Source of the DNA: Ruthenibacterium lactatiformans
GTDB lineage: Bacteria > Actinomycetota > Coriobacteriia > Coriobacteriales > QAMH01
NCBI GenBank assembly: GCA_963614215.1
Contig: CAVECB010000002.1
Span: 18,055 to 82,054 of the forward strand
Length of the DNA: 64,000 bases
Reading direction: 5' to 3'
Within the stretch, counting starts at the first letter, position 1. Each line of letters begins with the position of its first letter. Of this stretch, positions 1-64,000 are shown piece after piece. The notes under the pieces were generated by a model. That model ran no database searches. It had not been told where the DNA came from and was given only the letters and a program-made list of their open reading frames with translations. A program made the position numbers and the translations under genes.

Positions 1-226
1 GCAGGCGCCCATCACGAACATCAGCATCATCGACTAGCGCCGCCGCCGTCCGAAGACCACAAAGCGAGGCGCAAAGCGCCCTTGCGGAGCCAAACATGCT
101 TCCCGCAGGGGCGTTTCTTTTTTCAAGACCTTGAGTCGAGGAGACGCCCGCGCAGCACGACGCGTCCACCTTGATTGGCGTCTCGTGAAATCTCGTCCGC
201 ATTTGTAGCATCCACAAAACCTGCCG

Positions 227-634
227 CTACAAAACGTGTTCAGCTCCTCGGCACAAATCCAGAAAACCGGCAGGTGACACGAGCTTCGGATAGGACGAGA
301 AGTGACGCGTGTTGCCGCTGACAAGAACCGAGCCAGCCGTGACGGCCAAGTCGAGCACAGGCTGGTCTTTCGGGTCGGGGGACACGAATTGCCCCTGAGG
401 GGAAGCGGAAATGATGCTTGATTGCATGCGCAAAGCGTCAACGAGCGCAACACACAGATTCGAGTCGAACGAAAACTTCGGGCGGCGCAAAACGGCAATG
501 TACTCGGCAAGCAGATACTCGCTTGCCACCAAATCAAATCCCCCTGAAAGCGCCATATCCAACACGATCCCCGGCTTCGAGGCTGGTTGCAAGACGCCCG
601 ACACCACAACGTTTGTGTCGAGGACGGCTTTCAC
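227..634 (-). CDS. PIN-domain toxin of a type II TA pair (VapC-like)
   Basis: 135-aa ORF. The N-terminus MKAVLDTNVVVSG is typical of PIN-family TA toxins. It has a 4-nt ATGA overlap with the small ORF upstream. Confidence 0.75.
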   Translation of the reverse strand: MKAVLDTNVVVSGVLQPASKPGIVLDMALSGGFDLVASEYLLAEYIAVLRRPKFSFDSNLCVALVDALRMQSSIISASPQGQFVSPDPKDQPVLDLAVTAGSVLVSGNTRHFSSYPKLVSPAGFLDLCRGAEHVL

Positions 635-903
635 ATCCCACTCCGCACGGCTTCAACCTCTGCGTCTATTTCTTCAACGGAAAGGGCGTCGAGCCCTCGA
701 GCCGCGGCGTCTTTCCTCAACGCTGCAAGAGCCGCCCTTCCAGCGCAATCGCGCGCCAAATCGACGACTTCATCTATGTCAAGCGCCGAAACGTTAAAGA
801 CAATGTTTTGCGCTCTGCCGTTGTTCGTAATCACGACAGGATTTCGCATGGAAAGCACCGCCGACGGGCGACGGGAAATATCTGCCACAGTGCACGTGTC
901 CAT
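631..903 (-). CDS. Phd/YefM-like antitoxin
   Basis: 90-aa ORF immediately upstream of the PIN gene and overlapping it. It has a GAGAGGAG RBS, a small N-terminal fold (PVVITNNGR) and an acidic C-terminal part. Confidence 0.6.
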   Translation of the reverse strand: MDTCTVADISRRPSAVLSMRNPVVITNNGRAQNIVFNVSALDIDEVVDLARDCAGRAALAALRKDAAARGLDALSVEEIDAEVEAVRSGM

Positions 904-915
904 ACATGCTCCTCT

Positions 916-929
916 CGTAAAGCTTTACG
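916..929. promoter_or_regulatory. Candidate TA operator palindrome
   Basis: Perfect 14-bp palindrome CGTAAAGCTTTACG, 12 nt upstream of the antitoxin ATG and abutting the RBS. An extra TTTTACG half-site lies at 947-953. Confidence 0.35.
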
Positions 930-1010
930 AATAATAACACATGTAATTTTACGTATTCGCATCAGTATCAACTTGCGATGCCTGGTTGACCTTGATTGCG
1001 CTTTGCGATT

Positions 1011-2270
1011 CTACCCCTGACTCGACTTCGCGCGGTGGCGGCGGTAGACGGAAAGCACCAGCACACCGGCGGCCGCGGTCGTGACCGCGAGGATGGCGTA
1101 GGTGGGCACGTAGCTGCCGCAGGCCTGCGCGAGAAAGCCCGGGAAAGTATCGGCCAAAAAACCGCCCGCGGCATATCCCACCTGCATGTTTTTCACCGTG
1201 CTCGCCCGCGTGGCCGCGCACGACAGCTCCAGCGACCACACCGAGATACCCACCGACCCCACCGCCCCGCCGATGCCAAAGCACACGGCGGCGGCCACGG
1301 CCACGGCAGGGCTGCCAAGCGGCGCCAGACAGCAGAGCACGAGCGCGACGACAAGCATGGAAAAGGCGAAGGCGGTGCCGCGCGGGGTCCCGATGTGGTC
1401 GAACAGCTCGCCCGTGCCGAATTTACTCGCCGCCAGCGCGACGCCGCACACCGACAGCATGAGCGCTGCGAACCCCTCCTCGTAGCCGTTGGTGGTGAAG
1501 AGGATGGACATGTAGGCCAGGCCGCCGATGCTGACCATCCCCACGAACACCGAGGCCACGACCAGTAGGACATGCGCACGCGGCGAGATGGGGTCTTGCG
1601 CAAGTAGGAGGGCGCGGGCGCTGCGGCGGGCGTGCTTGCGGGCAATTCTGCTGACGATGCGCTTGCTGCCCTCCTTGCCGCCGTGATGTACTAGCCCGTG
1701 CATCTCGTCCGGGCGGTTGCGCAGCAAGACCAGCTGCAGCACGCCGACGGCAGCGGCGATGCCGGCCTCGACGAGGAAGGCAAACGACAGCGACACGCTG
1801 GCAATGAGCGCGTGGCACACGGCCGGCATGAGCATGCCCGCGATTCCGCTGCCCAACGTGGCAAAGCCCACCGCCGTACCCACGTGGTCGTGGTACCAGC
1901 GCCCCGTGAGCAAGGTCATACCGACGATGCCGCCCAGCCCGTATCCCAGCCCGCAAAACACGGCGCCCGCGCACAGCCCGGCCAGGGCGTCGGCCAGCCC
2001 GTAGAGGGTGAACCCCACGGCGGTGAACAAGCAGGCCACGCCTATGCCGATGCGGCAGTCCACGCGGTTGTACCACCAGTTCACGCAAAACATCGCGCCC
2101 AGCGTGAGCAGGGTGCGCACGCTCAAGACAAGCGACGCGCCGCCATCGCCCACGCCCGGCAGCGCGGCCAGATAGGGTTGGTAGACGCCAAACGACGTGC
2201 TGGACAGCCCGACGTTGACGAAGATGAAGAGAAAACAGCAGCCGCTGATGACTCTCTCGTAGTGCTTCAT
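1011..2270 (-). CDS. MFS transporter (OFA/monocarboxylate-like)
   Basis: 419 aa and hydrophobic throughout, with about 12 predicted TM segments. The N-terminal SGCCFLF motif is shared with the MFS genes at 57688 and 59241. Confidence 0.8.
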   Translation of the reverse strand: MKHYERVISGCCFLFIFVNVGLSSTSFGVYQPYLAALPGVGDGGASLVLSVRTLLTLGAMFCVNWWYNRVDCRIGIGVACLFTAVGFTLYGLADALAGLCAGAVFCGLGYGLGGIVGMTLLTGRWYHDHVGTAVGFATLGSGIAGMLMPAVCHALIASVSLSFAFLVEAGIAAAVGVLQLVLLRNRPDEMHGLVHHGGKEGSKRIVSRIARKHARRSARALLLAQDPISPRAHVLLVVASVFVGMVSIGGLAYMSILFTTNGYEEGFAALMLSVCGVALAASKFGTGELFDHIGTPRGTAFAFSMLVVALVLCCLAPLGSPAVAVAAAVCFGIGGAVGSVGISVWSLELSCAATRASTVKNMQVGYAAGGFLADTFPGFLAQACGSYVPTYAILAVTTAAAGVLVLSVYRRHRAKSSQG

Positions 2271-2385
2271 GCGACGAGGGGGGCAGACATTTTCGCGCGG
2301 CAGACGGCCAAACCGGCCGCACGCCTTAAAGCCCTCCTCCCGTCACCTCCTTTTTTCGCAAAACGGCCAGGCCTTCTCGACCAGC

Positions 2386-3435
2386 CTAGTAGACCATGCC
2401 CATGGCCTCGCGCACCTCTGCAAGCGTCGCGGCGGCAACCTTGCGGGCGCGTTCGTTGCCCTCGTGCAAGATGTCGGCCACCATGCCCATGTCGGCGGCC
2501 AGCTCGGCACGCCGTGCGCGTATTTCGGCAAAGCGCGTGTTCACGCTCTCGGTGACGTAGGCTTTGAGCGCCCCTCCCCCGCCGTCGCCTATCTCGGCTG
2601 CAATCTCGGCCTCGGTCCTGCCCGTACACAACGCCGCCGTCGTGAGCAGCGCCGAGACGCCGGGGCGCTTTTGCGGGTCGAAGGTGATGTTGCGATCGGC
2701 GTCGGTGGGGCTTTTCTTGATGAGGCGCGCCGTCTCCTCCTCGGTCATAGACAGCGCGATACCGTTGCCGTAGCTCTTCGACATCTTGCGTCCGTCCAGA
2801 CCGGGCACCTCGACCACGTCGGAGAGCACGCCTTCCGGCTCGGGAAACACCTGCGCGTAGCGCTCGTTGAAGCGGCGCGCAATTGTACGTGTGATCTCGA
2901 TGTGGGGCAGCTGGTCTTTGCCCACGGGCACGACATTACCCTTGCAAAAGAGTATGTCGCAGGCCTGGTGGACGGGATAAGTCAACAGCAGGCCTGTCAG
3001 CTGATGGCCGGATGCCTCCTGCTCGGCCTTCACCGTCGGGTTGCGCTCCAGCTCGGCTTCAGAGACAAGCGAGAGAAACGGCAGCATGAGCTGGTTGAGC
3101 TCGGGCACGGCGCTGTGGGTGAAGACCATGGTCTTTGCCGGATCGATGCCGCAAGCCAGATAGTCGAGCAGCATGTTTGCCACGTTGTCGGCGATATGCT
3201 CGGTCGTGTCGCGGTCGGTGATCACCTGGTAGTCGGCGATGACGATGTTGGTCTTGATGCCGGCGTCTTGCAGCGCGACGCGCCGGGCCAGGGTGCCGAA
3301 ATAGTGTCCGAGGTGCAGGCGCCCTGTGGGTCGGTCGCCCGTGAGCATCGTATACTTGTCTGGATGCACCGCGAAATCAGCGCGTATCTCGTCGCTTCTG
3401 CGTTTTGCGGCCTCGAAGCTTCCCTCGTTCGGCAT
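2386..3435 (-). CDS. trpS: Tryptophan--tRNA ligase
   Basis: Class I signatures: HLGHYFG (HIGH-type) and KMSKS. I trimmed the start to the ATG at 3435, which has a GAGG RBS; the ORF track extends to 3486. Confidence 0.9.
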   Translation of the reverse strand: MPNEGSFEAAKRRSDEIRADFAVHPDKYTMLTGDRPTGRLHLGHYFGTLARRVALQDAGIKTNIVIADYQVITDRDTTEHIADNVANMLLDYLACGIDPAKTMVFTHSAVPELNQLMLPFLSLVSEAELERNPTVKAEQEASGHQLTGLLLTYPVHQACDILFCKGNVVPVGKDQLPHIEITRTIARRFNERYAQVFPEPEGVLSDVVEVPGLDGRKMSKSYGNGIALSMTEEETARLIKKSPTDADRNITFDPQKRPGVSALLTTAALCTGRTEAEIAAEIGDGGGGALKAYVTESVNTRFAEIRARRAELAADMGMVADILHEGNERARKVAAATLAEVREAMGMVY

Positions 3436-3625
3436 CGTGTCCTCGCACTCCCTTTTTCCATGGTGAACGAAACGGTCTTTTTGCAACCAACGCTAGATAC
3501 TACCCCAACGCGGGCGCGGCGCACTCGACGATGCGCGTGTGCTCCGCCTGAAATTCATGTCCGAATCCGGCCGGTTTTCACCCGGCGCGTGGCATAGAAT
3601 CTCCCCCGCACGAAAGGAGAGGGCG

Positions 3626-4891
3626 ATGGAAGACAAGGCGGCAGAGTCCGACCGGGCGGCACAAACCGACGGCGAAGCCAAACATGGTGAAGACGCGCAG
3701 GCAGCGCCCCCGGCAGCGCCTGCAAAAGACGGCGACAAGCTGGTGAACTACCTGACCATGTTCGGGCATTTGTGCTCGGACATCAACCAAGGGGCGCTGT
3801 CTGCCGTGCTGCCGTTTTTGGTGGCCTTCAACGGCTACTCGTATTTCGAGGTCACAATGCTGCTGTTTTTCTCCAACATCGCCTCTGCCGTCATCCAACC
3901 TCTCTTCGGCTGGATTGGCGATCGCCGCGCGTGCCCTTGGTTCATGGCCGTCGGCGTCTTTTTGGCAGGACTTGGCATGTTCGGCATCGGATATCTGGAC
4001 GATTACGCGCTCGTCTTGGCCTCCTCGCTGGTCTCAGGTGTAGGCATCGCGATGTTTCACCCAGAAGGCGGGCGGCTCGCCAACCTCTCGGCGGGCAAGA
4101 GCAAGGCCGGCGGCATGAGCATCTTCGCCGTGGGCGGCAGCATCGGCTTTTTCGTCGGTCCCACCTTGTGCGCCATCTTCCTCACCGCCTTCGGCATGCA
4201 CGGCACGCTGGTCTTTCTCGTCCCGGCCATCATCTGCCCCGTCGTCTTGCTCGCTTTCGAGCGCCGTTTCAAGGCTCTGGGGATCGCGGCCCAACATGCA
4301 GGCGGCAGCGAGGACATCGCCACGCCACCCGAGCGCTGGGGCCGCTTCTCGCTGCTCATGGTCGTGCTCTCGCTGCGCTCCATCATCGGCTACGGGCTGG
4401 TGGCCTTCGTGCCCCTGTTCGTGATGGGCGTGCTCGGCCACGACGAGACGACAAGCTCGCTTGTGCTCTCGGCGTTTTCCATCGTGGGCGCGGTGGCCAC
4501 CTTCCTGTCCGGGCGCGCCTCGGACGCGATAGGCCCGCATCGCTTGCTCATCGCCTGCCTCGCCTTCACCGTCGTGCTGTTCGCCGCCTTCTCGCAGGCA
4601 GGCACCCTGGCCGTAGCCGTCGCGCTCGCGCTCGCACTAGCCGTGAGCAGCGACCTGTGCCACCCCTCGACCGTTGCATTGGGGATGAGCTACGTGCCAC
4701 GGCACCTGGGGATGGCATCGGGCATATCCTACGGCGTGACCGTCTGCGTGGGCGGCGTGGCAGAGCCCTTCCTCGGCATGGCGGGCGACAACGTGGGGCT
4801 GCCCGCGGTCATGCTCATCTTGGCGGGCATCACCGTGGCCGCGCTCGCGTTATCCGTCGTGTGTGCCCGCATCGATAAAACGAGGCCGTAG
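3626..4891 (+). CDS. MFS transporter
   Basis: About 421 aa from the ATG at 3626, preceded by AAAGGAGAGGG. It has multiple TM segments. The ORF-track start at 3539 lacks an RBS. Confidence 0.75.
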   Translation: MEDKAAESDRAAQTDGEAKHGEDAQAAPPAAPAKDGDKLVNYLTMFGHLCSDINQGALSAVLPFLVAFNGYSYFEVTMLLFFSNIASAVIQPLFGWIGDRRACPWFMAVGVFLAGLGMFGIGYLDDYALVLASSLVSGVGIAMFHPEGGRLANLSAGKSKAGGMSIFAVGGSIGFFVGPTLCAIFLTAFGMHGTLVFLVPAIICPVVLLAFERRFKALGIAAQHAGGSEDIATPPERWGRFSLLMVVLSLRSIIGYGLVAFVPLFVMGVLGHDETTSSLVLSAFSIVGAVATFLSGRASDAIGPHRLLIACLAFTVVLFAAFSQAGTLAVAVALALALAVSSDLCHPSTVALGMSYVPRHLGMASGISYGVTVCVGGVAEPFLGMAGDNVGLPAVMLILAGITVAALALSVVCARIDKTRP

Positions 4892-5014
4892 GGGGCGCCG
4901 CCCGAAAACGCGTCGGATGTCCCGCAGGTGAACATCCGCAGCGCCGCAGTCCGCGCTGCTGCAATCGACGGAGTACACTGCGTGCGGTGAACAGGTATAT
5001 CGAGACATGGAGGC

Positions 5015-5863
5015 ATGAGGGTGAAAACAGGTGTCATCGACACGGGCGGCGGGTTGCGCGACGTTTTCGGCGCCGGCGTCTTCGACTGGTGCATGGACAA
5101 TGGCGTGCACTTCGACTACGGCATCGGCATCTCGGCAGGCGCCGCCAACCTGATCAGCTACGTGGCAGGCCAGCGCGGGCGCAACCTCTCCTTCTACACC
5201 GAGTACCCAAAGCGCAAGGAGTACATGAGCTTGGGCAATTTCCTGTTCAAGCACTCCTACATCGACCTAGCCTATGTCTATGGCACCTTGAGCAACGCCG
5301 GCGGCGAAAACCCGCTCGACTTCGACGCGCTGAGCCGCAGCGGCATGGAGTGGTACATCCAGGCATGCGACGCGCGGACCGGCCAGGCGAAGTACTTCAC
5401 CGAAGACGACATCGCCCCCGACAACTACCGCATACTCATGGCCTCGAGCGCCATTCCCGTGGTCTGCAAGCCGGTCCACATCGATGGAGTGCCCTACTTC
5501 GACGGGGCGCTGGGCCAGACCGTGCCCGTGGACAAGGCGCTGGCAGATGGCGTAGACAGGCTCGTGCTCGTGCTCTCGAAGCCCTCGACGGAGCGCCGCG
5601 ATCCCACGCGCGACGAAAAGCTCGCACGGCGCCTGCAGCGCAAGTACCCGGCGGCGGCCGAGCAGCTGGCCGCACGGGCAAGCAAGTACAACGCGGGCGT
5701 GGAGCGGGCGCTGGAGCTGGAGGCGCAGGGCAAGGTGCTCGTCGTCGCACCCGACGACACATGCGGGGTCGGCACGTTGACCAAAGATGCCGCCCCGCTC
5801 AAAGAGCTCTACGGAAAAGGGTACGCGGCGGCTCCGAAAATCACAGACTTCCTAGCCTCCTGA
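5015..5863 (+). CDS. Patatin-like phospholipase
   Basis: Glycine-rich DTGGGLRDVFGAGV, a GISAG nucleophile elbow (GxSxG) and an FDGALG catalytic Asp motif. Confidence 0.8.
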   Translation: MRVKTGVIDTGGGLRDVFGAGVFDWCMDNGVHFDYGIGISAGAANLISYVAGQRGRNLSFYTEYPKRKEYMSLGNFLFKHSYIDLAYVYGTLSNAGGENPLDFDALSRSGMEWYIQACDARTGQAKYFTEDDIAPDNYRILMASSAIPVVCKPVHIDGVPYFDGALGQTVPVDKALADGVDRLVLVLSKPSTERRDPTRDEKLARRLQRKYPAAAEQLAARASKYNAGVERALELEAQGKVLVVAPDDTCGVGTLTKDAAPLKELYGKGYAAAPKITDFLAS

Positions 5864-5902
5864 ACAGGTGTTTCACCAGCCAGGCACGCACGGGGCGGGG
5901 CA

Positions 5903-8900
5903 TCAGCCGTTTGCGGAGGCAAGGTCGTAGACGGTTGCCGAGCCGAGCGTCTGGGCGGTGAAATTGGCGCTCACCCACTCCTCTATCTGGCTTGCCGCAT
6001 CCGAGCCGCCCATCTGCTGGCCGCCCATGCCGCCCGAGGCGATGTAGTAGCGCACGAGCCCCTGCTCGACGTAGGACTTGAACTGCTCTAGGGTGGGCGC
6101 GGGATCCGAGCCGTTGAAACCGCCGATGGCCATGACGGCAAGGCCGCTTTCCAGCTGGTATCCCGCTGCGTTCTGCGAGCCGGTCGTGGCCGCCGCCCAG
6201 CGGTATCCCGAAGCGTTTTGCTCCATCAGCTCCACGAGCTCGGAGCTGGTCTGACCGCCGAAGATGCCGCCGCCTTGGCCGCTGCCGCCGGGTGCGCCGC
6301 CTTGTCCTTCGGGCACGTCGGGTGCGCCGGGTGCGCCGAACGCGCCGTTTTGGCTCCCAGATGCGCCGTTTTGGTCGTCCGCGCCGTCTTGAGCGCCTGC
6401 GCCGCCCGGCTGCTTTGTGCCGTCGTCTCCCGAAGACGTCTGTCCGGCGTCGCCGTTGCTAGAAGGAGGCTGCTGGCCGGACAGGGCTTGACCCTGCTGT
6501 TGCATGCCGCCCGGCTGCTGCCCACCGGCTGCCTGGCCAGCCGGGGCTTGATCATCGGGTTTTTGGCCAGAAGCCGCATCGGATGCCTGCCCGTCGGCAG
6601 TTTGCGCGCCTGCAGCCGAGGCATCGCCTGCTTCACCATCTTGCCGAAGGCCGCCTTTTGAAGCGCCGTCAGGCACCTGTCCGCCGCCTTGCCCCTTCTC
6701 GGTTTGAAGCTGCCCGTCGCCTTGCACATCGCCTTGTCCGAAAGCACCATCCAGGCCTTCCTGCCCATCGCCGCCAGGCCCGCCCTGCTGTCCGCCACCG
6801 CCAGGTCCGCCCGCTCCCATAGCGGAAACCGGACCTGCAGAGACGATGGAGCCCGTGTGCCCCGTGGAGACGGTCGCCCAAGTCCAAGCAACAGGACCGG
6901 CAAACACCGCGACGGTCGCCAGGGCGCAAGCTGTGGCAAAGCAGGTGCGCAAGGCTCGCCTGCGCGACGGCCGCCCCGTCTTCTTCGTGTGCGCCCGACC
7001 CGCCTCGTGCAACTCGTGCGCCCCGCGCGGCTCACGCGACCTGCGCCATGCGACGATGCGACACGCGAAGGCCAGCGCGCATGCAGCCAGACCGCCCACG
7101 AGTATGCCCCAAGCCAGGGCATCAAACGACCCGTTTGCCCGCACGAGCGCAAACGCCCAAACCACGGATGCCGCCGCAGCCATAAAGACGAGGATCTGCG
7201 TCCACATGCGCTCCCGCAGCTCCCAAGCACCACGTGCACACACCGCCGTCAGCACGGCGATGGCAGGAGCCAAAGCGACCGTGTAGTACTGGTGGAAGAT
7301 GCCCGCCATCATGCTGAACACGACCCAGGTGACGAGCAGCCATGCGCCGAAGACCGCGACGAACGCGCCGCGCGTGCGCCGGCGCACGTCGCCTTTCGCA
7401 AAAAGGCGTGCGCACACGATCCCCAGCACGATGCCCACGACCGCAAGCAGTGCAAACCACGAAATCTGGTCGGCGAAGTCGCTGCCGAACAGGCGCAAAA
7501 GCCCGGTCTCGCCCCACATGCCGCCGCCTTGGCCGCCGGGCGCGCCGCCGCCGACCACCGAGCCCGTCTCGTCGCCCGTGAGGCGCCCGAGGCCGTTGTA
7601 GGAAAAGGTTAGCTCGAGGAAGGAATCAGTCTGCGAGCCACCGAAATAGGGACGTGAGCCGCTGGGCACGAGCACGCCCGCGAGCACCCACCACCCCGCG
7701 CCGACGACCATGGCGGCCAGCGCAACGGCCGCATCGGCCAGGCGGCGGCGGACACGCGCCGGCGAGAACGCGAACATCGCGAGCGCAAAGCCCGGCAGCA
7801 CGAGAAACGCCTGGAGCTGCTTGGTGAGAAAGGCAAACCCCACGAACAGACCCGCGAGGGCAAACCATGCCGTGCGCTGCCTGTTGCCCGGCCTGTCCGC
7901 GGGCTTCTCGAGGCCGCGCAGCACGGCCGCGCTGGCCGCCACCAGCAAGAAAACGAGCAACGCATCCGGGTTGTTGAAACGAAACATCAACGCGGCGACG
8001 GGCGTGACGACAAACACGGCGCCGGACGCGATGCCCGCCCAATTGCCCCAGTAGCGGCGCACGGTCGCATAGAGCAGCCAGGTGGTCGCAACGCCCATAA
8101 GCGCCTGGGGCAAGAGGATGGCAAACGAGGACAGCCCCAGCAGGCGCACAGACAGCGCCATGAGCCAGATGGAGGCCGGCGGCTTGTCCACCGTGATTGC
8201 GTTGCCCGCGTCAAGCGAGCCCCAGAAGAAGGCTTCCCAGTCCTGCGAGCCGGCTTGCGCGGCAGCGCTGTAGAATTCGTTGGCGTAGCCCGAGGCCGTC
8301 AAATTCCAGAAGAAGACGGCGAAAGCGGCGGCCATGAGCGCGATGAAGGCGGCCCAGTCGAGTTTGCCGCGTTTGGGGACGTGCAGCTTTTCTTCGCATG
8401 ACGCCGTCGCCGCGACGGGCGCAGGAGCGGCAGGTGTCGTAGAAGCCACAGCCGTCGCCGAAGCCGCGGCAGGCGCGAACGCACGGGCGCCCTCGCGCAC
8501 TGCCTGTTTCGTTTTCGCGGCGCCATCTCGCACCGGCGCGTCCGTACGCTCTGCGCGTTTCAGGCGCCGCATGCCCGCAAGGTCCTTGCGCACGGTGTCG
8601 ACGATCTTCACCGTCGAGCCGGCGTCTTCTGTCCAGCGCACGGGAAACTCGTGCATCGCCAGCCCCGCACGCTCGCCCAAGACGAGCAGCTCCGTGTCGA
8701 AAAACCACTCGTCGTCTTGCACCTGCCCCAGCAGCTCGGATGCAGTGCGCGCGCCGATGGCCTTGAAGCCGCATTGCGCGTCGCGAAATTTCACCCCCAG
8801 ATAGCCCTGCAGCATACGGTTGTAGCTACGGGAGATGAACTCGCGTTTTGCGCAGCGCTGCACCTGCGAGTTTTCGAGCAGACGCGAGCCAAACGAAATG

Positions 8901-9325
8901 TCGGCGCGCCCCTGCAGAATAGGGTCGAGCAACTCGTCGATTTGCGCGATATCGGTGGACAGGTCCACGTCCATGTAGGCCCGTGCGCGTGCCCGCGAGG
9001 ACCCCCACGCCAGCTTGAGTGCCCGCCCGCGCCCCTTTTTTGAGATGCGCACCGCGCGCACTTCGTCGGGAAACGATTGCACCAGATGCCGCGCGAGGTC
9101 CCAGGTCTTGTCGCTGCTCGCGTTGTCGGCAATCACCACCTGCGCCGAGACGGGATTCTCGCGGGCCGCAAGCGCGCGCACCTGCTCGACCAGCATGAGA
9201 ATCGACGAGCCGAGCTCTGCTTGCTCGTTGTAGACGGGCACGACGATGTCGGCATCCACCGCGCGGGGTTGCCCCGCAAAGACAACGCCGTCGATGTGCT
9301 CTTCCGGGGTTTTCCGCTCCTCCAT
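5903..9325 (-). CDS. Fusion of a GT2 polyprenol-phosphate glycosyltransferase-like domain and a GT39/PMT/ArnT-like membrane glycosyltransferase, with a Gly/Gln/Asp-rich insert
   Basis: The N-terminal part (VVPVYNEQAEL ... ADNASSDKT ... DVDLS ... CGFKA) is GT2-like. The central polytopic part (YANEFYSAAAQAG ... ITVDKPPASIWLMALS) is GT-C/GT39-like. A low-complexity segment is encoded at about 6255-6826. I trimmed the start to the ATG at 9325, which has a GAGAGGAAA RBS. Confidence 0.7.
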   Translation of the reverse strand: MEERKTPEEHIDGVVFAGQPRAVDADIVVPVYNEQAELGSSILMLVEQVRALAARENPVSAQVVIADNASSDKTWDLARHLVQSFPDEVRAVRISKKGRGRALKLAWGSSRARARAYMDVDLSTDIAQIDELLDPILQGRADISFGSRLLENSQVQRCAKREFISRSYNRMLQGYLGVKFRDAQCGFKAIGARTASELLGQVQDDEWFFDTELLVLGERAGLAMHEFPVRWTEDAGSTVKIVDTVRKDLAGMRRLKRAERTDAPVRDGAAKTKQAVREGARAFAPAAASATAVASTTPAAPAPVAATASCEEKLHVPKRGKLDWAAFIALMAAAFAVFFWNLTASGYANEFYSAAAQAGSQDWEAFFWGSLDAGNAITVDKPPASIWLMALSVRLLGLSSFAILLPQALMGVATTWLLYATVRRYWGNWAGIASGAVFVVTPVAALMFRFNNPDALLVFLLVAASAAVLRGLEKPADRPGNRQRTAWFALAGLFVGFAFLTKQLQAFLVLPGFALAMFAFSPARVRRRLADAAVALAAMVVGAGWWVLAGVLVPSGSRPYFGGSQTDSFLELTFSYNGLGRLTGDETGSVVGGGAPGGQGGGMWGETGLLRLFGSDFADQISWFALLAVVGIVLGIVCARLFAKGDVRRRTRGAFVAVFGAWLLVTWVVFSMMAGIFHQYYTVALAPAIAVLTAVCARGAWELRERMWTQILVFMAAAASVVWAFALVRANGSFDALAWGILVGGLAACALAFACRIVAWRRSREPRGAHELHEAGRAHTKKTGRPSRRRALRTCFATACALATVAVFAGPVAWTWATVSTGHTGSIVSAGPVSAMGAGGPGGGGQQGGPGGDGQEGLDGAFGQGDVQGDGQLQTEKGQGGGQVPDGASKGGLRQDGEAGDASAAGAQTADGQASDAASGQKPDDQAPAGQAAGGQQPGGMQQQGQALSGQQPPSSNGDAGQTSSGDDGTKQPGGAGAQDGADDQNGASGSQNGAFGAPGAPDVPEGQGGAPGGSGQGGGIFGGQTSSELVELMEQNASGYRWAAATTGSQNAAGYQLESGLAVMAIGGFNGSDPAPTLEQFKSYVEQGLVRYYIASGGMGGQQMGGSDAASQIEEWVSANFTAQTLGSATVYDLASANG

Positions 9326-9428
9326 CGCCTGTTTCCTCTCGCGTGGCACGTCTGCTGTTTCGTGCCTTGCATCATGGGCGACGCGCCTGAACGGGCGCTG
9401 AAAGAGGGCGGGCAGATTCAGACAGGTT

Positions 9429-10157
9429 TCAGGAAACGAGGCCGGCACATGCCCGCAATGCGGCCAGCTCCCCATACGTCAGCTCGCGGCACTTTCCGAG
9501 CGCCAGATCGCCTAGGGCAAGCGGGCCGAATCCGCAGCGGTGCAGGTGCCGCACGGGATGCCCCACGGCAGCAAGCATTCGCTTCACCTGCCGTTTTTTT
9601 CCTTCGTGAATGCGCAGCTCGACCACCGCACCACCCTTTTCACACGAGAGCAGCCGCGCCTCGGCCGGTGCCGTCATGCCGTCTTCGAGGCGCACACCGG
9701 CGCGCAGACAGGCAAGCGCCGCCTCGTCGGGCACACCCCTCACATGCGCCTCGTAGACCTTGTCCACATGGTGCTTTGGATGGGTGAGGGCGTCTGCCAG
9801 CACCCCGTCGTCGGTAAAGAGCAAAAGCCCAGTCGTGTCGGTGTCGAGGCGCCCCACATAGACGAGCGCCGGGTAGCGCGTGCGGTCTACCAGCTCGAAG
9901 ACCGTGTGTTGTGCGTGGGGGTCGGCCGCGCTCGTCATGTACCCGGCCGGTTTGTGCAGCATGAGATAGGCGTGCTCGGCGGGCAGCTCGACTGCCGCGC
10001 CGTCCAGCTCCACCGCATCGACGCCGGGCGCCACCTGTGTCGCCAGCTGCAGCGCCACTTCCCCGTTCACCCGCACACGTCCGGCCGCAATCAGCTCCTC
10101 GGCCTTGCGGCGGCTTTGCGCCGCGCCTGCGCGCGCCAAAAAACGGTTCAGGCGCAT
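9429..10157 (-). CDS. rluB: Pseudouridine synthase, RsuA/RluB family
   Basis: S4 domain (MRLNRFLARAG...) plus the catalytic GRLDTDTTGLLLFTDDG motif. An alternative TTG start at 10184 would overlap the scpB stop. Confidence 0.8.
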   Translation of the reverse strand: MRLNRFLARAGAAQSRRKAEELIAAGRVRVNGEVALQLATQVAPGVDAVELDGAAVELPAEHAYLMLHKPAGYMTSAADPHAQHTVFELVDRTRYPALVYVGRLDTDTTGLLLFTDDGVLADALTHPKHHVDKVYEAHVRGVPDEAALACLRAGVRLEDGMTAPAEARLLSCEKGGAVVELRIHEGKKRQVKRMLAAVGHPVRHLHRCGFGPLALGDLALGKCRELTYGELAALRACAGLVS

Positions 10158-10180
10158 CGTCGCGCCGTGTATATCCTCGC

Positions 10181-11065
10181 TCAAGCCGTGCCGCCCGCAC
10201 CGTCGGCGGAGTCGGCGTCACCCTCGACATCGGCAGTGTCGGTGTCGCCCTCGACATCGGCAGCCTCGTCCGCATCGACGCCGGGTATGTCCACGTCGAC
10301 TTTCTCCGTCATAGCCTGCCCGACAATCTCGGCCATGGCCGCCGGGTCGTCTTCACGCACGTCATCGCCGAAATCGACCTCCTCGACCGCGAGCAGGCCG
10401 TCCTCGTCGGTCACCTGCACATAGCGCTCCTGTTGCTCGCGCTGCTCGTCGTCTAGGGCCTCGTCAGCGGCATCGGTCAGCGGGCTTGCGCCGGAGAGCC
10501 TCTCGCGGATGAACGCGCGGCTTTCCTCGTCGGGCGCGAAATCCTCCAGTGGCGGCAGATCCTTGATGCTCTTCAGGCCGAACTTCTCCAAAAACGCCGC
10601 CGTCGTGGCGTAGAGGATGGGGCTGCCGGGCGAATTGTCGCGGCCGGCCTCGCGCACAAGCCCCTTTTCCACGAGCGAGGCGATCACGCCGTCGGAGTTC
10701 ACGCCGCGCACCGCGTTCACCCCGTTTTTCGCGACGGGCTGGTGGTAGGCAATCACGGCCAGCGCCTCCAGCGCCGCCTGCGAGAGCTTGCGCGTGTCCC
10801 ACGACAGCACGTAGCGCTCGATCAGCTCGTGGTGCGCAGGATGCGAGTAGAAGCGCCAGCCGCCAGCCACCTCGCGCAGCTGCATGCCGCGGTTTTGCTC
10901 AGCGTACTCGTCGCGCAGCGCCTGCAGCACCTCGTCGGCCAAGCTGGGCGTGACCTCCATGACGGTGGCGAGCTTGCCAGCGCTCACCGGCTCGTCGGAG
11001 ACAAACAAAAGCGCCTCGGCCGCGCTCATCAGCTCGGCCAGCTCCTCATCGCGTTGCCAGCTCAT
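10181..11065 (-). CDS. scpB: Segregation and condensation protein B with an acidic C-terminal extension
   Basis: AEALLFVSDEPVS and winged-helix repeats. ATGA overlap with scpA. The last approximately 100 aa are very D/E-rich. Confidence 0.85.
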   Translation of the reverse strand: MSWQRDEELAELMSAAEALLFVSDEPVSAGKLATVMEVTPSLADEVLQALRDEYAEQNRGMQLREVAGGWRFYSHPAHHELIERYVLSWDTRKLSQAALEALAVIAYHQPVAKNGVNAVRGVNSDGVIASLVEKGLVREAGRDNSPGSPILYATTAAFLEKFGLKSIKDLPPLEDFAPDEESRAFIRERLSGASPLTDAADEALDDEQREQQERYVQVTDEDGLLAVEEVDFGDDVREDDPAAMAEIVGQAMTEKVDVDIPGVDADEAADVEGDTDTADVEGDADSADGAGGTA

Positions 11066-11973
11066 TTGCCCTTCCCTTCTGCATGCGCGTCCGATTCACC
11101 GTCTGCTTCACCGTCGTCCGTCTCGGCGGCGTCCGCTTCACCGTCCGCATCGCCGTCCTCGTCGAAACCCGCCAGGCTCGGGTCTTCGGGCATGCCCCAA
11201 TCCGGCACGGAGAAGTCCACGACCTCGGGCGCGTCGTCTTCCATGTGCAAGGCGATGTCGCCGAAAATGTCGTCTTGGACCACCGACACCACGCCGCGCT
11301 TGTAGAGCTCGAGCACGGCCAGGAAAGTGACCACGACCAGCTCGGGCGTGGGCGCCTCCCCCACGAGCTGCGAAAACGTGCGCTCCTTGCGCCGGCACAT
11401 CGTGCGGTATATACCCTCAACGTGCTTTTCCATCGAGATGGGCACGGCGGCGATGTGCTCGGCTTCCAGCAAGAAGGTGTCGCGGCGCGACGCGATGTCG
11501 GCGCATATCACGGCCAGCCCGTGCAAGGTCATGCCCTCCAGGTAGTCGGGCACGAGTCCGGAAAATTGCGGCTCGAGCGCGGCATGCCGCGGGTGCATGT
11601 GCCCCTCGTTTTCCATGCGCGCGCCCAACGCGGCTGCAGCGCTCTTGAACTGTTTGTAGACGATCAGGCGCTCGACGAGTATGTCGCGTGCCTGCTCAGG
11701 CGTGAGGTCGTCGAACTCGTCGTCTATCTCGGGCTCGGACGTCTCGGCGGGGATGAGCGAGGATGCCTTCATTTGCAGCAAGGTGGCCGCCACGACGAGA
11801 AAGTCGCTGGCCACGTCGAGGTCTAGGTCGCGCATACGGTCGATCTCGGCCAGGTACTGGTCGGCGATGTCGGCAATCGAGATGGCGGAGATGTCCACCT
11901 TCTGGCGCGAGACCAGGTGCAGCAGCAAATCGAACGGGCCTTCGAACGCCTCGACCTTCACCCGATACGACAT
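11062..11973 (-). CDS. scpA: Segregation and condensation protein A (kleisin)
   Basis: MSYRVKVEAFEGPFDLLLHLV is a typical ScpA N-terminus. The ATG at 11973 is preceded by GGGAAAGGAGG. The C-terminal tail is acidic. Confidence 0.85.
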   Translation of the reverse strand: MSYRVKVEAFEGPFDLLLHLVSRQKVDISAISIADIADQYLAEIDRMRDLDLDVASDFLVVAATLLQMKASSLIPAETSEPEIDDEFDDLTPEQARDILVERLIVYKQFKSAAAALGARMENEGHMHPRHAALEPQFSGLVPDYLEGMTLHGLAVICADIASRRDTFLLEAEHIAAVPISMEKHVEGIYRTMCRRKERTFSQLVGEAPTPELVVVTFLAVLELYKRGVVSVVQDDIFGDIALHMEDDAPEVVDFSVPDWGMPEDPSLAGFDEDGDADGEADAAETDDGEADGESDAHAEGKGK

Positions 11974-12070
11974 GCGCGCCTCCTTTCCCGTCTCCCGCGT
12001 CTTTTCTTGCGCCGCCCGCCTTCGCGCAACCCGCCCATTGTAGCCGATGCGCCGTCTCGCAAAGCGCGCC

Positions 12071-12753
12071 TCACGGCAAGATGAGGTTTGCCAGGTTGCC
12101 CGCCGTGAGCTGCAGGTACCATCCAATCACGTCGAAGTGGATGAAGTAGGGCACGACCAAGATGAGCAAGATGAGGATGAACATGCTGTAGCGCTGCACC
12201 TTGTAATAGGTCTGGAGCGCCGAATCGGAGAACAGCGGCGCGATGATCGACGAGCCGTCCAGCGGCGGCAGGGGAATCAGGTTGAAGAAGGCCAGCGCGA
12301 GGTTTACCTGGGTGAAGTACATGCCGAAATACCAGGTGTAGAGGCCGGCGTCGGGCGCGACCAGGTAGAGGTAGTTGCCGCCCCAGGCGATGGCCGCGCC
12401 GATGAGCGCCATAAGGATGTTGCTGGCCGGTCCTGCCAGCCCCACGAGAACTTCGCCTTTGCGTATGTCCTTGAAGTAGCGCGGGTTGTAGGGCACGGGC
12501 TTGGCGTAGCCGAATATCATGCCGCCGGCGCCCACGGCCGACAGTGCGATGAGTATGCCCGGCAGTACGACGGTGCCGAAGGGGTCGATGTGGGCGATTG
12601 GGTTCAAGGTCAGGCGGCCGGCGTTTTTGGCCGTGGGGTCGCCCAGCTTGTGCGCCATGAAGCCGTGCGCGCACTCGTGCACCACGATGGCCGGCACGAA
12701 GGCCACAATCATGAGTGCTATCTGGATGGCCTGTTGCAAGATGCTGCCCGTCA

Positions 12754-12754
<1 letters not shown>
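12071..12754 (-). CDS. Site-2 protease family (M50) membrane metalloprotease
   Basis: HECAHGFMAH (HExxH) within a polytopic membrane protein. The ATG at 12754 overlaps the ABC-F stop (TGATG). Confidence 0.8.
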
Positions 12755-14898
<2,144 letters not shown>

Positions 14899-15160
14899 GC
14901 GCACCATGGTACACGAGGCGCGTTTTGCCCATGCGCCCCGTGTGCCATCGTCACAGATTCGCCAAAGAGGGTGTGAGGGCTCCTGGAATCGTGGGGGCAT
15001 CTCCACTACCTGCAGGTATTCAACGACTCGGGAACGGATCTCTCGCAGCCCCACTACCAGCAGGTTTTCGGCGCGTTCTTCTGTATCCTTAAATGTCGGG
15101 TCGCGATAGAGCTGCAAAACAAGACCCAGTGTAGAGCCATGCGAGATATGGAGTTTTTAG

Positions 15161-18100
15161 ATGATGCAAAAATGCATGACGCCACTTAAGAGTTTATTTG
15201 CTGTTGTTCTGGCCTTGAGTTTGGTGCTCATGGGTCAGCCAGCCGAAGCACAGGCTGGCACGGCTAAAGTTACTTTCGACTCTGACGGCAAAGGAACAGT
15301 CAGCGGCGACTATGAACTGAATCTCAGCACACAAGCAACTGTATATGACGGTGGAGCTATAGTTAACCTTGGAGAGCTGAGAAATCCTGAGGTTATTCAG
15401 CCCAACACGGGTTATGTGTTCGACTATTGGACCGCCAATGCAATCCTCTATAGAAGCCGATGGGGATGGTTCGTAGACCCTGCCCCTATTGGCTATCAAA
15501 TCAGTTCGTTCTCAGAGGAGTTTTATACAGCTTCGGACGTTACCCTTACGGCGCACTTCAAACTTAAACCTGCTGCTGTTACATACACAACCGATGGGCA
15601 TGGTTCTGTTAGTAAGTCGGGCGAGTCCGTCGAGCTTAACGAGGAGCACCCATGTGGCGCGGAGACGCTTGCCGTTGGAAAGCTCGGCGGCACAACGGCA
15701 ACTCCCACCGACAGCACCAAGTATGCGTTTGATTATTGGACAGCCGACAAAGACGTCTACAAGCTCGAAAACGACAAACTGACGACCATCGCCGCTGATA
15801 CCAAGCTTGCCTCGCTAGAGGATTATTACGTATCGGGCGACGTCACCTTCACCGCCCACTTTAGTCACAAGCCAATAACCGTCACCTACACCGCCGATGA
15901 CCATGGAACCGTTGGCAAAGACAATGAATCGGTCGAGATCGACAAAGAGTACGCCTGCGGCGAAGAGACGCTTGCCGTTGGAAAGCCCGACGGCACAACG
16001 GCAACTTCCACCGACAGCGCCAAGTATGCGTTTGATTATTGGACAGCCGACAAAGACGTCTACAAGCTCGAAAACAACAAGTTGACGACCATCGCCACTG
16101 GCACCAAACTTGCCTCGACTACAGATTGCTACGTAGCAGACGCCGTCACCTTCACCGCCCACTTCAAGCAGATTGCCGGCAACGTCACCTACACAAGCGC
16201 TGGTCACGGCTCTGTTTCTCCGAAAACTGAAACGTTGGCGTTTACCGAGCAGACGATAGATGCCGCCGGCACCAAGGCAATGGCGGGCACCCCAACCGGC
16301 GCCACAGCCAACCCCGACGAGGACTACAATTTCAGCCACTGGACGGCCAGCTCCGACGTTATCGTCCTTTCCGATTTTTCCACTATTACCGCCGGCGACA
16401 AAATCACAAACGACCAGCTGAGCAGCATCCTCGTAACTGGAGATACCACCTTCACGGCTCACTTCAGCGCGAAACCCGTTACCGTTTCCTACACAACCGA
16501 CGGAAATGGAACCGTCACCAAAACCAGCCAGACGGTGGAGCGCGCCTCGACGCATCCACTAGGGTCGGACCCAACCAAAGAACTTGCAGTTGGCCAGCCT
16601 AGGTACGAGGTCTTTGCAACTGCCAACAAGAACTATATGCTCAACTATTGGACGGCTTCTGCCGATGTCTACGTCCTTGATGGCGATACCATGCGGCTCT
16701 CGGTCTACAAAGCAGGCACCCATCTTCCCAACGAGAACGTTTCGATGTACTACGTGGAGCAGGACACCACCTATACGGCTCATTTCTTCCGCACGGCCTA
16801 CGACGTCACCTACAAAACAGCCGGACACGGCACGGTGTCTCCCGCTTCGGAAAAAGTGGCAGTCGATAGCACCCCTGCTGGCTGCACAATCACTCCCGAC
16901 AAAGATTATGAGTTCAGCCATTGGGTAGCCAACGTCGATATCGAGGTTAGCGAAAAGAGCGCGCAGCCCCAGGCAGGCACCACCACCATTGCCGCAGGCG
17001 AGCCTATCACCGACGAGCAGCTCAAGCAGGCAGTTTCCTTCTCCGACGACCCGGTCTTCACGGCCTACTTTAAGCACAAGCCGGTCACCGTCAGCTATGC
17101 GGCTGGAGACAACGGATTCGTCGACAGGGACAGCGAGTCTGTTGAAATCGACAAGGAGTACAAGAGCGGGGAGAACATGCTTCCCGTGGGGCAGCCGGGT
17201 GGCGCGACGGCGACTCCTTTTGATAGCGCCAAATACGCGCTTGGCTATTGGACAGCCGATAAAGACGTCTACAAGTACGAGAACGCCCAGCTGACGACCA
17301 TCGCTGCCGGTGCCGCAATCGCCTCGCCTGAAGACTGCTACGTGGCAGACGCTGTCACCTTCACCGCCCACTTCAAGCAGATTTCCGGCAACGTCACCTA
17401 CATAAGCGCAGATCATGGTTCTGTTTCCCCGGGCTTTGAGACGGTGGCGTTCTCCGAACAAGCAATCGACGCCGCCGGCACCAAGGCAATGGCCGGCACT
17501 CCTTCGGGGGTTGCAACCAGCCCCGACGCGGGCTACGAGTTCGACTATTGGACGGCGAACATCGACGTGATTAGCGTGACCGACTTTTCTGTTTTCGCGG
17601 CTGGTGACAAAATCACAAACGAGCAGCTTGGCGCCAGCTTGATAACCAAAGATGCCACCTTCACAGCTCATTTCAAGCACAAACCGGCTCGCATTTCCTA
17701 CACGACCGACGGACATGGTTCTGTTGGCAAGGACAGCGAGTCGGTCGAAATTGACAAGGAGTACAAGAGCGGAGAGAACATGCTTCCCGTGGGGCAGCCA
17801 GGTGGCACGACGGCAACTCCTCTCGATAGCACTAGATACGCGTTCGACTATTGGACGGCCGACAAAGATGTCTACACGTGCAAAGATGACGAGCTGACGA
17901 CCATCGCCGCCGGCACCAAGCTCGATCGCTTACCTGCGGATTACTACGTAGCAGAAGATGTCGTCTTTACCGCCCACTTCCTGCGCACGGCGTATAGCGT
18001 TACCTACAAGACGGCTGGTCACGGCACGGTGTCCCCCACTTCGGAAAAAGTGGCAGTTGGCAACACCCCCACCGGTTGCACAATCACTCCCGACAAGGGT

Positions 18101-18607
18101 TATGAGTTTGGACACTGGACAGCCAACGTAAGCGTCGAGGTTGCTAATGAGGACGCGTCTCAGGTGACCATGCTCGCCGACGACGACGCAGAGCCCCAGG
18201 CGGGTACCACCACCATTGCTGCAGGCGACCTCATCACCGACGAGCAGCTCAAGCGGGCTGTCTCCTTTTCCAGCGATCCTGTTTTCACTGCCCATTTCAA
18301 GCAGACATCCAGTAAAACCGACGATGCCGATAAAACAGACGACCCGAGTACTCCGAGCACCCCAAGTGCTCCAAGCAACCCGAGCGCCACGAACAACCCG
18401 AGCGCCACGAGCACTGCAAACACTCCGATCATCACAAACGCCACAAGCGCCACGAGCAACTCCAATGGCTCTGGTGGCACTGGCAACTCCGGCGGCAATT
18501 CAATGCCCGCAACGGGCGACGCTCTGTCTGGTGCTACGGTCGTCTTTTTCTTCTGCGCAGGTATCGTAGCAGCACTAACTGCGTTTTTCAGAAGGCGCAA
18601 TTGCTAA
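15161..18607 (+). CDS. Wall-anchored surface protein built of about 11 InlB B-repeat / Listeria-Bacteroides-type repeats
   Basis: Signal peptide (…LVLMGQPAEAQA). Repeated modules of about 100 aa each end in (V/T)FTAHF and contain Y.FD(Y/H)WTA. The C-terminus has an MPATG sorting motif, a hydrophobic helix and RRRNC. GC is visibly lower than in the flanks. Confidence 0.8.
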   Translation: MMQKCMTPLKSLFAVVLALSLVLMGQPAEAQAGTAKVTFDSDGKGTVSGDYELNLSTQATVYDGGAIVNLGELRNPEVIQPNTGYVFDYWTANAILYRSRWGWFVDPAPIGYQISSFSEEFYTASDVTLTAHFKLKPAAVTYTTDGHGSVSKSGESVELNEEHPCGAETLAVGKLGGTTATPTDSTKYAFDYWTADKDVYKLENDKLTTIAADTKLASLEDYYVSGDVTFTAHFSHKPITVTYTADDHGTVGKDNESVEIDKEYACGEETLAVGKPDGTTATSTDSAKYAFDYWTADKDVYKLENNKLTTIATGTKLASTTDCYVADAVTFTAHFKQIAGNVTYTSAGHGSVSPKTETLAFTEQTIDAAGTKAMAGTPTGATANPDEDYNFSHWTASSDVIVLSDFSTITAGDKITNDQLSSILVTGDTTFTAHFSAKPVTVSYTTDGNGTVTKTSQTVERASTHPLGSDPTKELAVGQPRYEVFATANKNYMLNYWTASADVYVLDGDTMRLSVYKAGTHLPNENVSMYYVEQDTTYTAHFFRTAYDVTYKTAGHGTVSPASEKVAVDSTPAGCTITPDKDYEFSHWVANVDIEVSEKSAQPQAGTTTIAAGEPITDEQLKQAVSFSDDPVFTAYFKHKPVTVSYAAGDNGFVDRDSESVEIDKEYKSGENMLPVGQPGGATATPFDSAKYALGYWTADKDVYKYENAQLTTIAAGAAIASPEDCYVADAVTFTAHFKQISGNVTYISADHGSVSPGFETVAFSEQAIDAAGTKAMAGTPSGVATSPDAGYEFDYWTANIDVISVTDFSVFAAGDKITNEQLGASLITKDATFTAHFKHKPARISYTTDGHGSVGKDSESVEIDKEYKSGENMLPVGQPGGTTATPLDSTRYAFDYWTADKDVYTCKDDELTTIAAGTKLDRLPADYYVAEDVVFTAHFLRTAYSVTYKTAGHGTVSPTSEKVAVGNTPTGCTITPDKGYEFGHWTANVSVEVANEDASQVTMLADDDAEPQAGTTTIAAGDLITDEQLKRAVSFSSDPVFTAHFKQTSSKTDDADKTDDPSTPSTPSAPSNPSATNNPSATSTANTPIITNATSATSNSNGSGGTGNSGGNSMPATGDALSGATVVFFFCAGIVAALTAFFRRRNC
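15721..16100 (+). repeat. Near-identical 303-bp-period DNA repeat inside the surface-protein gene
   Basis: gtatgcgtttgattattggacagccgacaaagacgtctacaagctcgaaaac... occurs at 15721 and again at 16024. Similar modules recur through to about 18300. Confidence 0.8.
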
Positions 18608-18760
18608 AGGACCGCACGACAATGTCTTGCCCAAAACGAAGCTTCAGCCGCACGAAAAACCGCGGCTTCCGGATACTACAATCCTATCTGTGAAAAATGC
18701 GTCATGCTGCAAAAATTTCAGATAGAAATGCGAATAGTCACCGATTCAAAACCCGTCCGC

Positions 18761-19030
18761 CTAGCGTGCCCGCTTTTGGTGCACGAGGCCGAGGAGGTAC
18801 ACGACATTTTCTGCCTCGCGGTATTCATATACGATAAGAAAGGGGCGCACTGCCAGCTTGCGTATATCGCTGCCGAACTCATCTATGACGGATGTGGCGA
18901 CGTTGGAAGATCCGGCCTTCGGAAAATCCGCAAGCATGGCGACGTGGCGAAAAATCTCCTCGCGCGTGCGGGTCAGCTCGACGCGCGCCACGTCGTCCGC
19001 AAACCCCTCGGTGTAGACGAGCCTAGCCAT
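18761..19030 (-). CDS. parE: RelE/ParE-family toxin
   Basis: 89 aa from the ATG at 19030. MARLVYTEGFADDV ... IVYEYREAENVVYLLGLVHQKR is the typical ParE pattern. It overlaps the antitoxin stop by 8 nt. Confidence 0.7.
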   Translation of the reverse strand: MARLVYTEGFADDVARVELTRTREEIFRHVAMLADFPKAGSSNVATSVIDEFGSDIRKLAVRPFLIVYEYREAENVVYLLGLVHQKRAR

Positions 19031-19316
19031 GCAGCGCCGCGGCCTTTTCCTCGACGGCGGCGCGCGCGGCCTCGGTCGTCTCGTAAATGCGGCCAGCCTC
19101 GATGTCGGCGAATCCGCGCTCGCACACGGCGCGCATCCTCGCTTCGTCTGCCGCATCAGCGCGCGCCCGGTCCAAAAGTCCCTCGAACACGTCTTCCGAG
19201 CAGAACACGTACGCGCCCCTGCCGTTTTCCGTGATGCGCACCAGCCCGGATCGGGCGGCTGCCCTCACCTCACCTTGCTGCTTCTGCAGGGCCGTGACCG
19301 GATAGATAGCTTCCAT
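19023..19316 (-). CDS. Phd/YefM-like antitoxin
   Basis: 97 aa. MEAIYPVTALQKQQGEV ... VRITENGRGAYVF is an antitoxin-type N-terminus. The gene lies upstream of, and overlaps, the ParE-like gene. Confidence 0.65.
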   Translation of the reverse strand: MEAIYPVTALQKQQGEVRAAARSGLVRITENGRGAYVFCSEDVFEGLLDRARADAADEARMRAVCERGFADIEAGRIYETTEAARAAVEEKAAALHG

Positions 19317-19352
19317 TTCATCCCCTTTTTCTCGGAGAATTTACCATATAAA

Positions 19353-19381
19353 AATCTAACTTTCGTCCCACAGCAAGTCAA
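19353..19381 (-). promoter_or_regulatory. Candidate sigma-70-type promoter of the Phd/ParE operon
   Basis: On the minus strand: TTGACT (19381-19376), a 17-nt spacer, then TAGATT (19358-19353), about 37 nt upstream of the ATG. Confidence 0.4.
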
Positions 19382-19453
19382 GGCCTACAATGAATATACG
19401 CACGCTTATCGCAGCCCGGTAACGTAAAATTTCTTGCGCAGAGGTGCCCACTC

Positions 19454-19530
19454 GGAACTTTCCAACCGAAATTTTGGCCAAAACAGGGAACTTTCCAACC
19501 TAAATTTTGCCCGAAACAGGGACTTCAACC
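19454..19530. repeat. Tandem array A, 33-bp period, about 2.3 copies
   Basis: ggaactttccaaccgaaattttggccaaaacag starts at 19454 and 19487, with a degenerate copy at 19520. The unit contains the palindrome TTTTGGCCAAAA. Confidence 0.85.
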
Positions 19531-19744
19531 TCTCGGACGGTGCGAGCAGCCTGTGCGCACTAAAGCGCTGCGGCCCTCCTCGACTTTTCCCCAGATGATA
19601 GCGTGTCTGGTGATATTTGGGGTATTTTACCAAGGTTATTTGGGGGCAGCGAACGCGCCTGAGCGCGGGCACAGCGCCCGCCGCCCCCGATCGCAAGGAT
19701 GGAAATCTAAACTTCCGTGTCTACGAAAACTTTAGCAGCACCCT

Positions 19745-19878
19745 GCAACCCCGCCACAACCTTGTCATAACGACAAAACCTCCTTTTGCGGCGAATCTTT
19801 CACGTGGGCAAAAGACGGGAAAACAGACGGCGCCCGCCTCTCGCCACCAAAGCAAAAGGCCGCGCGATGGAGGTGTCA
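19745..19878 (+). promoter_or_regulatory. Conserved leader, copy 1 (upstream of the HNH toxin gene)
   Basis: About 135 nt, homologous to 20800-20937. It has a 36-nt 5' block, gcaaccccgccacaaccttgtcataacgacaaaacc, containing a TTGTC-ATAAC-GACAA hairpin, and a 3' block aaaaggccg..gatg..gaggt just before the ATG. Confidence 0.6.
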
Positions 19879-20418
19879 ATGTCAAAAGGAGCAAGCGGAT
19901 TGTTTGCGGGAACAGAGGGAGATAGGAGAGGACGTGGAGACGCGGAAAGCATCATCGCATCGAGGGTGCATGGACTCGACTTGAGGGCGCACCCTGTACA
20001 ACGCGCACAACTCAGCGCGGCGAAAATGAGACACATTGAAGAAAAAATCGAAAAACGAAAGGCCACTCGCGAGGAATACGCGACATACATGTGGAACAAA
20101 AGATTTGCGAAACGTAGAAGAGCAGGAGTGAGGAGGTTTTGGAAAAGCGAGCGCCGACGCCTTTCTGAGGGAAAGGCCGGCACGCGCAACTGGACGACAG
20201 TGCAACGAGCGGCAATTTTGGCAAAGAAGCCCGTCCTCTATGAAGGAGAGAGTCTGCAGGCCCATCACACCTATAGCGCCGCGATGTATCCGCATCTCGC
20301 CGACAGGGGTGAAGTAATATACCCAGCAACGAAAACCGAGCATTTAGCAGGATGGCACGGCGGGAACTTCAAGAAGAGCCTGCCAGGCAGGAGAATACGC
20401 GCAATCAACGAATTCTAA
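19879..20418 (+). CDS. Colicin-DNase-like HNH/EndoVII nuclease toxin (AHH-type motif)
   Basis: 179 aa from the ATG at 19879, preceded by GGAGGT. The C-terminus VLYEGESLQAHHTYS...GEVIYPATKTEHLAGWHG parallels the colicin E9 DNase VYELHH...TTPKRHIDIH. The N-terminal part is basic and helical, and I could not recognise a secretion domain. Confidence 0.55.
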   Translation: MSKGASGLFAGTEGDRRGRGDAESIIASRVHGLDLRAHPVQRAQLSAAKMRHIEEKIEKRKATREEYATYMWNKRFAKRRRAGVRRFWKSERRRLSEGKAGTRNWTTVQRAAILAKKPVLYEGESLQAHHTYSAAMYPHLADRGEVIYPATKTEHLAGWHGGNFKKSLPGRRIRAINEF

Positions 20419-20430
20419 GGAGGCACAACG

Positions 20431-20745
20431 ATGAGCCATATAGAGGAAACCAAAGTGGGGATCCGGATTTCCGGTGAAGAACTAAATGCCCGAACCCTAG
20501 GAGTCATCCGCGGGGAAACGCGCCTTTCCATAAGCGAAATACAGTCACGAGCAGAAAAGGGGCGCTGCATTTGCAAATGTGATGAGACCGACGACGAGGG
20601 AATCGAGCAAATCATCTCCCTGTACAAGAAACTTGCGAAGCTCGACTGCAATCCCACCCTGTATGAAGATGGAGCGGAAAGCGATGTCGAGTCCCTAAAG
20701 CAGACTCTGGCTTGGTATCAGAGCATGGAGCAAGAAAACGATTGA
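20431..20745 (+). CDS. Putative cognate immunity protein
   Basis: 104-aa acidic ORF starting 12 nt after the toxin stop, with a perfect AAGGAGG RBS. Its position and size are typical of immunity genes; I recognised no family. Confidence 0.45.
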   Translation: MSHIEETKVGIRISGEELNARTLGVIRGETRLSISEIQSRAEKGRCICKCDETDDEGIEQIISLYKKLAKLDCNPTLYEDGAESDVESLKQTLAWYQSMEQEND

Positions 20746-20765
20746 TTCCAACCCCGCCCGCACGT

Positions 20766-20788
20766 AAGGGGGCGATTACCGCCCCCTT
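20766..20788 (+). terminator. Stem-loop after the immunity gene
   Basis: AAGGGGGCG-ATTAC-CGCCCCCTT: a 9-bp GC-rich stem 20 nt after the stop, with a weak T tract. Confidence 0.4.
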
Positions 20789-20799
20789 GCCCAGGCATC

Positions 20800-20937
20800 G
20801 CAACCCCGTCGCAACCCTGTCATAACGACAAATACCGCCCCAAAAGCGAAGCTGTCGCAAGGACAGGACGAGAAGATGCACGGCGCTCGGTTCTTGTTCC
20901 TTGTTAAAAAAAGGCCGGCAGATGACGAGGTTTGACT
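20800..20937 (+). promoter_or_regulatory. Conserved leader, copy 2 (upstream of the DUF4417 gene)
   Basis: Homologous to 19745-19878. The distance from the 5' block to the ATG is about the same (about 100 nt). Confidence 0.6.
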
Positions 20938-21804
20938 ATGTTACACAAGCACAGAGCGCAAGGGTCCTCCCCCGTGCGTCCGGACGTCGAGGACATCAGG
21001 ACATGGAATGCGTTCATGCTCGACGGGGCAAAATACGACAGGCACGACATCCCAAGGTGCCCAACGACAGCGCGACACGTCCCCGAGCACATGATCACCT
21101 GGCGCGAAGCAAAAGAAATGTACAACGACGCCATGCGCCGAAGAGACGCGAGCTTTTTCTGCGACGCGTTCGTGTGTTTCTACCTCGATGATTATCGTTT
21201 CGACGGCCCGAAAAAAGGGATATGGACATGCCCGGAATCCGTCGAGAGAACACTGCGCCATTTTGACGGGGTCGTCACTCCCGATTTTTCGACATACCAA
21301 GACTTCCCCGAATTCCTGAAGGGCTACAACACGTTGCGTATGCGCCAGTTCGGATACTGGCTGGGGCGTCTCGGACACCAGGTCGTGAACAACGTGCGCT
21401 GGGGCACGAGCGAAACCTGGGATTACTGTTTCAATGGAATCGACAGAAACTCCATGGTCTGCGTGGGAACTGTCGGCGGCAACCCCAAAAAGCTCGAAGA
21501 CAGGGCGCGTTTCAACAACGGGTTTTATGAAATGATAAAACGCCTGCAGCCAAACTGTATTCTTGTGTACGGATCGAGCAGGTACCCGTGTTTTGAGAAA
21601 GCTCGCGCTTCTGGAATCCGAATCGTCTCCTATGAAGGGAAAACATCGAAGAGTTTCGGCAGGATTCAAAAAGCAAGGTCGTCTATGACGGCTTGCTCGG
21701 CAACCACAAAAATCCTTCCATGGACGTCGGCACCCTGCACCGTCTACCATGCAGCGTCCTGTCGGAAACAAGGGGTTTCCCCGCTCCTTCGAACGAACGG
21801 GTGA
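20938..21804 (+). CDS. DUF4417 domain protein
   Basis: GVVTPDFSTYQDFP ... YNTLRMRQFGYWLGRLGHQVVNNVRWGTSETWDYCFNGI ... ILVYGSS matches my memory of the DUF4417 pattern. The last approximately 40 codons (C/S/T/A-rich) read antisense through the convergent ORF and are probably not native. Confidence 0.6.
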   Translation: MLHKHRAQGSSPVRPDVEDIRTWNAFMLDGAKYDRHDIPRCPTTARHVPEHMITWREAKEMYNDAMRRRDASFFCDAFVCFYLDDYRFDGPKKGIWTCPESVERTLRHFDGVVTPDFSTYQDFPEFLKGYNTLRMRQFGYWLGRLGHQVVNNVRWGTSETWDYCFNGIDRNSMVCVGTVGGNPKKLEDRARFNNGFYEMIKRLQPNCILVYGSSRYPCFEKARASGIRIVSYEGKTSKSFGRIQKARSSMTACSATTKILPWTSAPCTVYHAASCRKQGVSPLLRTNG

Positions 21805-22342
21805 CATGCGTCTGAAATGTCGTGTCGACGCAAATGACGATAATGCTCTTCTCACGTCTTCTGTTTTCAAATCCACGGGCGAAAATATCCCCGGAAACCA
21901 AAGACAGGGAAGCCGTACCGCGTTTCCACAGGCAAGACTCCCGCCTTTGTCTGTTGTTCGTCCTCGTCGCAAACAACACAGAGGAAGCCAGAAGCAGTGC
22001 GCTGTCTTCATCTATCTCGGCAAGAGCATCGAGCGCTTCCTTTTGAGCCGTCTGATCGCAAAGGGAAGCGATACCCCCTTTTAAGGAGACAAAATCCTCC
22101 TCGTCGAGCAAATCGTTGACAAAGCCCTCGTATTCCCGTGCAAGCCTTTTTGGAATCTCGATATGCTCTGCCGCCGTACGCAAAACCGTCGGCACATCGT
22201 CTTTTCCAGCAAGTATGCGACTGGTCCTAGATTTGTCGAAATGAATAGGGTCACCATTTTTATTGTGTGCTCCGTCTAGCCGCAGCAGCGGCTGAACCAT
22301 CTCGTTGAAGAGTCGTTCATTCGAGACATCAGACACACACAA
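21683..22342 (-). pseudogene. Partner of the TIR-like gene; possible truncated Macro-type (ThsA-like) effector
   Basis: 219-aa ORF overlapping the TIR stop. It has an uncharacterised helical N-terminal region, followed by SIIVICVDTTFQTHVTRSFEGAGKPLVSDRTLHG, which resembles the start of a Macro-type domain. The ORF ends about 20 codons later, inside the convergent DUF4417 ORF, and no alternative frame continues the domain. Confidence 0.35.
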
Positions 22343-22829
22343 ATCTTAAAGCAACGGCCAACCAGTTTTTCTCCATGGGAATATGCAGCGAGGGAACCAT
22401 GTCCATGTATTCCGCAAAATGCGGAATCCTCTTCCAAATCGAAATCAGCTCCTCGCAGGGATGCTCGGACAGGCCGCCCTCGGGATAAACTACGATTACG
22501 GGTAATCCAAGTTCGCCGATGCCGTACCTCAGCTCTTCGGAAAGGGCGCGGCTCGCCCGCGTGTGGGTACTCAGAATCAAAATGATGTTTTTTGAGGCCC
22601 TGAGCCTTTCGTGCAAACGCGGCTTCAGGGTGTGTTCCCAGTCGCTATCATCGCGCACTCCATAGGTTTTCTCGTGTGCATCTATGAAAGGAAAGGAGCT
22701 GTCCTCTGCTTTCCACGCCGTTAAAATCCGGTAGTAACAGAAATCGTACGCTCCGTTCGGGCCGAGGTTTCCCGACGAAAACTGCTCATCCACGTAAAAT
22801 GCCACGTAGTTAGCATTTCTATACCCCAT
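22329..22829 (-). CDS. TIR-like domain protein (DUF1863/ThsB-type)
   Basis: 166 aa. YRNANYVAFYVD, YYRILTAWK, FIDAHEKTYGVRDDSDWE, KPRLHERLRASKNIILILS and ELGLPVIVVY match the DUF1863 TIR-like pattern as I remember it. Confidence 0.65.
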   Translation of the reverse strand: MGYRNANYVAFYVDEQFSSGNLGPNGAYDFCYYRILTAWKAEDSSFPFIDAHEKTYGVRDDSDWEHTLKPRLHERLRASKNIILILSTHTRASRALSEELRYGIGELGLPVIVVYPEGGLSEHPCEELISIWKRIPHFAEYMDMVPSLHIPMEKNWLAVALRFVCV

Positions 22830-23063
22830 GCAATCTCCTCCGTCTCTTCACAGCCATCAAACAAAGCTCGTACAGACTCTAGCAAGAACCTCGGACACGA
22901 AAATCGAAGAAATTTTCGCGGTAAAGGGGCTGGCAGGTGGGGCATAGGCGCAGCTCTCGCAATGGCAGAATGCGAAAGCGAGAGCTCGGGATTCCCTGTT
23001 TACAGGGACCCTGGCAGCTGGTGGCATAGCGAAAGAGCTCCTCGCGCTTGCCGGACGGCTTAA

Positions 23064-25901
23064 CTAGGTGGCGGTTTTTTGGGCGTAGAGCTTGAAGAGG
23101 TGGGCGACGATGCGCTCCTCGTCGCCGCCGAAATCGACGCCGTAGGCCGCCTCCACCGCCGCATCGAGGGCAGCGTGCGCAGCCATGAGATCGGGAAAAA
23201 AGAATTCGTTGTCCGGGTCATAGAGCTTGGCAAGAGTCGCGCCGGCGCATAGGTTGCGAGCGTCAAGCACCAACTGAGCAGCTCTCTCAACACCCGCGTG
23301 CGCGGCATCAGTAGCATTGGGAAAGACAAAGCTGTTGTAAACGGCAGGTGCATAGCTGTAGCTACTTCCGAGACGCCCGGCTACTACCCGCATCCAGGCA
23401 TTGTGAAACCGCGAAGAGAGCAAGCCAAAAAGAAACAAGCTGTCCGTCGGGATGAAACGCAGCTTGTTGGACGCAATCACATTTGATTGCACATACCCAA
23501 TAGGAATATAGCGCCGCCTCTCACTCGACACCTCTGGCACGGCCAAATAATCCGTCTTAGGCTGGCGGTTCTGCGTGAACAGCATCGGCGTTGCTGCAGC
23601 CTCGCACACGGATTTAGTAGGGCTCTTAGCACGCATCTGCGCAACGGTAGCCAAACGCTCGCGAATCTCGGGAAAAGTGAAGCGAGACATGTCGGCACCG
23701 TCAAACCATAGGCACCACCTGTCTCCGCCGTTCAGAAACTCCTTGCCGCCTACATAAGGTCTAATCACCTCATTCATCACGGGATATTTCGCGATGAGTC
23801 GTGCACGCTCTGCCCCGTTCAATATGAGATTGCCGCCGTCGGTCGGCTGACTACCCTTGGTCATCTTGGGAGCGCCCAAATTAATCGGTTTACCTCGGTT
23901 TTCAATAAATACGTCAGGCGCGGCAGAAAGATATCCGTTGATATGTGCAACTTCGTGCGAACTGCCGACAGAATACAACTTCTTGGCAGAAGCATTCGCC
24001 ATGCCAAAGCCGACTATCACAACATGAACGTGTGCTCCATCATTCGAGGCGCTATTCCAAACAAAAGATGGCCAAGCGAAGTTTATTTCCACCCCACGTG
24101 ATGCGAGGTGCTTCCAGAGGATGCCGACGGATTCGCCTTGACACACCGAGTTTGTCGAGACAAAAGCGCAGCTCGCCCGTCCTCCTTCGAGATATTCAGT
24201 AGCTTTCTCGAACCAGCAACAAGCATAGTCCAATTTTCCATGAGCGGGCACATCCGTGAAAACAAGCTCCATATCCCTTTGTTGTGCTTCGTTTCGCCAC
24301 TGGTGTCCGACAAAGGGCGGGTTGCCTATGACGTAGCTCACCTCGGCGGCATCCACCACGTCGTTCCAGTCGATGCGCAAAGCATTGGCCTGCACGATGC
24401 CGCCGTAGTCTTTAAGCGGCAGCTCCTCGTAGACGCGGCGGGTGACCTTGGCCGTGTCGGCGTCGGCCTGTTTTTCGGCAATCCATAGCGCGGTGCGGGC
24501 CACGCAGCAGGCGAAATCTTCCAGCTCGATGCCGTGGAAATTCGCCAGGCTCACGAGCACGTCGCGCTCGCCCATTTCTTCAAAGCTCATACCCATCTGC
24601 TCACCGGCAAGCTCGAAGAGGATGCGGTTTTCCAGTGCACGCAGCGAAAGGTAGCTTTCCGTCAGGAAGTTGCCCGAGCCGCAGGCCGGGTCGAGCACGC
24701 ATATGCGCCCGAGCTTTTCATGCAGCTTCTTAAGCGCCTTCGTGCGGGCGCCGCTGACCCGCGATGCGGCGCAGGCCTCCTCGAACTCTGCTTGCAGCGC
24801 ATCCATGAACAGCGGGTCTATGACCTTGTGGATGTTTTGCGGGCTGGTGAAGTGCTGGCCGTTCGCGCGGCGCGCGTCGTGGGAGAGCGCACCTTCGAAA
24901 ATGGAGCCGAAGACGGTGGGGCTGACGACCGACCAGTCAAGGCTGTCGCAGCCGTCTTTCAACAAGGTCTTGCGGAACTTTTCACTCAGCGGCGGAATCT
25001 CGGTACGCTCGCGAAAGAGGCCACCGTTCATGTACGGGAGCGGCTTGAGCCACTCCTCCGCATAAGGGTCGCGGGCCTCGGGCGGCGTGTCCAGCCACAC
25101 GAAGAGGTCTTTCAGGCCGCGGCGCAGGTCGGGCGCCTTGTAGTGGTCCACGTAGTCGCGAAAAGCGTTCGGCGCCAGGAGGCCAGCGTCCTCGCAAAAC
25201 ATGAGAAACATCAGGCGCGTCATCAGCACGGAGAGTGCATGGTGGTTTTCGGACGTGTCGGCGTCGTCGAAGGAGGCTGCGGCCAGGTCGTGCAGGGCGG
25301 CCATGATTCTGCCGGCGTCTTTGGAGACGGCTTGGGCGAGGGTGGCCGGGGCCTCGCCTACGCCTTTCAGGAACTGGACGGCGGGCAGGTTTTTCGCCAG
25401 CTCGCAAAGGGGCAGGCAAAACCGCGGCTCGTTCTTGCACAAGGCGTCGTCCTCGCGGTCGTAGACCCACATCTCGGAAAAGTTGCAGGCCACGATGTAG
25501 CGCGGCTGCTCGGAGAGGTTCATGCCCTGCGCGTAGGCGAGCGCCTGCTGGGCGGGGGTGACCATGCGGCCCTGGCGTTTTTCCGGTTTCGCCAAATCGA
25601 TGCCGAGCGATTTTTGCTCGACGATGACGCCTGCCGAGGGCACCAGCACGTCGATGTAGCCCTTATGCTCGCTTGCAGCGGTGGCCACGGGCACCTCGAA
25701 GCGCAGGCGCGAGATGGCATCCGGGCAGTCCAGCACGTCTTGGAAAAAGGCAATCCAGAAGCGCTGGGTGTCTTGGTTCTCGTCGCCCTTGCCCGCCCAC
25801 TCGCGCGCGAACTTCTCCGCGTCTGCCTTCGTGCCCGCCACGTGCTCGCCCCTTTCCTTTGCGCCGCGCTTTTGGTGCCGTGCTTTTGGTGCCGTTTTCA
25901 A
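23064..25901 (-). CDS. MmeI-family type IIL restriction-modification enzyme (fused nuclease, N6-adenine methyltransferase and specificity domains)
   Basis: The N-terminus has EKFAREWAGKGDENQDTQRFW and a PD-ExK-like GYIDVLVP...VIVEQK. The methylase motif IV is VIGNPPFVG, and the size is about 925-945 aa. There is no in-frame ATG near the 5' end. The likely start is the GTG at 25841 (AAGGAAAGGGG RBS) or the TTG at 25901. Confidence 0.7.
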   Translation of the reverse strand: MKTAPKARHQKRGAKERGEHVAGTKADAEKFAREWAGKGDENQDTQRFWIAFFQDVLDCPDAISRLRFEVPVATAASEHKGYIDVLVPSAGVIVEQKSLGIDLAKPEKRQGRMVTPAQQALAYAQGMNLSEQPRYIVACNFSEMWVYDREDDALCKNEPRFCLPLCELAKNLPAVQFLKGVGEAPATLAQAVSKDAGRIMAALHDLAAASFDDADTSENHHALSVLMTRLMFLMFCEDAGLLAPNAFRDYVDHYKAPDLRRGLKDLFVWLDTPPEARDPYAEEWLKPLPYMNGGLFRERTEIPPLSEKFRKTLLKDGCDSLDWSVVSPTVFGSIFEGALSHDARRANGQHFTSPQNIHKVIDPLFMDALQAEFEEACAASRVSGARTKALKKLHEKLGRICVLDPACGSGNFLTESYLSLRALENRILFELAGEQMGMSFEEMGERDVLVSLANFHGIELEDFACCVARTALWIAEKQADADTAKVTRRVYEELPLKDYGGIVQANALRIDWNDVVDAAEVSYVIGNPPFVGHQWRNEAQQRDMELVFTDVPAHGKLDYACCWFEKATEYLEGGRASCAFVSTNSVCQGESVGILWKHLASRGVEINFAWPSFVWNSASNDGAHVHVVIVGFGMANASAKKLYSVGSSHEVAHINGYLSAAPDVFIENRGKPINLGAPKMTKGSQPTDGGNLILNGAERARLIAKYPVMNEVIRPYVGGKEFLNGGDRWCLWFDGADMSRFTFPEIRERLATVAQMRAKSPTKSVCEAAATPMLFTQNRQPKTDYLAVPEVSSERRRYIPIGYVQSNVIASNKLRFIPTDSLFLFGLLSSRFHNAWMRVVAGRLGSSYSYAPAVYNSFVFPNATDAAHAGVERAAQLVLDARNLCAGATLAKLYDPDNEFFFPDLMAAHAALDAAVEAAYGVDFGGDEERIVAHLFKLYAQKTAT

Positions 25902-25998
25902 ACGCCATGCTTTTCGGCACGCGCCCCTCGCTTCGAACGCCGCCCCGAAGCTTGCCTTCTGAGGGCAGATTGTACGGCATGGAAAAGACGGCCGGGCC

Positions 25999-26184
25999 TT
26001 ACAGAAACGCCGCCATGTAGACCGGGCAATACGCCACGGCTCCGTCGACCGAAAGATTGCCCTCGTGCAAGACGAGCGCTTCCTCGATTCCGTAATTCGC
26101 GGTGGAAAGCACCTTTCCGAGCGCCACGTGGCGCCTGTATCCCTTGCCCGATTTCACCTCCACCGGCACGACCCTGCCATTTTG
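25999..26184 (-). pseudogene. 3' remnant of an AAA+ ATPase (DUF4143-type) gene
   Basis: 61 codons: QNGRVVPVEVKSGKGYRRHVALGKVL...YCPVYMAAFL*. This is the typical C-terminus of DUF4143 ATPases. The frame opens right after a TGA at the edge of array B. Confidence 0.55.
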
Positions 26185-26270
26185 TCAATTTGCAAACATG
26201 AAAACGGGGTGATTTTGTCAATCTGCGCGCAGGAAAAGGGGGCGATTTTGTCAATCTGCGCACAGGCCCC
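26179..26270. repeat. Tandem array B, 33-bp period, about 2.8 copies
   Basis: attttgtcaat... starts at 26179, 26212 and 26245. The middle unit contains the palindrome CTGCGCGCAG. Confidence 0.85.
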
Positions 26271-26286
26271 TTCTTGCAGGCGGCTC

Positions 26287-26571
26287 CTAGCGGGTTGAAG
26301 CGTCTGCAAGCGCAAGGCGCTGCGATTTTCTCCTGACAAGGGATTCGTCGAGCAGCACCTTTATGCAAGCCTGCCTGTTGATTCCCAGATATTCCGCCTC
26401 ACGGTCGAGGTCTGTCAGCTGGCGCAAGTTGAAATCGACGTTCACCTTTTTCGTCTCGCGCACAGCAAACTCGCCGACGCTGCGCCGCGAGCCCGTGTCC
26501 AGATAGGGCGTGATATCGCCGCCTTCGTCAAACAATGCGTCGAATTCCTCGGCGCTAATCTTCTTGTTCAT
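26287..26571 (-). CDS. brnA: BrnA-like antitoxin (CopG/RHH C-terminus)
   Basis: 94 aa, downstream of BrnT and overlapping it by 17 nt. The FNLRQLTDLDREAEYLGINRQACIKVLL segment is RHH-like. Confidence 0.65.
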   Translation of the reverse strand: MNKKISAEEFDALFDEGGDITPYLDTGSRRSVGEFAVRETKKVNVDFNLRQLTDLDREAEYLGINRQACIKVLLDESLVRRKSQRLALADASTR

Positions 26572-26827
26572 ACAACTTCACCTCTTCCTTTCGAGCTCTC
26601 CTAACAGATATCAGGCGAACCGCCTCTCCCCTTAACGTGAAAATCGTCACCCACGCCTTTCCCTCCAGCTTGGAGACGAGAGCGTATCGTTTTTCGTCCT
26701 CGCTTCTCGCGTCGAGCACAATGCCTGCCTCGTCTTCCCACAGCTTTTGCGCCTCGACGAAGTCGATGCCATGTTTCGCCTTGTTTGCCGCGCTTTTATT
26801 CTCGTCAAACTCAAAGCATTGCATCAT
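26555..26827 (-). CDS. brnT: BrnT-family toxin (DUF497)
   Basis: 90 aa. FEFDENKSAANKAKHGIDFVEA ... RLISVRRARKEE is the typical BrnT pattern. Confidence 0.75.
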   Translation of the reverse strand: MMQCFEFDENKSAANKAKHGIDFVEAQKLWEDEAGIVLDARSEDEKRYALVSKLEGKAWVTIFTLRGEAVRLISVRRARKEEVKLYEQED

Positions 26828-26850
26828 GCATACCCCCTAGGTATACAAAA

Positions 26851-26859
26851 AGTATATCA
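26851..26859 (-). promoter_or_regulatory. Candidate extended -10 promoter of brnTA
   Basis: On the minus strand, TGATATACT (TGnTATACT) lies about 24 nt upstream of the brnT ATG. It is overlapped by the inverted repeat TATAC-TTTTT-GTATA. Confidence 0.35.
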
Positions 26860-26946
26860 CAACCGCAATCCCTGAATTGCATGAAGCTTTTCGGCGGATT
26901 ACAAAGCAAAGCTGCCATACACGGGCAGGTGGGTGTAAACCGGCAA

Positions 26947-27381
26947 TTAGTAGTTCAGCCCGAAGCACCACAGTGGGATAGTGTGCGCGAACGGCGCCTC
27001 AATCCCATCCTTGGCAAGGTAGGCGTGCTCCACCCCCCGCACCTGCTCTGCAATCTTGTTCCTGCCGCCCACCTCGAACGTAAGGCCGTCAATCTCGAAA
27101 TCAGACACGAGCGAGGCGCACACCCTGTTGTTCACACGCATCTGGTTCAGGAAAAACGTCTCGCGCACGCTGCCCACATTCGCGCCGCTGCCCGCGAGAA
27201 CGTGCACGAGCACCGGATTGTCCAGATATACCTTCTTCACCTTGCCCAAATCGGCAAAGCCCGAGTAAGCGCTTCGCAGCCGCGCTATCATCCCCGCATC
27301 TTCCATGAGAGCCAGGTATTCGTTCACGCTGTTGCGGCTGGCCTCTATTCTCTTCGCCAGTTTCGAGACGTTCCACGATGG
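26947..27381 (-). pseudogene. 3' half of a second AAA+ ATPase (DUF4143-type) gene
   Basis: The open frame WNVSKLAKRIEASRNSVNEYLALMEDAGMI ... FEVGGRNK ... IPLWCFGLNY* covers the wHTH and C-terminal part of such ATPases. The N-terminal ATPase half is absent. The frame opens after a TAG at 27382-27384, at the edge of array C. Confidence 0.6.
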
Positions 27382-27383
27382 CT

Positions 27384-27515
27384 ACTGCTCTGCGCGCTGA
27401 GCAGTTTTAGGGAAAAATTGCTCTCTGCGCTGAGCAGTTTTAGGGAAAAATTGCTCTCTGCGTTGAGCAGTTTTAGGGAAAAATTGCTCTGTGCGTTGAA
27501 CACTTTTGGAGCGCA
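27384..27515. repeat. Tandem array C, 33-bp period, about 3.5-4 copies
   Basis: tgagcagttttagggaaaaattgctct starts at 27398, 27431 and 27464, with a degenerate copy at 27497. Each unit holds a 10-bp imperfect hairpin, GAGCAGTTTT-AGGGA-AAAATTGCTC. Confidence 0.9.
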
Positions 27516-27571
27516 GTAAAACTGTATCTCGGAGGCTGTAAGCAGGCGCTTTTTCGGATTGGCGCAGATGA

Positions 27572-28696
27572 TCAGCCGGCGATGCGGCCGCCGCCCAACA
27601 CGAGCGCGTCGGAGTAGAAGACGCAGGTGCTGCCAGGCTCGATGCCGCGCCGCGCCTCGGGAAAGCTCACAAGCACGCGGTCCGCGCCGGCAAAGCTCAG
27701 CTGCGCGGGCACCGCCTTGGCGTCCCACGAGGTCTTCACCTTGCACGAACGCACCTGCCCCGGCTCGCGCACGGGCGCCTCGACGCTCGTCCAGACCACC
27801 TCGTCTACAAGGCAGGTCTCCACGCCCGCCACGGCGGCAGGCCCCACGTAAAGCGTGCGCGTGGCCGCGTCCTTTGCCACCACGAACAGCGCCTCGCCGC
27901 CGGCAAGCTGCGCGCCAGAAAACCTCTCCCCCGCCTCGTAGCGCAAAAGGCCTGCGTGGCGCATCTGCGGCGCATCTGCGGCGCCCAAGACGACCACAGG
28001 CCCTGGCGCATCGTCGATGCCGGCTTTTTCGCATGCCCACTCGTGGGCGGGCTTGCCATCGAGGAAGAAGGGGTCGTATTCGTCGAGCAGGGGCGCGAGC
28101 GGCAACAACCCTTCACGCATGGCCATTTGGCGGGCGACGGGCTTTGCCGTCGCATGCAGGGGAAAGCGCAGCTGCGCAAGCGCGTTTTGGCCCAGCCCGT
28201 AGAGATAGTAGCTTTCATCATGAAAGACGTCGGCGGCCCGCACGAGACGCAGCGGCAGCAGACCCGCGCCCGCCGCATCTGTCATGCCTGTTTCACCCGC
28301 CTCATCCGCCGCGCCCGCGTCTACGTCGCGCTCTATGCCCGCGTAATGCCCCGTGGCCGCCCCGTCGCAGCCCAGACGCTGCGCCTGCTCCAGCAAGGCG
28401 GGCACGAGCAGCGGCGTCGTCCACAGCATGTAGGGGTTGTCCACGCGTCCAGCGCGCAGCGCATCGGTGAAAGGAGCCACGACCTGCTCGGAAAAGCGCT
28501 CGCGCTCGTCGGCCACCACGTGCTCGATGCCGAGTTTTTCGCACACCTTGCGGGCGGCCTCCACGCGCGCCTCTTCGCGCGCGCACGGATACAACAAAAA
28601 CGTGACGCCCGCCACGTCGTGGCCGTCACGTTGCAAAAAACGGGCGGCCATCGACGAATCGACGCCGCCCGTCATTCCTACGAGGAGCCGGCTCAA
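27572..28696 (-). CDS. mnmA: MnmA-like tRNA 2-thiouridylase homologue lacking both catalytic cysteines
   Basis: PP-loop GMTGGVDSS, AATGHYA and DESYYLYGL match MnmA. However, NPYMLWTTP replaces NPxxxCN, and DPFFLDG replaces DSxxICFIG. Confidence 0.7.
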   Translation of the reverse strand: MSRLLVGMTGGVDSSMAARFLQRDGHDVAGVTFLLYPCAREEARVEAARKVCEKLGIEHVVADERERFSEQVVAPFTDALRAGRVDNPYMLWTTPLLVPALLEQAQRLGCDGAATGHYAGIERDVDAGAADEAGETGMTDAAGAGLLPLRLVRAADVFHDESYYLYGLGQNALAQLRFPLHATAKPVARQMAMREGLLPLAPLLDEYDPFFLDGKPAHEWACEKAGIDDAPGPVVVLGAADAPQMRHAGLLRYEAGERFSGAQLAGGEALFVVAKDAATRTLYVGPAAVAGVETCLVDEVVWTSVEAPVREPGQVRSCKVKTSWDAKAVPAQLSFAGADRVLVSFPEARRGIEPGSTCVFYSDALVLGGGRIAG

Positions 28697-28718
28697 CGCT
28701 GCTCCCCTTCTCTTTGCG

Positions 28719-29996
28719 CTACTCGGCGTCCGCCGCAGACGCGTCCTCGGCCTGCTCTTCGGCCTCGGCCGCCTCTGCGTCCTCGGCAGGCGTCTCGGCC
28801 TCTTCGGCCTCGGCCTTCTCCTCGGCCTTCTCGGCCTTGGCGCCCTTGTCGGACTTCTCGCCGCCCTCGTAGTCGGCGACCTCGATCTCGACGCCCAAGG
28901 TCTCGGCGGCGGCCTTCATCGACAGGCTGATGCGGCGACGCTCCAGGTCCACGTCCATGACCTTCACCTGCACCTTGTCGCCCACCGTGCACACCTGGCT
29001 GGGAACGTCCACATGGCTGTTGGCCATCTCGGAGATGTGCACCAGGCCCTCGATGCCGTCGCCCAGCTCGACGAAGACGCCGAAGGGCACGAGCTTGGTG
29101 ACCTTGCCCTCGACGATCGAGCCGACGGGGTAGTTCTTCACCAGCGTGCGCCACGGATCCTCGGTGGTCTGCTTCAGGCCCAAGCTGATGCGCTCGCGCT
29201 GCATGTCCACGTCGAGGACCATGACCTCGACCTCCTGGCCGACCTTCACGACCTCGCTCGGGTGGTTCACGTGGCTCCAAGACAGCTCGGAGATGTGCAC
29301 CAGGCCGTCGATGCCGCCCAGGTCCACGAAGGCGCCGAAGTCGACGATCGAGGAGACGACACCTTTAAGGCGCATGCCCTTGGCCAGCTTCTGCAGCACC
29401 TCGGCACGCTCGGCGCGGCGGCCTTCCTCCAGCACGACGCGGCGCGAGAGCACCACGTTGTTGCGGTTGCGGTCCATCTCGATGACGCGGGCCTCGATGA
29501 CCTGCCCCAGGTAGGTGTCCAGATCCTTCACGCGGCGCAGGTCCACGAGAGAGGCGGGCAGGAAGCCACGCAGGCCGATGTCGAGAATCAGGCCGCCCTT
29601 GACGACCTCGATGACCTCGCCTTCCACGTTCTCGCCGGCCTTGAACTTCTCCTCGACGGAGATCCAGCCACGCTCGTATTCCGCGCGCTTCTTGGACAGC
29701 ACGAGACGGCCGTCCTTGTCCTCCTTTTGCAAGACGAGCGCCTCGAGCTCGTCGCCTAGGCCGACGACCTCGGACGGGTCGATGTCTTTGCGGATGGACA
29801 GCTCGCGCGAGGGGATGACGCCCTCGGACTTGAAGCCGATGTCGAGCAGCACTTCGTCGTGGTCGATCTTCACGACCGTGCCCGTCACCAAATCGCCGTC
29901 GTCAAACGGGTTGATGGTGCCATCGACCAAGCCGGCGAACTCCTCGTCGGTCATGTCGGGCGCTTCGATGATGGATGGATTCTTGATCTCGCTCAA
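28719..29996 (-). CDS. rpsA: 30S ribosomal protein S1
   Basis: Several S1 domains ([23 protein letters not shown]). The start is probably the TTG at 29996 (GAGAGGGG RBS) or the ATG at 29954. The C-terminal tail is acidic. Confidence 0.9.
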
Positions 29997-30173
29997 GGTG
30001 ACCCCTCTCGATCCTTGGGGCCGCACGAATAGTCGCAAGTTGTACGTTTACTCGAGGGCCTGCAGATACTCATCATGGTGCGGCCTATTCCGCACACAAC
30101 CGCGCTATTGTACACGAAACGCGCCCCGCGCCGCGCGCGAAGATGCGCACGGACACGAGACGCGCCCTTCCAC

Positions 30174-33100
30174 TCAGGAGCGCTCGTTGCGCCGCCGCGA
30201 GAACAACATCGCCACCACGGCCGCGGTCACGAGCGCCGCGCCTCCCGCCGTCAGCACGACCGCCCCGCCCGCGCCGGCAAGCGGCATGGTCCAGTTGCGG
30301 TAGTTCGGCAGCGAGTATGCGCCGTCCGCGCCCACCTTAAACGCCGGCGGCAGCATCTCGCCGCGCGCCGTGACCGACACCGCGCCGCCAACCGCGTCCA
30401 CGTCAAGCATCCACTGGCCGTAGGGGCGCCGGTACCCTTCAGGCGAGGCCGTCTCGACCATCATGTACTGGCCGCTGTACAGCCCCGTGAAACTGACCAC
30501 GCCGTCGTCGCCGCTCGTGGCCGTGGCATAGGCCGCGTCCACCTTCCAGCAGCAGTCCGTATCGTTGGTGGCCAGCTCGGAGTGGTCGGCGGCGCTCGTG
30601 TGCGCGGAATTGCCGCACTTGTACAGCTCGAAAGTGGCACCCGCCAGCGCCGCGTCGCCGTCGCCAATCTTTGTGAAGGTGAAGTCGGTGGTCTTGTCCT
30701 CGTCGGTCAAATTCGTCGGGGTGTTCACCACCGCGCAGCCCACGTTCTTGGCCGCATCGGCACCGCCCGTCTCGATGGCCAGCCCCGTGCCCTCGCGCTG
30801 CTCTTGCGGGATGAAAAACGCACCCGAGCCGTCGCCGGCATCTTGGCCGAAGAAAGTGTCGAAGTCGATCAGCAGCTGACCGGTCGGCACCTCGAACTCC
30901 CACTCGCGCCCGCTCGGCGCCGTGTAACTGCTCGGCACCGCCGTCTCGACCAGCATGTAGTAGCCGCGCGGCAGCTCGCCGAAATCGACCGTGCCGTCCG
31001 CGCCCGACACGACCGTCTTCAACGGGTCGCTCGTGGCCAGTCCGTCGGCGTCGTAGCTGCCCCAGCACGAGTCCGAGCCGCCCGCCACCGCCGAATGCGA
31101 ATCCTTGCCGGAGTGCTGCGGGTTCGTGCATTCATAGAGCGCGAAGGTAAATCCCGGCAGCGCCGTCTTCAAATCCGACGACTTCTTCGTGAAGCTCAGC
31201 GGCTCGGTCGCGGCCGCCTCGTTTATCACCCAGCGGCTGTTCGCCCCGCCGGAAAACGCCTGCGCGTTGCCGAAGTTCCAATCCGCGCTGGCCTGCCCGT
31301 CCTCGCAGGGCTCGACGACGAGGTCGGTTTGGCTCGTGGCCGTCGCCGGCACCGTCACCAACCACTGCCCGCTGGGCAGCTCGTAGTCGAGCGCCTGCCA
31401 GTCGCCGTCGGCATCGTGGTAGCCGCCGGCCGCCCTGTCCTCGACAAGCATATAGCTCTTGCCGGGCGTGAGCTTGCCGAAATCGTAGGTGCTACCGGTG
31501 TGGCCCGTGCCGCCCACCGACTTCCACAGCTTCCAGCAGCTGGTGGTGGAACCGGCCGTGCCCGTGTGCTCGGAGAGCTCCGTGTGGCCGTCCACGCAGG
31601 TGTACATGGAAAACGCCGCGTTCTCCAGATCCAGCCCGTCGTCGGAGGCCTGGTCGCTTTTCTTGAACGAGAACGCGACAGTGCCCTCGTCGGGCGCATC
31701 GGCGATGGTGTAGCCGTCCGCATAAGAGCCGCCGGGCGCAGGCGCGTAGGTGGTCGTGCCCTCCGTCGCATAGACCTCCACGGTGCGGTTCGCGATATCG
31801 GCATAGACGTTCCAAGTGCCCAGCACGCGCTCGTAGCCGCTCGGCGCCGCCGTCTCGGCCAAGGTGTAGTAGCCCTCTTTGTCGAGCAGGCCAAAGTCCA
31901 CCTTGCCGGACGCGTCGGAAGTGGCCGTGAGCACCGTGCCGTCGCCGCGGTCGAGGGTGAAGGTGGCACCCGAGAGCGCCGCGCCCGTCTTCGAGTCGGT
32001 TTTGATGAACGAGAAGGGCAGCGCAAGAGCGTCGTTTGTGAGGGTGAAGCCGTCGTCGTAGGTGCCGGTGAAGGCACGCGTGTCGCCGACGGGCGTCACG
32101 GTCACGGGCGGCTCAGCCGCAGAATCCACCGCAACGGTCCAGGTGCCGGTCAAGGTGTCGTAGCCGTCGGGTGCTGCCGTCTCGGACAGCGTGTAGGTGC
32201 CGTCGGCCAGGTTCGTAAAGCTCACGGTGCCATCCACGCCCGACTCGGCGCTCAAGGCCGTGCCGCTTGCGGGCGTAAGGGTGAATGTGGCGCCGGAGAG
32301 CAGCGTGCCGGTCTTGGAGTCGGCCTTGCCGAAGGTGAAGGCCACCGGTTCCTTCTCGTTTTCCAGCGTAAGGCCGTCTTCAAAGGTCCCGCCGAAGGCC
32401 GTGGCGCCGTCGTTAGCCGTCACGGCCAGCTTCCAGTTCTCCACGTCCACCGACACGGTCCACGAGCCGGCCGGGTCGGCATATCCTGCAGGCGAGGACG
32501 TCTCCACGAGCGTCCAATCGCCCGCATCCAGCTTGCCGAAGTCCACCCAGCCTTCCTCATCGGAAGTGACGGTCGCATACACCTGCCCATCGCGGCGCAG
32601 CTCGAAGGTGGCGCCTTGCAGCTCATTGCCGCCGGCGCCCGTCTTGGTGAAGGCAAAGGGCATTCGGCTCGCGCGCGCGTTGGTCAGGGTGTAGCCGTCC
32701 TCGTAGTTGCCCGCGAACAGCGGCGCATCGTCGCCCATCGGCTCGACCGAGGAGATGGAAAGCGCCTTGGTAGTGGAGTCTTGGGCCACCGTGATCTTCC
32801 AAGTGGACGAGGGACGGTCGTAGCGCTCGGGCGCCACTTGCTCGCTCAAGACGTAGGTGCCCGGCTGCGAGAACCCGCGGTCGAACTCCACGAGGCCGTT
32901 GGCATCCGAGACGCCCCAAGAAAAGTCGCTGCCTTCCGTCTGCCCCTCGACATCCAGGTACTCGACCAAGAACTCCGCGCCTTCCAGCGGGTTGTCGTTT
33001 TCGTCTACCTTGGTGAAGGTGAAGGGGATGGAGGGCTTCTTGTTCACCAGCGTGAAGCCGGTCTGGTAGTCGCCCTCGAAATCGATGGCGGTGCCGCCGT

Positions 33101-36100
33101 AGTCGCTGTCGATGGAGATGGAGATGGTGCGGGCGTCCATGTCTACGTCCATATTCCATCGGCCTGTCCACATCTCGTAGCCATCAGTCGCGATATTTTC
33201 GAACAGTTTGTAGGTGCCAGAGTGCAGGAAGCCGCCCAATTCGAAAATACCATTTTCGTCTGTAGAAGTGCTTATCCAAGACTCAGATCCATACTCAATA
33301 ACAAAGTCCGTATGCTGCAACGGGTTGCCGTCCTCGTCCACCTTCTTGAACGAAAAGGGTAGTGGCTCGTAGTTCTTCAAGGTCCAGCCGTTCGCGGTGC
33401 TGCCCTCAAAGTCGGTAGGCTGCTCGTAACTGCCGTCGGGCATGACAGAGGTGATTGACGTCACATCGACGGATTTAGCATCATCTGAAAGCGCGAGAGT
33501 GACCGCCCAATGAAAATACTCAGAGTCACTCCAAACGGCGTGCGAATGCGAATGATAGTACGGAAGGCTATCCTCGTACAGGTCATAGGTACCGGGAACA
33601 AGACCTGAAAAGCTCACCACACCGTCCGAGCCGGACGTCGCCGTGGCAACCTCCGTGCCGTTTTGCTTCAAGGTGAAGCCCGCACCCTTAAGTGCCGCCC
33701 CACTCACGTTGGTCTTCGTGAACTTGAAGGTGCCCTTCAAAGGCTCGTTGGCCACCTTCAAATCGCCGTCCGCATACGTGCCCGTAAACTCGGGCGCACC
33801 GTCATTTGCCGTGATGGAGACCGTGTCGTTTTCCGCATCCACCACGACCGTCCACGTATGCTGCGTCATGTCGTACCCTTTTGGTGCAGCCGTCTCCGTC
33901 AGCGTGTACGTGCCCGACGCCACCTCGCCGAAGTCCACCTTGCCATCGTCGCCCGACGTGACCGTACCGACGGTCGTCTTCGTCTTCTGGTTCACCAGTT
34001 CAAAACTCGCCCCCGACAGCGCCGTCCCTGTCCCCGAGTCGGTCTTGGTAAACGAGAACGGAACCCGCGGCACATAGTGGATAATCTCGTTGGTCTCATT
34101 CGCCGGGTCGCCCGTGCCGTCCCAATCCACCTCGTACAGCCCAACATTTCGTATTACCGACGGAGCATCGTCGAGCACTTTCACATGAAGGGCGCATACA
34201 CCTCCATACCCAGGATTCACAGGAACGTTAAATGAGTCCCATGTGACGAAATTTTCATCCTCGTCCCAGTCTGGAGCTTTATCAGAGCCGTCGGGCGGCA
34301 TCATGGCACCCAAAAAAACCGTGCCCTCGGGAACGTAGTCGCGCAACGTCAAAGACGCAGCGGCAGCACCGTTATTCTTAATTTCGAATGTATATATCAG
34401 CATGTCACCAGGGGACACCGAAGCACCAAAATCAGGGGAGAAAGCTGTCTTCGTCACGGAAATGATTGGGATGGCCTTGTTGGCCAAGCTGTAGCCGTCC
34501 GCATAGCTGCCGGTGAAATCCGTCGCACCGTCGTTCGAGGCGATGGAGACCGTCGTGTTGTCCCCGTCCACCACAACCGTCCACGACCCGCCCGACTTCT
34601 CGTAGCCGGTGGGCGCGAAAGTCTCCGTCAGGGTGTAGGTACCCGGCCCCAAGCTGCCGAAATCCACCAGCCCCGTCGCCGTCGTGCCGGAACCGTCGGC
34701 GCTCGTCACGGTCTGGAGAACCGTGTCGCCTTGCTTCAGCTCGAAGGTCGCACCCGCCAGCGCCGTGCCTGACTGGTCGGTCTTCGTAAACGAGAACGGG
34801 ACTCCCCTCGTGTAGTGGACAATTTCATTGGTCTCGATTGCAGGGTCGCCTGTGCCATCCCAATCCACCTCGTACAGGGCGACGTTCCTTATTACCGACG
34901 GCGCAGTGTCACGCACCGTCGCCTGAATGGTGCATTTCGAAGTATACGTTGTGCCAGCTGGCACCTTAATCGACTGCCACGTAATAGTATTACCAGTAAT
35001 GTCGGGCGCCACATTTCCTGGTCCATACCAAACCGAACCTACGTATAAATACTCGGGAACATAGTCTCGTATGCTCACTTCTGCATCCGCAGTACTGCTA
35101 TTCGTGATTGTGAATGCATAGTACACTCTGTCACCAACAGACACCACGCTACCAGCAGGAGGAACATCGCTAACACTAGTGGAGACGGTCTTCGTCACCA
35201 AAACGGTCGAATCGTTCTTGTTGGCCAGCTTGTAGCCGTCTGCATAACTGCCAGTGAAATCCGTCGCACCATCGTTTGATATGATGGAGACCGTCGTATT
35301 GTCCCCATCCACCACAACCGTCCACGAGCCGTCCGATTTCTCGTAGCCAGATGGAGCCGCCGTCTCCGTTAAAACATACGTGCCCGTCTCCAGCTTGCCG
35401 AAACTCACAGTGCCATCGGAAGCGCTCTCCACTGTCTTAAGAAGCGTGTCGTCCTGCCTCAGTTCGAAAGACGCACCAGCAAGAGCCTTGCCAGTCTCAT
35501 TTGTCTTCGTGAACGAAAACAAGGCACCAGGCCTCTCGTTGGCCAAGCTGTAGCCGTCTGCGTAGGAGCCGGTGAAGGCCGTAGCGCCGCTTGCGGAGGT
35601 GAGCGCCACGGTGTTCGAGCCCGAGAGGTTCACGTCGACGCGCCAGTAGCCGGAAAGCTTCTTGTAGCCGTCAGGCGCCGTCGTCTCGGAGAGGTAGTAG
35701 GTCCCGCTGTCGAGCGTACCGAAATCCACGAGACCAGCGTCGGTCGAGGTCGCGGACTTCACCAGCGCAGACGCGGTCATGCTGGTCGAAGAATACAGGC
35801 CAAACCTCGCGCCCGCCAGCACGTCGCCCGTCTCCGCGTCGGTTTTGGTAAACGAGAAGGGCAGCGGCGACAGGGCATTGACCAGTTTGTAGCCGTCCGC
35901 GTAGCTGCCGGTGAAGGCCGTCGCGCCGCTTTGAGCCGCGATGGTCACGGTTTCAGACACCGCGTTCACCGTGACGGTCCAGGAACCGCCCGCCGCGGTG
36001 TAGCCGGTCGGCGCCGAAGTTTCCGTCAGGGTATAAGTGCCCGCGCGCAGGCTGCCGAAGTCCACTTTACCGTCCGTGCCACTTTCCAGCTCGCCCACCG

Positions 36101-38564
36101 TGGTCGAGCCGTTCACCAGCTTGAATTTCGCGCCGGCAAGCGCCGTGCCCGTATCGTCGGTCTTCGTAAACGAGAAGGGCACTTCCTTAGGCTTGTTGGC
36201 CAGCTTGTAGCCGGCCGCATAGCTGCCCGTGAAAGCCGTGGCGCCGCTTGCCGCCGCAACCGTGACCGTCTCGGACACCGCGTCCACCGTGACGGTCCAC
36301 GAGCCGCCCGCCGCGGTGTAGCCGGCCGGCGCCGAGTCCTCGGTCAAGGTGTAGGTGCCCGCGCCCAAGCTGCCCAGGTCCACCGTACCGGCCGAGGTGC
36401 TCGTGACGGTCTTTATCGTGGTCGAGCCCTGCTTCAACGTGAACTTCGCGCCCGAAAGCGCCGCGCCGTCGTCGTCGGTCTTTGTGAAGCTGAAGGGCAC
36501 GGTCTTGCCCGCGTTAGCCAGCTTGTAGCCGGCCGACTGGCTGCCCGTGAAGGCCGTAGCACCGCCTGCCGCCGCGACCGTGACGGTTGAGTTCACCGCG
36601 TTCACCGTGACGGTCCACGACCCGCCCGAGGCCACATAGCCCGCAGGCGCCGAGTCCTCGGTCAAGGTGTAGGTCCCCGCCCCCAGGCTGCCGAAGTCCA
36701 CGAGGCCGGCCGAGGTGCTCGTGACGGTCTTTATCGTGGTCGAGCCCTGCTTCAACGTGAACTTCGCGCCCGAAAGCGCCGCGCCGTCGCCGTCGGTCTT
36801 CGTAAAGCTGAAGGGCACGGTCTTGCCCGCGTTGGCCAGCTTGTAGCCGGCCGCGTAGCTGCCCGTAAAGGCCGTGGCACCGCCTACGGCCGCGATCGTG
36901 ACCGTCGAGTTCACCGCGTCCACCGTGACGGTCCACGACCCGCCCGAGGCCACGTAGCCCGCAGGCGCCTCACTTTCCGTCATAGTGTAGGTGCCGCTCG
37001 GCAATTCGCCGAAGTCCACAAGGCCAGACGAAGTGCTCGTGCACAGCTTCGATGCAGTGGTGTCCTGCGTCAACATCAACGTGAACTTCGCACCCGAAAG
37101 TGCCGTGCCCGACGCATCCGTCTTTGTGAACTTAAAGGGCACCGTGATGGGCTCATAGACGACGGCCACCGTGTGGTTCGCGCTGATGTTGGAAAAGGTC
37201 TGGCTACTGGGCTTCGAGCTTGTGACGTTCGCACCGTCCACTGTCACGGATTTCAGCTTGTAGCCAGCGCTCGGCGCGTAGCTGATGGTCTTGCTCGAGC
37301 CATATTCCGCCGTGCACGATGGGTCAATGGTGCCGTTTTTCACCGTCGTGGTGATCGTGTAGTTCTTCTTGGCCACGTAGACGTTGATGTAGTGGTTCGA
37401 GTTCGCGTACTGCCAAGTGGCCGAGTTCACGGCTTTCGCGTCGTTGGTCGTCTTGTCCGTGCGCGAGTACTTCAGCTCGTAGCCTGTGGGAATGGCCAGC
37501 GAAACGGTGGTCGCGCTCGTGTCGGAGCTGTACATGGTGACCGTCTTGGAGACGCGGCTACTGGTGAACTCGACAGGAGAACCCGAGGTGACGTCATAGA
37601 GATGCCCTTCCAGGGTGACGTTTTGATTGTAGGCGTTCAACCGGCTGCCACTCGTCTCTATGATCATGCCCTTCTTCACGGTGTATGTGAAGGTCGAGCC
37701 GTGGTGCAAAGTGAGCACGCCCAAGTTGCATTCCGGGCTGCCGGAGTTCGAGGCAGAAGTGAACGTTGTGCCAGAACGGGAGATGCCGCCGCCGTAGATG
37801 GCCTTGTCTACGCCGTTTGCGTTGATGGTGTATGTCTCGTTGGTTCCGGCAATCGTGCCGCGGGTGATGTTGAAGAAGTAGTTGTACCAGTACAGGTCGC
37901 TTACCGATGTCTTGAAGCTGGTGCCGCTGTAGTAGAAGTCGTATTTGAAGGTCGCGGTGCAGTAGCTGCAGTCAATCGCCGTGACGTATTTGTTGAAGTT
38001 TTTCTGTATGGCGATGTAGGCAGAACCCCAGATATCCGTCACATTGGTGATGGTGATCTTGAGGTCCACGCTTTTGCCCTTGAACCAGCCGACGTTTGTG
38101 ATGGTGACGTACTTGTTCTTGGCGGATTTGGCGCCGACGCGGTAGCCTTCGCAATGGCCTTGCACGCTGCCGATTAGGGCACTGTTGGAAGAGGTCCAGC
38201 CCGACGAAAACCCCATTTTGCTCGTGCCGCTGCCGTTCCATCTCGGGGAGAACTGATAGAGCTTGGGCACGGTGAATTTCGAATTGCCTTGGTCGTAGGT
38301 CGTGGCCTGCGCGCCCGGCATTTCCACGAAGAGCTGGGAGAGGCCAAAGAGGGCGGCCAGCACCGCAACAGTCGCGACGCCGCAGGCAAGTGCACGGCGC
38401 AAACCCCGCCTCTTGCCGCGTTTTTTGCCCGCGGCTCGCCGCGTCGGACGCGCGTCGACAGCATTGTTGAAAACAGCGGCAGGGCGCGTGGCGTCCGTGC
38501 TCGCGCACGTAGATTCCAGTCGTGCGGCGTCCGCGCGACGCGAGGATGCGGGAGACTTCAGCAA
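30174..38564 (-). CDS. Giant wall-anchored adhesin built of about 20 SpaA/CnaB-type (prealbumin-fold) domains plus two DUF11-like inserts
   Basis: The unit (V)PFSFTKTD..G.AL.GA.F.L ... G.Y.L.E..AP.GY is repeated throughout. The C-terminus has an MPLAG sorting motif, a hydrophobic helix and RRRNERS. There is no ATG near the 5' end. The probable start is the TTG at 38402 (signal peptide MRRALACGVATVAVLAALFG...AQA) or the TTG at 38564. Confidence 0.8.
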   Translation of the reverse strand: MLKSPASSRRADAARLESTCASTDATRPAAVFNNAVDARPTRRAAGKKRGKRRGLRRALACGVATVAVLAALFGLSQLFVEMPGAQATTYDQGNSKFTVPKLYQFSPRWNGSGTSKMGFSSGWTSSNSALIGSVQGHCEGYRVGAKSAKNKYVTITNVGWFKGKSVDLKITITNVTDIWGSAYIAIQKNFNKYVTAIDCSYCTATFKYDFYYSGTSFKTSVSDLYWYNYFFNITRGTIAGTNETYTINANGVDKAIYGGGISRSGTTFTSASNSGSPECNLGVLTLHHGSTFTYTVKKGMIIETSGSRLNAYNQNVTLEGHLYDVTSGSPVEFTSSRVSKTVTMYSSDTSATTVSLAIPTGYELKYSRTDKTTNDAKAVNSATWQYANSNHYINVYVAKKNYTITTTVKNGTIDPSCTAEYGSSKTISYAPSAGYKLKSVTVDGANVTSSKPSSQTFSNISANHTVAVVYEPITVPFKFTKTDASGTALSGAKFTLMLTQDTTASKLCTSTSSGLVDFGELPSGTYTMTESEAPAGYVASGGSWTVTVDAVNSTVTIAAVGGATAFTGSYAAGYKLANAGKTVPFSFTKTDGDGAALSGAKFTLKQGSTTIKTVTSTSAGLVDFGSLGAGTYTLTEDSAPAGYVASGGSWTVTVNAVNSTVTVAAAGGATAFTGSQSAGYKLANAGKTVPFSFTKTDDDGAALSGAKFTLKQGSTTIKTVTSTSAGTVDLGSLGAGTYTLTEDSAPAGYTAAGGSWTVTVDAVSETVTVAAASGATAFTGSYAAGYKLANKPKEVPFSFTKTDDTGTALAGAKFKLVNGSTTVGELESGTDGKVDFGSLRAGTYTLTETSAPTGYTAAGGSWTVTVNAVSETVTIAAQSGATAFTGSYADGYKLVNALSPLPFSFTKTDAETGDVLAGARFGLYSSTSMTASALVKSATSTDAGLVDFGTLDSGTYYLSETTAPDGYKKLSGYWRVDVNLSGSNTVALTSASGATAFTGSYADGYSLANERPGALFSFTKTNETGKALAGASFELRQDDTLLKTVESASDGTVSFGKLETGTYVLTETAAPSGYEKSDGSWTVVVDGDNTTVSIISNDGATDFTGSYADGYKLANKNDSTVLVTKTVSTSVSDVPPAGSVVSVGDRVYYAFTITNSSTADAEVSIRDYVPEYLYVGSVWYGPGNVAPDITGNTITWQSIKVPAGTTYTSKCTIQATVRDTAPSVIRNVALYEVDWDGTGDPAIETNEIVHYTRGVPFSFTKTDQSGTALAGATFELKQGDTVLQTVTSADGSGTTATGLVDFGSLGPGTYTLTETFAPTGYEKSGGSWTVVVDGDNTTVSIASNDGATDFTGSYADGYSLANKAIPIISVTKTAFSPDFGASVSPGDMLIYTFEIKNNGAAAASLTLRDYVPEGTVFLGAMMPPDGSDKAPDWDEDENFVTWDSFNVPVNPGYGGVCALHVKVLDDAPSVIRNVGLYEVDWDGTGDPANETNEIIHYVPRVPFSFTKTDSGTGTALSGASFELVNQKTKTTVGTVTSGDDGKVDFGEVASGTYTLTETAAPKGYDMTQHTWTVVVDAENDTVSITANDGAPEFTGTYADGDLKVANEPLKGTFKFTKTNVSGAALKGAGFTLKQNGTEVATATSGSDGVVSFSGLVPGTYDLYEDSLPYYHSHSHAVWSDSEYFHWAVTLALSDDAKSVDVTSITSVMPDGSYEQPTDFEGSTANGWTLKNYEPLPFSFKKVDEDGNPLQHTDFVIEYGSESWISTSTDENGIFELGGFLHSGTYKLFENIATDGYEMWTGRWNMDVDMDARTISISIDSDYGGTAIDFEGDYQTGFTLVNKKPSIPFTFTKVDENDNPLEGAEFLVEYLDVEGQTEGSDFSWGVSDANGLVEFDRGFSQPGTYVLSEQVAPERYDRPSSTWKITVAQDSTTKALSISSVEPMGDDAPLFAGNYEDGYTLTNARASRMPFAFTKTGAGGNELQGATFELRRDGQVYATVTSDEEGWVDFGKLDAGDWTLVETSSPAGYADPAGSWTVSVDVENWKLAVTANDGATAFGGTFEDGLTLENEKEPVAFTFGKADSKTGTLLSGATFTLTPASGTALSAESGVDGTVSFTNLADGTYTLSETAAPDGYDTLTGTWTVAVDSAAEPPVTVTPVGDTRAFTGTYDDGFTLTNDALALPFSFIKTDSKTGAALSGATFTLDRGDGTVLTATSDASGKVDFGLLDKEGYYTLAETAAPSGYERVLGTWNVYADIANRTVEVYATEGTTTYAPAPGGSYADGYTIADAPDEGTVAFSFKKSDQASDDGLDLENAAFSMYTCVDGHTELSEHTGTAGSTTSCWKLWKSVGGTGHTGSTYDFGKLTPGKSYMLVEDRAAGGYHDADGDWQALDYELPSGQWLVTVPATATSQTDLVVEPCEDGQASADWNFGNAQAFSGGANSRWVINEAAATEPLSFTKKSSDLKTALPGFTFALYECTNPQHSGKDSHSAVAGGSDSCWGSYDADGLATSDPLKTVVSGADGTVDFGELPRGYYMLVETAVPSSYTAPSGREWEFEVPTGQLLIDFDTFFGQDAGDGSGAFFIPQEQREGTGLAIETGGADAAKNVGCAVVNTPTNLTDEDKTTDFTFTKIGDGDAALAGATFELYKCGNSAHTSAADHSELATNDTDCCWKVDAAYATATSGDDGVVSFTGLYSGQYMMVETASPEGYRRPYGQWMLDVDAVGGAVSVTARGEMLPPAFKVGADGAYSLPNYRNWTMPLAGAGGAVVLTAGGAALVTAAVVAMLFSRRRNERS
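36150..37130 (-). repeat. Near-identical 318-bp tandem repeats inside the adhesin gene
   Basis: ggtctttatcgtggtcgagccctgcttcaacgtgaacttcgcgcccgaaagcgccgcgcc occurs at 36408 and again at 36726 (106-aa period). The neighbouring units are closely related. Confidence 0.8.
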
Positions 38565-38790
38565 TGAAAGCCCCCCCCTTCAGATGCGCGGCCGGCACCC
38601 TTTGCGTCGCGGCCGATGCGCCTCCTCGGCGTCTTCTCGCCCCTCATATCCACAGCTCCTCCTGCGCATTTCCCCATTTACATACATATGCGCAGGATAA
38701 TAGCACGCAATTTCACACGCCGAACGCGGCACTCGCCCATTTTGAACGCAGGTCACGCCTATTCGACGGTTTGGACGATATGCGCTTGGG

Positions 38791-39645
38791 TTAGGCCAGG
38801 GTGTCGCCTAGAGCCTCGCGCAGAGCGGGGGCAAAGCGCGTATCTTTCAGCGCCATCTGCACGTTGGCGGCAATCCAGCTGGCGATGGTGCCCGTGTCGT
38901 AGCCCTGGCCGGGCTCGATCACGTAGGCATAGAGCTCCTCGCGGTCCAGCAAATCGACGAGCGCATCAGTCAGCTGAATCTCGCCGCCCGCGCCCGGCTT
39001 CGTCGCGGCCAAAAGCTCCATGACCGCAGGCGAGAGCAGGTAGCGCCCGAAAATGGACAGGTTGCTGGGCGCGTCTTGCAGCGCGGGCTTTTCAATCATC
39101 TTGTTCACCCGCACGACGCCGCCGTCCAGCTCCTCGCCGCCGACAATGCCAAAGCGGCTGACCTCGGAATCGGGCACAGGCAGCACGGCGATCACGCTCG
39201 CACCGCCGTGCGCGGCCGAAATCTCGGCCATCTTGGAGCAGACGTCGTTGCCGGGCACGAGCACATCGCCCAGCATGACGAGAAACATGTCGTCGCCCAC
39301 GGCCTCTGCCGCGCAGTGCACGGCATGACCCAGGCCCAGCGGCTCATCTTGGACGGCAAAGCTCACCGGCAGGCTGCCCGCATGCGCGACGGCCTCGGCG
39401 AAAGAATCCTTGCCCGCCGCCTTCATCTGCTCGACGAGCTTGGGGTTTTCGGTGAACTGCTCGGCAATGGAGGGCTTGCCCTCGCTCGTGACGATAACCA
39501 CCTCGTCGGCGCCGGCCGCAAGCGCCTCCTCGACGATGTATTGGATGGTCGGCTTGTCCACTACGGGCAGCATCTCCTTGGGCTGCGCCTTCGTCGCGGG
39601 CAGAAAACGGCTGCCCAGTCCTGCCGCGGGTATGACTGCTTTCAT
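38791..39645 (-). CDS. galU: UTP--glucose-1-phosphate uridylyltransferase
   Basis: MKAVIPAAGLGSRFLPATKAQPKEMLPVVDKP. Confidence 0.9.
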   Translation of the reverse strand: MKAVIPAAGLGSRFLPATKAQPKEMLPVVDKPTIQYIVEEALAAGADEVVIVTSEGKPSIAEQFTENPKLVEQMKAAGKDSFAEAVAHAGSLPVSFAVQDEPLGLGHAVHCAAEAVGDDMFLVMLGDVLVPGNDVCSKMAEISAAHGGASVIAVLPVPDSEVSRFGIVGGEELDGGVVRVNKMIEKPALQDAPSNLSIFGRYLLSPAVMELLAATKPGAGGEIQLTDALVDLLDREELYAYVIEPGQGYDTGTIASWIAANVQMALKDTRFAPALREALGDTLA

Positions 39646-39777
39646 CTTCGTCCTCCTGGTTGCGTCTCGTGTGCGCCCGATAGGCGCCGGATGCCTTCGG
39701 GCTTTCGTGTGCTTCAGGCGGCGCGGCTCTTCACCCTTCGCGCCGCCTGCGTCTGTGCCCGTGCCTGCGCCCCTACG

Positions 39778-40890
39778 CTAGATGCGCTCGGCGATTTTCG
39801 TGCCCATATCGCTCGTAGACAGCACGTGGTCGGCAGGCGTCGTGTCCTGCGCGACGTCGTAGGTGCACCAACCGTCGGCCAGCGCCTCGCGCACGGCACG
39901 GTCGATGTCGGCGGCGGCCTCGTCCATGTCGAAGCTGTACTTCAACATCATGGCGGCCGACTGAATCTGGCTGATGGGGTTCACGTCGTTTTTGCCCGCA
40001 TGCTTGGGCGCCGAGCCGTGGCTGGGCTCGTACAGCGAGGTGGAATCGCCCAGCGACGCGCTGGCCAGCAAGCCCAGCGAGCCACACAGCATCGAGGCTT
40101 CGTCGGAAAGTATGTCGCCGAAGGTGTTTTCCGTGACGATAACGTCGAATTGGTCGGGGTGGTTGATGATCTGCATGGCCGTGTTGTCCACGAGCATGTC
40201 GGAAAACTCCACGTCCGGATAGTCGGCGGCCACCTCGTGGGCAATCTTGCGCCACAGGCGGCTCGTATCGAGCACGTTGGCCTTGTCCACGCTGGTCAGC
40301 TTGCCACGGCGCTTGCGCGCAGCCTCGAAGCCGCGGCGGATAATGCGCTCTATTTCGTAGGCGTCGTATTGCATGACGTCGTAGGCGTGCGTGCCCGGCG
40401 CGCCCGCACCGCCCGCGCCCGCGACGCCTTCTTGCGTGACGTGGTCGCCGAAATACAGCCCGCCCGTCAGCTCGCGCACGATGAGTAGGTCCACGCCTTT
40501 CACCTTCTCGGTTTTAAGCGGCGAGTTTGCAGCGATGGAGTCGTAGATCTGGACGGGGCGCAGGTTCGCGTACAGCCCCAGCTCCTTGCGAATCTTCAGC
40601 AGGCCGTGCTCGGGGCGCGGCGCACCTGGCTCGGTCGTGTCCCATTTCGGGCCGCCCACAGCGCCCAGCAGCACCGCGTCGGATTCGCGTGCCAACTCAA
40701 GCGTCTCGTCCGGTAGCGCCTGACCGGTTTCGTCGATGGCCGCCCCGCCGATCAGCGCGTCCGTGCACTCGAAGGCCACGTCGTATTTTTTCTCGACGGC
40801 GCGCAAGACCTTGATGGCCTCCGCCACAATCTCTGGCCCTATGCCGTCGCCCGCCGTCACGCACACCTTATAGCTCTTGCCCATGTTCAA
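39778..40890 (-). CDS. leuB: 3-isopropylmalate dehydrogenase
   Basis: GDGIGPEI, ELTGGLYFG and DKANVL motifs; 370 aa. Confidence 0.9.
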   Translation of the reverse strand: MNMGKSYKVCVTAGDGIGPEIVAEAIKVLRAVEKKYDVAFECTDALIGGAAIDETGQALPDETLELARESDAVLLGAVGGPKWDTTEPGAPRPEHGLLKIRKELGLYANLRPVQIYDSIAANSPLKTEKVKGVDLLIVRELTGGLYFGDHVTQEGVAGAGGAGAPGTHAYDVMQYDAYEIERIIRRGFEAARKRRGKLTSVDKANVLDTSRLWRKIAHEVAADYPDVEFSDMLVDNTAMQIINHPDQFDVIVTENTFGDILSDEASMLCGSLGLLASASLGDSTSLYEPSHGSAPKHAGKNDVNPISQIQSAAMMLKYSFDMDEAAADIDRAVREALADGWCTYDVAQDTTPADHVLSTSDMGTKIAERI

Positions 40891-41024
40891 CTCCTCGTTT
40901 GCCGAACGTTTCCAAACCCCGGCCTATCCGCCGAAGGATTCGCCTTGCCTCAAACGCGCGCGCCTTTTCACCGCACGCGCCACGCTGCGCCGTATCGCGC
41001 CTACGCCCCTTGCCCAGCCCTGCG

Positions 41025-41519
41025 CTACTTGCCCATCTTCGCCTTCGTGCGCGCGACCAGGCCGCCCGCCTCGATGATCTCGCGGATGAACGGCGGAAAC
41101 GGCTGCGCGGTCCAGCTCTGGCCCGTCGTCTCGTTCACGATCGTGCCTGCCTCCGCGTCCACCGAGACCACATCGCCGTCCGATATGCCGTCCACCGCCT
41201 CGGGACACTCCATGATGGCCAGCCCCGTGTTGATAGAGTTGCGGTAGAAGATGCGCGCGAAGCTCTTGGCCACAACGCAATCCACGCCCGCTGCCTTGAT
41301 GCACACGGGCGCGTGCTCGCGCGACGACCCGCAGCCGAAGTTCTCCTCGGCCACGATGATGTCGCCCGGGTGCACCCGCTCGACAAAGGTCGGGTCGAGG
41401 TCTTGCATGCAGTGTTTGGCCAGCTCGGCCGGATCGGACGTGTTCAGGTAGCGAGCCGCGATGATGCAGTCCGTGTCCACGTCGCGCCCGTATTTGATGG
41501 CGCCTCCTGAAAACTTCAT
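41025..41519 (-). CDS. leuD: 3-isopropylmalate dehydratase small subunit
   Basis: 164 aa with the [11 protein letters not shown] motif. Confidence 0.85.
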
Positions 41520-41522
41520 CGC

Positions 41523-42797
41523 CTAGGCCTCCTGTTCCAGCTGCTCGGGGGTGCATATATAGCCCGCGACGGCCGAGGCAGCGGCCACGGCCGGATTCGA
41601 GAGCACGACCTCGGACGTGGGGTCGCCCATGCGCCCGATGAAGTTGCGGTTGCTCGTGGAGATCGAGCGCTCGTGCGCGGCCAGCACACCCATATAGCCG
41701 CCCAAACACGGGCCGCAAGTGGGCGTGGAGATGGCGCAGTTCGCGTCGAGGAAGATATCCATCAGGCCCTCGTCCATGCACTGGCGCCACACGGCCTGCG
41801 TGGCCGGGATGACGATGCAGCGCACGTCCGGGTCCACCTTGCGGCCGCGCAGCACCTCGGCCGCCTGGCGCATGTCCTCGATGCGCCCGTTCGTGCAGCT
41901 GCCAATCACAGACTGGTCGATGTCGATGTCGTTGCACTCGGCCGCCGGGCGCGTGTTGGAGGGCAGGTGCGGCAGCGAGACCGTCTGGGGGATGTCGGCT
42001 GCGTCGATGTGGATGACGCGCTCGTAGACGGCGTCTTCGTCGGCGTGGTATTCAACGTAAGGCCGCTCGCAGCGCGGATCCACGTAGGCGCGCGTGATGT
42101 CGTCCACCTCGAAGATGCCCGCCTTGCCGCCGGCCTCGATGGCCATGTTCGATATGGTCAGGCGGCTTTCCATGGACAGCTGCGCGATGGCCGTGCCACT
42201 AAATTCCATGGCGCGGTAGAGGGCGCCGTCCACGCCGATCTGGCCGATGATGTGCAAGATGACGTCCTTGCCCACGACGCCCGGCGCAAACTGCCCGTCG
42301 ATGACGAACTTGATGGTGGGCGGCACTTTGAACCAGGCGCGCCCCGTGGCAAAGCCCACGCCCACGTCCGTCGAGCCCATGCCGGTGGACAAGGCCCCGA
42401 GCGCGCCGTAGGTGCAGGTGTGCGAGTCGGCGCCGATGGTGAGGTCGCCCGGCACGACGACGCCTTGCTCGGGCAAGAGCGCGTGCTCGACGCCCATGAC
42501 GCCCACCTCGTAGTAGTGCGTCAGCTTTTGCTCGCGGGCAAACTCGCGGGTCTTTTTGGCCTGCTCGGCCGACTTGATGTCTTTGTTGGGCGTGTAATGG
42601 TCGGGCACGAGCACTACTTTTTCCGGATCGAACACCGTGTCCGAAATCTGGCGGCACACGTCGATGGCGATGGGTGCCGTGATGTCGTTGGCGTGCACGA
42701 TGTCGAGGTCGCACTCGACCAGCTGGCCGGGCTCGACCTCGTCGAGGTGCGCGTGCGCGGCAAGGATCTTCTCCGCGACGGTCATGGGACGTGTCAT
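41523..42797 (-). CDS. leuC: 3-isopropylmalate dehydratase large subunit (short, archaeal-type)
   Basis: 424 aa with aconitase-family cluster ligand motifs GSCTNGR and CGPCLG. Confidence 0.85.
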   Translation of the reverse strand: MTRPMTVAEKILAAHAHLDEVEPGQLVECDLDIVHANDITAPIAIDVCRQISDTVFDPEKVVLVPDHYTPNKDIKSAEQAKKTREFAREQKLTHYYEVGVMGVEHALLPEQGVVVPGDLTIGADSHTCTYGALGALSTGMGSTDVGVGFATGRAWFKVPPTIKFVIDGQFAPGVVGKDVILHIIGQIGVDGALYRAMEFSGTAIAQLSMESRLTISNMAIEAGGKAGIFEVDDITRAYVDPRCERPYVEYHADEDAVYERVIHIDAADIPQTVSLPHLPSNTRPAAECNDIDIDQSVIGSCTNGRIEDMRQAAEVLRGRKVDPDVRCIVIPATQAVWRQCMDEGLMDIFLDANCAISTPTCGPCLGGYMGVLAAHERSISTSNRNFIGRMGDPTSEVVLSNPAVAAASAVAGYICTPEQLEQEA

Positions 42798-42830
42798 GTT
42801 CTACACCTGCACTTTCTGCAATGTCATAGC

Positions 42831-44759
42831 CTACACCTGCGCCTTTCGCAATATGTCGGCAAAAGCCTCGACGGACATGGCGCCCAAGTCGCCCTCGTGG
42901 CGCTCGCGCACGGCCACCTCGCCGGCCTCCACCTCCTTGTCGCCCAAGACGAGCATGTAAGGAATCTTTTGCTGCTGGGCCTTGGCAATCTTTACCCGCA
43001 TGGGCTCGTTTTGGCCGTAAATCTCGACACGGCCGCCCGCCTCGCGCAAACGCGCCTGCAGCTCGCGCGCCGGCTGCTCGTGTCTATCGGCGATGGGGAT
43101 GATGGCGGCCTGTACGGGGGCAAGCCACAGCGGCAAATTGCCCGTCGTGTGCTCGATAAGGATGCCGAGGAAGCGCTCGATGGAGCCGAAGAGCGCGCGA
43201 TGCAGCATCCACGGACGCTCGGAGCTGTTCTCCGCTGTGCGGTAGACAATGTCGAAGCGCTCGGGCAGGTTGAAGTCCACCTGCACGGTCGAGCATTGCC
43301 ACCAGCGGCCGATGGCGTCTTTGACCTTGATGTCGATTTTCGGCCCGTAAAAGGCGCCGTCGCCTTCGTTGATCTCGTAGGGGATGCCGCGCCGCTCGAT
43401 GGCCTGGCGCAAAAAGCTCTCGGCCTTCTCCCACATATCGTCGGTGCCGATGGACTTCTCTGGGCGCGTCGATATCTCGGCGGCGTACTCGAAGCCGAAC
43501 TCGCCCATGATGTGGTCGGCCAGATCGAGGATGGCGCACACCTCGTCGACCACCTGGTCTTCACGGCAAAACACATGCGCGTCGTCTTGGGTGAACCCGC
43601 GCGCGCGCATCAGGCCGTGCACCGCGCCGGACAGCTCGTGGCGATACACCGTGCCGAACTCGAAGTAGCGTATGGGCATCTCGCGGTAGCTGTGGATGTC
43701 GTTTTTGTACAAGATGACGTGCCCGGGGCAGTTCATAGGCTTGACCCCGTACTCGGTGGCAGTCGGGTTGTCCTCGGAACCCTCGTTGATGTTGAAGAAG
43801 TACATGTTGTCGCGGTAGTAGCCGTAGTGACCAGAGGTCTTCCACACGTCGGCCTTGTAGATGTGCGGGGTGATGACCTCCTCGTAGCCGCGGCGGTACA
43901 GCTCGCGGCGCAGCCACTCCTGCAGCAGGCGGATGACGCGCGCGCCAGCCGGCAGATACAACGGCAGGCCAACGCCGGCCCGATCGTCCATCATGTAAAT
44001 GCCCAGCTCGCGGCCGAGCTTGCGGTGGTCGCGTTTTTCGGCCTCCTCCAGACGCGTGAGGTAGGCCTTCAGGTCCTTCTTGGAAAACCACGCGGTGCCG
44101 TAGATGCGCTGGAGCATCTCGCGCTCGCTGTCGCCGCGCCAGTAGGCGCCCGCCACCTTCATCAGCTTGAAGGCCTTGGCATCAATCATGCCCGCGCGCG
44201 CAACGTGCGGACCGGAGCACAGGTCCACGAAGTCGCCATGGCGATAGACGGTGATGGCGGTGTCGTCGTCGAAGTCGTCGATGTGCTCGAGCTTGAAGCG
44301 CTGGTCCTTGAAAATCTCCTTGGCCTGCGCGCGCGTGACGACCTCGCGCACGAACGGCTCGTCTTTGGCGACGATCTCGCGCATCTTGGCCTCGATGGCC
44401 TCGAAGTCGTCTTGGTTCACGGGGCGCGACAGCTCGAAATCGTAGAAGAAGCCGTCGTCGGTCTGCGGGCCGAAGGCAATTTGCGCGCCCGAAAAGAGGC
44501 TTTGCACGGCCTCGGCCATGATATGCGCGCAGCTGTGGCGCATGATACCTAGGCCTTCAGGCGAGCGGCTCGTGATGATCTCGATGGCGTCGCCGTCTTC
44601 GAGCGTGGCCGCAAGGTCGGCAAACTCGCCGTTTACCTTGCCCGCGAGAGCCGCTTTGGCAAGGCCTGCCCCGATAGAGGCGGCGGCATCTGCTAGCGTC
44701 GCGCCCTGTTCCAGCTCGCGCTTGGACCCGTCCGGCAGTACAACTTCGATGGTGCTCAT
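42831..44759 (-). CDS. thrS: Threonine--tRNA ligase
   Basis: 642 aa. N-terminal TGS domain, editing-domain HSCAH, and class II core (FRLEHI..., HRALFGSIERF). Confidence 0.9.
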   Translation of the reverse strand: MSTIEVVLPDGSKRELEQGATLADAAASIGAGLAKAALAGKVNGEFADLAATLEDGDAIEIITSRSPEGLGIMRHSCAHIMAEAVQSLFSGAQIAFGPQTDDGFFYDFELSRPVNQDDFEAIEAKMREIVAKDEPFVREVVTRAQAKEIFKDQRFKLEHIDDFDDDTAITVYRHGDFVDLCSGPHVARAGMIDAKAFKLMKVAGAYWRGDSEREMLQRIYGTAWFSKKDLKAYLTRLEEAEKRDHRKLGRELGIYMMDDRAGVGLPLYLPAGARVIRLLQEWLRRELYRRGYEEVITPHIYKADVWKTSGHYGYYRDNMYFFNINEGSEDNPTATEYGVKPMNCPGHVILYKNDIHSYREMPIRYFEFGTVYRHELSGAVHGLMRARGFTQDDAHVFCREDQVVDEVCAILDLADHIMGEFGFEYAAEISTRPEKSIGTDDMWEKAESFLRQAIERRGIPYEINEGDGAFYGPKIDIKVKDAIGRWWQCSTVQVDFNLPERFDIVYRTAENSSERPWMLHRALFGSIERFLGILIEHTTGNLPLWLAPVQAAIIPIADRHEQPARELQARLREAGGRVEIYGQNEPMRVKIAKAQQQKIPYMLVLGDKEVEAGEVAVRERHEGDLGAMSVEAFADILRKAQV

Positions 44760-44780
44760 AGTGCTTCCTTTCCGCCCTGC

Positions 44781-44832
44781 CTCGGCTACAAACCGAGTGG
44801 GACTTTTCCTAGCGGCTCGGCCACAAACCGAG
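44781..44832 (-). promoter_or_regulatory. Two anticodon-arm-like hairpins in the thrS 5' leader
   Basis: On the minus strand: CUCGG-UUUGUGG-CCGAG (44832-44816) and CUCGG-UUUGUAG-CCGAG (44797-44781). Each has a 5-bp stem and a 7-nt loop with UGU at loop positions 3-5. The proximal hairpin ends 21 nt before the AUG, next to the SD. Confidence 0.55.
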
Positions 44833-44897
44833 TCTGCTGCCTGAAACGCCGCGACGGGGGCGGGTGAAGCCTTCGCGCGCGGCGCGTAAAACCGTGG

Positions 44898-45554
44898 TTA
44901 TTTGGACGTGCGCGCCTTGGACTGGGCAGAAGAGGCGCCCGCGGGCTTTTTCGCCTGGCGCGAGCCCCCTTTGCGCCCGCCAGCCGCACCCTGCGACGCG
45001 CCTTGGCCGCCAGACGAGGAGGCACCAGACGACGGGTGCTTTTTCGTCGACGTTGAAGACGGGGCCTTCTTTGCAGGTGCCTTCTGGGCATGCGAGGAGC
45101 CGCCGCGCTGGGCGGGCGGGGTAGCGGCGCCCACGGGCTGCGTGCAATACGGGCACATGGTCCAGGCGGGGTCGAGGGTGCGGCCGCAGCGCGTGCAGCG
45201 ATTGCGCAGCTGGTGGTGGCAGCACGGGCAGACGACGAAATCTTTTTGGGAAGGATAGCCGCAGTGCGGGCAGTCCGAATATTCGTCGAGCTGGCGCTGG
45301 AGCAGATCGAGCTGCATGTACTGCTCGTCGCGGTCGAGAACCGTCATGGGCGGGCGCAGCAGGCAGTAGGCCACAAGACCTGCCACCGGGATGATGGCGA
45401 TGACGGCCCACATGACGGCCGGCGCATTGCGCTCGCGCGCGTCGCGGAAGACCCAAACGATGCAGAGCAGGTAGAGCATGATGACGACGATGGTGACGAC
45501 CGCCAAGGCGATCTGCACCGGAAGGCTGAACATCTGGGTGAGTATCTCGCTCAT
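44898..45554 (-). CDS. Membrane protein with a double zinc-ribbon domain and a basic C-terminal tail
   Basis: 218 aa from the ATG at 45554 (AAGGGG RBS). It has two TM helices (a PLD-N-like VWVFRDARERN segment), then CPHCG...CPCCH...CTRCG...CPYC. Confidence 0.6.
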   Translation of the reverse strand: MSEILTQMFSLPVQIALAVVTIVVIMLYLLCIVWVFRDARERNAPAVMWAVIAIIPVAGLVAYCLLRPPMTVLDRDEQYMQLDLLQRQLDEYSDCPHCGYPSQKDFVVCPCCHHQLRNRCTRCGRTLDPAWTMCPYCTQPVGAATPPAQRGGSSHAQKAPAKKAPSSTSTKKHPSSGASSSGGQGASQGAAGGRKGGSRQAKKPAGASSAQSKARTSK

Positions 45555-45641
45555 CGAAACCCCTTGTTTCACGTTGTTCGCTGTTGCATGCCGCGCGCGG
45601 GCGCGGTTCCGCGAAATTCTAGCACCAAACACGCGCGGCAA

Positions 45642-46985
45642 CTACGCGCACACAAGACGCTTCACCTCGCCTGCAACGGTGATGGAGCCGGTGGCGAGTA
45701 CGGGCGTGTCCGCGAGCATCGAAAGCGCGGCTACGATGTCGGGCGCCTCGGTGGGCATGCGGCCCGTTTCGGCAGCGACGAGGGCGGCAAGCTCGTGCGG
45801 GCAAAGCGAGCGCGGCGAGGAGCTGCGCGTGACCACGATATCGGTGAACAGCGGCGCAAGCTCGTGCACGATGCCGGCGGCGTCCTTGTCTGCGAGTATG
45901 CCGAGCAGCAGCGTCGGCATGGGGGGCTTGAAGCGGGCGACCAGCTCTTTTGCAAGCACAGCAGCGGATTGGGGGTTGTGCGCCGCGTCGATAACGAGGA
46001 GCGGGTCTTCGCGCAGGCACTCGAAGCGCCCCGGGATAGAAAGGCCGCAAAGCGCGCGCGAGACCTGCGGCAACGCAGCGATTGAAATCCCGAAAAACGC
46101 CTGCGCCGCCTTCAGCGCCGTCGCGATGTTGGGGCGCTGGTAGGACGGAAACGACGAGGCGGCGCCCGGGTCGGCGAGCAGCCTTAAGTCGGCGGGACAG
46201 GCATCCATCACGGGGGCGTCCACCTCGCGGGCGCGGGCTGCAAACAGCTCGCGGCAGGCGATGCCGTCTGCAAGCACGGCCACAGAGCCCGGTTTGATGA
46301 TGGCCGCCTTTTCTGCCGCGATCTGCTCTACGGTGTCGCCTAGGACACGCGTATGGTCGAGACCCACCCCCGTCAGCACGGCGACGGCCGGGTCTGCCAC
46401 GCTCGTCGCGTCCCACCTGCCCCCAAGACCACATTCGAGCACGGCGGCGCCGACGCCTTCCTCGGCAAACCACCACAGGGCCGCCGCCGTCAAAAGCTCG
46501 AACTCTGTCGGGGCGACACTACAGCTCTTCCCTGCCGCCACGGCCGCGTCGATGGCCTCGGCAAAAGCGATATCTGAAATCGCGCGCACGTGCCCGTCGC
46601 TGCCCTCGAAGATTTTCATACGCTCGTTGTAGCAGGTAAGCCCAGGCGAGGTATAAAGGCCAACCTTCGCGGGCGCCTCGAGGAGCGTGCCCGCGCCGGA
46701 CAAGGGCGCACCGGACAGACCTGCGCCCCCTTCACCGCAACACGCATCCGCGCACGCCTGCACAAGCGCAGCCGTCATATGCGCCGTCGAGGTCTTGCCG
46801 TTCGTGCCCGCCACCTGCAGGCACGCATAGCTTTTCTGCGGGTCGCCCATGTATGCGCACATGCGCGTGATGGGGTCCAACGACAAGTCCATGCCAAAGC
46901 GCAGCGCCTCGCGCAAGGTCGCGCATGCCCGCTCGTAATCCAAGTTCGCCTGCAACCCCGCGCGCTCCTTTTTCGCTTGCCGCAA
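45642..46985 (-). CDS. folC: Folylpolyglutamate synthase / dihydrofolate synthase
   Basis: VAGTNGKTST P-loop with Mur-ligase-type architecture; 447 aa. Confidence 0.8.
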   Translation of the reverse strand: MRQAKKERAGLQANLDYERACATLREALRFGMDLSLDPITRMCAYMGDPQKSYACLQVAGTNGKTSTAHMTAALVQACADACCGEGGAGLSGAPLSGAGTLLEAPAKVGLYTSPGLTCYNERMKIFEGSDGHVRAISDIAFAEAIDAAVAAGKSCSVAPTEFELLTAAALWWFAEEGVGAAVLECGLGGRWDATSVADPAVAVLTGVGLDHTRVLGDTVEQIAAEKAAIIKPGSVAVLADGIACRELFAARAREVDAPVMDACPADLRLLADPGAASSFPSYQRPNIATALKAAQAFFGISIAALPQVSRALCGLSIPGRFECLREDPLLVIDAAHNPQSAAVLAKELVARFKPPMPTLLLGILADKDAAGIVHELAPLFTDIVVTRSSSPRSLCPHELAALVAAETGRMPTEAPDIVAALSMLADTPVLATGSITVAGEVKRLVCA

Positions 46986-47058
46986 GTCCCCGCCCCTTAA
47001 AGGAAAAAACCCGTCTCTGTCTTCGGTGTGGCATCTTAGCGCAGCAGGCGCACAGACC

Positions 47059-50000
47059 TCACGGACGCAAGCCCGCCTTCTCTATGGCGCTTTGCACGAC
47101 GAGGAGGACGCGGTTTTCCAGGTTCACCTCGCTTGCGCCGGCATCATAGTCGAGCACGGACAAGGCAATGTCTGGGTGCAGGCGCTGCATGCGCCGCAGG
47201 GCGCCCCGCGCGAACACGTGCGCCCCGAGGCAGCCGAAGCACGCGACGCATATGACGTCGTGCACGTCGCAGTCCTCGAAGAAGTCCATCTCCGGTGCCA
47301 GGAAATCCTTCTCGCAGGTGATGTCGCACAAAGGCGGCATCACCACCCGGCAGCCCGCCTCCTCGATGCGCTCCAAGACTTTCTTGGTGAAAAGGGCGTT
47401 CATCAAGACGGGGGCGTTGCCGGCGATGCCGATTGCCGGACGCGCGGGGCCTGCGGGGCTTGCACAAGGCGCAGGGGACACGGCCGGCGGCGGGCACAAG
47501 CCGCGCAACTCGGCGGTGGAAAACCCGACGAGGCGCACATGCGGATGGCCGGCGCGGGCGAGTGCACGCAAGAGCAGTTCGGGCAGCACCGCCTGCCGGC
47601 AGTCGTGGCACAGCTCGGGTGCGAGCAGGGCGGGCGGGCGGGCGGCGCCTGCCCATGCGGCAAGTGCACGAGCGTAATGCCCCACAAGGGCCACGGCGAC
47701 GCTGCAGGCGTCGTTGTCGACAAGCGCGAGGCCTGCCGCCATGTCCGCTTCGTCTAGCTCGGGCAAAAGCTTTACGGTGAATCCGCGCCTCTCCATGAGG
47801 CAGGCGACCTCTTTACTCAGCCCGCCGAAGACGCCGGGCACAAGCAAGATTTCAGTTGCGGGCGCGTCTTGTGGCGCAGACAGAGCGCCACAAGGCCGCA
47901 AGGCCGGGCCGGCAAGCGCGGCGGCAAACGCCCCGGCAGACGACGGCACGGGCAGGGGCGGGCAGGCATCCGAGGTGCCCGAGGTGCCCGCAACATCCGT
48001 TGCATCCACCTCTTCCCCCGCCGGGGCCTGCGGTTTTTCGCGGCGGGCGCGGGCGGCGTAGGCAAGAGAGCGCAGGCGTATGCGCACCGCGGCAAGGTCC
48101 GATATCTGGTCGAGCTTTATCTCGGCAAAAGGGCGCCCGGCGGCCCGCAGCTCCTCGTGCAGCTCGTCGGCGCGCATCGCGTCGATGCCGCAGCCAAAGG
48201 AGCGCAACACCACGAGCTGCGCATCCGAGTGCGCGGTACGCACGGTGTGCGGGTCGAGAACGTCGGCCAAGACGACGGCATAGCCCATCTGTCCCAGTAG
48301 CTCGTCGATGCCATGGTTGATGCCGGGGTCGGCGTGGTAGGGATGCCCCGCGAGTACGGCGACGGGAAACTCCCCCGCCTCCGCACGTGCGAGGATGTCG
48401 GTGCTGCGAGAGGCCAGCTCGTCGAAAAACGCGCGATAGGCCGCCTGTCCGCGCAGGTAGGCCGCCTGCAACTCGTCGGCACCCACGACAAGGCCGGCAC
48501 CTGCAAGCGAGGTGCGCAACGGCTCTGCCGCCTCGTCCCACGTGCGCATGCCCGACAAGACGGGCGCCGCCAGCTTCACCCCGGAAAAGACGTCGGCATC
48601 CATGTTGCGGCCGAGCATTGTGCCCGCGTGCTCGACGAGCGGGCATTCCACAAGGGCGTCCGGCACCGCGTCGCCCAAAAGCGCCGCGCGCGCGAAGGCA
48701 GACCCCATATCCGGCACGAAGAGCAGCTCCGCGCCGCGGCGCACGAGCTCTGCGGCGTGGGTGAAGAGCAGCTTGGACGGATAGCAAGCGCCCTCGACGG
48801 CAATCGCGCCCATGTGCCTGCGGTAGAGGCCCTCGTCTGTGGAGGCGCCCGCGACAAGCGAGACACCCAGTGCCTCGAAAAAAGCGGCCCAAAAAGGGTA
48901 ACTCTCGTAGAGCGCAAGCGCCTTCGGGATGCCGACAACCGGGCGCCGTTCGGATGCAGCGCACGCGCCGCCCGCGTCCCTTGCTGTAGTGTCGCCCTCT
49001 CCCGCGCCCGCCGCGCCCCTTGCCGCAGCGCCGCGCCCTCCCGCATCCTCGCGACCCTTCGCGTCGCAGCAGGCGATGAGGGCGTTTTTCACCTTCACCA
49101 TATCGGGCGGCACCTGCCGTGCCTGTCCGGCCGCCGACAGCGCCTGGCCAAACGAAGACGCGCCCGATACGCGCGCGCCCTTCTCGCAGCGGTTGCCCGT
49201 CACAAAGATACGCTCCTTGCCACGTCCGTAGCCGTCTGCAGCCGGTAGGGAAAAGCGCGACACCATGAGCTTGCAGCGGTTCGCGCACGCCTCGCACCTT
49301 TGGCTGCGGCGCACGATGCGCAACGCGGCCAGCTCCTGCGGCCCAAGCAGACCCGAGCGCGCCTGCCCCGCCCCATCCGGGTCTGCCTCGCGCGCCGCAA
49401 CATGCGCGTCGCGTGCCAGCAGGGCCGCGCCCCACGCGCCCATCAGCTCCGGGCGGTCCGGACGCGCGACCTCCACGCCGCATTCCAGCTCGAAGGCCCG
49501 CAACAGCGCGTCGTTGGCAAAAGCCCCGCCCTGCACCATCACACGCGTGCCAGCGTTCGGAAAACCAGGGCGGCGCACAACCTTGAACAGGGCGTTTCTC
49601 GCGCACGCCCACACGACGCCTGCCGCCATGTCCGCGCGCGAGACCCCCTCTTTTTGCGCATGCTTTACCCGCGACTCCATGAAGGTCGTGCAACGGCATC
49701 CCAAGTCCACGGGATGCGCGGCAAACAGCGCTTCGCTCGAAAACGCCTCCTTCGTACAGCGCATGGACCGCGCGATGGCATCGAAAAGCGAGCCGCAGCC
49801 CGAGCTGCACGCCTCGTTCAAGACGATGTCGTCGATCTGGCCGTCGCGCACGTAGAAGCACTTGATGTCCTGGCCGCCTATGTCCATGAGGAAGTCGAGC
49901 CCAGGGTCTAGCTCCAGGGCGGCCCGCAGGTGTGCGACCGTCTCGACCTCGCCATCGTCGACGCCAAAGGCCGCTCGACAGAAATCCTCGCCGTAGCCCA

Positions 50001-51153
50001 CGATGCACGCGCGACGCACGACCTTGCGCGGCATCCAGGGGGCGTCCATGTCGCGGTAGATGCGCTCTAGCATGCGCGGGAAGCTCTTGGCGATGTCGCC
50101 CTCGTTCCACTCGTAGCGCCAAGACAGCATCGCGCCACGGGCGTCGACGAGCACCATCTTCAACGTCGTGGAACCGGCGTCTATGCCAAGGAAGACGTCC
50201 GAGCCGTCGGCAACGTCGACGGGGTTTTCGACGGGGATGCGGCAAGCTAAGTGGCGCGCGCAAAACTTTTCGTACTCGTCTTTGCCGGTGAAGAGGGCGG
50301 GCAGGCGCCCGATGCCGTCTGCCTGCGAGAAGTCCGCTGTGCGTATGGCCGCCTCCAGCTCGGAAAGAAGCATGGGAGCCGAGCGCCTGTCGGATGCAGC
50401 GGCACCGTGCGCGACGAACAAATGCGCGCCGTCCGGCACAATCGCATGCGCCGCATCGATGCCGGAAACCCTGCAAAACGCGTCGCGCAAGGCGGGGATG
50501 TGTTGGAAAGGGCCGCCCAGCAAGACGACCGTGCCCTCGAGGGGGCGCCCCGCGCAAAGCCCCGCGACCGCCTGCGTGCACACGGCTTCGAGCACGCTGG
50601 CCGCGACGTCTTCCTTGCGCGCGCCGGATGCAAGCAGCGGGCGCACATCCGAGCGCGCGAACACGGCGCAGCGCGAGGCGATCGGATAGGTAGTGTTCGC
50701 GCCCATGGCCAGCCTATGCATGTCGCAGGAGCGTTCGCCCATCAGCGAGGCCATCAGGTCGATGAAGCCGCCGGTCCCGCCCGCGCACACCGCATTCATG
50801 CGCTGTTCAGGCACACCACTCAAGTAGAGGAGTTTGGTGTCCTCGCCGCCCATCTCCAGCACGGCGTCGGCGCCGGGACAGCGCGTCTCGACCGCCCGCT
50901 TCAATGCGACGACCTCTTGGACGAAACAGACGGGCAAAAGCTCGGCCACGCGCATGCCGGCGCTGCCCGTGACACAGGCCTCGACCTCGCGGTCCCCAAA
51001 GCGCCACACGCAGTCGTGGATGACCTCGGCAAGTGCTTCTTTTATCTTCGAGCGGTGCCGTGCATAGCTCTCGCAGACCACCTCGCCGCTCGATGCGACC
51101 AGCGCGAGCTTGATGGTCTTGGACCCTATGTCGATCCCGAGCCTGTCTGGCAT
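47059..51153 (-). CDS. Giant BcrAD/BadFG-type double ATPase (activase) fused to 2-hydroxyacyl-CoA-dehydratase-like domains
   Basis: Two ASKHA ATPase starts (LGIDIGSKTIKLALV and FLGIDAGSTTLKMVLV), followed by DUF2229/HgdB-like regions. I trimmed the start to the ATG at 51153. Confidence 0.7.
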   Translation of the reverse strand: MPDRLGIDIGSKTIKLALVASSGEVVCESYARHRSKIKEALAEVIHDCVWRFGDREVEACVTGSAGMRVAELLPVCFVQEVVALKRAVETRCPGADAVLEMGGEDTKLLYLSGVPEQRMNAVCAGGTGGFIDLMASLMGERSCDMHRLAMGANTTYPIASRCAVFARSDVRPLLASGARKEDVAASVLEAVCTQAVAGLCAGRPLEGTVVLLGGPFQHIPALRDAFCRVSGIDAAHAIVPDGAHLFVAHGAAASDRRSAPMLLSELEAAIRTADFSQADGIGRLPALFTGKDEYEKFCARHLACRIPVENPVDVADGSDVFLGIDAGSTTLKMVLVDARGAMLSWRYEWNEGDIAKSFPRMLERIYRDMDAPWMPRKVVRRACIVGYGEDFCRAAFGVDDGEVETVAHLRAALELDPGLDFLMDIGGQDIKCFYVRDGQIDDIVLNEACSSGCGSLFDAIARSMRCTKEAFSSEALFAAHPVDLGCRCTTFMESRVKHAQKEGVSRADMAAGVVWACARNALFKVVRRPGFPNAGTRVMVQGGAFANDALLRAFELECGVEVARPDRPELMGAWGAALLARDAHVAAREADPDGAGQARSGLLGPQELAALRIVRRSQRCEACANRCKLMVSRFSLPAADGYGRGKERIFVTGNRCEKGARVSGASSFGQALSAAGQARQVPPDMVKVKNALIACCDAKGREDAGGRGAAARGAAGAGEGDTTARDAGGACAASERRPVVGIPKALALYESYPFWAAFFEALGVSLVAGASTDEGLYRRHMGAIAVEGACYPSKLLFTHAAELVRRGAELLFVPDMGSAFARAALLGDAVPDALVECPLVEHAGTMLGRNMDADVFSGVKLAAPVLSGMRTWDEAAEPLRTSLAGAGLVVGADELQAAYLRGQAAYRAFFDELASRSTDILARAEAGEFPVAVLAGHPYHADPGINHGIDELLGQMGYAVVLADVLDPHTVRTAHSDAQLVVLRSFGCGIDAMRADELHEELRAAGRPFAEIKLDQISDLAAVRIRLRSLAYAARARREKPQAPAGEEVDATDVAGTSGTSDACPPLPVPSSAGAFAAALAGPALRPCGALSAPQDAPATEILLVPGVFGGLSKEVACLMERRGFTVKLLPELDEADMAAGLALVDNDACSVAVALVGHYARALAAWAGAARPPALLAPELCHDCRQAVLPELLLRALARAGHPHVRLVGFSTAELRGLCPPPAVSPAPCASPAGPARPAIGIAGNAPVLMNALFTKKVLERIEEAGCRVVMPPLCDITCEKDFLAPEMDFFEDCDVHDVICVACFGCLGAHVFARGALRRMQRLHPDIALSVLDYDAGASEVNLENRVLLVVQSAIEKAGLRP

Positions 51154-51428
51154 CCCGTGCGCTCCTCGCCGCCGTCTGCCCCTTTCGCACCGTCGGCATC
51201 CTCGTCGCCGCTTGCCCCTTTCGCGCCACCTCCGGCATCGCCGCGCGCCTTGCCTGCCGACACACCGGGCGGCGGAAACGCGACATAGCCGCATTCACGG
51301 CACGCGCCCGTCTCCGGATCGATGACGCCTCCGCATTTCAGACAGGGGATGCCCGCCGGCGGCACGTAGTAGGGGCTGTCGGGATTGTACTTCCCACAGC
51401 GTCCGCATCGTGTGCAGGGATAGCACAT
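51126..51428 (-). CDS. Cys-rich zinc-ribbon mini-protein
   Basis: 100 aa from the ATG at 51428 (GAGGAAG RBS). The sequence MCYPCTRCGRCG...CLKCGG...CRECG is followed by a G/A/D-rich tail. Its 3' end overlaps the activase start by 28 nt. Confidence 0.45.
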   Translation of the reverse strand: MCYPCTRCGRCGKYNPDSPYYVPPAGIPCLKCGGVIDPETGACRECGYVAFPPPGVSAGKARGDAGGGAKGASGDEDADGAKGADGGEERTGCQTGSGST

Positions 51429-51441
51429 CGTCGCCGCTTCC

Positions 51442-51900
51442 TCAGCGCACGTCCACGAGCTCGAGATGGTAGGCAAGCGTCTTTCCCGCAAAGGGGTGGT
51501 TGAAGTCGATGCGCACCTGGTCGTCGGTGCCGTCCACCACCCAGGCAGGCGCGCGCGTGCCGTCCTGCGGGTTCGTCCAATACAAAAAGTCGCCGCACTT
51601 CAGGTCGTAGCCGTCTTTCAGCATCACGCGCGGGTACCATTGCGCAAGCGCGTCTTGGTAGTCGCCGTAGCCGAACTCCGGCTCGATCTCGACATCTTTT
51701 TCCTCGCCGGCGCGCATGCCCTCAAGCGCCATCTCCACACCGCGCGGCAGCTTCATGTCGCCTAGCATGACGGTCAAAGAGTCCTCGCCGCCGACCACGT
51801 CCACAGGCTTCTCGCCCTTCAGGCCGCCCGCGTAGCGTATGGTCACGACCTTTCCCGTGCCGGCCACCTCACGCGTGTCCCGCTTAGCTGTTGCCTGCAT
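51442..51900 (-). CDS. FKBP-type peptidyl-prolyl isomerase (SlyD-like)
   Basis: 152 aa. V.IRY.G ... EGM..GE.KDV.I.PE.GYG, plus an insert-in-flap-like segment. Confidence 0.75.
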   Translation of the reverse strand: MQATAKRDTREVAGTGKVVTIRYAGGLKGEKPVDVVGGEDSLTVMLGDMKLPRGVEMALEGMRAGEEKDVEIEPEFGYGDYQDALAQWYPRVMLKDGYDLKCGDFLYWTNPQDGTRAPAWVVDGTDDQVRIDFNHPFAGKTLAYHLELVDVR

Positions 51901-52058
51901 GTCCTGTTCCCTCCTATCTGGGCTTTAGGGAAGGGAAAGCCGTGGTGAAAGCCGCATCGCAAAAGCCGTCTCGCGAAACCGCATTGCTTCACCGGCTTCA
52001 GCGGCTTCACCGACCTTATCGGCTCTCCCTCCCCCGTTGCTTTCGGGCCGGCCCGCCA

Positions 52059-52553
52059 CTAGATGACGGTGCCCTCGTTTTCGTCTATCTCGCCCACCTT
52101 GGTATCGTGGCGGTGCACGGCGTATGTCGCCTTGCCCGTGCCCTCAACTTCGATATGGGCAGCCTTGTGCTTCTTCTCGCCTTTCGAGACGAACTCCGGG
52201 CGCGTGCCCAGCGGGTCGTACTCGGGCACCACCAAAAACTGCTTGGGCTTGTCGGCGAGCTTTTTCGCCAACTCCTCAATGGGCCCGTAGGTGATGATGT
52301 TGGAAAGGCAATGGTGCACGCACATGGGCTCGCGACCCTTTTCCACGCGGTCCGCGCACAGATCGCACAGGTCGGTCACGATGGGCCAGTTGTTGAAGTT
52401 GTAGTGCTTGTCGTCCATCTTCCACGGCCCGTCGGCAAAGACCTTGATGCCGGTCTTGCCCACCGGATAGTCGTGCTCTTCTTGGCAGGTCACCTGGCAC
52501 GAGCCGCAGTTCGTGCAGAACTCGTAGTCGATCAGAAGTCCGTATGTGCTCAT
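52059..52553 (-). CDS. 8-Cys ferredoxin-like electron-transfer subunit with a C-terminal extension
   Basis: 164 aa with CTNCGSCQVTC, CDLCADR and PMCVHHC. It starts 2 nt after the stop of the upstream molybdoenzyme. Confidence 0.75.
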   Translation of the reverse strand: MSTYGLLIDYEFCTNCGSCQVTCQEEHDYPVGKTGIKVFADGPWKMDDKHYNFNNWPIVTDLCDLCADRVEKGREPMCVHHCLSNIITYGPIEELAKKLADKPKQFLVVPEYDPLGTRPEFVSKGEKKHKAAHIEVEGTGKATYAVHRHDTKVGEIDENEGTVI

Positions 52554-52555
52554 GT

Positions 52556-54931
52556 CTACACCAGCTCTCCGAATTTGTCCCAAATCTCTTGCATGTCCGT
52601 GTCGTAGCTCTCGGCGATGGGCTCAATCTTGCACACGAGGCACTTGTTCGGCGCGCCGAAGCCGAGCTTGCCGAAGTGGAAGTTCGGCAGCAGGTTGTTG
52701 ATGTTGGACCGGAAGTTGCCGTAGAGGTTGGGCTCGTTGCCGTCTTCTTCGGGGAACCACCACGCGTGCTGCGAGTGCACGGTCTTCTCGTCCACGATCT
52801 CGCTTACGCGCGCCTTTTGCACGCACTCGCCGAAGGGACTGGTCAGACGCACCCACTGGCCGTCGGCGATGCCATATTTTTGCGCCGTGGCCGGGTTGAT
52901 CTCGGTGATGGGGTCGGGGTTCAGCTCGCGCAGGCGGGCAATTTGGCGGTGCTCCGAGTGGAAAAATGCCGTCGTGCGCGCGCCGGTCGTCAGGATGAGG
53001 GGGTATTCCTTCATCAGCTCCGGGTCGGCAGGCCCAAACTCCGGCTCCTCGTAGTAGGGCAGCGGGTCTTCACCGAACTGGTTGAAGGCGGTCGACCACA
53101 GCTCGATGCGGCCCGTCGGGGTCTCGAAGCCGGGGTTGCCGTCCTGGCGCATCTCTCCGCGCTCGTACTTGTAGTAGTCCACGGGGATCTGGCACACGAC
53201 GTTTTCGGCCACCTTGTCGAAGTACTCGCCGTTTTGGCGCTCGCCCAGGCGCAGCGCCTCCATGAACTCCTTGGCGCTGCGGAACTTGAACTCGTTGTCC
53301 CACAGCTCGGGGCGCAGTTTCCTGCCCAGCTCGTAGCACAGCTCATAGTCGGTCTTGCAGTCGCCCACCTCGATGGCTTCGTGCATGAAGCCCGCCGTGA
53401 CGGTGCAGGGCGCATAGTGGGTGAAAACGGTTCCATCGCGCTCGGCCACGGTCTTCAGCGGCAAGAAGATGTCGCAAGAGGCCTCGATGGAGGGGTTCAT
53501 GAAGGTGTCGAAGCCGATGCAGAATTCCAGCGACTTCACGATGGCGTCATGCCAGCGCTTGGGCTCCATGGACGTGCAACTCATCAGGTTGTTGCCCGCA
53601 TAAAAGCCCATCTTCACCGGATAGGGCTCTTCGGTCTCCAGCGCCTTGAGCATGAGGTCGGCGTGCGCGTTCAAGATAATCATGCAGTAGGCCGGGTATT
53701 CCGCCAGGCCGATCATCTTAGCCTGCAGATCGTCGCCCACGCCCTTCTCGAAGCCAAAGCCCGACTCGTTGTGGCCGGCGCCCGTACCCGGCAGTATCTG
53801 GCCGCCCGGCACGTCGAGGTTGCCCGTGATGGCCATGAGGTCGACCGTCACCTGGCCTTGCTGCATGCCGTTGGTCTTCTGGTCGGCGGCCAGGCCCCAC
53901 TGTATGGCGCCCGGCTTGGCGGTGGCGTACATGCGCGCGGCACGGTAGATGTCCTCGACGGGCACGCCGCAAATCTCGGCGGCCTTCTCCGCTGGCATGT
54001 CCTTCACCCGCTCGGCCAGCTCGTCAAAGCCGTAGCACCAGTACTCGACGAAGTCGTGATCGTAGAGGTCTTCGGAGATGATGATGTTGAGCATGGCCAT
54101 GCCGAGCGCCGTGTCGGTGCCGGCACGCAGCTGCAGGTGGATGTCGGCGCGCGCGGCCAGCCAAGTCACGCGCGGGTCGATGACGATCAGGCGCGTGCCG
54201 CGGCGCATCGCATCCACGACCGCATGCCCGAAAAAGCCGTCCGGATTGGACTCGAGCGGCGCCTTGCCCCAGACCACGAGCACCTCGGTCTGGTCGTAGC
54301 GCTCGTCGTCCCAGCGCCCGGGCAGCGCGCCGGCGTAGTCCCACTCGGGATAGGTCGTGCCACCGATATAGGCGATGGCGGCCAGACGCGGCGTATAGCA
54401 GGCGTAGCCGGACTGCGAGTAGCAGAAGTTCGGGGTGCCGAAGCACATGGTGCCGTACGGGGCGAAGGTGCCGCCCTCACGCCCAGTGCCGGCAAAGACC
54501 ACGATGGACTCGCGCCCGTATTTGCCGGTGATGCGGTCGTACTCGCTTTTGATGATGTCGAAGGCCTCGTCCCAGGAAATCTGCTCCCAGGCATCGGCGT
54601 CGCCCCTCTTCTTTGGGTCGCGCTTCATCGGGTGCAGCAGGCGCGCCGGATTGTAGATGTAGTCTTTGAGCGCGATGCACCTCGGGCACAGGCGGCCTTG
54701 GGTCACCGGGTTGTTCTCGTCGCCCTCGACGCGGACGAGCTTGCCGTCGCCGTCCACGTACAGCTTCAGCCCGCAGCCCACCGGATGGCATCCCGGCGGC
54801 GACCAGGGGCTCGTGCGCGTGACGGTCAGGCCGTCTTCCTCGTAGCGCCACGGCTTGCCGATGTCGTTGTTATCCGACAAGGTGTCGAGTTTCACGACCT
54901 CGGCTCTCTTGTAGAACGGATCTTCACTCAT
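52556..54931 (-). CDS. Molybdopterin (bis-MGD) oxidoreductase catalytic subunit, cytoplasmic, paralogue 1
   Basis: 791 aa, DMSO-reductase-superfamily layout. N-terminal Cys cluster PGCHPVGCG...GRLCPRC. No twin-arginine signal. Confidence 0.8.
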   Translation of the reverse strand: MSEDPFYKRAEVVKLDTLSDNNDIGKPWRYEEDGLTVTRTSPWSPPGCHPVGCGLKLYVDGDGKLVRVEGDENNPVTQGRLCPRCIALKDYIYNPARLLHPMKRDPKKRGDADAWEQISWDEAFDIIKSEYDRITGKYGRESIVVFAGTGREGGTFAPYGTMCFGTPNFCYSQSGYACYTPRLAAIAYIGGTTYPEWDYAGALPGRWDDERYDQTEVLVVWGKAPLESNPDGFFGHAVVDAMRRGTRLIVIDPRVTWLAARADIHLQLRAGTDTALGMAMLNIIISEDLYDHDFVEYWCYGFDELAERVKDMPAEKAAEICGVPVEDIYRAARMYATAKPGAIQWGLAADQKTNGMQQGQVTVDLMAITGNLDVPGGQILPGTGAGHNESGFGFEKGVGDDLQAKMIGLAEYPAYCMIILNAHADLMLKALETEEPYPVKMGFYAGNNLMSCTSMEPKRWHDAIVKSLEFCIGFDTFMNPSIEASCDIFLPLKTVAERDGTVFTHYAPCTVTAGFMHEAIEVGDCKTDYELCYELGRKLRPELWDNEFKFRSAKEFMEALRLGERQNGEYFDKVAENVVCQIPVDYYKYERGEMRQDGNPGFETPTGRIELWSTAFNQFGEDPLPYYEEPEFGPADPELMKEYPLILTTGARTTAFFHSEHRQIARLRELNPDPITEINPATAQKYGIADGQWVRLTSPFGECVQKARVSEIVDEKTVHSQHAWWFPEEDGNEPNLYGNFRSNINNLLPNFHFGKLGFGAPNKCLVCKIEPIAESYDTDMQEIWDKFGELV

Positions 54932-54970
54932 AGCGTGCTCCTCTCTTTTTTAGCTCTCTCGTTTCCCTCG

Positions 54971-55032
54971 ACAAAGGGGCGGCTCGCGCCCGCAAAGCGC
55001 CTTGCAAACGCACGCACGTGCGGCGCCGCCCC
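54971..55032 (-). terminator. Structured inverted repeat between molybdoenzyme genes 2 and 1
   Basis: On the minus strand: GGGGCGGC, then 41 nt with internal palindromes, then GCCGCCCC followed by UUUGU. It starts 14 nt after the stop of gene 2. Confidence 0.3.
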
Positions 55033-55046
55033 GTATGTCCTTAGCC

Positions 55047-57614
55047 TCAGGCGCCCACGGGCTGGCCGGTCTTTAAGTCGCGGCGCTGGCCCGTCGCAGG
55101 GTCGGTCAACCAGTTCGTGAGCGGGTCGTAGGTCTGTCCGGCATCAAGCGCCTCGTGGTAGGCCTCTATCTCGTCGGCGCGCGGCGAGGGCACCTTCGTG
55201 TACCAGGGGAAGTTGCCCGTCTCGGCGATCTGCTCGTAGGGCATCTTGTCGCCGTCTTTCACGGGATAGATCTTGCAGATCATCGACTTGATGGGAGAGC
55301 CCACGCCGCCTTGCCCGGTGACGAAGGCCTTCGTGCAGTTGTTGGGGTTGGACTCGAAGGTGCCGAACAGATACGGCGCAGCAGGCTCGGTCTCGGGGAA
55401 CCACCACCCGTGCTCGGCATGCACCGTGTTTTCGTTCACCTGCTTGGTGACCTTGGCCACCTGCTTGAAGCGTCCGTGGTCGTTTTCAATCCAAATCCAC
55501 TGGCCGTCCTCGATGCCGTATTTCTCGGCCGTCTTGGGGTTGACCATGCACAAAGGCTGCGGGTGCAGCTCGCGCATCGTGGGGAGCTGTCTGTGCTCGG
55601 AATGGAAGAACTCGAAGCTGCGCCCGCCGCAGGTCAAGATGAGGGGGTATTCCTCCATCAGCTCCGGCGTCGAGATGGGCCCTTCGGGCGGCTCGGTGTG
55701 AAACGGCGTGGTGGAAAGGCCCCAGTGGGTGTAGAGCATCGGGGCCAGCTCCAGACGCCCAGACGGCGTGCCGTAGCCGATCGAGCCGTCGGGTCTGAAC
55801 ATGCCCTTGGCTGCTTTGTTGTAGGTGCCGTTGAACTCGTCGTAGGAATGTCCCAGCATCGACGGGTCTTTCACCAGCTCCTCCCAGTCGGCGGTAAACA
55901 GCGTCTTGCCGGAGTTTTTCGCGCCGCCTTGGTCGGTTGCCTCGGTCGTGGCCGAAAACGAGCCGGTGCCGTCGTGCAGGTACCAGTTCAGCCAATCGAT
56001 GTCGGTCTCCCACTGGTCGAAGACCTCGGGGTTTAGCCGCTTGCCCAGATCGAGGATGATCTGCTCATCGGATTTGGCCTCGTAGAAGTCGGAGACCTTG
56101 ATCATCGCGCGGCACGGGCTCCACCAGGTGCGCGCCGAGTTGCGCTCGGCCGACATGGCCACCGGCAAGATAATGTCGGCTAGGGCCACCGAGGTCGGGG
56201 TGATGTAGGGGTCGGCGTTCACGATGAAGGGAATCTTCTTCATGGCGGCCATGACGCGCGGCGAGTCCTGGCTCGGGCACGACAGGGTATTCGACGACTG
56301 GATCCACATCATCTTGATGGGATAGGGGAACTCGTCTTCGATGGCCTGGAGCAAGCCGTCGGAAGATGCATGCGCCACGAAGTCGCCGCCTTCTATGGAT
56401 AAGGCGAAGTTGTTGTTGAGCTTTTTCAGGCGCCACTCTTCGGGCGTGAGGTTTTCGCCGGAGGCATACCCCGCATTGATCTCGAAAGCGTTGTGCACCA
56501 AGATGTTGCCGCCCGGCACATCTACGTTGCCGCATATGGCCATGAGGTCGCAGCCGGCCAGGCACAGCGCCATGGCGGAAAGCTGCTGGTCGAAGGCCAA
56601 GCCCCACTGGATGGCGCCCGGCTTGGCAGACGCGTACAGGCGCGCCGACCCGCGTATGTCCTCGGCAGACAGCCCGCAGATCTTCGAGGCCCATTCGGGC
56701 GTCGTCTCCTTCACCGATTCGGCCAACTCGTCGAAACCGGCGCACCAGTAGTCGATGTACTCCTGGTCGTAGAGGCCCTCGGAGATGATTACGTTCAACC
56801 ACGCGCAGGCCAGCGCCGCATCCGTGCCCGGGCGTATCTGCAGCCAGTAGTCGGCACGCGCGCCCCACCAGGTGAGCCGCGGGTCGATGGAGATGATCTT
56901 CGTCCCCATCTGCACGCACTGCACGAGCCAGTGCCCGATGTAGCCGTCGGCATTAGAAGCGAGCGGCTCGTTACCCCACACCACCAGCACCTCGGGCGGC
57001 ACCCACTCCTCGTTGTTGTAGCGGTCTGGGTGCGTCTCAGAAGCGTCCACGATGGGAAAGTCGCCAAAGGGCGCAATCGAGCCGCAAATGCGCGGCATGT
57101 AGCAGGCAAAGCCAGTAAAGCCGAAGGTCGAGATGTTGGGCGTCTTCAGCGCGGCCTGCCCGAAGAAGGGTACCTGCCAGTTGATGTTGCGCCCGGTGCC
57201 GTGCACGCAGATAATCGCGTTGCCGCCATCGGTTTCCCAGATGTCCTTGACCCGCTTCTCAATCTCGTCGTAGGCCTCGTCCCAGGTGATGCGCTCCCAC
57301 TTGTTCTCGCCACGCTCGCCTACGCGCCGCATGGGGTACTTCAGGCGATCGGGGTGGTTGATGGACTCGACGAGCGTCAGGCACTTGATGCACAGCTTGC
57401 CGTTCGTGCACGGGTCGAGCGGGTCTCCCTCCACCCGCACGACCTTGCCCGTCTCGTCGTCGACGTAGATGAGGATGCCGCAGGAGGTGTGGCAGCCCGG
57501 GGGCGAGTAGTGGTAGGTGCGCGTGACGGTGCACCCATCTTCCTTCCACTGCCACTCCCCCTCGTGGTAGGCCTTGCGGTCCACCCCGTCGAGGAATTCT
57601 TGGTAGTCAGCCAT
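55047..57614 (-). CDS. Molybdopterin (bis-MGD) oxidoreductase catalytic subunit, cytoplasmic, paralogue 2
   Basis: 855 aa. MADYQEFLDGVDRKAYHEGEWQW..., PGCHTSCG...GKLCIKC. No TAT signal. Confidence 0.8.
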   Translation of the reverse strand: MADYQEFLDGVDRKAYHEGEWQWKEDGCTVTRTYHYSPPGCHTSCGILIYVDDETGKVVRVEGDPLDPCTNGKLCIKCLTLVESINHPDRLKYPMRRVGERGENKWERITWDEAYDEIEKRVKDIWETDGGNAIICVHGTGRNINWQVPFFGQAALKTPNISTFGFTGFACYMPRICGSIAPFGDFPIVDASETHPDRYNNEEWVPPEVLVVWGNEPLASNADGYIGHWLVQCVQMGTKIISIDPRLTWWGARADYWLQIRPGTDAALACAWLNVIISEGLYDQEYIDYWCAGFDELAESVKETTPEWASKICGLSAEDIRGSARLYASAKPGAIQWGLAFDQQLSAMALCLAGCDLMAICGNVDVPGGNILVHNAFEINAGYASGENLTPEEWRLKKLNNNFALSIEGGDFVAHASSDGLLQAIEDEFPYPIKMMWIQSSNTLSCPSQDSPRVMAAMKKIPFIVNADPYITPTSVALADIILPVAMSAERNSARTWWSPCRAMIKVSDFYEAKSDEQIILDLGKRLNPEVFDQWETDIDWLNWYLHDGTGSFSATTEATDQGGAKNSGKTLFTADWEELVKDPSMLGHSYDEFNGTYNKAAKGMFRPDGSIGYGTPSGRLELAPMLYTHWGLSTTPFHTEPPEGPISTPELMEEYPLILTCGGRSFEFFHSEHRQLPTMRELHPQPLCMVNPKTAEKYGIEDGQWIWIENDHGRFKQVAKVTKQVNENTVHAEHGWWFPETEPAAPYLFGTFESNPNNCTKAFVTGQGGVGSPIKSMICKIYPVKDGDKMPYEQIAETGNFPWYTKVPSPRADEIEAYHEALDAGQTYDPLTNWLTDPATGQRRDLKTGQPVGA

Positions 57615-57687
57615 TTTTTCCGTCCTTTCTCTCTCGATGAATCTCTCTATGCACTCGCGCGCGACGCGAAAAGGGTCCTCTTACGGG

Positions 57688-58932
57688 CTATTCCCAACGT
57701 GCGCGGAGTTTCTTCTTTTGGGACAGGGCTATGGCCACGAGCACGGCACAGGCGGCCAGGATGCCGACGCCTGCCAAAAACGAACCGATGTAGCTGCCCG
57801 TGAAGTCGTAGCAGGCACCCACCGCGGCGGCGCCGAAGCAGCCGATGATGCCCGACATGCGCGAGTACGACAGAATCTGGGCGAAGTCCTTTTTGCCGAA
57901 CAGCTCGGATATGAGGGTCGGCACCGAGATGGTGATGATGACCGAGTTCATCCCGAAGACAAACGCGGCCACGACCAGCGGCAGCTCGGCTTGGAAAAAG
58001 CAAAAGCCCAGAAGCGACAGCGCCGTGACGGCCAAAGTGATGTAGGTTGAGGCGGCGACGCCTATCTTGTCGGTGACCCAGCCCATGACGAGCGTGGCCA
58101 CGACGTAGCCCAGCTGCGCAAGCGAGAGTATCCCCGCGCCGAACGCAGCGGAATACCCGATGGACTCGGCAAAGCCGGGCAGGTGGTTGTTGTAGCCGGA
58201 AAACAGCGCCTCAATGCCCGCGTAGAGAAACACGCAGACAAAGGCGATGGTGGCGACGGCCTGCTTGGCGGGGATGCCCTTGGCCTTTGCCGCGGCCGCG
58301 TCCAGCTCGGCGGCCTTTTCCGCCCCGTAGGGTTCAAGCCCCAGCTCGGCGGGGTGCAGGCGAAACACATGAATGGTCCAAGGCAAGACCAAAACGCAGA
58401 TGATCACGGCGATGGCGACATAGGACATGCGCCAGCCAATCGTCTCGATGAGGAAGTTGCCCAGGATAGGAAAGACCACGCCGCCTATCCCAGAGCCGCA
58501 CATGGCGATGCCGAGGGCGGTGCCGCGCTTGTCCACGAACCAGTTCTCTATCAAGACCGTAGAGGCGACAACGAAGACGAGCGCTCCGGCCACCCCCAAG
58601 ACGACGCCTGCCGCGTACCATTGCCACAGCTCGGAGAACAGCCCCATGGCGGCCTCCGTCGCCGCGAGGACCAAAAAACACCCCGTGAGAAACTTGCGGA
58701 AGTCCCATCTGGGCAAAAAGCGCGCCACGAGCGGGTAGGTGAAGGTCGTGGCAACAAAATAGAAGGTCAGATACAGCGCGAGCGCGCCACGGTCGAACCC
58801 CAGGTCCTCACAGACAGGCACGTAGAATATGCCGCCGGAGTTCATGATCGCACCCAGCGCCCCTGCCTGCAGAAAACAGCAGCCGATCATGATCTTCCAG
58901 GCATAGTGCATGCCCTGCTTCTTTTCAGTCAT
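57688..58932 (-). CDS. MFS transporter (OFA/monocarboxylate-like)
   Basis: 414 aa from the ATG at 58932. It has 12 TM-like segments and the IGCCFLQAG motif. Confidence 0.8.
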   Translation of the reverse strand: MTEKKQGMHYAWKIMIGCCFLQAGALGAIMNSGGIFYVPVCEDLGFDRGALALYLTFYFVATTFTYPLVARFLPRWDFRKFLTGCFLVLAATEAAMGLFSELWQWYAAGVVLGVAGALVFVVASTVLIENWFVDKRGTALGIAMCGSGIGGVVFPILGNFLIETIGWRMSYVAIAVIICVLVLPWTIHVFRLHPAELGLEPYGAEKAAELDAAAAKAKGIPAKQAVATIAFVCVFLYAGIEALFSGYNNHLPGFAESIGYSAAFGAGILSLAQLGYVVATLVMGWVTDKIGVAASTYITLAVTALSLLGFCFFQAELPLVVAAFVFGMNSVIITISVPTLISELFGKKDFAQILSYSRMSGIIGCFGAAAVGACYDFTGSYIGSFLAGVGILAACAVLVAIALSQKKKLRARWE

Positions 58933-59240
58933 AACGCAACTCACCCCTTTGAAAATGCCGCACGGCGCCCCCGCGCCCCCTCTTTGAAAAGGGCGACTCA
59001 CTGCTCAAGCGGTGTGCGGCAGGTCTTTGTCTTCGGGAACTAGTTCGGCATGAACCACATGCGGGAGGGCAGATGCAGCCCCGTCTCGCGTGCGAACGCG
59101 CCCAAAACGCGTCTTTCACAGATCTTCATCGAACGCGCCTCCTCTTTTTTCTCTCCCACGAAAACGGGCAGCTCGCGCAGGTGCCCTGCCGAAAGCGGGC
59201 AAGGGGCGCCCGCGCGAACCGCAAGCCCGATGAGACGCTT

Positions 59241-60500
59241 TTAGGCCTCCCAGTGGGCTTTCTTGGTCTTTGCAGCCAGCGCGGCCGAAACCAAGATGAG
59301 GACCAAAGTCAGAGCGAACACGACGGCGCCAACGGTGAAGGCACCGGAGTAGCTGCCCGTAGAGGTGTAGAACATGGCGATGATGGGAGCGCCGAACGCG
59401 CCGCCCAGGCCGACGCCCATCATGGCGTAGGACAAGACCTTGTCGAAGCATTTCTCGCCGAAGTTGTTGCGCACGAGCATCGGCACCGAGATGGTGACGA
59501 TGGCGTTGTTCATGCCGAAGAAGAACGCGGTCACGGCCATCATGACCTCGTTTTTCGCGACGTAGGCCCAGAACAAGAACATGACCACCGTCAGCAGGAA
59601 CAAGAAAATGGTGACGGGTTTGAAGCCGAACTTGTCGCACAGATAGCCGCCGGCAAGCGATGCGATGATGTAGCCGACCTGCAGGCAAATCATCAGCGTC
59701 GCGGAGAAGGTGGCGGCATCAGCGCCGAGCACCTCGAGGCAGTTGGCCTGGATGTAGGAGTTGAAGCCACCGGGGAACGAGCAGCCGATGCAGGCGACCA
59801 TCATCACGATGAACGCGGCAGAACCCAAGACGTACTTCAGGGGCACGCCTGCCTTGCCGGACGCCGAGCCCTCGTCGAGCATGGCGCCGTAGGGCTCAAG
59901 CCCGCTCTTGGAGGGGTCGGTGGAAAAGACCGTGAGCGAGAAGATGAGGATGAGCAAGACGAGAATCGCGTTCACGTAGTAGACACCCTGCCAGCTGATC
60001 GTCTGGAAAAGCTGGGTGAAGACCAGCGGGAAAATGGCGCCGCCGATACCGGAGAAGAGGTTGGCGATGCCCAAGTAGCGCCCGGCAACCGCCGAGCCGA
60101 ACCAGGAGTTGATCAGCAACGGGCACGCGTAAATGAAGAACTGGCCTCCGAACAAGCCGAGCACGATGCCCAGTGCGGAGAACTGCCAGGTCCAATCGGG
60201 CGTGGCAAAGGTAAATCCGACGAGCGCTGCCGCCACGACTATAACGTCGATGGAGAGGAACAGCTTGGTGTTTTTCGGCAACAAGATGCCGCCAAGGAAA
60301 GTGCCGACCAGCGCGGCGATGCCGTACATGCTAATCCACATGGCAAACGCCACCATGTCGACGCCTGCCTTGACGGGGACGAACGCGAAGTACGCGGACG
60401 ACGAGTTCAAGACCGTGCCCAAGGCGACCATCTGCATGAGGCAGCAGCCGACCAAGACGAGCATGGCCCTCTTCTTGCTTTTCTGTTGAATCTCGGACAT
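59241..60500 (-). CDS. MFS transporter (OFA/monocarboxylate-like)
   Basis: 419 aa from the ATG at 60500, with a perfect AAGGAGG RBS. It is a paralogue of 57688-58932. Confidence 0.8.
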   Translation of the reverse strand: MSEIQQKSKKRAMLVLVGCCLMQMVALGTVLNSSSAYFAFVPVKAGVDMVAFAMWISMYGIAALVGTFLGGILLPKNTKLFLSIDVIVVAAALVGFTFATPDWTWQFSALGIVLGLFGGQFFIYACPLLINSWFGSAVAGRYLGIANLFSGIGGAIFPLVFTQLFQTISWQGVYYVNAILVLLILIFSLTVFSTDPSKSGLEPYGAMLDEGSASGKAGVPLKYVLGSAAFIVMMVACIGCSFPGGFNSYIQANCLEVLGADAATFSATLMICLQVGYIIASLAGGYLCDKFGFKPVTIFLFLLTVVMFLFWAYVAKNEVMMAVTAFFFGMNNAIVTISVPMLVRNNFGEKCFDKVLSYAMMGVGLGGAFGAPIIAMFYTSTGSYSGAFTVGAVVFALTLVLILVSAALAAKTKKAHWEA

Positions 60501-60661
60501 GTTTCCTCCTTTGAACATGCGAACTTCCAGTGTCGATGCATATGTCTGGGGCGCGCTGCGGCTTCTTGGCCTTCTTCGGGGCTTTGCGCCCCGCCCCCTC
60601 CTTCCTTGAAAAAGCGGCCCTTGCGGCAGCGCGGCCTTTTAGATATCCAGCGTGCATGCTG

Positions 60662-60694
60662 CCCTTCTCGGCTTCCCAGACAAGCCGAGAAGGG
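60662..60694. other. Perfect 13-bp stem-loop in the intergenic region
   Basis: CCCTTCTCGGCTT-cccagac-AAGCCGAGAAGGG, between the ferredoxin and MFS genes. No T tract follows it on either strand. Confidence 0.6.
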
Positions 60695-60802
60695 ACTACC
60701 CGTGTCGTTTCACGCGACGAGACACGAACAGCAGGCGCACGCATTGAAACGGACGCGTGAGCGCTTTGAGGGAAGGCGCCGGTCCGACGAAACAGCTTGC
60801 TT

Positions 60803-61165
60803 TTACGACTCGATGGCTGTGGTGTAGAGCGCCCAGCGGGTCTTGCCGTCCATCTTCTTGACGAGCTCTTCGGCCTCGCCGTAGTACATGCACCACGCCT
60901 GGCAGTGCTGGACGCACATGGGCATCTTGCCCTTCTCGGTGCGCGAGGCGCACATGTCGCAGGCCTTGGTCAAGACGGGCAGCCAGCTCCACTCCCACTT
61001 ATCCTTGGGGCTCGCATCTCCGCGCGACTCATACTCGTAAGGCCCGGTCTCGCTCAGCTTGATGCCGAACTCGCCCTTGGGCAGGTCGAGTTCTTTTTTG
61101 CAGGCAACCTCGCAGGAGTGGCAGCCGGTGCAGTACTCGTAGTTGATGAGGATTCCCTTAGTCAT
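60803..61165 (-). CDS. 8-Cys ferredoxin-like electron-transfer subunit
   Basis: 120 aa with CTGCHSCEVAC, CDMCASR and PMCVQHC. Confidence 0.75.
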   Translation of the reverse strand: MTKGILINYEYCTGCHSCEVACKKELDLPKGEFGIKLSETGPYEYESRGDASPKDKWEWSWLPVLTKACDMCASRTEKGKMPMCVQHCQAWCMYYGEAEELVKKMDGKTRWALYTTAIES

Positions 61166-61263
61166 TTCGATAGCTCCTTCACGTATCGTTTCTTGCGGGT
61201 GGGGCTGCGGCGCTTTGCCTCATCGGTGTGCGCCGCAGCCCATACGGTGCGGTCGGGTTTGCC

Positions 61264-63756
61264 TTACGGCTTCATCGGCTCGTAGTCGTCGCGCCATCCG
61301 CCGCGATTGACAATCTGCTCGCCGGGCATGACGTCGCCTTCCTGCACCTTGTAGATGCGACAACGCGTGCACTTGATGGGCGAGCCGATGCCGCCAGGTC
61401 CTGCCTGGAAGTTGCGCGTCAGGTTGTTCACGTTGTAGGTGAAGCAGTTGTGCAGGGTCGGCGACGCGCCCTCCGTCTCGGGCTTCCACCAGCCGTGCTC
61501 TGCCGAAATGCAGTCGTCGGGGATGCCGTCGAACACCTTCACCATCTGCATGCAGCGACCCTCGTGGTTTTCCATCCAGATCCAATCGCCGTCGTGCAGG
61601 TCGTAGTCTTTGGCCGTCTTGGGGCTGACCTTCACGAGCGGCTCGGGGTGGAACTCGCGCATGGTGGCCGCCTGGCGGTGCTCGGTGTGGAAGAACTCGT
61701 AGGAGCGCGCACCGTTGATCATGTAGAAGGGCAGCTCCTCCATCACCTCGGGCGTGGTCTCCCAGGTCTCGGGCGCCGGGGTGTATTCCGGATAGGGCGG
61801 GATGCCCCAAGACTGGAATATAGTCGGCACGAGCTCGATGCGGCCGGAGGGCGTGTTGAAGCCCAGCTGGCCGTCGGGGCGCAGCAGGCCCTTCTCGTGC
61901 TTGTTGTAGGTGGCGTTCCACTCGTCGTAGGCATGCCCGCCAATGTTCACCAGCTGCTCGAAGGTGTAGGGGCACTTCGTCGTGATGGACGCGCCGCCCT
62001 CGTCTGCCACCGAGCTGTGACCCCAGTTGTCGTCGGTCGCGGCCGAGAAGTTGGCCTTTTGCACCTTGCCGTCAGGGCCGACGACCGCCAGGTCGGTCAG
62101 CAGATAGTCGTTGATGAAGTCCTCGGCGCTGTCCCAGCGCTCGAATAGCTCGGGGTTCAGGCGCTTGCCAAGCCACAAGGCAATCTCCTCGTCGGACTTG
62201 GCCTCGTAGTAGCTCGTCACCTTCTTCATCGCACGCAGCGGCGTCCACCAGGTGCGGGCCGAGTCGCGCTCGACCGACATCGAGATGGGCAAGATGAGGT
62301 CTGCCAGCGCAATCATCGTCGGGGTGATGAAGGGGTCGGCGTAGACGATGAAGGGAATCTTGCTGATGTACTTGTAGGCACGCGGCACCTGGCCTTCATG
62401 GCCAGACAGCGCGTTGCAGCTCTGCGCCCAAAACATCTTGATGGGGTAGTCCTCGTCGGTGACGGGAACCTTGCCCGCCTCGAGCACGCTGGCCATGGCG
62501 TCGCAGTTGGACATGCCGACGAAGTCGAGGCCGGGGTCGCCTACCATCCACTTGCGGAACTTGCGTGCGAGCGCGTCCGGGTCGGCGTAGAGGTCCACCG
62601 ACGAATAGCCGGCGTTGATCTCGAAGGAATTGTGCACGAGCACGTGCGTGCCAGGCTTTTCGATGTTGCCGCATATGGCCATGAGGTCGCACACGGCCTC
62701 GGTCCAGTGCATCGACGAGCTGGTGCCCGCGTCAAAGACCAGACCCCACTGGATGGCGCCGCGCTCGGCATTGGCGTACAGGCGCGCCGAACCTACGATG
62801 TCGTCGACCGGCACGGAGGTAATCTTGCTCGCCCACTCGGGAGTGTATTGCTGGACGTGCTCTTTAAGCTCGTCGTAGTAGGCGCACCAATTCTCGACGA
62901 ATTCGTGGTCGATCAGATCCTCGTTCATGATCACGTTCAGCCAGGCCAGCGCAATGCAGCAGTCGGTGCCGGGGTGCGGCTGCAGCCAGTACTCGGCGCG
63001 CGCGCCCCACCAGGTCAAGACCGGGTCGATGGAGATGATCTTCGTGCCCATCTGCACGCACATCTCCAACCAGTGCCCAAGATAGCCGTCGCCGTTGCTC
63101 TTCAGCGGCTCGTTGCCCCACACGACCAGCGTGTCGGGGCGCACCCACTCCTCGTTGGCGTAGCGATCGGGCAGGGTTTCGGAGGCGTCCACGATGGGGT
63201 AGTCGCCCAGAGGGCCTGCGGCGCCGCACACGCGCGGCATGTAGCACCACCAGCCGGAGAAATAGATGCCGCCGACGTTTGCTGTGCGGAAACACGCGCC
63301 AGCAATGAAGGGAACCTGCCAGTTGATGTTGCGGCCCGTGCCGTGGCCGACGAGTATGGACTCGCGGCCGAGACCTTTACCGTCGATCTCGGTCTTGATG
63401 TAGTCCTCGATCATATCGAGGGCCTCGTCCCAAGAGATGCGCTCCCACTTGTTCTCGCCGCGCTCTCCTGCGCGCTTCATGGGATACTTCAGGCGCTTCT
63501 CGTGGTTGACCATCTCGGTCAAGTCGAGGCAGCGCATGCACAGCTTGCCGTTGGCATACGGATCCAGCGGGTCGCCTTCCACTTTCTCCAGCTTTCCGTC
63601 CTTGGTGTAGAGCAGCACCCCGCACGAGTCGTGACACCCGGGCGCGGAATAGTTGTAGGTACGCGTGACGGTGTAGCCGTCCTCTTCCCACGTCACCTCG
63701 CCCTCGTGGTACGCCTTGCGGTCGATGCCATCGAGAAACTCTTGGTAATCGGCCAT
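61264..63756 (-). CDS. Molybdopterin (bis-MGD) oxidoreductase catalytic subunit, cytoplasmic, paralogue 3
   Basis: 830 aa from the ATG at 63756 (AAGGAGG RBS). MADYQEFLDGIDRKAYHEGEVTW..., PGCHDSCG...GKLCMRC. No TAT signal. The ORF-track start at 63924 is unsupported. Confidence 0.8.
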   Translation of the reverse strand: MADYQEFLDGIDRKAYHEGEVTWEEDGYTVTRTYNYSAPGCHDSCGVLLYTKDGKLEKVEGDPLDPYANGKLCMRCLDLTEMVNHEKRLKYPMKRAGERGENKWERISWDEALDMIEDYIKTEIDGKGLGRESILVGHGTGRNINWQVPFIAGACFRTANVGGIYFSGWWCYMPRVCGAAGPLGDYPIVDASETLPDRYANEEWVRPDTLVVWGNEPLKSNGDGYLGHWLEMCVQMGTKIISIDPVLTWWGARAEYWLQPHPGTDCCIALAWLNVIMNEDLIDHEFVENWCAYYDELKEHVQQYTPEWASKITSVPVDDIVGSARLYANAERGAIQWGLVFDAGTSSSMHWTEAVCDLMAICGNIEKPGTHVLVHNSFEINAGYSSVDLYADPDALARKFRKWMVGDPGLDFVGMSNCDAMASVLEAGKVPVTDEDYPIKMFWAQSCNALSGHEGQVPRAYKYISKIPFIVYADPFITPTMIALADLILPISMSVERDSARTWWTPLRAMKKVTSYYEAKSDEEIALWLGKRLNPELFERWDSAEDFINDYLLTDLAVVGPDGKVQKANFSAATDDNWGHSSVADEGGASITTKCPYTFEQLVNIGGHAYDEWNATYNKHEKGLLRPDGQLGFNTPSGRIELVPTIFQSWGIPPYPEYTPAPETWETTPEVMEELPFYMINGARSYEFFHTEHRQAATMREFHPEPLVKVSPKTAKDYDLHDGDWIWMENHEGRCMQMVKVFDGIPDDCISAEHGWWKPETEGASPTLHNCFTYNVNNLTRNFQAGPGGIGSPIKCTRCRIYKVQEGDVMPGEQIVNRGGWRDDYEPMKP

Positions 63757-64000
63757 CTTGCCCCTCCTTCTCTCTTGGCTCTCTCGACGCGCCGCAGCGC
63801 GCCTTGCGTAGAGAAAATATGGAGGGTGTTGCCGTCCTGTCACCGATTGGTACGGGGTGTTTGACGCTATACCTGATTTTTGGGGATACCTGAACTGGGA
63901 AAACTCTGCCCTCTTCTCCGACATCCTACCGTAAGGTTGATGTCTCGTCCTCTTTCATACCGCGGTTTGAGAGGGCAAAAAGGGAGTGGGCGCGGGCGGC

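What the first reader, a model, noticed from the sequence alone, without database searches (positions are those of the whole stretch)
44760..44897. Two tRNA-Thr anticodon-arm mimics in the thrS leader (candidate ThrRS autoregulatory operator)
The leader between the upstream stop (44898) and the thrS ATG (44759) is 138 nt long. On the coding strand it carries two near-identical hairpins: CUCGG-UUUGUGG-CCGAG (44832-44816) and CUCGG-UUUGUAG-CCGAG (44797-44781).

Each hairpin has exactly a 5-bp stem and a 7-nt loop, which is anticodon-arm geometry. U sits at loop position 2 (the U33 equivalent), and UGU, a threonine anticodon, sits at positions 3-5. G35 and U36 are the ThrRS identity nucleotides. 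The proximal loop also has A at the position-37 equivalent.

An 18-nt linker separates the two hairpins. The proximal one ends 21 nt before the AUG, directly upstream of the GGAAAGGAAG Shine-Dalgarno sequence.

This is the architecture of the E. coli thrS translational operator: two anticodon-arm-like domains, a single-stranded linker, and an adjacent RBS. Firmicutes use T-boxes instead. I know of no description of such an operator in high-GC Gram-positive bacteria.
Basis: partly seen in the sequence, partly recalled or inferred. Interest (0 to 1): 0.62.

Follow-up and report, generated by a model that had tools for sequence, protein, structure and literature searches.

The report
tRNA-Thr anticodon mimics before thrS
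The mRNA leader of the threonyl-tRNA synthetase gene carries two hairpins that imitate the anticodon arm of threonine tRNA, the same design is kept with compensating mutations in most Coriobacteriia sampled, and it looks like an independent copy of the textbook E. coli trick by which this enzyme shuts off its own translation.

Summary
Two hairpins, CUCGG-UUUGUGG-CCGAG and CUCGG-UUUGUAG-CCGAG, lie in the 138-nt leader of a genuine thrS gene, and the proximal one ends 21 nt before the AUG.

They are not chance. 41 of 52 Coriobacteriia thrS leaders, this window included, have such a hairpin starting 35-44 nt before the start codon. None of 28 outgroup thrS loci has one.

Stem sequences differ between lineages (16 types) but stay complementary. 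In Eggerthellaceae 7 of 9 pairs show compensatory changes. The loop keeps U-(U/C)-(U/C)-G-U followed by two variable bases, giving UGU or CGU, both threonine anticodons.

A short lower stem with G·U pairs abuts the Shine-Dalgarno sequence. The same detector finds E. coli operator domain 2 (GAUCU-UUCGUGU-GGGUC) at -40, with the same two-tier fold.

The local ThrRS keeps the N-terminal domains and the anticodon-reading residues D549, N575, E600 and R609 (E. coli numbering).

Best reading: a ThrRS-binding translational operator, functionally like E. coli's but not demonstrably homologous. It is absent from Rfam and I found it in no searchable paper. Binding, repression and the transcription start are untested.

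The parts
42831..44759 (-). thrS, threonyl-tRNA synthetase, 642 aa; the regulated gene and the proposed regulator
   Evidence: ORF. Pfam finds TGS, tRNA_SAD, tRNA-synt_2b and HGTP_anticodon. It matches E. coli ThrRS 1QF6 at E=5e-182. D549, N575, E600 and R609 (E. coli numbering) are conserved as D558, N584, E609 and R618; R583 is Ala and R589 is Lys.
44764..44773 (-). Shine-Dalgarno region GGAAAGGAAG; unpaired in the predicted fold
   Evidence: Sequence. The family consensus is (G/A)GAAAGGAA. It is unpaired in the minimum-free-energy fold of the unit.
44774..44803 (-). Proximal two-tier unit. Lower stem GUCC/GGGC (44803-44800 with 44777-44774, including a U·G pair), internal loop, and upper anticodon-arm mimic.
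   Evidence: RNAalifold predicts it on an unselected MAFFT alignment of 18 leaders. The single-sequence fold agrees. The lower stem is invariant in this subfamily. The equivalent lower stem covaries in Eggerthellaceae.
44781..44797 (-). Proximal anticodon-arm mimic CUCGG-UUUGUAG-CCGAG. The G35/U36 equivalents are at 44789/44788.
   Evidence: An orthologous hairpin starts at -35 to -44 in 41 of 52 Coriobacteriia leaders. E. coli domain 2 is at -40.
44798..44815 (-). 18-nt linker CCGCUAGGAAAAGUCCCA. Its ends are predicted to join the lower stems, leaving about 8 purine-rich unpaired nt.
   Evidence: AAG immediately 5' of GUCCC is invariant in this subfamily, for no known reason.
44816..44832 (-). 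Distal anticodon-arm mimic CUCGG-UUUGUGG-CCGAG. With its irregular lower stem the unit spans about 44838-44811.
   Evidence: A second, distal copy is present in 19 of the 41 motif-bearing leaders. It has its own stem variants, such as CUUGG/CCAAG, and loop UCUGUCU.
44847..44884 (-). GC-rich hairpin CGCCGCG/CGCGGCG followed by UUU, 14 nt upstream of the distal mimic. It may be the weak terminator of the upstream gene or a 5' leader hairpin. Whether it belongs to the element is uncertain.
   Evidence: Sequence. It was not flagged as a terminator in the window. The equivalent hairpin in L015 was flagged.

Best explanation
The thrS leader is a ThrRS-responsive translational operator built from mimics of the tRNA-Thr anticodon arm.

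Each unit is a 5-bp stem capped by a 7-nt loop. Loop positions 3-5 read UGU, or CGU in some relatives. These are threonine anticodons carrying the ThrRS identity bases G35 and U36. The proximal unit stands on a short lower stem whose 3' strand runs straight into the Shine-Dalgarno sequence.

Proposed mechanism: when ThrRS exceeds what uncharged tRNA-Thr can occupy, its C-terminal anticodon-binding domain docks on the loop. The bulk of the enzyme then blocks 30S binding at the SD and AUG 21 nt downstream, so thrS translation falls. tRNA-Thr competes for the same site and relieves repression. The distal copy, where present, offers a second site for the other subunit of the dimer or simply adds avidity.

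What is shown: the structure, its conservation and covariation, its fixed register to the start codon, its specificity to thrS, and its geometric identity with E. coli domain 2.

What is inferred: that ThrRS is the ligand, that the effect is translational repression by competition, and that the hairpins lie in the transcript.
For: 1. The structure is real and selected.
   - RNAalifold on unselected alignments predicts the same lower stem, internal loop, 5-bp stem and 7-nt loop in both subfamilies.
   - In Eggerthellaceae 7 of 9 pairs show double changes. 93% of cells are paired, against 25-50% when the partner is slid, and 0 of 500 shuffles reach the observed value.
   - Pooled over 47 distinct units there are 16 stem types, and all 5 pairs vary compensatorily.
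2. The loop is constrained like an anticodon loop. Position 1 is U in 43 of 47 units, position 2 is U/C in 46, and position 3 is U in 43 and C in 4. Positions 6-7 are free. GU at positions 4-5 was a search criterion, but it is also invariant in the unselected alignments and in the 12 thrS leaders recovered by a pattern that left the whole hairpin free.
3. It is specific to thrS.
   - 41 of 52 Coriobacteriia leaders have it, and 0 of 28 outgroup thrS loci do.
   - A covariance model of the Eggerthellaceae unit hits only thrS leaders in 620 kb: 20 hits at E<1e-6, with the next hit at 18.8 bits.
   - The background rate of such hairpins is 0.42 per kb, against 6.1 per kb in the 200 nt upstream of thrS.
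4. The register is fixed. The hairpin starts at -35 to -44, most often -38. E. coli domain 2, GAUCU-UUCGUGU-GGGUC, is found by the same detector at -40. It has the same fold: lower stem, asymmetric internal loop, upper stem and free SD.
5. G·U pairs point to the sense RNA rather than to DNA. One is invariant in the lower stem of this subfamily; others occur in L016 and L046.
6. The enzyme is competent. The N-terminal domains are present; in E. coli these are needed for control (PMC7373986). D549, N575, E600 and R609 are conserved. The roles of D549 and N575 are taken from PMC4756836. The mapping of E600 and R609 onto the MST1 residues that read G35 and U36 is my inference from their spacing.
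7. In E. coli the same kind of mimic is known to bind ThrRS and block the 30S subunit (PMC7373986, PMC9976931, PMC3858243).
Against: - There is no experimental datum for any Coriobacteriia leader.
- The transcription start is unknown. No sigma-70-like promoter was found next to the hairpins. In several relatives a terminator-like hairpin lies only 10-20 nt upstream, so thrS is probably expressed by read-through from the upstream gene.
- Loop position 2, the U33 equivalent, is C in 10 of 47 units. Positions 37-38 are not tRNA-like. The ThrRS residues that contact bases 37 and 38 in E. coli are changed: R583 to Ala and R589 to Lys.
- In Eggerthellaceae the two units are only about 3 unpaired nt apart. 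That may be too close for one dimer to hold both loops. This is an inference, not a calculation.
- 11 of 52 relatives lack the element.
- The SD is strong, unlike the weak E. coli thrS SD. This could weaken a pure competition mechanism.
- Single-sequence folding energies are not exceptional, with z-scores of -0.4 to -1.3.
- The window's own subfamily shows little variation, with 1 of 9 pairs showing a double change. The covariation evidence therefore comes mostly from sister lineages.
Confidence: 0.7

Rival explanations
1. The element is a conserved structured leader that does not bind ThrRS. It could be an mRNA-stabilising or processing hairpin, or the binding site of another protein, and the UGU loop is kept for that partner.
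For: The structure and conservation do not by themselves name the ligand. Positions 33, 37 and 38 deviate from tRNA. Hairpins near 5' ends or after terminators can act as stability elements.
Against: The element occurs only before thrS in all sequence searched. The constrained bases are exactly the threonine anticodon and ThrRS identity bases: both UGU and CGU occur, and no other triplet does. The geometry equals that of the proven ThrRS site in E. coli. A stability hairpin would not need a fixed 7-nt loop sequence across 16 stem types.
Confidence: 0.13
2. The hairpins act at the level of transcription, either as terminators or attenuators or as part of a terminator/antiterminator switch, rather than on translation initiation.
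For: In Atopobiaceae (L046, L051) the distal mimic is a 9-bp stem CCGCUUCGG/CCGAGGCGG followed by UUUUU. Terminator-like hairpins lie just upstream of the mimics in several lineages.
Against: Neither hairpin in the window is followed by a U-tract, and no terminator was detected. The proximal unit is tied to the SD and start codon, not to a U-run. The window leader holds no upstream ORF and no T-box-like alternative structure.
Confidence: 0.08
3. The inverted repeats are DNA operators for a dimeric transcription factor.
For: CTCGG-N7-CCGAG is a perfect palindrome present twice, upstream of a gene.
Against: Half-site sequences are not conserved while complementarity is: 16 stem types were found. 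The conserved part is the asymmetric spacer UUUGU. G·U pairs would be A·C mismatches on the other strand. The position is locked to the start codon, not to a promoter.
Confidence: 0.03
4. The finding is a chance duplication, a dispersed repeat of REP type, or a T-box-like tRNA sensor.
For: The two copies are nearly identical and adjacent, as a local duplication would be.
Against: There are no other copies in the 64 kb, even at 3 mismatches. The element is conserved at the orthologous site in 41 of 52 leaders sampled across Coriobacteriia. No Rfam T-box or other family matches at E up to 10. The loops carry the anticodon, not a Thr codon, so they cannot pair with tRNA-Thr.
Confidence: 0.02

Closest known systems
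E. coli thrS translational operator (ThrRS autoregulation; domains 1-4, Springer/Romby/Moras work; structure 1KOG)
   Same: - It lies in the 5' leader of thrS.
- It has one or two stem-loops with a 5-bp stem and a 7-nt loop carrying a threonine anticodon (NGU).
- The proximal hairpin starts about 40 nt before the AUG: -40 in E. coli, -38 here.
- It stands on a lower stem through an asymmetric internal loop, and the 3' strand of that stem leads into a free SD.
- Loop positions 37-38 are non-tRNA-like in both: GU in E. coli, AG or GG here.
   Different: - There is no detectable sequence or profile similarity. The model R1 does not hit the E. coli leader.
- The phylum is different (Actinomycetota, class Coriobacteriia), so an independent origin is likely.
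- The loops are mostly UGU rather than CGU.
- Copy number varies between 1 and 2.
- The linker is short: 18 nt here, and about 3 unpaired nt in Eggerthellaceae, against a long U-rich domain 3.
- The SD is strong (AGAAAGGA), against a weak, S1-dependent SD in E. coli.
- The downstream gene is not infC.
T-box leaders of thrS/thrZ in Firmicutes (RF00230)
   Same: It is a cis-acting leader RNA that couples thrS expression to the tRNA-Thr system. A T-box is found on the thrS leader of the Clostridia relative L052.
   Different: A T-box binds uncharged tRNA through a specifier codon and the T-box sequence, and switches a terminator. Here there is no T-box match. The loops carry the anticodon rather than the codon, and the whole unit is about 30 nt.
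Yeast AspRS mRNA and other aaRS mRNA anticodon mimics (HisRS, ThrRS-RPC10)
   Same: An aminoacyl-tRNA synthetase is proposed to recognise an anticodon-stem-loop mimic in an mRNA and to lower its translation (PMC9976931, PMC6542539, PMC9956033).
   Different: Those cases are eukaryotic, with different positions in the mRNA and other protein extensions involved. There is no SD competition.

Membership tests
E. coli-type thrS operator (ThrRS anticodon-arm-mimic translational operator) | Located on the sense strand in the 5' leader of thrS | tested here: met
   G·U pairs show the sense strand.
E. coli-type thrS operator (ThrRS anticodon-arm-mimic translational operator) | Stem-loop with anticodon-arm geometry (5-bp stem, 7-nt loop) carrying a threonine anticodon with G35 and U36 | tested here: met
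   UGU is found in 43 of 47 units and CGU in 4. E. coli domain 2 has UUCGUGU.
E. coli-type thrS operator (ThrRS anticodon-arm-mimic translational operator) | Mimic hairpin placed directly upstream of an accessible SD/AUG, so that bound enzyme can exclude the 30S subunit | tested here: met
   The hairpin starts at -38 in the window, -35 to -44 in the family and -40 in E. coli. The SD is unpaired in the fold.
E. coli-type thrS operator (ThrRS anticodon-arm-mimic translational operator) | Two mimic domains joined by a single-stranded linker | tested here: inconclusive
   The window has two, 18 nt apart. Only 19 of the 41 motif-bearing leaders have a second copy, and linkers are much shorter than E. 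coli domain 3.
E. coli-type thrS operator (ThrRS anticodon-arm-mimic translational operator) | Common descent (alignable sequence or structure profile) with the enterobacterial operator | tested here: not met
   Model R1 gives no hit on the E. coli leader L082. Rfam holds no family for either. The closest ThrRS relatives outside the class are Clostridia, Spirochaetes and Chloroflexi, and these lack the hairpin.
E. coli-type thrS operator (ThrRS anticodon-arm-mimic translational operator) | ThrRS binds the mimic, represses translation, and is competed by tRNA-Thr | not testable with these tools
   This needs binding, toeprint and reporter assays.
E. coli-type thrS operator (ThrRS anticodon-arm-mimic translational operator) | ThrRS has the N-terminal domains needed for ribosome exclusion and the residues that read the anticodon | tested here: met
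   TGS and tRNA_SAD domains are present. D549, N575, E600 and R609 are conserved; R583 is Ala and R589 is Lys (residue roles from PMC4756836).
T-box leader (RF00230) | Match to the T-box covariance model (specifier loop, T-box sequence, terminator/antiterminator) | tested here: not met
   No match at E up to 10 in window 44000-46000. As a positive control, L052 scores 94 bits.
Intrinsic terminator or ribosome-mediated attenuator | GC hairpin followed by a U-tract; a leader peptide rich in the regulatory codon | tested here: not met
   No terminator-like site was found in 44650-45150. There is no AUG in the leader before the thrS start.

The most novel reading that the evidence does not exclude
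The mimic is an independently evolved ThrRS operator found in most Coriobacteriia sampled, and evolution has rewired it in some lineages. In Atopobiaceae the distal anticodon-like loop caps a 9-bp stem followed by UUUUU. ThrRS binding there could stabilise an intrinsic terminator. That would make an aminoacyl-tRNA synthetase act as a transcription-attenuation protein, in addition to acting as a translational repressor at the proximal site.
Probability: 0.12. Interest if true: 0.8.

Novelty: new member of a known kind. Interest (0 to 1): 0.66.

Why it matters
The E. coli thrS operator is the textbook case of a protein controlling its own translation by tRNA mimicry. I know of no bacterial example outside E. 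coli and its close relatives, and the reviews I read describe none; other bacteria are described as using T-boxes or nothing known.

A second, sequence-unrelated version in another phylum, with the same hairpin geometry and the same distance to the start codon, would be a natural replicate of that mechanism. It would show which features are physically required: the NGU loop, the 5-bp stem, the roughly 20-nt spacing to the AUG and the lower stem. It would also show which features are incidental: two domains, a long linker and a weak SD.

It would add a missing regulatory RNA family for common gut Actinomycetota such as Eggerthella, Gordonibacter, Adlercreutzia and Collinsella-like lineages. It is directly testable with standard binding and reporter assays.

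Tried and rejected
- **Rfam.** A permissive scan of the leader and a gathering-threshold scan of ten loci found nothing in the leaders. The E. coli operator is not in Rfam either, so this silence says little about the kind of element.
- **Whole-leader fold.** The z-score is -0.42, which is uninformative. Single-sequence thermodynamics adds two loop-closing pairs in the window copies. Relatives do not keep these pairs, so the 7-nt loop is the conserved state.
- **Pooled MAFFT alignment.** MAFFT shifted one subfamily by 4 columns when all 47 units were pooled, making the alignment unusable. Pooled counts were made in register by script instead. Formal counts were made per subfamily.
- **Cross-detection by model R1.** R1, built on Eggerthellaceae units, does not detect the window subfamily or E. 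coli. It is too sequence-specific. It is therefore good evidence for specificity and no evidence for homology.
- **Metagenome scan.** The pattern left the hairpin unspecified. It returned only 12 thrS leaders, nearly all identical to known ones, plus 51 chance matches. It worked as a control but added little new diversity, apart from L115.
- **tRNA search.** Neither the window nor 52 loci contain a tRNA-Thr. The comparison with the organism's own tRNA-Thr could not be made. E. coli tRNA-Thr arms (ACUGA-CUUGUAA-UCAGU and CACCC-UUGGUAA-GGGUG) served only as a generic reference.
- **Promoter scans.** None was found, so the transcription start is unresolved.
- **Rejected explanations.** Transcription-factor palindrome, dispersed repeat, T-box and leader-peptide attenuator were each considered and rejected, as set out under the rival explanations.

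Full report
**1. What is in the window**

On the minus strand the sequence reads: upstream stop UAA (44900-44898), 68 nt, CUCGG-UUUGUGG-CCGAG (44832-44816), 18 nt, CUCGG-UUUGUAG-CCGAG (44797-44781), then GCAGGGCGGAAAGGAAGCACU and AUG (44759).

The ORF 42831-44759 is a complete ThrRS. It has TGS, tRNA_SAD, class II core and HGTP_anticodon domains. It matches E. coli ThrRS 1QF6 at E=5e-182.

The upstream ORF (44898-45641) is a double-zinc-ribbon protein, and the gene downstream of thrS belongs to the aconitase family.

The window contains 19 perfect 5-bp/7-nt-loop hairpins with loop NYYGUNN on both strands together. Two of them within one 138-nt leader has a probability of about 2e-4. The motif occurs nowhere else in the window, even at 3 mismatches.

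**2. Relatives**

A protein-guided scan of one genome per species returned 80 thrS loci. Of these, 51 are Coriobacteriia loci that include the 5' end of thrS. Several carry wrong bin names. The other 28 usable loci come from other phyla. After the start codons were fixed, the upstream regions were inspected.

- 41 of 52 Coriobacteriia leaders, the window included, have a hairpin with a 5-bp stem and a 7-nt loop of the form N-(U/C)-(U/C)-G-U-N-N. L040 has an 8-nt-loop variant. The hairpin starts 35-44 nt before the start codon, most often at -38 or -39.
- 19 leaders also have a second copy 29-38 nt further upstream.
- The 11 leaders without it mostly have thrS fused directly behind the upstream zinc-ribbon gene.
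- None of the 28 outgroup loci has such a hairpin. One of them (L052, Clostridia) has a T-box.
- The density of such hairpins is 6.1 per kb in the 200 nt before thrS, against 0.42 per kb elsewhere in the same loci.

**3. Structure and covariation**

Two subfamilies exist.

- *Type A*, the window's clade: AAGUCCC-A-CUCGG-UUUGUNN-CCGAG-(3-4 nt)-GGGC-(A/G)GAAAGGAA.
- *Type B*, Eggerthellaceae: UGC-A-GGYGC-UYUGUNN-GCRCC-CG-GCA-(n)-GAAAGGAA.

RNAalifold, run on MAFFT alignments of the last 55 nt of every leader in each subfamily with no pre-selection for pairing, predicts the same two-tier fold in both. The fold is a 4-bp lower stem, a small asymmetric internal loop, a 5-bp upper stem and a 7-nt loop.

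In type B, 7 of 9 pairs show compensatory double changes. On 21 distinct units, 93% of cells are paired against 25-50% for slid partners, and no shuffle out of 500 reaches the observed covariation.

Type A is nearly invariant, with 1 of 9 pairs showing double changes. The case for the window's own subfamily therefore rests on comparison with sister lineages.

Pooled in register, 47 distinct units use 16 different stem sequences, and each of the five pairs changes compensatorily. Among the stems are CUCGG/CCGAG, CCCGG/CCGGG, CUUGG/CCAAG, CACGG/CCGUG, CGCGG/CCGCG, GGCGC/GCGCC, GGUGC/GCACC, GACGU/ACGUC, GACAC/GUGUC and CGGCC/GGCCG. These units were chosen because they pair, so the percentage paired is by construction. 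The informative facts are the diversity of stems at one orthologous position and the constant loop.

G·U pairs mark the sense RNA as the functional strand. One is an invariant U·G in the type A lower stem; others occur elsewhere.

**4. The loop**

| Loop position | tRNA equivalent | Bases over 47 units |
|---|---|---|
| 1 | 32 | U 43, A 4 |
| 2 | 33 | U 36, C 10, A 1 |
| 3 | 34 | U 43, C 4 |
| 4-5 | 35-36 | G and U in all |
| 6-7 | 37-38 | any base |

G and U at positions 4-5 were required by the detector. They are also invariant in the unselected alignments.

They are invariant too in all 12 thrS leaders recovered from metagenomes with a pattern that fixed only the flanks, AAGUCCC...GGGCRGAAAGGA, and left the hairpin free. 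The 51 chance matches to that pattern lack the hairpin.

The triplets seen are UGU and CGU only, and both are threonine anticodons. Anticodon nucleotides are threonine identity elements (PMC9976931), and ThrRS structures show G35 and U36 being read specifically (PMC4756836).

Positions 37-38 are not the AA of real tRNA-Thr. For E. coli thrU the loop is CUUGUAA and for thrT it is UUGGUAA. They are not AA in the E. coli operator either, where the loop is UUCGUGU.

**5. Comparison with E. coli**

I fetched the E. coli K-12 thrS leader. The same hairpin detector finds exactly one hit near its start codon: GAUCU-UUCGUGU-GGGUC at -40. This is operator domain 2.

Folded alone, it gives a lower stem, a 1x3 internal loop, an upper stem, a 7-nt loop and a free SD. 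This matches the pattern of the window's proximal unit and of a type B unit.

According to reviews, ThrRS binds two such anticodon-arm mimics upstream of the SD. Its N-terminal part then clashes with the 30S platform, and tRNA-Thr competes with the operator. Changing the anticodon-like triplet to the methionine one transfers control to MetRS (PMC7373986, PMC9976931). ThrRS and the 30S subunit compete for the mRNA (PMC3858243).

The window's ThrRS has the N-terminal domains. In the alignment to 1QF6 it keeps Asp549 (contacts U33) and Asn575 (contacts U32 and C34). It also keeps the DKEVE...VAVR segment containing Glu600 and Arg609. By spacing, these correspond to the MST1 residues that read G35 and U36; that mapping is my inference. 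Arg583 and Arg589, which contact bases 37 and 38 in E. coli, are Ala and Lys here (residue roles from PMC4756836). This fits the free positions 6-7 of the mimic.

**6. Mechanism proposed**

ThrRS that is not occupied by tRNA-Thr binds the proximal mimic through its anticodon-binding domain and sterically prevents 30S binding at the SD and AUG 21 nt downstream. tRNA-Thr relieves this.

The distal copy provides the second site for the dimer, or extra avidity. It is dispensable, since about half of the motif-bearing leaders lack it.

The upstream zinc-ribbon gene is syntenic across the class. No promoter-like site was found next to the hairpins. A translational operator would let thrS be tuned independently inside a read-through or polycistronic transcript.

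These steps are inferred. What is demonstrated here is the RNA structure, its evolutionary constraint, its specificity for thrS, and its geometric equivalence to the proven E. coli site.

**7. Rivals**

- *Transcription-factor palindrome.* This is contradicted by changing half-sites, the conserved asymmetric spacer, the G·U pairs and the start-codon register.
- *Terminator or attenuator.* This is not supported in the window: there is no U-tract, no upstream ORF and no terminator call. In two Atopobiaceae genomes, however, the distal mimic is a 9-bp hairpin followed by UUUUU, which leaves room for a transcriptional variant.
- *T-box.* Excluded and by logic, since the loops carry the anticodon, not the codon.
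- *Another ligand, or a pure stability role.* This cannot be excluded without experiments. It does not explain why exactly the threonine identity bases are fixed before exactly this gene.

**8. Membership versus resemblance**

The element meets the functional and architectural features of the E. coli thrS operator: leader position, anticodon-arm mimic with NGU, adjacency to a free SD, and a competent ThrRS.

It fails the only test of common descent I could run. Model R1 does not hit the E. coli leader, and the nearest ThrRS relatives outside the class lack the hairpin. I therefore describe it as working like the E. coli operator, probably by convergence, and not as a member of the same RNA family.

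**9. Novelty**

Rfam 15 has no family matching either this leader or the E. coli operator. Five full-text searches found the E. coli system, yeast and human aaRS-mRNA mimics, and B. subtilis T-box work. They found nothing on a thrS operator in Coriobacteriia or other Actinomycetota. The searchable library is incomplete, so prior description in a subscription journal cannot be ruled out.

**10. Limits**

- No Coriobacteriia tRNA-Thr was available for comparison.
- The transcription start is unknown.
- Whether closely spaced tandem units can be bound by one dimer was not modelled.

Noticed in passing
window 44847-44884 (-); L015 2888-2908; L042 and L043 upstream of the mimics: A GC-rich hairpin followed by a U-run lies 10-20 nt upstream of the first mimic in many lineages. 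L015 has CGCCGCGG-CAUGA-CCGCGGCG+UUUUGUAAG, which the scan flagged as terminator-like. The window version is weaker: a 7-bp stem, a 24-nt loop and UUU. There is no room for a promoter between this hairpin and the mimics, so thrS is probably expressed by read-through or from a promoter upstream of the hairpin.
   Followed up: partly
L046 about 2760-2976 and L051 about 1765-1981 (Atopobiaceae MAGs): This is a variant leader. The distal mimic is CCGCUUCGG-UUUGUGG-CCGAGGCGG followed by UUUUU, which looks like an intrinsic terminator. The proximal mimic CGGCC-AUCGUGA-GGCCG (CGU anticodon) abuts the SD. A conserved 8-codon upstream ORF (MNRRTQTF or MNRRTQTS, two Thr codons) and alternative pairings lie upstream. 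This may be a transcriptional layer of control.
   Followed up: partly
L094, L107, L114, L120, L133 (metagenome contigs, 33-37% GC): A different conserved element has the same flanks by chance: AAAAAGUCCCGGUUGG-UUGAGAUA-CCRACCGGGCAGAAAGGAAAU. It is a 10-bp hairpin directly before the SD of small, unrelated ORFs. Some of these resemble DNA-binding or excisionase proteins. It is probably phage or mobile-element sequence.
   Followed up: no
L076 and L078, about 100-115 nt upstream of thrS: In two Fermentibacteria-like MAGs the hairpin detector picked up TTAGC-TCAGTTG-GTTAG. This is the D-arm of a tRNA gene lying just upstream of thrS.
   Followed up: no
window 44804-44806 (-) and the same position in type A relatives: The AAG immediately 5' of the lower-stem strand GUCCC is invariant in all 18 leaders of the window's subfamily. 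It is not part of any predicted pair, and its role is unexplained.
   Followed up: no
L026, L031, L033, L036, L047, L048: Relatives without the mimic have thrS starting within a few to a few tens of nt of the stop codon of the upstream double-zinc-ribbon gene. This suggests an ancestral two-gene operon into which the operator was inserted, or from which it was lost.
   Followed up: partly
L001, L003, L015, L021, L027, L044, L050 record titles: Several 'cleanbin' genome records that carry Coriobacteriia-type thrS (66-96% identity to the window) are labelled Acidaminococcaceae, Oscillibacter, Agathobacter, Bacteroidaceae, Oribacterium, Oscillospiraceae or Akkermansia. The bin taxonomy is evidently wrong.
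   Followed up: no
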